Shown here in pieces: positions 1 through 16,137 of a stretch of DNA of 16,137 nucleotides. The translations under genes and the position numbers were made by a program. A model generated the notes under the pieces. The model ran no database searches, was not told the origin of the DNA, and was given only the letters and a program-made list of their open reading frames with translations. Every line of letters starts with the position of its first letter. The first letter of the stretch is position 1. Location: NCBI GenBank assembly GCA_037133055.1, contig JBAXOY010000073.1, forward strand, positions 1 through 16,137, in the 5' to 3' direction. Source of the DNA: Chlamydiota bacterium. Lineage in GTDB: Bacteria; Auribacterota; Tritonobacteria; UBA1439.

Positions 1-1
1 C

Positions 2-317
2 GAAGCCGCCGATCACATCGCTGGGCTGATTGCCGGTGCTGATGGCGGATCGGTCGACGATCCGCTGCTCGAGGTGATCGGCCGCGGCACCCCCGCCGAG
101 CTCGACGAGCGCCACGATCGGCTCCGACGGGCCATCCGAGACTTCGACACCGCGACGATCAGCACCATCCACGGCTTCTGCTCACAGGTGCGGTCGTCCA
201 TGGGCGTCTTGTCACCCGACAACATCGACGCCGTACCGGCAGAGTCCGAAGGCGAACTCATCGGGCAGGTCTGCGCTGACCTGTTGTTCCGCCAGCTCGA
301 CGAAGCCGTCGAGGATC
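2..317 (+). CDS. recB: Internal fragment of a RecB/UvrD-family helicase-nuclease (exodeoxyribonuclease V beta-like), open at the window start and apparently broken at ~317
   Basis: Frame 2 is open from the edge and reads EAADHIAG...DPLLEVIGRGTPAELDERHDRLRRAIRDFDTATISTIHGFCSQV. RL..A..DFD.A.I.TIHGFC is the RecB/AddA-type UvrD helicase motif. After ~317 the frame is just the antisense of the PHP gene. Confidence 0.7.
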
Positions 318-481
318 CCCTCGGCGGCCGCGGCCTCGAGCGCCTCGCCGATGCCGTTCACCGTGTCGTGGTCGGCGATCCCCAGCGCCGAGAGCCCGGC
401 CTCCCGCGCCTTGCGCACGAGTTCGGCCGGAGCGAAGAGGCCGTCGGAGGCGTTCGTATGGACGTGCAGGTCAATGCGCAT
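314..481 (-). CDS. N-terminal part of a PHP-domain metal-dependent phosphoesterase (TrpH/YciV-like), truncated
   Basis: MRIDLHVHTNASDG (HxH...SDG) and ALGIADHDT motifs. Similarity stops right after AAAAEGI, where a PGVE-type motif would be expected. An alternative in-frame ATG at 538 overlaps the upstream stop (TGATG). Confidence 0.8.
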
Positions 482-537
482 TAGGTGACGGGGGGCGGGC
501 CGACGCGTTTCACGGCGATTTCCGCCGGAGCCGGGCA

Positions 538-936
538 TCACGGCTTCTCGATGGTGCAGCGGACGTCGTTGTCCTTTCTCTCGAAGAGAATCGAGCCCCT
601 CTTGCCGGTTTGTATCGCGTAGCGTTCACCGGGCGGCTGGAGGCCGAGGAGGACGTCCCGCACGTAAACCCTGAACTCGCCGGCGGAGAGCTTCTTGTAA
701 TCGGGCCGCCATTTGAGGAGCATATCGGTGACGAATCGAACGTCGTCCCCTGACCAGGGTTCCGCCTTGCAGGAGTAATTGGTTTTTTCGCCCGCATCCG
801 CGGCGCGCGGGGGGAGCCCCGCCCACGGGAACGCGAGCGCGGCGAGCGCCAGCGAGAGGATGGCCGTTCGGCACCGCCCGCCCCGCCTGAGCGAGAGCGA
901 TGGCGGGCAGGCACGCACGCTACACGCGGTAGACAT
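538..936 (-). CDS. Hypothetical exported protein, ~130 aa (start uncertain: ATG 936 or GTG 918)
   Basis: 3' part of ORF 538..1584. Basic N-terminus, a hydrophobic stretch AILSLALAALAFPWAG, then a globular-looking region with two Cys (NYSCK...VRCTIEKP). Tightly packed between its neighbours. Confidence 0.6.
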   Translation of the reverse strand: MSTACSVRACPPSLSLRRGGRCRTAILSLALAALAFPWAGLPPRAADAGEKTNYSCKAEPWSGDDVRFVTDMLLKWRPDYKKLSAGEFRVYVRDVLLGLQPPGERYAIQTGKRGSILFERKDNDVRCTIEKP

Positions 937-1123
937 AGTTGACGATTTCATCGACCTTCTTCTCGATCGCCGCGGAGGAGGATGACTCGAACTCCCAGCG
1001 AAGGTTCTGGAGGATGCGTTTCTTCGCGTATTCCTTCGTGCGCGCGAGGCTCTGGAAAAGCCGCGCCCGTTCCGCGATTTCGTCGAGGTGCATTTTCTGG
1101 AACGCGCTGCCCTTGGCCGCCAT
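920..1123 (-). CDS. Small helical hypothetical protein (67 aa)
   Basis: ATG at 1123 preceded by GGAGG (acgggaggaccaATG) and by a consensus-like promoter. Protein-like amphipathic sequence MAAKGSAFQKMHLDEIAERARLFQSL...VDEIVNYVYRV. Confidence 0.75.
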   Translation of the reverse strand: MAAKGSAFQKMHLDEIAERARLFQSLARTKEYAKKRILQNLRWEFESSSSAAIEKKVDEIVNYVYRV

Positions 1124-1177
1124 TGGTCCTCCCGTTTCGGTCTTCCTGGAATCGGCTGTTCCCGGATCATCCACACC

Positions 1178-1206
1178 AGTATAGCCGATGCGCGCGGCAT
1201 CGTCAA
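1178..1206 (-). promoter_or_regulatory. Sigma70-type promoter for the 67-aa gene / exported protein / PHP cluster
   Basis: Minus strand reads TTGACG-17 nt-TATACT. The -35 box overlaps the stop codon of the glycosyltransferase gene. Confidence 0.7.
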
Positions 1207-3173
1207 CGGCGGCTGCGCCCCGTGTCCGCGGCCTGATCCATCCGCGGCTCGATGGAGAGGGAATCGACCCAGAGGTCCGCCGCGCCGGTGTGGATGATCC
1301 TCAGGTAGAGCGGCTCCCGACCCGGCGTGTCGAAATCGAGGTCTACCGCGCGGTAGCCGCCGGAATCCCCGCCGCCCGGGAGCGACAGCTCGCGCGACGC
1401 GAGGGTGACGGCGTCCTTGCCGGCGAGCGCCGCGATCCGGGCGAGGGGAACGCCGGCCTTCGCGCGGGCGCACCGCATCCGGGCGGTCAGGCGGTAGGCC
1501 CCCGGTTCGAGGGGATGGCCGGGCCCTTTCACGAGCGCCCCGGGCGGCGATGCGTCCCGGTCCGCGTGGCGCGCCCATCCGCACGAGGCCGTTTCGTCGG
1601 GGACTCCGGCGTCCCCCGTTTCGGCTGGAAGATCCCGGGCGTCATACCGCCGCCGCCGCGTGAGCCATGCGCGGTGGAGCTCCGCCACGGAGCCGTCGGG
1701 GAGGGGATAGGCGTTGAGCTTCTCGAGGTGGAGCCACGGCGTGATGAACCGCAGGAGCTGCTCCCGCTGGCCCCCGGTGAGGATGCGCGTGAGGATGAAA
1801 TCCGCGTGACGCGGGTGCGCCCAGACCACCGGGTACCCGCCCGCCTCGATGCAGTGGAGGATCGCCGCGCGGTTGAAGCGGGGGTGGGGGGCGATGAACC
1901 AGCCGAGCGAGACCTGCCCCGCTCCCGCCCGGCCTGCGAGGTCGCGCATGATCTCGTCGAGACGCCAGTTCTCCCTTCGGGGGGGCCCCATCTCCCCGCG
2001 GGGGATCACGCTGCGGATGACGAGAGCCCTGAAGTCGCGCGTCCCGAGCGGGAGGGAAATGTCGATCGGCTTCCGCGTGAGGGGGAACGTGAGGGTGACG
2101 GTGTTGAACGCCGCCGCAAGGGCGGCGGCAGCGACCAGGCCCGCCCGCGCCGCGGGGCGCGACAGCATCGCGATGCCCGCGGCGGTGATGAGCGCCGCGG
2201 CCGGAAGCGCCGGGGCGAAGATCCTCGGATCGCCGGCGCCGGAGAGCCCGAGCGCGAGGAGCGGGATGAAGAACCAGGCGATGAGCGCGGGGTCCGCCCG
2301 GCGCCGGGCGAGGGCGGAGACGAGGCCCGCGAGGAAGAGCGCCGTCATCGGAAGGAAGAGCGCCGAATCGAGGAGGGCGCACGGATACCGGAGGAGGCCC
2401 CCGGGAGAGAGCCGAGGGAGGAGCAGGCGCCACGATCCCGCATGGAGCGCGTACCAGGGCGCGGCCGCAAGGGCGGCGACGCCCGCGGCCGCCGCGAACA
2501 GTCCGGACCTTCGGGCGCGGGAGCCGCGGTAGCGGAGCGTGCGGCGGGGCGCGAAGAAGACGCACGCGACGGGTGGCGCGGCGAAGAGCGGGAACGAGGC
2601 GGAGGCGAGCATGCCCAGGCCGAAGGCCAGCCCGAGGGCGAGATGCCACGAAACCCGGCGCGAGCGCTCGGCGCGCAGCGCCGCATAGACGGCGGCGGCG
2701 GCGAGCGCCGCTTCCGCCGTCCCGGGCAGTTGGTATCTCGGGAGGCAGAGGGCGAGCGGATATGAGACGGCGATCGCGGCGGCGGCGACGCCCGTCCCCT
2801 CGCCGTAGAGGATGCTCCCGATGCCGAACACCGAGACGAGGAGGAGCGCGATGCAGGCGGCATTCACGATGCCGCCCGCCGGGCCCGGCGCGACGCCGCA
2901 CGCGCGGATCGGGACGGTGGCGGCGAAAAGGAGCGGGGGCGGATCGGACGCGAGGCGGGCGGCGAGGAGGCGGGGACGCTCCCGGATCGGCGCCGCGAGG
3001 ATCGCCTGCCAGCGGAGGCCCGCGCGGAGGCGCTCCGCCTCGTCCTTCAGGGGGGGGAGGGTGTCGCCGCGGTGCCACCAGGCGATCCCCGCCGCGGAGA
3101 GGACCGCGATGAGGAGCAGGATGAGCCACGGGCGCGCGAGGGCTTCAGAGGCGTGAAAACGCGATGCGGCCAT
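1203..3173 (-). CDS. GT-C fold (ArnT/PMT-like) integral-membrane glycosyltransferase with a C-terminal soluble domain
   Basis: N-terminal TM followed by PPLKDEA (DE motif), then PPPL, many TM helices, LALGLAFGLGMLA, APWY and DPRIFAPALPA. The C-terminus contains KGPGHPLEPGAYRL, typical of beta-sandwich domains appended to such enzymes. Confidence 0.65.
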   Translation of the reverse strand: MAASRFHASEALARPWLILLLIAVLSAAGIAWWHRGDTLPPLKDEAERLRAGLRWQAILAAPIRERPRLLAARLASDPPPLLFAATVPIRACGVAPGPAGGIVNAACIALLLVSVFGIGSILYGEGTGVAAAAIAVSYPLALCLPRYQLPGTAEAALAAAAVYAALRAERSRRVSWHLALGLAFGLGMLASASFPLFAAPPVACVFFAPRRTLRYRGSRARRSGLFAAAAGVAALAAAPWYALHAGSWRLLLPRLSPGGLLRYPCALLDSALFLPMTALFLAGLVSALARRRADPALIAWFFIPLLALGLSGAGDPRIFAPALPAAALITAAGIAMLSRPAARAGLVAAAALAAAFNTVTLTFPLTRKPIDISLPLGTRDFRALVIRSVIPRGEMGPPRRENWRLDEIMRDLAGRAGAGQVSLGWFIAPHPRFNRAAILHCIEAGGYPVVWAHPRHADFILTRILTGGQREQLLRFITPWLHLEKLNAYPLPDGSVAELHRAWLTRRRRYDARDLPAETGDAGVPDETASCGWARHADRDASPPGALVKGPGHPLEPGAYRLTARMRCARAKAGVPLARIAALAGKDAVTLASRELSLPGGGDSGGYRAVDLDFDTPGREPLYLRIIHTGAADLWVDSLSIEPRMDQAADTGRSRR

Positions 3174-3198
3174 GGCGGTTATCCTAATGTAGCGCGGC

Positions 3199-3503
3199 AC
3201 GCGGATGAACGCGGATTGTCAGGATAGACAGGATACAAAAGGGGGACAAAAGCGGCTGGATACTGAAATCGGACGCAGATTTCGCAGATGAACGCAGATG
3301 GGGGAACAGCCCCAGGTCAGAGGTTCAAAACCAAAGGTTCACTATTGCTTTTTGCTTTGGGCCTTGAACTTTCAACCGTAGTTTGATCTGCGTGCTCTGC
3401 GTTCATCTGCGTCCCGAATGCCGTTTCCCTTTATATCTTCACGCCGTAGTCTTATCTGCGTTCATCCTGATGATCCGCGTTCATCTGCGTCCAGGCGTCG
3501 AAG
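3199..3503. repeat. Nested inverted-repeat element built from ACGCRGATGA / TCATCYGCGT units
   Basis: Outer arms 3199-3225 and 3464-3490, middle arms 3271-3299 and 3386-3414, inner arms ~3322-3336 and ~3355-3370. Confidence 0.85.
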
Positions 3504-3519
3504 CGTATATCTCCGCCGC

Positions 3520-3984
3520 TCAATCGGCGCGCGTCTCCTCCTCGGAGATGAGACGGAACGCCTCCTCCGGGGTCGGGGCGGCGCGGAGATTCTCCAGGAA
3601 CTCGCCGCTCTCGGACAGCTTGGCGATGTTGGCGAGCGCCTTCACGTGGGGGCCCGACATGCCGGTTGGCGCGGCGAGGAAGAAGAAGATGTGGGACGGC
3701 TTGCCGTCCATGGCGTCGAAGTCGATCCCCTCCGGAGAGACGGCGAGCGAGCAGGTGAGCTCGCGCACCGCGTCGGTCTTGCAGTGGGGCACCGCGATCC
3801 CCCGCTCCAGCCCGGTGCTGCCCTCCGCCTCGCGCGCCATCGTCGCGTCCACGAGCAGGTTTTTGTCGGCGACCTTCCCCGCCGCGACGAGTATCCCCAC
3901 GAGCTCCTCGACGATGCCGCGCTTGTCGCGGTTGCGGAGCCCGATCTGTATCAGCCGCGGGGTGAGCAGTTGGGTCAGAAGCAT
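3520..3984 (-). CDS. PTS EIIA-domain protein (fructose/mannitol/nitrogen-regulatory EIIA-2 family)
   Basis: AREAEGSTGLERGIAVPHCK with the phospho-accepting His, plus GIDFDAMDGKPSHIFF and HVKALANIAKL. Confidence 0.9.
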   Translation of the reverse strand: MLLTQLLTPRLIQIGLRNRDKRGIVEELVGILVAAGKVADKNLLVDATMAREAEGSTGLERGIAVPHCKTDAVRELTCSLAVSPEGIDFDAMDGKPSHIFFFLAAPTGMSGPHVKALANIAKLSESGEFLENLRAAPTPEEAFRLISEEETRAD

Positions 3985-4034
3985 GGATGTGCCTTTCTAT
4001 AGTAGTGAGGGATATCCCTCGTGACCACTCGGGT

Positions 4035-4149
4035 AGTCAGAAGTCAGGAGCCGAAATCCAGAATGGATCGCGAATACGCTTCCGGAAATATCGCCGCCGG
4101 CGCCCTCATTCCAAGTCCTGGCTCCTGACTTCTGAATTCCGGCTCCTGA
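4035..4149. repeat. Heptamer-unit inverted-repeat element
   Basis: Left arm AGTCAGA AGTCAGG AGCCGAA ATCCAGA; right arm TCCTGGC TCCTGAC TTCTGAA TTCCGGC TCCTGA. Perfect 16-bp inverted pair at 4037-4052 / 4120-4135. Confidence 0.85.
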
Positions 4150-4164
4150 GCAGTTACGATCCAT

Positions 4165-4659
4165 CTATTCGATGCCGTCGTACAGCTCCCGGATCTTCTC
4201 GTCGCCCTTGACGACCAGGACCGGGCACCGCGCCTCGCGGAAGATACGCTCCCCCTCGTCGAAGTAGCAGTCCCTGCGCGAGCGCGGGGCATCGAGCTCC
4301 CCCATGACCAGCAGGTCCGCCTCGAGCTCCCGGGCCCTCTGCGTGACGAGCGTGTGGACATCTCCCTTCTCGAGGACCGTGGTGATCCCGACGCCCTTCG
4401 CCTCGGCGAGGTCCCGCACGTGGTTCAGGTACCGCCTCCCGTCCTCCTCGAGGTCGTGCGCGTAATCCATCTCCTCCATGCGGATGAAGATGCGCGCCTT
4501 GAGCAGGTCCCCGAGTATCTTTGTGTCCACCACATAGATGGCGATGAGCTCGGCCCCCAGCAGACGCGCGAGCGCCACCGCGTACTGCGCGGCGAGGAGG
4601 GCCCGCTCGTTGCCCCCGATGCTGACCATGATCCGCCTGATGCCGTGGGCGAGCGCCAT
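4165..4659 (-). CDS. Universal stress protein (UspA family)
   Basis: IRRIMVSIGG...AAQYAVALARLLGAELIAIYVVD, then ARELEADLLVMG and IFREARCPVLVVK. GGAGG RBS; starts 4 nt after the subunit D stop. Confidence 0.9.
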   Translation of the reverse strand: MALAHGIRRIMVSIGGNERALLAAQYAVALARLLGAELIAIYVVDTKILGDLLKARIFIRMEEMDYAHDLEEDGRRYLNHVRDLAEAKGVGITTVLEKGDVHTLVTQRARELEADLLVMGELDAPRSRRDCYFDEGERIFREARCPVLVVKGDEKIRELYDGIE

Positions 4660-4663
4660 GGGG

Positions 4664-5311
4664 TCAGCGGTCCTCCCCGGATTCGGCCCGCGCGCGAGAG
4701 AGGCGCGCCTTGATCAACTTGAGAATGAAAAACGCCTCCCGGTCGGACTCCTCGAGGGCGTCCAGGATGTATTTTAAGACGTCCGAGTAATCGGGGATAT
4801 ATATTTTTTCGAGCGCATTCACGCGCCGGATGCTCTTTTTGACCTCGCGCGCGAGCCGTATGACCGAAATGCGCATCCCGGCGAGGTCGTCCAGGCGCTT
4901 CAAAACCACCGCAAAGCGGCGCTGGGCCTCGTCGAGCCAGAAGCTTGTCGGCCGGTGGGCGTAGAAGGGCGGGGCCCCGCGCGGGGTCGACCGCACGGTC
5001 GGGAGGTTCACCCCCATCACCCTCCGCTCGGTGATGCGCGTCTCGACGGTGATCCCGACGGCCCAGGATGCCTCCCTGACGCCCCGCACCCCGATGGCGA
5101 GCATCGCCTCCTCGAGCGCGGCGTAGGCCCCGGCGAGCTCCTCGTCGAGGATCCGCTGCGCGTTCGTGGCGGCGGCCATGAGTCCGAGGAGCTCGGCGAC
5201 GAGGATGTCGCGCTTCTTCGTGAGGAGCTCGTGCCCCTCCCGGGCGAAGGCGAGGCTCGTCTTTGTCTTGATCAGGTTCGACTTTGTCGGGGCGATCGCG
5301 GAGCGCGCCAT
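4664..5311 (-). CDS. ntpD: V/A-type ATP synthase subunit D
   Basis: APTKSNL...AREGHELLTKKRDIL and EVKKSIRRVNALEKIYIP...LEESDREAFF. Confidence 0.95.
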   Translation of the reverse strand: MARSAIAPTKSNLIKTKTSLAFAREGHELLTKKRDILVAELLGLMAAATNAQRILDEELAGAYAALEEAMLAIGVRGVREASWAVGITVETRITERRVMGVNLPTVRSTPRGAPPFYAHRPTSFWLDEAQRRFAVVLKRLDDLAGMRISVIRLAREVKKSIRRVNALEKIYIPDYSDVLKYILDALEESDREAFFILKLIKARLSRARAESGEDR

Positions 5312-5330
5312 GGGGTGCCGCCTTACGGGC

Positions 5331-6725
5331 TCACGCCCGGTAATGCCTGTCCATCTCCTCGTCCGTCATCCGGTGGAGCTCGTCGCGGGGCAGCGCGGAG
5401 AGGACCCGCCAGCCGAGGTCGAGCGTCTCGCCGATCGAGCGGTCCTCGTGCTCTCCCTGGCTCAGGAACTTCTCCTCGAAATCCCTCCCGAACTTGAGGT
5501 AGGTGGTGTCGAGCGGGCTCAACTCCTCCTCGCCGATGACCGAGGCGAGGGCCCGGAGGTCTTTCACGTGGGCGTACGCCTCGAAGAGCTGGCTGGCGAG
5601 GTGCGCGTGGTCCTCGCGGGTCATCCCCGCGCCGATGCCGTCCTTCATGAGGCGCGAGAGCGAGGGGAGGCCGGCGATCGGGGGGTAGATCCCGCGCTGG
5701 AAGAGCTCCCGCTCGAGGACGATCTGCCCCTCGGTGATGAAACCGGTGAGGTCGGGGATCGGGTGCGTGATGTCGTCGTTCGGCATCGTCAGGATCGGGA
5801 TCTGGGTGATCGAGCCGGGGCACCCCTGGATCATGCCGGCCCGCTCGTAGATGCTCGCCAGGTCGCTGTACAGGTAGCCGGGGTACCCCTTCCGGCTCGG
5901 GATGTCGCCCCGCGCCGTCGCGATCTCGCGCAGGCTCTCGCCGTAGTTGGACATGTCGGTGAGGACGACGAGCACGTGCATGCCGACGGTGAAGGCGAGG
6001 TGCTCGGCGAGCGTCAGCGCCGCCCGCGGCGTGGTGAGGCGCTCCACGGAGGGGTCGTCGGCGAGGTTGAGGAAAAGCGCCACGTTCTCGAGCACGCCGC
6101 TCTCCTCGAAGCTGTCGATGAAGAAGCGGGCCGTGTCGTACTTGATCCCCATGGCCGCGAAAACGACACAGAACTGCGCCCCCTCGCCGAGGATCTTCGC
6201 CTGGCGGGTGATCTGCGCGGCGATGCGGTTGTGCGGCAGGCCGCTCCCGGAAAAGATCGGGAGCTTCTGGCCGCGGATGAGGGTGTTCATCCCGTCTATC
6301 GCGGAGATGCCGGTCTGGATGAACTGCCGGGGGTACTCCCGCGCGGTCGGGTTGATGGGCAGGCCGTTCACGTTGAGCGAGATCTCGCTGATCGGCTCCG
6401 GCCCGTTGTCGCGCGGGCGCCCGATGCCGTCGAAGACCCGCCCGAGCATCTCGCGCGACACCGGGATCTCGAGCGGCCGCCCGAAGAAGCGGACCCGGGT
6501 TCCGGGGATGGTGAGCCCCATCGTCCCCTCGAAGACCTGCATCGCGACCAGGGTGTCGGAGGACTCGAGGATGAGGCCCAGGCGGACCCGCCCGTCGGCG
6601 CCGCGCACCTCGGCGAGCTCGTTGTAGCCCACGGCCCCCGCGCCCCTGACGATCACGAGCGGCCCCATGATCTCGCCGACCCCGAGGTACTCCCGCCCGC
6701 TCAGCGCCCGCTCAGCGCCGCCCAT
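5331..6725 (-). CDS. ntpB: V/A-type ATP synthase subunit B
   Basis: [50 protein letters not shown] and [22 protein letters not shown] at 6725 follows GGAGG and overlaps the end of subunit A. Confidence 0.97.
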
Positions 6726-8514
6726 GGCGCGCCTCCAGTTCCGCGATCGAGCGATCGAGCTCCGCCGCCATCCGGTCGAGCGCCGCAAGGTCGTCGTTTC
6801 GCACCGTCTGCCGCATCCGCATCATCTCCCGGTAGACCTTCAGCCCCCGCACCGCGACGAGCGTCGCCCCCTTCTGGATCGCCCGGTTTCCCAGACGGTA
6901 GAAGGCGAGGATGAGGGAGAGCATCTTCACCTGCTTCTCGATCGGGGAGTACGCGTCGAGCTCGCTGAACGCGTCCTGCTGAAGGAACGAGTTCTTGAAC
7001 AGGGCGCAGGTCTCGAGGACGATGCGCTGCGAGTCCGGCAGGACGTCGGGCCCCACCAGCTTCACCACCTGCTGGAGACGGTTCTCCTGCTGGAGGAGCC
7101 CCATGATTTCGGTGCGGAGCCCCTTCCACTGCGGGAACCCCTGCGCCTCCCACCAGGGGGCGAGGTCGTCGACGTACTCGCTGTAGGAGTCGAGCCAGCT
7201 CACCGCGGGGTAGTGGCGGGCGTTGGCAAGCTGGCGGTCGAGCACCCAGAGGGCGCGCACAAAGCGCTTCGAGTGCTGTGTCACCGGCTCGGAGAAATCT
7301 CCGCCGGGCGGCGAGACGGAGCCGATCACCGTGACGGAACCCTCGCCTCCCCCGAGCGTGGTCACCATCCCGCCGCGCTCGTAGAACTCGGCGAGGCGGG
7401 TGGGGAGGTACGAGGGGAAGCCCTCGTCCGCGGGGAGCTCCTCGAGCCGACCCGAGAGCTCCCGCAGGGCCTCGGCCCACCGCGAGGTCGAGTCGGCCAT
7501 CACCGCGACGTGGTAGCCCATGTCGCGGTAGTACTCGGCGAGCGTGATGCCCGTGTAGATCGACGCCTCGCGGGCCGCCACCGGCATGTTCGAGGTGTTG
7601 GCGATCATGATCGTCCGTTCCATGAGCGGCCTGCCGGTGCGGGGGTCGACGAGCCTCGGAAACTCGGTGAGCACGTCGGTCATCTCGTTCCCGCGCTCCC
7701 CGCAGCCGATGAAGATGATCACCTGCGCGTCGCACCACTTGGCGAGGGCGTGCTGGATCATCGTCTTGCCCGTCCCGAACCCGCCCGGGACCACCACGGT
7801 GCCGCCCTTGGCGAGCGGAAAGAGGGTATCGATCACGCGCTGCCCGGTGACGAGCAGCGCCGAGGGCGACATCTTCCGCGCGTAGGGGCGCCCCCTCCTG
7901 ACCGGCCAGCGCTGGCAGAGCGTCACCGCCCGCTCCCCCCCGGCGCCGGCGACGACGGCGATCGCGTCGTCGAGGCGGTACTCTCCCTCGGGGGCGACCG
8001 ACGCGAGCGTCCCCTCGACCCCCGGGGGCGCCATGACCCGGTGCTCTACGCTCTCCGTTTCCATGACCGAGGCGATGACCTCGCCGCCGCGGACGGCGTC
8101 CCCGGCCTTCACCCGGGGCGTCACGCGCCACGCCCGCTCCCGGTCGAGGGCGGGGAGGTGGATGCCGCGCTGGATGTAGTGCCCGGTCGTGTCGCGGATC
8201 ACGGTGAGCGGCCGCTGGATGCCGTCGAAAATGCCGCCGAGAAGGCCGGGGCCGAGCTCGACCGAGAGGGGCATCCCGGAGCCGAAGACGCTCTCCCCCG
8301 GTCTCACCCCCGTCGTGTCCTCGTAGACCTGGATGGAGGCAATCTCCCCGTCGAGGCGGACGATCTCGCCGACGAGGCGGTCGTTGCCGACCTCGACGAG
8401 CTCCAGCATCTGGGCGTCCCGGACGCCGCGCGCCTGCACGAGCGGCCCGACGATCCGGCTCACCCTGCCGATCACCATCCCGCTGTCGCTGCCCATGATT
8501 CCCGCCTGTTTCAT
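6712..8514 (-). CDS. ntpA: V/A-type ATP synthase catalytic subunit A
   Basis: Walker [46 protein letters not shown] and [13 protein letters not shown]. 600 aa, so no intein. Confidence 0.97.
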
Positions 8515-8546
8515 GAAGGGTTAATCCGAAACTTACCAGATACTGT

Positions 8547-8728
8547 GGGACGCAGATAAACGCAGATTGTCAGGATAGTCAGGATACAACTACTTCTTTT
8601 GTTTTCGAAAGAGAATCAAATTGTTACCGCTATTGTATCTGCGTCCCGGCGTTGAAACATTTCTGGGCTGTTTTCCAATCCGCGCGCATCCGCGGCGATC
8701 CGCGTCCAAAACACGGATTTAGTTTCCC
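8547..8728. repeat. ACGCAGAT-family inverted-repeat element between subunits E and A
   Basis: GGGACGCAGATA (8547-8558) pairs with TATCTGCGTCCC (8636-8647). The left arm is near-identical to 3199-3238 and the right part is near-identical to 13651-13761. Confidence 0.85.
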
Positions 8729-8729
8729 A

Positions 8730-9353
8730 TCACCCGAACAGCGTCTTCGAGATCAGGAGCCTGAGCTCCCTGACCATGCGTCCGATCCTCGCCTCGAGCG
8801 TGTTGTCCACCGCGACCCTGCCCGTGCGGGACCGCACGATCACGCCGGCGCCGGGGGCCGCGTCGCCCGAGACGGAGACCGATGCGCCCGCGAGCCCATC
8901 CCGCGCGAGCGCGTCGGCGATTTCGCGGAGCGCGTCCCCGTCGAGCCGCTTTCCGGCGCCGGCGGGGAGCAGGAGCTCGATCTCCCGCTCCCCGAGCTCG
9001 CGCGCCCCCTCGACGGCGAGCCGCTTCAGGAGGTCCGCGTAGCCCGGATCCGCAACGAGCCCGGAGATCCTCCGCCGCACGCGCCCCATGACCTCCTCGA
9101 TCAGCCGCTCGCGGCCCCGGAGTTCGATTTTCCGCGACTCGAGCTGGACCTTCGAGAGGATGCGCTTCGATTCGAGGGCGGCCGCGGCCTCGCTTTGCCG
9201 GAGCGCCCCGGCCGCCTCTCGCGCCGCCTCCTCCTCCGCCTGAGCGATCCGCGCGGAGACCTTCTCGCCGGCGAGGCGGAGCGTTTCCGCGGCCTGCGCC
9301 GCCGCGTCCGCAGCGATTGTGCGGCAGAGATCGGCGACTCCCGGATCTTCCAT
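8730..9353 (-). CDS. ntpE: V/A-type ATP synthase subunit E
   Basis: Coiled-coil N-half, C-terminal AGVIVRSRTGRVAVDNTLEARI, ATG after AGGAG at 9353, and operon position. Confidence 0.9.
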   Translation of the reverse strand: MEDPGVADLCRTIAADAAAQAAETLRLAGEKVSARIAQAEEEAAREAAGALRQSEAAAALESKRILSKVQLESRKIELRGRERLIEEVMGRVRRRISGLVADPGYADLLKRLAVEGARELGEREIELLLPAGAGKRLDGDALREIADALARDGLAGASVSVSGDAAPGAGVIVRSRTGRVAVDNTLEARIGRMVRELRLLISKTLFG

Positions 9354-9396
9354 CTCTCCTGTCCCTATCTGCGTCCCGGCATTACCGCACATGCGT

Positions 9397-9699
9397 TCAC
9401 ATGCTCACGCCCACGGCGGTCTTGATCATTTCCCGGATCGACTTTCGCTCCGCGGAGGGGCCGCCGCGGTCGGGGATGTGGATGATGAGCGGGGAGCCCG
9501 TCGCGTAGTAGCCGCGGAGCTCCGGCTTCACCTCGGCGGCGAGCCGCTCGGTGATGACGATGATGGAGACCCCCTCGGTGGCCGCCGCCACCTTCAGGGC
9601 CTCGCGGGTCTCGGGGGGGGTCCGCGCCGCTCTCCCCTCCACCCCGGCGAGGCGGAATCCGGTCACCGTCTCATCGTCCCCGATGACGAAGTAGCCCAC
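9397..9699 (-). CDS. ntpF: V/A-type ATP synthase subunit F
   Basis: VIGDDETVTGFRLAGVEG...IIVITERLA...PLIIHIPD...IKTAVGV. GTG start. Confidence 0.95.
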   Translation of the reverse strand: MGYFVIGDDETVTGFRLAGVEGRAARTPPETREALKVAAATEGVSIIVITERLAAEVKPELRGYYATGSPLIIHIPDRGGPSAERKSIREMIKTAVGVSM

Positions 9700-9811
9700 A
9701 CGCGCCCCCTTCTCTCCCCGTATGCGGATCTATCCGTGTCCATCCGTGGCGAACAACAACGCGCGCACACGCGGTGACACGGGCAAAGTTAAGCGCGGTC
9801 TGCGGCCGCGG

Positions 9812-10177
9812 TCACACCCGCGTCAGGATGAGAAACGCGATGACCCAACCCCAGATCGCGACTCCCTCGGCGAGGCCGACGAAGATGATCGCCCGGCCCG
9901 CGAGCTCCGGCTTCTCCGCGATCGCCCCCATCGCCGCAGCGCCCACGTACGCGACCGCGATCCCCGCCGCGAGCGACCCCACGGCGACCGCGATGGATGC
10001 GGCGATGAAGGCCCCGCGCACCACGCTGGGATCGACGTTCTTCACCACCGCCGCCTCGCCCTGCGCGTGCACCGTGTAGATGCCGCCCGCGAGAATGAAG
10101 AAAATTGCCGCGGCGACCGGGGCGAGCAGCGCCACGCTCACGAATTTCTTCAGCATTCCACTCCGCATTCTCCTCAT
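9812..10177 (-). CDS. ntpK: V/A-type ATP synthase proteolipid subunit K/c (single hairpin plus N-terminal signal-like segment)
   Basis: AGIAVAYVGAAAMGAIAEKPE...IFVGLAEGVAIWG with the ion-binding Glu. ATG at 10177 follows AAGGAGG. Confidence 0.93.
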   Translation of the reverse strand: MRRMRSGMLKKFVSVALLAPVAAAIFFILAGGIYTVHAQGEAAVVKNVDPSVVRGAFIAASIAVAVGSLAAGIAVAYVGAAAMGAIAEKPELAGRAIIFVGLAEGVAIWGWVIAFLILTRV

Positions 10178-10218
10178 TGCCGCCTCCTTTGTATCGGTGA
10201 AGGGCAGCCGCCGCGCCC

Positions 10219-12192
10219 TCACGTCTCCGCGATCGTTATGGGCTCGTAACGAGAGCCCTCCGCATTGAAGAATTTGCCGAAAAACTCGTAATACTCGAGC
10301 CGGATCGCCTGGATGGTGACGATCAGTCCCTCCAGGAAGAAGACGAGGATATTCCCCAGCAGGATGATCAATGCCGAGGAGATGGTCCCTCCGGGCGTGC
10401 GGGCGATGACGTCCGACAGGCTAAAGATTGCCATAAAGAGCATCCCGTGCGCCAGCGCAAAAGCGGCGACGCGGATGAACGAGAGCGTGTTCGAAAGAAA
10501 GCCGATGAATATCTCGATCAGTTCGATGACCGTTTCGAGAACATAGCTGAGCGGCCCCTCGGGAAAGAGCCGCGCAGTCCTCCCGGTCAGGCGGGCGAAC
10601 GGGGCCTTCAGGAAGAGGAGGACGATCGGCAGCCCGACGACGAGGAACACGAGTCCCCTTGTGACGCCCTTCCCCTCGAGCATGAGGGCGTTGATGGCGA
10701 GCCCCGCGCCCCCCCAGTAGATGACGCCGGCGAGAAGGCCCGCCTTGTCGAAGATGCCCCGGACCCAGTCGCGGGTCCTGAGGGCATTGACGATGTTCAA
10801 CACGAGGCCGAGGGTCACCACCGCGATGCCGAAGAAGATCGCCGCCTTCAGGAAGAGGAACACGTTGCCCATCGGCCGCACCCAGAGGGGTTTGAACCAG
10901 CTCTCCACGCCGAAGAAGCTGCCGTAGAGGAACCCGAACACGGTCGAGGAGAGCCCGCACGAAAAGATGAGCGCGCCGGCCTTTTTCACCTGCGCCGCGC
11001 GGCGCCCCCTGACCAGCAGGGCGCCGAGCAGGGTCAGGACGAGCCCCTGGCCGATGTCCCCGAACATCACGCCGAACATGAGCAGGAAGGTCACCGCCAC
11101 GAAGATCGTCGGGTCGATCGTCTCGTATGCCGGGATGCCGTAGGTCGAGGTGAGGAGCTCGAACGGACGAACGAAGAACGGGTTCCTGAAGAGGACGGGC
11201 ACTTTCACCCGCCCCTCCTTCACCCCCGGGACGTCGCGGGGCGTGCGGACCTCGATGGCGCAGTGGCCGCCGGTGGCGGCGGTGACCGCCGCGCGGAGCC
11301 CGGGGACCTTCTTGTCGGGCACCCAGCCGGCGATCAGGCAGGCGTTCCCGGTTTTTCTGAAATGCCCGCGTGCGCGCGCGAGGAGTTTCGTGCAGGCGAT
11401 ACGCTCGCTCAACTCGGTGAGGGGGGCGCGGTAGCGCCGGCGCGCCGCGGCGATCTCCTGGTCGAGGGCGTCCATGCGGCCGCGCAGCGCGTCCGTCTTT
11501 TCGCGCAGCGCCGCCTGGATGTCGCCCGCGCCTCCGGCCGCCTCCGGGGGGGGCGCCATGCGCTCGAATGCCGCCTCCCGAAGGGCGGCGTCGAACACCG
11601 CCTTGTCTTTCTTCAGACCGATCGTTGCGACCATGACGCTGTCGCCCTCTGAGCCGAGCGGCATCAGGACGTGCGGTATCCCGTCGAGGGCGCGCTCGAG
11701 GAGGGGGATATTCCGGCGGCCCACTCTCCCGGTCTCGATATCGAGGAATGAATAGCGCGCCCCGGTCTCTATGCCCCCGAGCGGGGCGAAGAATTTCGCC
11801 CCGCTCGCGATCACGAGGAGTTTATCGAGTTCCTGTGCCTTCGACTCCCGCTCGAGGACCATGCCGCCGACCTCGGCGTCGATCGCGGCGAGTTTTCCCT
11901 CCCACGCGTCCACGTCGACGGCGGACAGGTACTGTGCGGCGGAGGAGATCGTGCAGGGAAGGTCCTTGATCCCGATCCCCCGCGCGATCTCGCGGAGCTT
12001 CTTCTCGAGCGCGCCCGCCCGGTCGAGGGTCTCGCCGGTCCCCTCGGCGGCGAGGTCCTGCGCCCAGTCCTCGACCTCTCCGCAGTCCGCGAGGTGCATG
12101 ACGCCCGCCTCGGCGATCTTCCCTGTGACCGCGTCGAGGTCCCCCTTCAGGACGAGGAGGTTTACCTGCGACATCTTCTCTGGCCTGAACAC
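10219..12192 (-). CDS. ntpI: V/A-type ATP synthase subunit I/a
   Basis: IAGWVP, YGIPAYETIDPT, MFGDIGQG, SNTLSFIRVAAFALAH (essential Arg) and RLEYYEFFGKFF. GTG start after GGAGG. Confidence 0.95.
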   Translation of the reverse strand: MFRPEKMSQVNLLVLKGDLDAVTGKIAEAGVMHLADCGEVEDWAQDLAAEGTGETLDRAGALEKKLREIARGIGIKDLPCTISSAAQYLSAVDVDAWEGKLAAIDAEVGGMVLERESKAQELDKLLVIASGAKFFAPLGGIETGARYSFLDIETGRVGRRNIPLLERALDGIPHVLMPLGSEGDSVMVATIGLKKDKAVFDAALREAAFERMAPPPEAAGGAGDIQAALREKTDALRGRMDALDQEIAAARRRYRAPLTELSERIACTKLLARARGHFRKTGNACLIAGWVPDKKVPGLRAAVTAATGGHCAIEVRTPRDVPGVKEGRVKVPVLFRNPFFVRPFELLTSTYGIPAYETIDPTIFVAVTFLLMFGVMFGDIGQGLVLTLLGALLVRGRRAAQVKKAGALIFSCGLSSTVFGFLYGSFFGVESWFKPLWVRPMGNVFLFLKAAIFFGIAVVTLGLVLNIVNALRTRDWVRGIFDKAGLLAGVIYWGGAGLAINALMLEGKGVTRGLVFLVVGLPIVLLFLKAPFARLTGRTARLFPEGPLSYVLETVIELIEIFIGFLSNTLSFIRVAAFALAHGMLFMAIFSLSDVIARTPGGTISSALIILLGNILVFFLEGLIVTIQAIRLEYYEFFGKFFNAEGSRYEPITIAET

Positions 12193-12210
12193 GGCGCCTC
12201 CCGCCTGCGG

Positions 12211-12250
12211 CGAGCTATCGAGCTATCGAGCTATCGAGCGATCGAGTTGA
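12211..12250. repeat. Tandem 8-mer CGAGCTAT (3 exact plus 2 degenerate copies)
   Basis: cgagctat cgagctat cgagctat cgagcgat cgagttga fills most of the gap between subunits C and I. Confidence 0.85.
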
Positions 12251-12252
12251 GA

Positions 12253-13302
12253 TCATGCCCCCGACGCCGCCCGGAGAATCCTCTCCGCGGTGAGCCCGAG
12301 GCTCTTCCCCACCAGTATCCGGCGCACCCGCCGCGACTCGGCCCGCGACAGCGAGAGGTAGGCGATCACCGTCCCGATGGTGAACGGGTATCCGGCCAGG
12401 GCCCTTCGGGCCTCCGACGCGAGCGCCTCCTCGAGGAGCGCCCCGAGGAACCGCATCTGCTCCAGCGCCTCCCCGGCGCCCTTCAGGGATCCTGAGGAGG
12501 GGAGGGGGGCGAAGCGCAGCGCGTCGATGAAGGCCCGGGTGTCCTTCGCCGAGTACGCGCGCAGCAGGAGGTCATCGCTCAGGTGGTAGCCCCCGGGGAG
12601 CAGCACGCGGCGCGCCTCGGCCGTGGGGAAGTCGGTGTAGCGCGTCAGCCTGAGGAGGATTTCGACATTGCGGATGTCCACTTCGGTGCCGATGATCCGC
12701 GATGCCGCGGCGCGGTCCGCGCGGTCGAGCCCCTTCACGGTCTCCCAGAGCCGCCGGTAGTAGTCCGTCTCGAGCGCGGCCTCGAGGGAGAAGAGCTGTC
12801 CCGATCGCCGGTACCCCTCGTAGGCCGATACGAGCGGCTTCCGGTAGGGGGTGTCCTCGAGGAGCAGGATGATCTCCTCGATGCTCGATGCCTTCAGCAT
12901 CGCCTCCACCGGGATGTCGCAGCAGATCTTTTCGGCGATGATGCCGTCCCGATCGTCCCATGCCTTCTCGTGCCAGATGCGTATGATCCGCTCGACCTTC
13001 ACCACGTCGTAGAGTTCCATCAGGGCGAAGACAAAGTCCGCGATGCCGCCCTTCGCGTGCCTCAGGATGGCGCGGTGCCGGTCGATCTCGATCTCTATGA
13101 GGATCTTCTCCGCCTTTTGGAGCGGCGCGCCCTCGTCGATCGCGGCGGCGACCGGGCGGTACTCCGTGTCCCTGAGCAACCCGGCCGCCTCCGGGAGGTC
13201 CGCGCTGCGGGCGAGGGAGGCGAGGACCCCCTCGCTGAGCCGGGCGCTCAACTTGGCCCTGAGGAGGGCGTTCAGGAAGGCGTACTTCGAAAGTGATCTC
13301 AT
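12253..13302 (-). CDS. ntpC: V/A-type ATP synthase subunit C/d
   Basis: KYAFLNALLRAKLS, EAALETDYYRRLW, GTEVDIRNVEILLR and PFTIGTVIAYL...ESRRVRRIL.GK. 349 aa. Confidence 0.9.
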   Translation of the reverse strand: MRSLSKYAFLNALLRAKLSARLSEGVLASLARSADLPEAAGLLRDTEYRPVAAAIDEGAPLQKAEKILIEIEIDRHRAILRHAKGGIADFVFALMELYDVVKVERIIRIWHEKAWDDRDGIIAEKICCDIPVEAMLKASSIEEIILLLEDTPYRKPLVSAYEGYRRSGQLFSLEAALETDYYRRLWETVKGLDRADRAAASRIIGTEVDIRNVEILLRLTRYTDFPTAEARRVLLPGGYHLSDDLLLRAYSAKDTRAFIDALRFAPLPSSGSLKGAGEALEQMRFLGALLEEALASEARRALAGYPFTIGTVIAYLSLSRAESRRVRRILVGKSLGLTAERILRAASGA

Positions 13303-13613
13303 CCGAGCAGGAACTCCATGACCTTGCCCGCGGCCTCGTCGAGCATCGGCTCTTTCTCTACGGCCTCCCGCCGGACGCGCTCCTCCGTCTCTTTCAGGAT
13401 GCGGTCGCGCTCGCCCTCGCTTTTCGCGCGCGCCTCCGCCCGCAGGCGTTTCGCCTTCTCCTGCTCCTCGCGCGTCGAGCGCTCGGCGATCTCCCGTGCC
13501 CTCGTCTCCGCCTCAGCGAGCATCGCCTCGGACTTGAGGCGGGTCTGGGCGAGCTGCTTTTTCCCTTCCGATTCGGCGCGCAGCACCTGTTCGACGGCGT
13601 CTTTCATCGGCAT
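13299..13613 (-). CDS. V/A-type ATP synthase peripheral-stalk subunit H/G
   Basis: 104-aa charged coiled coil (MKDAVEQVLRAESEG...AAGKVMEFLLG). First gene of the operon, AAGGA RBS, and ATGA overlap with subunit C. Confidence 0.8.
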   Translation of the reverse strand: MPMKDAVEQVLRAESEGKKQLAQTRLKSEAMLAEAETRAREIAERSTREEQEKAKRLRAEARAKSEGERDRILKETEERVRREAVEKEPMLDEAAGKVMEFLLG

Positions 13614-13650
13614 ATGAGGTGTCCTTTCCCGAAACGGCGCACGGTCTTTC

Positions 13651-13799
13651 TCCGTGTCCAAAACACGGATTTTGTTTCCCTGTTTTGTCTGCGTTCATCT
13701 GCGTCCCGGCGTTGAAGCATTTTCAGGATGTTTTCCAATCCGCGCCGATCCGCGTCCAAAAAACTGCTGTCTCCGTGTCCTCCGTGCCTCCGTGGTGAA
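13651..13799. repeat. Composite repeat element between rnr and the ATPase operon
   Basis: Hairpin TCCGTGT-CCAAA-ACACGGA, TCTGCGTTCATCTGCGTCC, ATCCGCG x2 and CTCCGTGTC CTCCGTGC CTCCGTGGTGAA. Shares long segments with 8637-8728. Confidence 0.85.
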
Positions 13800-13828
13800 C
13801 AATAATCCCTGTCGCGTCACTCCCGTCT

Positions 13829-16012
13829 CTATTTCCGGCGCCGCCGACCGGATTTGTGCGGCGGGCGGGTCAGATCAGGCCCCGCGAGCGTGAAATCCAC
13901 CTGGCGCGTGGGCAGGTTCACGCGTGAAATCTGGACGGTGACGATATCGCCGACCTGGAACCTCCGCCGCGTGCGTTCGCCCGTCATGCACGACCGGTTT
14001 TTGGCCATGCGGTAGAAATCGTCGGTGAGGGTGGAGACGTGCACGAGCCCGTCCAGGAGGTAGTCGTTGAGGTAGACCGAAAAGCCGAAGTCCCGGATGC
14101 CGGTGATCACGCCCTTCATCGCGTCGATCGTCCCGTCCTCGAGGTGCTGGCTGAGGTACTGGAGCTTCCGCAGTTTGACGCACTCCCGCTCCGCGTCCTC
14201 CGCGGCCTGCTCCGCCTCGGAGCAGTGCACGGCGAACCCCTCGAGGTCCGGCGGCGCGGCGACCACCTTCCCCCGGCAGAGTTCTTTTAGAAACCGGTGC
14301 GTGACGAGATCGGGGTAGCGCCGGATGGGCGAGGTGAAATAGAGGTAGTGGGGGCACCCGAGGCCGTAGTGGCCGACGTTGCGGGTCGAGTAGACGGCGA
14401 GCTTCAGGGACCGCAGGAAGCCGAGATGCAGGGCGTACGCCTCCGGCTTCCCCTTCACGCGGTCCAGGAAGGCCTGGATGGCCCTCTTGTCGTGGATGTC
14501 GCGTATCGTGTGGCCGAACGGCTTGATGAGCTCGAGGTACTCCCAGAGGTTCTTGTCGTCGGGCTCCTCGTGCACGCGCCAGAGCGCGGGCGCGCGCCGG
14601 GCCGTGAAAAGGGCGCCGACCGCCTCGTTTGCCGCGAGCATGAATTCCTCGATCAGGATGTGGGAGATGTCGTACTCCTCGCGCCGCACCGCGGCGATGC
14701 GTCCCTCGGCGTCGAACTCGATCACCGCCTCCGGCATGTCGAGGTTGATGGCGCCGCGCAGGAAGCGGTTCTTCCTCATGGCCGTCGCCAGCCGCTCCAT
14801 CTCCTTGAGGACGGGGAGGATGAGGCGCTCGGCCTCGCCATCGGGAAGCGCCTCGCCGCCGAGGAGCGCGCTCACCCGCGCGTAGGTGAAGCGCTTCCGC
14901 GAACGGATGACGGTCGAGGCGAACCGGGATTCCAGCACGCGGCCGTCGGGCGAGAGGGTGACGAAGGCGCTCTGGGTGAGGCGGTCCTCGTTTTCCCGGA
15001 GGCTGCAGACGTCGTTCGAGAGCGCCTCGGGAAGCATCGGCAACACGCGCCCGGGGAAGTAGACGCTTGTGGCGCGGGCGCGGGCCTCGTCGTCGATCGG
15101 GCTCCCCGGGACGACATAGTGCGAGACGTCGGCGATGTGCACGCCGAGGACCCAGTCGCTCCCCTTGCGGACGAGCGAGACCGCGTCGTCGAAATCCTTC
15201 GCGGTGACCGGGTCGACGGTGAAGGTGATCTCCCCGCGCAGGTCCTCGCGCCCCCTGAGGTCCGCCTCTCCGGCCTTCTGCGCCACGCGCCGCGCCTCTT
15301 TGAGCGCCGCCGGGGGGTACTGGATGCGCAGCTTGTGGTCGTGGATGATGGCGAGGAGATCGGTCTCCGGCTCGCCCGCGTCGCCGAGCACCTCCGTCAC
15401 GACCCCCTCGGGGTTCGCCTGCCGTGTGCCCCAGCCGGTGACCCGAACGACGACCTTTTGCCCAGGCCGCGCGGCGCCGGCGTCCCCGGGGGCGATATAG
15501 ACGTCGCGCTGTATGCGCGGGTTGTCGGGGGCGACGCGGAGGAGCGCCCCCGTCTTCTCCAGCGTCCCCACGATCGTCGTGTTCGCCCGCTCCAGGACCT
15601 CGACGATCCGGCCCTCGCGCCGCCCTGAATCGCCGCGCGCGCGGCCGCGCACCCCCTCGAGGAGTTTCGCCGCCACGGTGTCGCCGTGCATCGCGCCGGC
15701 CATGTTCTCGCCGTGGATGTACACGTCGGCGTCCTTGCCCGACGCGGGGACGACGAAGCCGAAGCCCCTCTGGTGCACCTGGAGCCTCCCGGTGACCAAA
15801 TCTACGTCGGCGGGGACCGCGTACCGGTTGCCCTTGACGCGGACCAGGCGCCCCGTGCGCTCGAGGTCCTTGAGCATGCGGCGCACCTCCCGGGCGTCGT
15901 CCCCGGCGACGTCGAGCGCGCCGTACAATTGCGCGCGGTGCATCGGGCGGTAGCGCGGCGAGGCGATGAACGCGAGGATCTCTTCGGGGGAGGGGAGGCG
16001 ATTCCGGCTCAT
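13829..16012 (-). CDS. rnr: Ribonuclease R
   Basis: N-terminal HTH, cold-shock domains (HQRGFGFV, AMHGDTV), RNB motif DPVTAKDFDDA, HIADVSHYV, EEFMLAANE, FTSPIRRYPDL, an S1 domain and a short basic tail. Confidence 0.96.
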   Translation of the reverse strand: MSRNRLPSPEEILAFIASPRYRPMHRAQLYGALDVAGDDAREVRRMLKDLERTGRLVRVKGNRYAVPADVDLVTGRLQVHQRGFGFVVPASGKDADVYIHGENMAGAMHGDTVAAKLLEGVRGRARGDSGRREGRIVEVLERANTTIVGTLEKTGALLRVAPDNPRIQRDVYIAPGDAGAARPGQKVVVRVTGWGTRQANPEGVVTEVLGDAGEPETDLLAIIHDHKLRIQYPPAALKEARRVAQKAGEADLRGREDLRGEITFTVDPVTAKDFDDAVSLVRKGSDWVLGVHIADVSHYVVPGSPIDDEARARATSVYFPGRVLPMLPEALSNDVCSLRENEDRLTQSAFVTLSPDGRVLESRFASTVIRSRKRFTYARVSALLGGEALPDGEAERLILPVLKEMERLATAMRKNRFLRGAINLDMPEAVIEFDAEGRIAAVRREEYDISHILIEEFMLAANEAVGALFTARRAPALWRVHEEPDDKNLWEYLELIKPFGHTIRDIHDKRAIQAFLDRVKGKPEAYALHLGFLRSLKLAVYSTRNVGHYGLGCPHYLYFTSPIRRYPDLVTHRFLKELCRGKVVAAPPDLEGFAVHCSEAEQAAEDAERECVKLRKLQYLSQHLEDGTIDAMKGVITGIRDFGFSVYLNDYLLDGLVHVSTLTDDFYRMAKNRSCMTGERTRRRFQVGDIVTVQISRVNLPTRQVDFTLAGPDLTRPPHKSGRRRRK

Positions 16013-16018
16013 GCGTCT

Positions 16019-16046
16019 ATAGTATACCAACGACCGGCTTTTGCAA
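16019..16046 (-). promoter_or_regulatory. Probable promoter of rnr, implying a leaderless or near-leaderless transcript
   Basis: Minus strand TTGCAA-16 nt-TACTAT (also an extended -10, TGGTATACT) ends 6-8 nt before the ATG. No Shine-Dalgarno sequence. Confidence 0.55.
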
Positions 16047-16122
16047 AGGAAAGAAGGGGAGGGGTAGTAGGGGGACAGTTTCGGGGGTACAACTCCTCTA
16101 CTGATCCGGCTTTAACGGTAGC

Positions 16123-16137
16123 ACGCAGATGAACGCA
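16123..16137. repeat. Start of another ACGCAGATGA-family arm, cut by the window edge
   Basis: ACGCAGATGAACGCA matches the left-arm unit at 3199, 3273-3299 and 8550. Confidence 0.75.

Follow-up and report, generated by a model that had tools for sequence, protein, structure and literature searches.

Tandem-repeat hairpins at gene junctions around a V/A-type ATP synthase operon as probable remains of gene-bearing cassettes

In a Chlamydiota bacterium (GTDB lineage Auribacterota; Tritonobacteria; UBA1439), short tandem repeats, many of them paired as inverted arms, occupy the gaps between genes on one contig and enter even the operon for the V/A-type ATP synthase. What are these repeats, and how did they reach the junctions of core genes? 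We analysed a window of 16,137 nucleotides (contig JBAXOY010000073.1, assembly GCA_037133055.1), the remainder of this genome (G000; 92% complete, 191 contigs) and related genomes. It is probable, in our view, that the repeats are the remains of cassettes, built as arm, gene and inverted arm, that stood at gene junctions and lost the gene by deletion; some were likely multiplied by ordinary transposases, while native cassettes likely have a route of their own.

Arm sequences in the window and across the genome

From position 3200 onward, arm sequence is present in all eight gaps longer than 40 nt (346, 180, 215, 43, 112, 60, 215 and 124 nt), and the 38-nt gap between subunits I and K holds none. 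All eight module positions of a first-pass annotation, made from the sequence alone, were recovered and, as it had stated, no window ORF is broken by a module. Its single dispersed family gave way to at least four arm families, nested within each other. The features are as follows (no strand assigned unless stated).

4664..13613, reverse strand: ATP synthase genes of the host (V/A type; H, C, I, K, F, E, A, B, D), an operon that forms the setting of the elements without belonging to them; C, I, K, F, E, A, B and D by NCBIfam, H by position only
3186..3506: nested hairpin of family A that lies in the gap following the PTS IIA gene; its outer arms resemble those of the C111 and inner arms those of the C122 GxxExxY cassette; the core is an unrelated 7-mer hairpin replacing the gene
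4021..4157, reverse strand: family C mini-transposon, itemised below
8547..8728: family A/B element between subunits E and A; one arm 33/37 identical to the C111 GxxExxY 5' arm; fold z = −2.4
9368..9381: lies between subunits F and E; probably one surviving piece of a family A end, recognised by eye from the conserved end motif; weak
9732..9750: short F/A-type arm of two units in the K/F gap; units of this type accompany GxxExxY genes on their flanks in relatives (L196, L208; among the matches listed); weak
12211..12250: solo 3' arm of family D in the gap between subunits C and I; 8-nt unit, 4.5 copies, TRF score 65
13651..13799: F-type and A-type arms joined in one composite, in the gap separating RNase R from subunit H; in G007, GxxExxY lies between F arms (L198; among the matches listed)
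16109..16137: left end of a family A element that runs off the contig; the 72 nt to the contig end resemble six other loci at 90-96%

Relative to shuffled sequence, the modules fold with z = −7.9 (3185-3505), −4.1 (4021-4157), −2.4 (8530-8729) and −2.1 (13640-13810). No promoter was predicted in the window and nothing in it matched Rfam at E ≤ 1; the 12 terminator-like sites, of which 1 lies inside a module, compare with 6.0 ± 2.8 in shuffled sequence and were uninformative. At 9368-9381 and 9732-9750 the modules are smallest, with one or two units each; searched alone, they had no blastn match elsewhere at E ≤ 1e-3, and we read them, by eye, as remnants. The composite at 13651..13799 has 58 nt in common with 8637-8694, at 88%. 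In a comparison of contig joints, most of which had short sides and were excluded, a 96%-identical contig carries 206 different letters in its place.

That almost every gap is filled holds for this contig, the best filled among those with at least six gaps (7/11), but not for the genome overall (217/1372 gaps, 16%). As had been expected of mobile units aimed at gene boundaries, arm patterns are about 90-100% intergenic in the whole genome (A 133/137, B 28/29, C 61/61, D 23/23, F 31/34), of which 82% is coding by the gene caller of this analysis. A strict periodicity detector was positive in 170 of 1372 gaps, in about 1 dinucleotide-shuffled gap and in 37 of 4297 coding chunks. Arms also adjoin gene ends, 15 of 40 solo 5' arms beginning at most 8 nt from a stop codon (4.7 expected). 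The proposed order, purine-rich arm first, stands for families A (43 vs 3), B (8 vs 0) and C (25 vs 1) but is reversed in E (0 vs 5), and the family D 5' arm, at 50% purine, departs from it.

Copy number varies among solo D, E and I arms, as would be expected of simple sequence repeats that arise by local slippage. As an account of the modules this is scarcely credible, given paired inverted arms, cores 89-95% alike between loci, common deletion junctions and target duplications. Slippage is contradicted for families A and C, and may at most lengthen existing arms.

Gene-bearing cassettes in this genome and its relatives

The first-pass annotation had placed arms of these types around stand-alone GxxExxY and four-helix-bundle genes, and such gene-bearing forms were located both here and in relatives. 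In this genome, arms enclose GxxExxY genes on contigs C111 and C122 and four-helix genes on C135, C91 and C60, and the window arms are 83-100% identical to those of their parent cassettes. Among the matches listed, from this genome or relatives, the arm unit tracks the cargo: 9-10-nt arms accompany GxxExxY, and 7-8-nt arms four-helix-bundle genes. Also among the matches listed, D, E and F arms flank GxxExxY or four-helix genes in relatives, D arms flanking a four-helix gene in G006 (L223).

The nested hairpin at 3186..3506 matches two cassettes at once, with inner arms 45/48 and 29/29 identical to those on C122 and outer arms 39/47 and 39/46 identical to those on C111. Two near-full copies of it lie elsewhere in the genome, at 89%, and the counterpart gap in G001, of the same genus, measures 7 bp. 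No GxxExxY ORF fragment is recognisable inside the A elements, so that their descent from GxxExxY cassettes is read from the arms alone. Among 19 paired A elements of this genome, target duplications of 3-12 bp showed no peak; families D and F consist mostly of solo arms. Of 18 CGTC-type REP hairpins, 10 sit next to an A end, and they could be an ordinary vehicle of family A. A second vehicle is seen in G003, where A hairpins lie within another mini-transposon with exact 4-bp duplications (6/12, against 18/132 cross pairs). An integron-like reading of the A ends was dropped, since their motifs do not appear to resemble the integron core consensus.

When orthologous gaps were compared, presence and absence differed among relatives. 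At the junction of subunits E and A, relatives carry different arm families or an empty gap; in the C/I gap, G005 has an intact four-helix cassette with other arms and G007 has fused arms. Another junction carries arms in four genomes, of three families in all, and nothing in three others; at one junction, among the matches listed, the cassettes are only 31-32% identical and fall into separate clades with different arms. Such reuse could reflect few insertion-tolerant positions rather than targeting. One four-helix clade adjoins a tRNA gene in six genomes (among the matches listed) and looks vertically kept. These comparisons draw on a cassette protein tree of 31 rows, with long branches and unsure deep joins, and on 27 cassette loci, of which 18 have a syntenic gene pair in G000 and nine do not. 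A metagenome scan with subunit E for close relatives returned only four distant loci (26-30%). Two RNA runs, present as contigs alone, contain 7% and 0% of the sequence words.

The same comparisons bear on the idea, put forward for Geobacter metallireducens, that such repeats serve the host in regulation, as sites for protein binding or RNA processing that selection maintains in core operons. Hairpins are indeed common in the ATPase and ribosomal-protein operons, the genes flanking elements score higher for codon typicality than the average gene (0.503 vs 0.445, p=2e-5), and solo arms are strand-biased in families A (27:4), F (16:3) and I (8:0). However, the same gaps in close relatives are empty or hold other families, counts within one genus fall from 185 to 0-4, and the cores are gene debris. 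We regard a regulatory origin as very unlikely.

The family C mini-transposon

The element at 4021..4157 comprises the following parts.

4021..4157, reverse strand: mini-transposon of 137 bp; ends of 12 bp, of the ISBst12 type, enclose 7-mer arms and what is left of a four-helix-bundle gene, its first and last codons
4013..4020: left-hand copy of the target duplication (8 bp), sharing 6/8 positions with 4158-4165
4158..4165: right copy of the duplication, at the stop codon of the upstream gene, paired with 4013-4020
4044..4109, reverse strand: four-helix-bundle ORF remnant aligned to the intact 121-aa ORF; its start codon falls in the 5' arm and its stop codon in the 3' arm, with the deletion junction at about 4085/4086 (coordinates taken from the sequence)

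Where the two align, the window copy is 87% identical to the 444-bp C135 cassette, of which it lacks positions 80-379; this deletion junction recurs in two other copies, at 95% identity. When 25 gene-less C copies were aligned to this cassette, 18 had a junction ending at about 316-323; other deletions span 80-379 in three and 60-351 in three, and one copy is 57 bp long. The main deletion lies between two copies of a 9-bp direct repeat.

Family C overturns the earlier statements that no target-site duplication and no transposase logic were involved. Its 12-bp terminal inverted repeats are identical to the ISDge4 ends printed in the available text of PMC12898284, and the sequences flanking them match best at 8 bp (mean 0.77, against 0.22-0.32 at other lengths). 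A match of 7 or 8 out of 8 was found for 13 of 24 end pairs, a set in which three pairs are not whole elements (two of them inner, one of 3 kb) and from which the window copy is left out; the shuffle permitted self-pairs. Moreover, a contig from run X12 is shorter by exactly 145 bp (137+8) at this position, a filled and an empty site being thus compared in one contig of one run from a close relative. Family C elements lie 13 in sense and 3 in antisense orientation, and their ends are patchy among genomes: 40, 77 and 47 in three, 0-1 in congeners of those.

In other species, 54 of 120 ISBst12-type end pairs have a flank match of 7 or 8 out of 8, against 46 of 14280 cross pairs. A Pfam scan that covered 114 of the 120 ORFs between such ends found 11 four-helix genes, 3 GxxExxY-type genes and 2 IS66 pieces, and the periodicity count took in 116 of the 120 loci (four with N left out). 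Since 106 of the 120 stretches have no cassette-gene match and most thus carry other DNA, capture between these ends is unspecific. No IS66 transposase was detected in the 191 contigs of this 92%-complete genome in a survey of the IS66 family only, and none of 29 IS66 loci of the phylum has an exact or one-mismatch family C end. Because of its ISBst12-group ends and 8-bp duplications, the partner of family C is nonetheless most likely an ordinary IS66-family transposase. The notion of a cargo-less mobile system survives in that the elements are gene-less kin of GxxExxY and four-helix cassettes; a lack of transposase logic does not hold for family C, which has IS66-type transposon ends. Together with the ISBst12 group, IS-derived MITEs and mobile insertion cassettes are what we take to be the nearest known kinds for family C.

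Do transposon ends explain the cassettes altogether? There might be no dedicated route: cassettes would be passengers of mini-transposons or REP doublets, end-less copies would have lost their ends, and selection would produce the junction preference. The ISBst12 ends of family C, the mini-transposon around A hairpins in G003, the REP hairpins beside A ends in a genome with eight RAYT-like genes, and the many unrelated cargoes between ISBst12-type ends (among the matches listed) would all be expected. We nevertheless judge this unlikely, because whole cassettes exist without a visible terminal repeat. L233, whose protein is 71% identical to that of C135 and belongs to the same clade (100/99), has no ISBst12-type ends in a pattern test, and other intact cassettes extend from the stop codon of one gene as far as the following start, their arms and gene whole and no terminal repeat visible by eye (among the matches listed). 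In addition, arms begin at stop codons; their period follows the cargo family (among the matches listed), a dependence for which mere passengers have no need; and A arms flank 0 of the 8 RAYT-like genes.

Precedents, a proposed route and its meaning

Several known systems share parts of this architecture. According to the available text of PMC12898284, ISDge4 of Deinococcus geothermalis, a member of the ISBst12 group of the IS66 family, makes an 8-bp repeat. Family C is like it in its 12-bp ends, 8-bp duplication and empty site in a relative; it differs in lacking a transposase, in an interior that is a four-helix cassette or its deleted forms, and in making up 1 of the 8 window modules. The ORF-bearing 23S rRNA intervening sequence (S23p), as far as PMC4990558 describes it in the text available, likewise has a four-helix gene between complementary ends, heptamers before the start codon and a long stem; a PF05635/TIGR02436 gene between complementary heptamer-bearing ends is what the C135 cassette and relatives carry (among the matches listed). 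The cassettes differ in lying between protein genes, in their many arm families, in the second cargo, GxxExxY, and in that RNase III cutting is here a prediction. None of the window modules lies in an rRNA gene; all are between protein genes.

The arms themselves have been published before, as repeats without an explanation. Classes 2 and 3 of the 'predicted global regulator binding sites' of Geobacter metallireducens, described in 2009, are pairs of tandem repeats on opposite strands, at variable distance and patchy among species, and their consensus units correspond to F and C arms, respectively; they were read as protein-binding sites, and the available text names no cargo gene, terminal repeat or target duplication (PMC2700814). 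The heptamer repeats of Xanthomonas and Nostoc, studied as quadruplex formers, are intergenic, often in inverted pairs, and near or overlapping stop codons, but there is one unit type per genome and the text available makes no link to cassettes (PMC4692102). CGTC-1 REPs, as presented in the available part of PMC3733652, are hairpins with an 8-bp stem, 4-nt loop and CCA tail, and such hairpins adjoin many A ends; they are single palindromes, whereas the arms are tandem repeats and the window A copies have no REP hairpin. The printed flanks of the eight Y1 genes, inspected by eye for a REP/REPIN system with RAYT, showed no A, C, D or F arms. A match to a described family exists for the family C ends (ISBst12 group) and for the F and C arms printed in 2009; family A shows no target duplication of the MITE kind in this genome. 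In the literature searched, we did not find the link of arms to cassettes.

Based on these findings, we propose a probable history. First, each window arm family can be traced to a gene-bearing parent here or in a relative. Second, the gene is lost by internal deletion, after which the hairpin erodes in place to a single arm. Third, family C gained ISBst12-group ends and, with an IS66-family transposase presumably acting in trans, reached at least 25 sites with 8-bp duplications; A hairpins in G003 were carried by the different mini-transposon. Fourth, core operons may tolerate cassettes that lie after a stop codon, in sense orientation, with a long stem that RNase III could cut, for which the RNase III cutting of 23S rRNA intervening sequences is a precedent. 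Finally, and tentatively, entry may be driven by the cassette proteins, plausibly by a GxxExxY nuclease that cuts near a gene end, with repair from a cassette copy. A second entry route is likely because members of the family C cassette clade are found lacking transposon ends and because one junction is shared by unrelated cassettes; native end-less cassettes likely enter gene junctions by this separate route, which we did not find in print.

Spread as RNA, in which the Avd-like four-helix protein would assist a reverse transcriptase, would suit the sense orientation, the long RNA stems, the weak bAvd matches and the resemblance of PF05635 to DGR Avd (PMC10053308, available text). Yet PF00078 had no match in G000 or in 5 of 7 relatives, including the arm-rich G004 and G007, in genomes 80-96% complete, and we hold this highly improbable. 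Conceivably, though with considerable doubt, transposase-free selfish cassettes home to core-operon junctions through their own GxxExxY or Avd-like four-helix protein and hide in mRNA as a cuttable stem; they would then be the common source of gene-bearing 23S rRNA intervening sequences and of the unexplained 7-10-nt intergenic repeats found in many bacteria, with IS ends as later vehicles.

The analysis brings two very large protein families of unexplained function, GxxExxY and the '23S rRNA intervening sequence' four-helix proteins, together with intergenic repeats into one testable system. In this family of genomes, every stage of the life cycle can be seen at named junctions: cassettes with their gene, hairpins without one, solo arms, empty sites and capture by two different transposons. 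Junction entry that needs no transposon ends would, if confirmed, amount to a novel form of DNA mobility.

The repeat system in the window and its genome

The source genome (G000; 2.99 Mb, 92% complete) comprises 191 contigs, and the window is one entire contig (C73). Its minus strand carries RNase R, a V/A-type ATP synthase operon, a PTS IIA gene and a universal-stress-like gene, which has no NCBIfam match and whose identity is our own reading. A purpose-built codon model called 2514 genes (82% coding); because the genes were called with this model of our own, gap counts depend on the gene caller. The family letters A-J are labels coined in this analysis.

All eight repeat modules claimed by the first-pass annotation are present, and each gap longer than 40 nt from 3200 onward holds one; the two shortest modules are weak taken alone. 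A genome-wide scan placed the units between genes in 133/137 (A), 61/61 (C) and 23/23 (D) cases. Periodic arms were found in 170 of 1372 gaps versus about one in shuffles. The claim that arms occupy almost every gap stands for the window (7/11 in a pattern-based count, the highest among contigs with at least six gaps) and fails genome-wide (217/1372). By eye, the ribosomal-protein operon (C43:1-12750) likewise carries several arms, of families D, E, F and another 7-mer family, in about seven gaps. The repeat system observed in the window is real. In published studies, F- and C-type arms appear as paired 'global regulator binding sites' in Geobacter (PMC2700814), and paired heptamers lie close to stop codons in Xanthomonas (PMC4692102).

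At C28:23709-25079, G000 encodes another V/A-type ATPase B subunit (57% identical), and thus has a second such operon. Within window 1-481, a plus-strand RecB-like fragment (TIGR00609, E 5e-7) abuts a minus-strand PHP-family gene that stops after 89 codons; the start of the contig may be chimeric or misjoined.

Gene-bearing cassettes and the vehicles of family A

G000 holds two GxxExxY genes, both keeping the D...ExK motif by eye, and four TIGR02436 matches. Five of these six genes lie between repeat arms, which bears out the first-pass statement that such arms flank GxxExxY and four-helix genes. The inner arms of the A element at 3186-3506 match those of the C122 GxxExxY cassette at 45/48 and 29/29 positions, and its outer arms match those of the C111 GxxExxY cassette at 39/47 and 39/46. 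Across the genome family, GxxExxY occurs in 7/8 genomes and the four-helix gene in 8/8. Among the flanks inspected, arm periods are mostly 9-10 nt around GxxExxY and 7-8 nt around four-helix genes. By eye, D arms (the type at 12211-12250) surround a four-helix gene in the relative G006, E arms one in G005 and in G007, and F arms a GxxExxY gene in G007. In the covered portions of the full-text literature searched, which takes in few subscription journals, no cassette of the arm-gene-arm type is described at an mRNA junction; the published Geobacter alignments could bear on the novelty of such cassettes.

At C111:1-760, three A units stand in tandem with 107-bp spacing, the GxxExxY gene in the last; locus L200 of G003 holds a similar tandem. 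One four-helix clade adjoins an apparent tRNA gene by eye (C49:2825-3145; L217, L218, L219, L224 and L241) and, recurring in several genomes of the family, looks vertically kept.

The 19 paired A elements have common outer ends, with no target duplication found and no recognisable ORF piece. CGTC-type REP hairpins, described in PMC3733652, adjoin an A end in 10 of 18 cases. In G003, A hairpins lie inside a uniform element, 310-320 bp in most copies and 411 bp at most, with inverted ends of its own, absent from G000, and with exact 4-bp duplications in 6/12 versus 18/132 cross pairs. Family A relies on other vehicles, if on any. A-arm counts across the eight genomes are 185, 160, 127, 46, 23, 10, 4 and 0. 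G000 also carries eight RAYT/TIRYT-like Y1 genes (C64, C17, C175, C88, C4, C11, C20 and C19), several with long inverted ends of their own.

Family C as a mini-transposon

Sites of the elements discussed in this section:
4021-4157: family C element, in which both termini of the 121-aa four-helix ORF from the 444-bp C135 cassette are preserved
L003 (E/A and B/D gaps) and L185: arm-and-core element of G003

Few deletion classes account for the 25 gene-less family C copies. In C135 cassette positions, 18 have a junction in common that ends at ~316-323, the site of a 9-bp direct repeat; three, the window copy among them, delete 80-379; three delete 60-351; and one copy is 57 bp. The first-pass annotation saw no target-site duplication, which does not hold for this family: its flanks agree at a length of 8 bp alone (0.77 versus 0.22-0.32), with 13/24 flank pairs matching at 7 or 8 of 8 bp. 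Since common junctions recur at different loci, and every such locus has a duplication of its own, the deleted forms have moved. The 12-bp ends of family C are also those of ISDge4 from Deinococcus (ISBst12 group), which has an 8-bp repeat (PMC12898284). One 637-bp contig from sequencing run X12, whose two flanking genes are ~94% identical to those of the window, connects 4018 directly to 4164, skipping 145 bp (137 + 8); in run X10 the site holds a third allele, with 125 other letters.

ISBst12-type ends are patchily distributed, numbering 40 in G000, 77 in G003 and 47 in G007, with none in both congeners and one in the congener of G007. Species genomes scanned for such end pairs 405-435 bp apart yielded at least 120 loci, spread over many bacterial phyla and archaea. 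Among the matches listed, flanks agree at 7 or 8 of 8 in 54/120, and 114 ORFs scanned gave PF05635 11 times (10 above cut-off), PF13366 three times and PF03050 twice; these ORF matches indicate that such ends capture varied DNA, cassettes included. The function of PF13366 is recorded as unknown. ISBst12 ends around such cassettes have no description in the portions covered of the same literature, including PMC5524665, PMC10053308, PMC3936711 and PMC3424549.

Family C would be mobilised in trans by an IS66-family transposase. A cognate transposase was not found in the 92% complete G000, and none of the 29 IS66 loci of the phylum showed family C ends within one mismatch. One window module is accounted for as a mini-transposon whose cargo has had an unusual history.

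Family C copies are nested within family A at C8:34040-34623 and C103:2406-3049, the latter retaining 7/8 of its target duplication. A 200-bp derivative in another genus of the family (L186, G007:C4) resembles the main G000 class. By eye, the G003 arm-and-core element has ISBst12-type ends at one site and lacks them at two ATPase gaps.

Junction reuse and a proposed mechanism

Orthologous gaps differ in content: the post-PTS gap measures 346 bp in the window against 7 bp in G001. Between subunits C and I, G002 and G004 have a short gap, G005 carries an intact four-helix cassette, G007 shows the fused arms of that cassette, and the window has a D arm. Gap content differs even between contigs ~96% identical in genes. 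At L003, L005, L006 and L007 (C/I gap), the subunit C frame appears by eye to read into the arm and to take its stop codon from there.

Among 27 cassette loci of relatives, 18 have a syntenic pair in G000, at 15 junctions; by eye, five carry clear arms, two possible arms and eight none. The baseline is arms at 162 of 1514 co-directional junctions. At one reused junction, which we take to be ilvN-ilvC, the protein from G007 shares 31-32% identity with those from G003 and G006 and belongs to a different clade with different arms. A second, presumably mlaE-mlaF-like, holds three arm families in four genomes and none in three. L233, the nearest relative of the C135 protein within the genome family (71%), has long arms without transposon ends, and the corresponding G000 junction is empty.

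Solo 5' arms begin no more than 8 nt from a stop codon in 15/40 cases versus 4.7 expected, 3' arms sit closer to the following start codon, and family C copies favour sense (13 versus 3, p=0.02). Selection as well as targeting could produce these biases.

Gene-bearing parents, a deletion series, in-place erosion, IS-end capture, duplications and an empty site are directly seen. A separate route of entry into junctions is likely; the most plausible form, via the GxxExxY nuclease, is itself less likely than not. Spread via reverse transcriptase has little support, as G000 and 5/7 relatives, in assemblies 80-96% complete, have no reverse transcriptase match. Once in place, cassettes may be tolerated by virtue of a stem that can be cut, analogous to the 23S rRNA intervening sequence; the latter has the same gene family, carries heptamers ahead of the start codon and is cleaved by RNase III (PMC4990558). 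The broader cassette system represents a variation on the intervening-sequence design.
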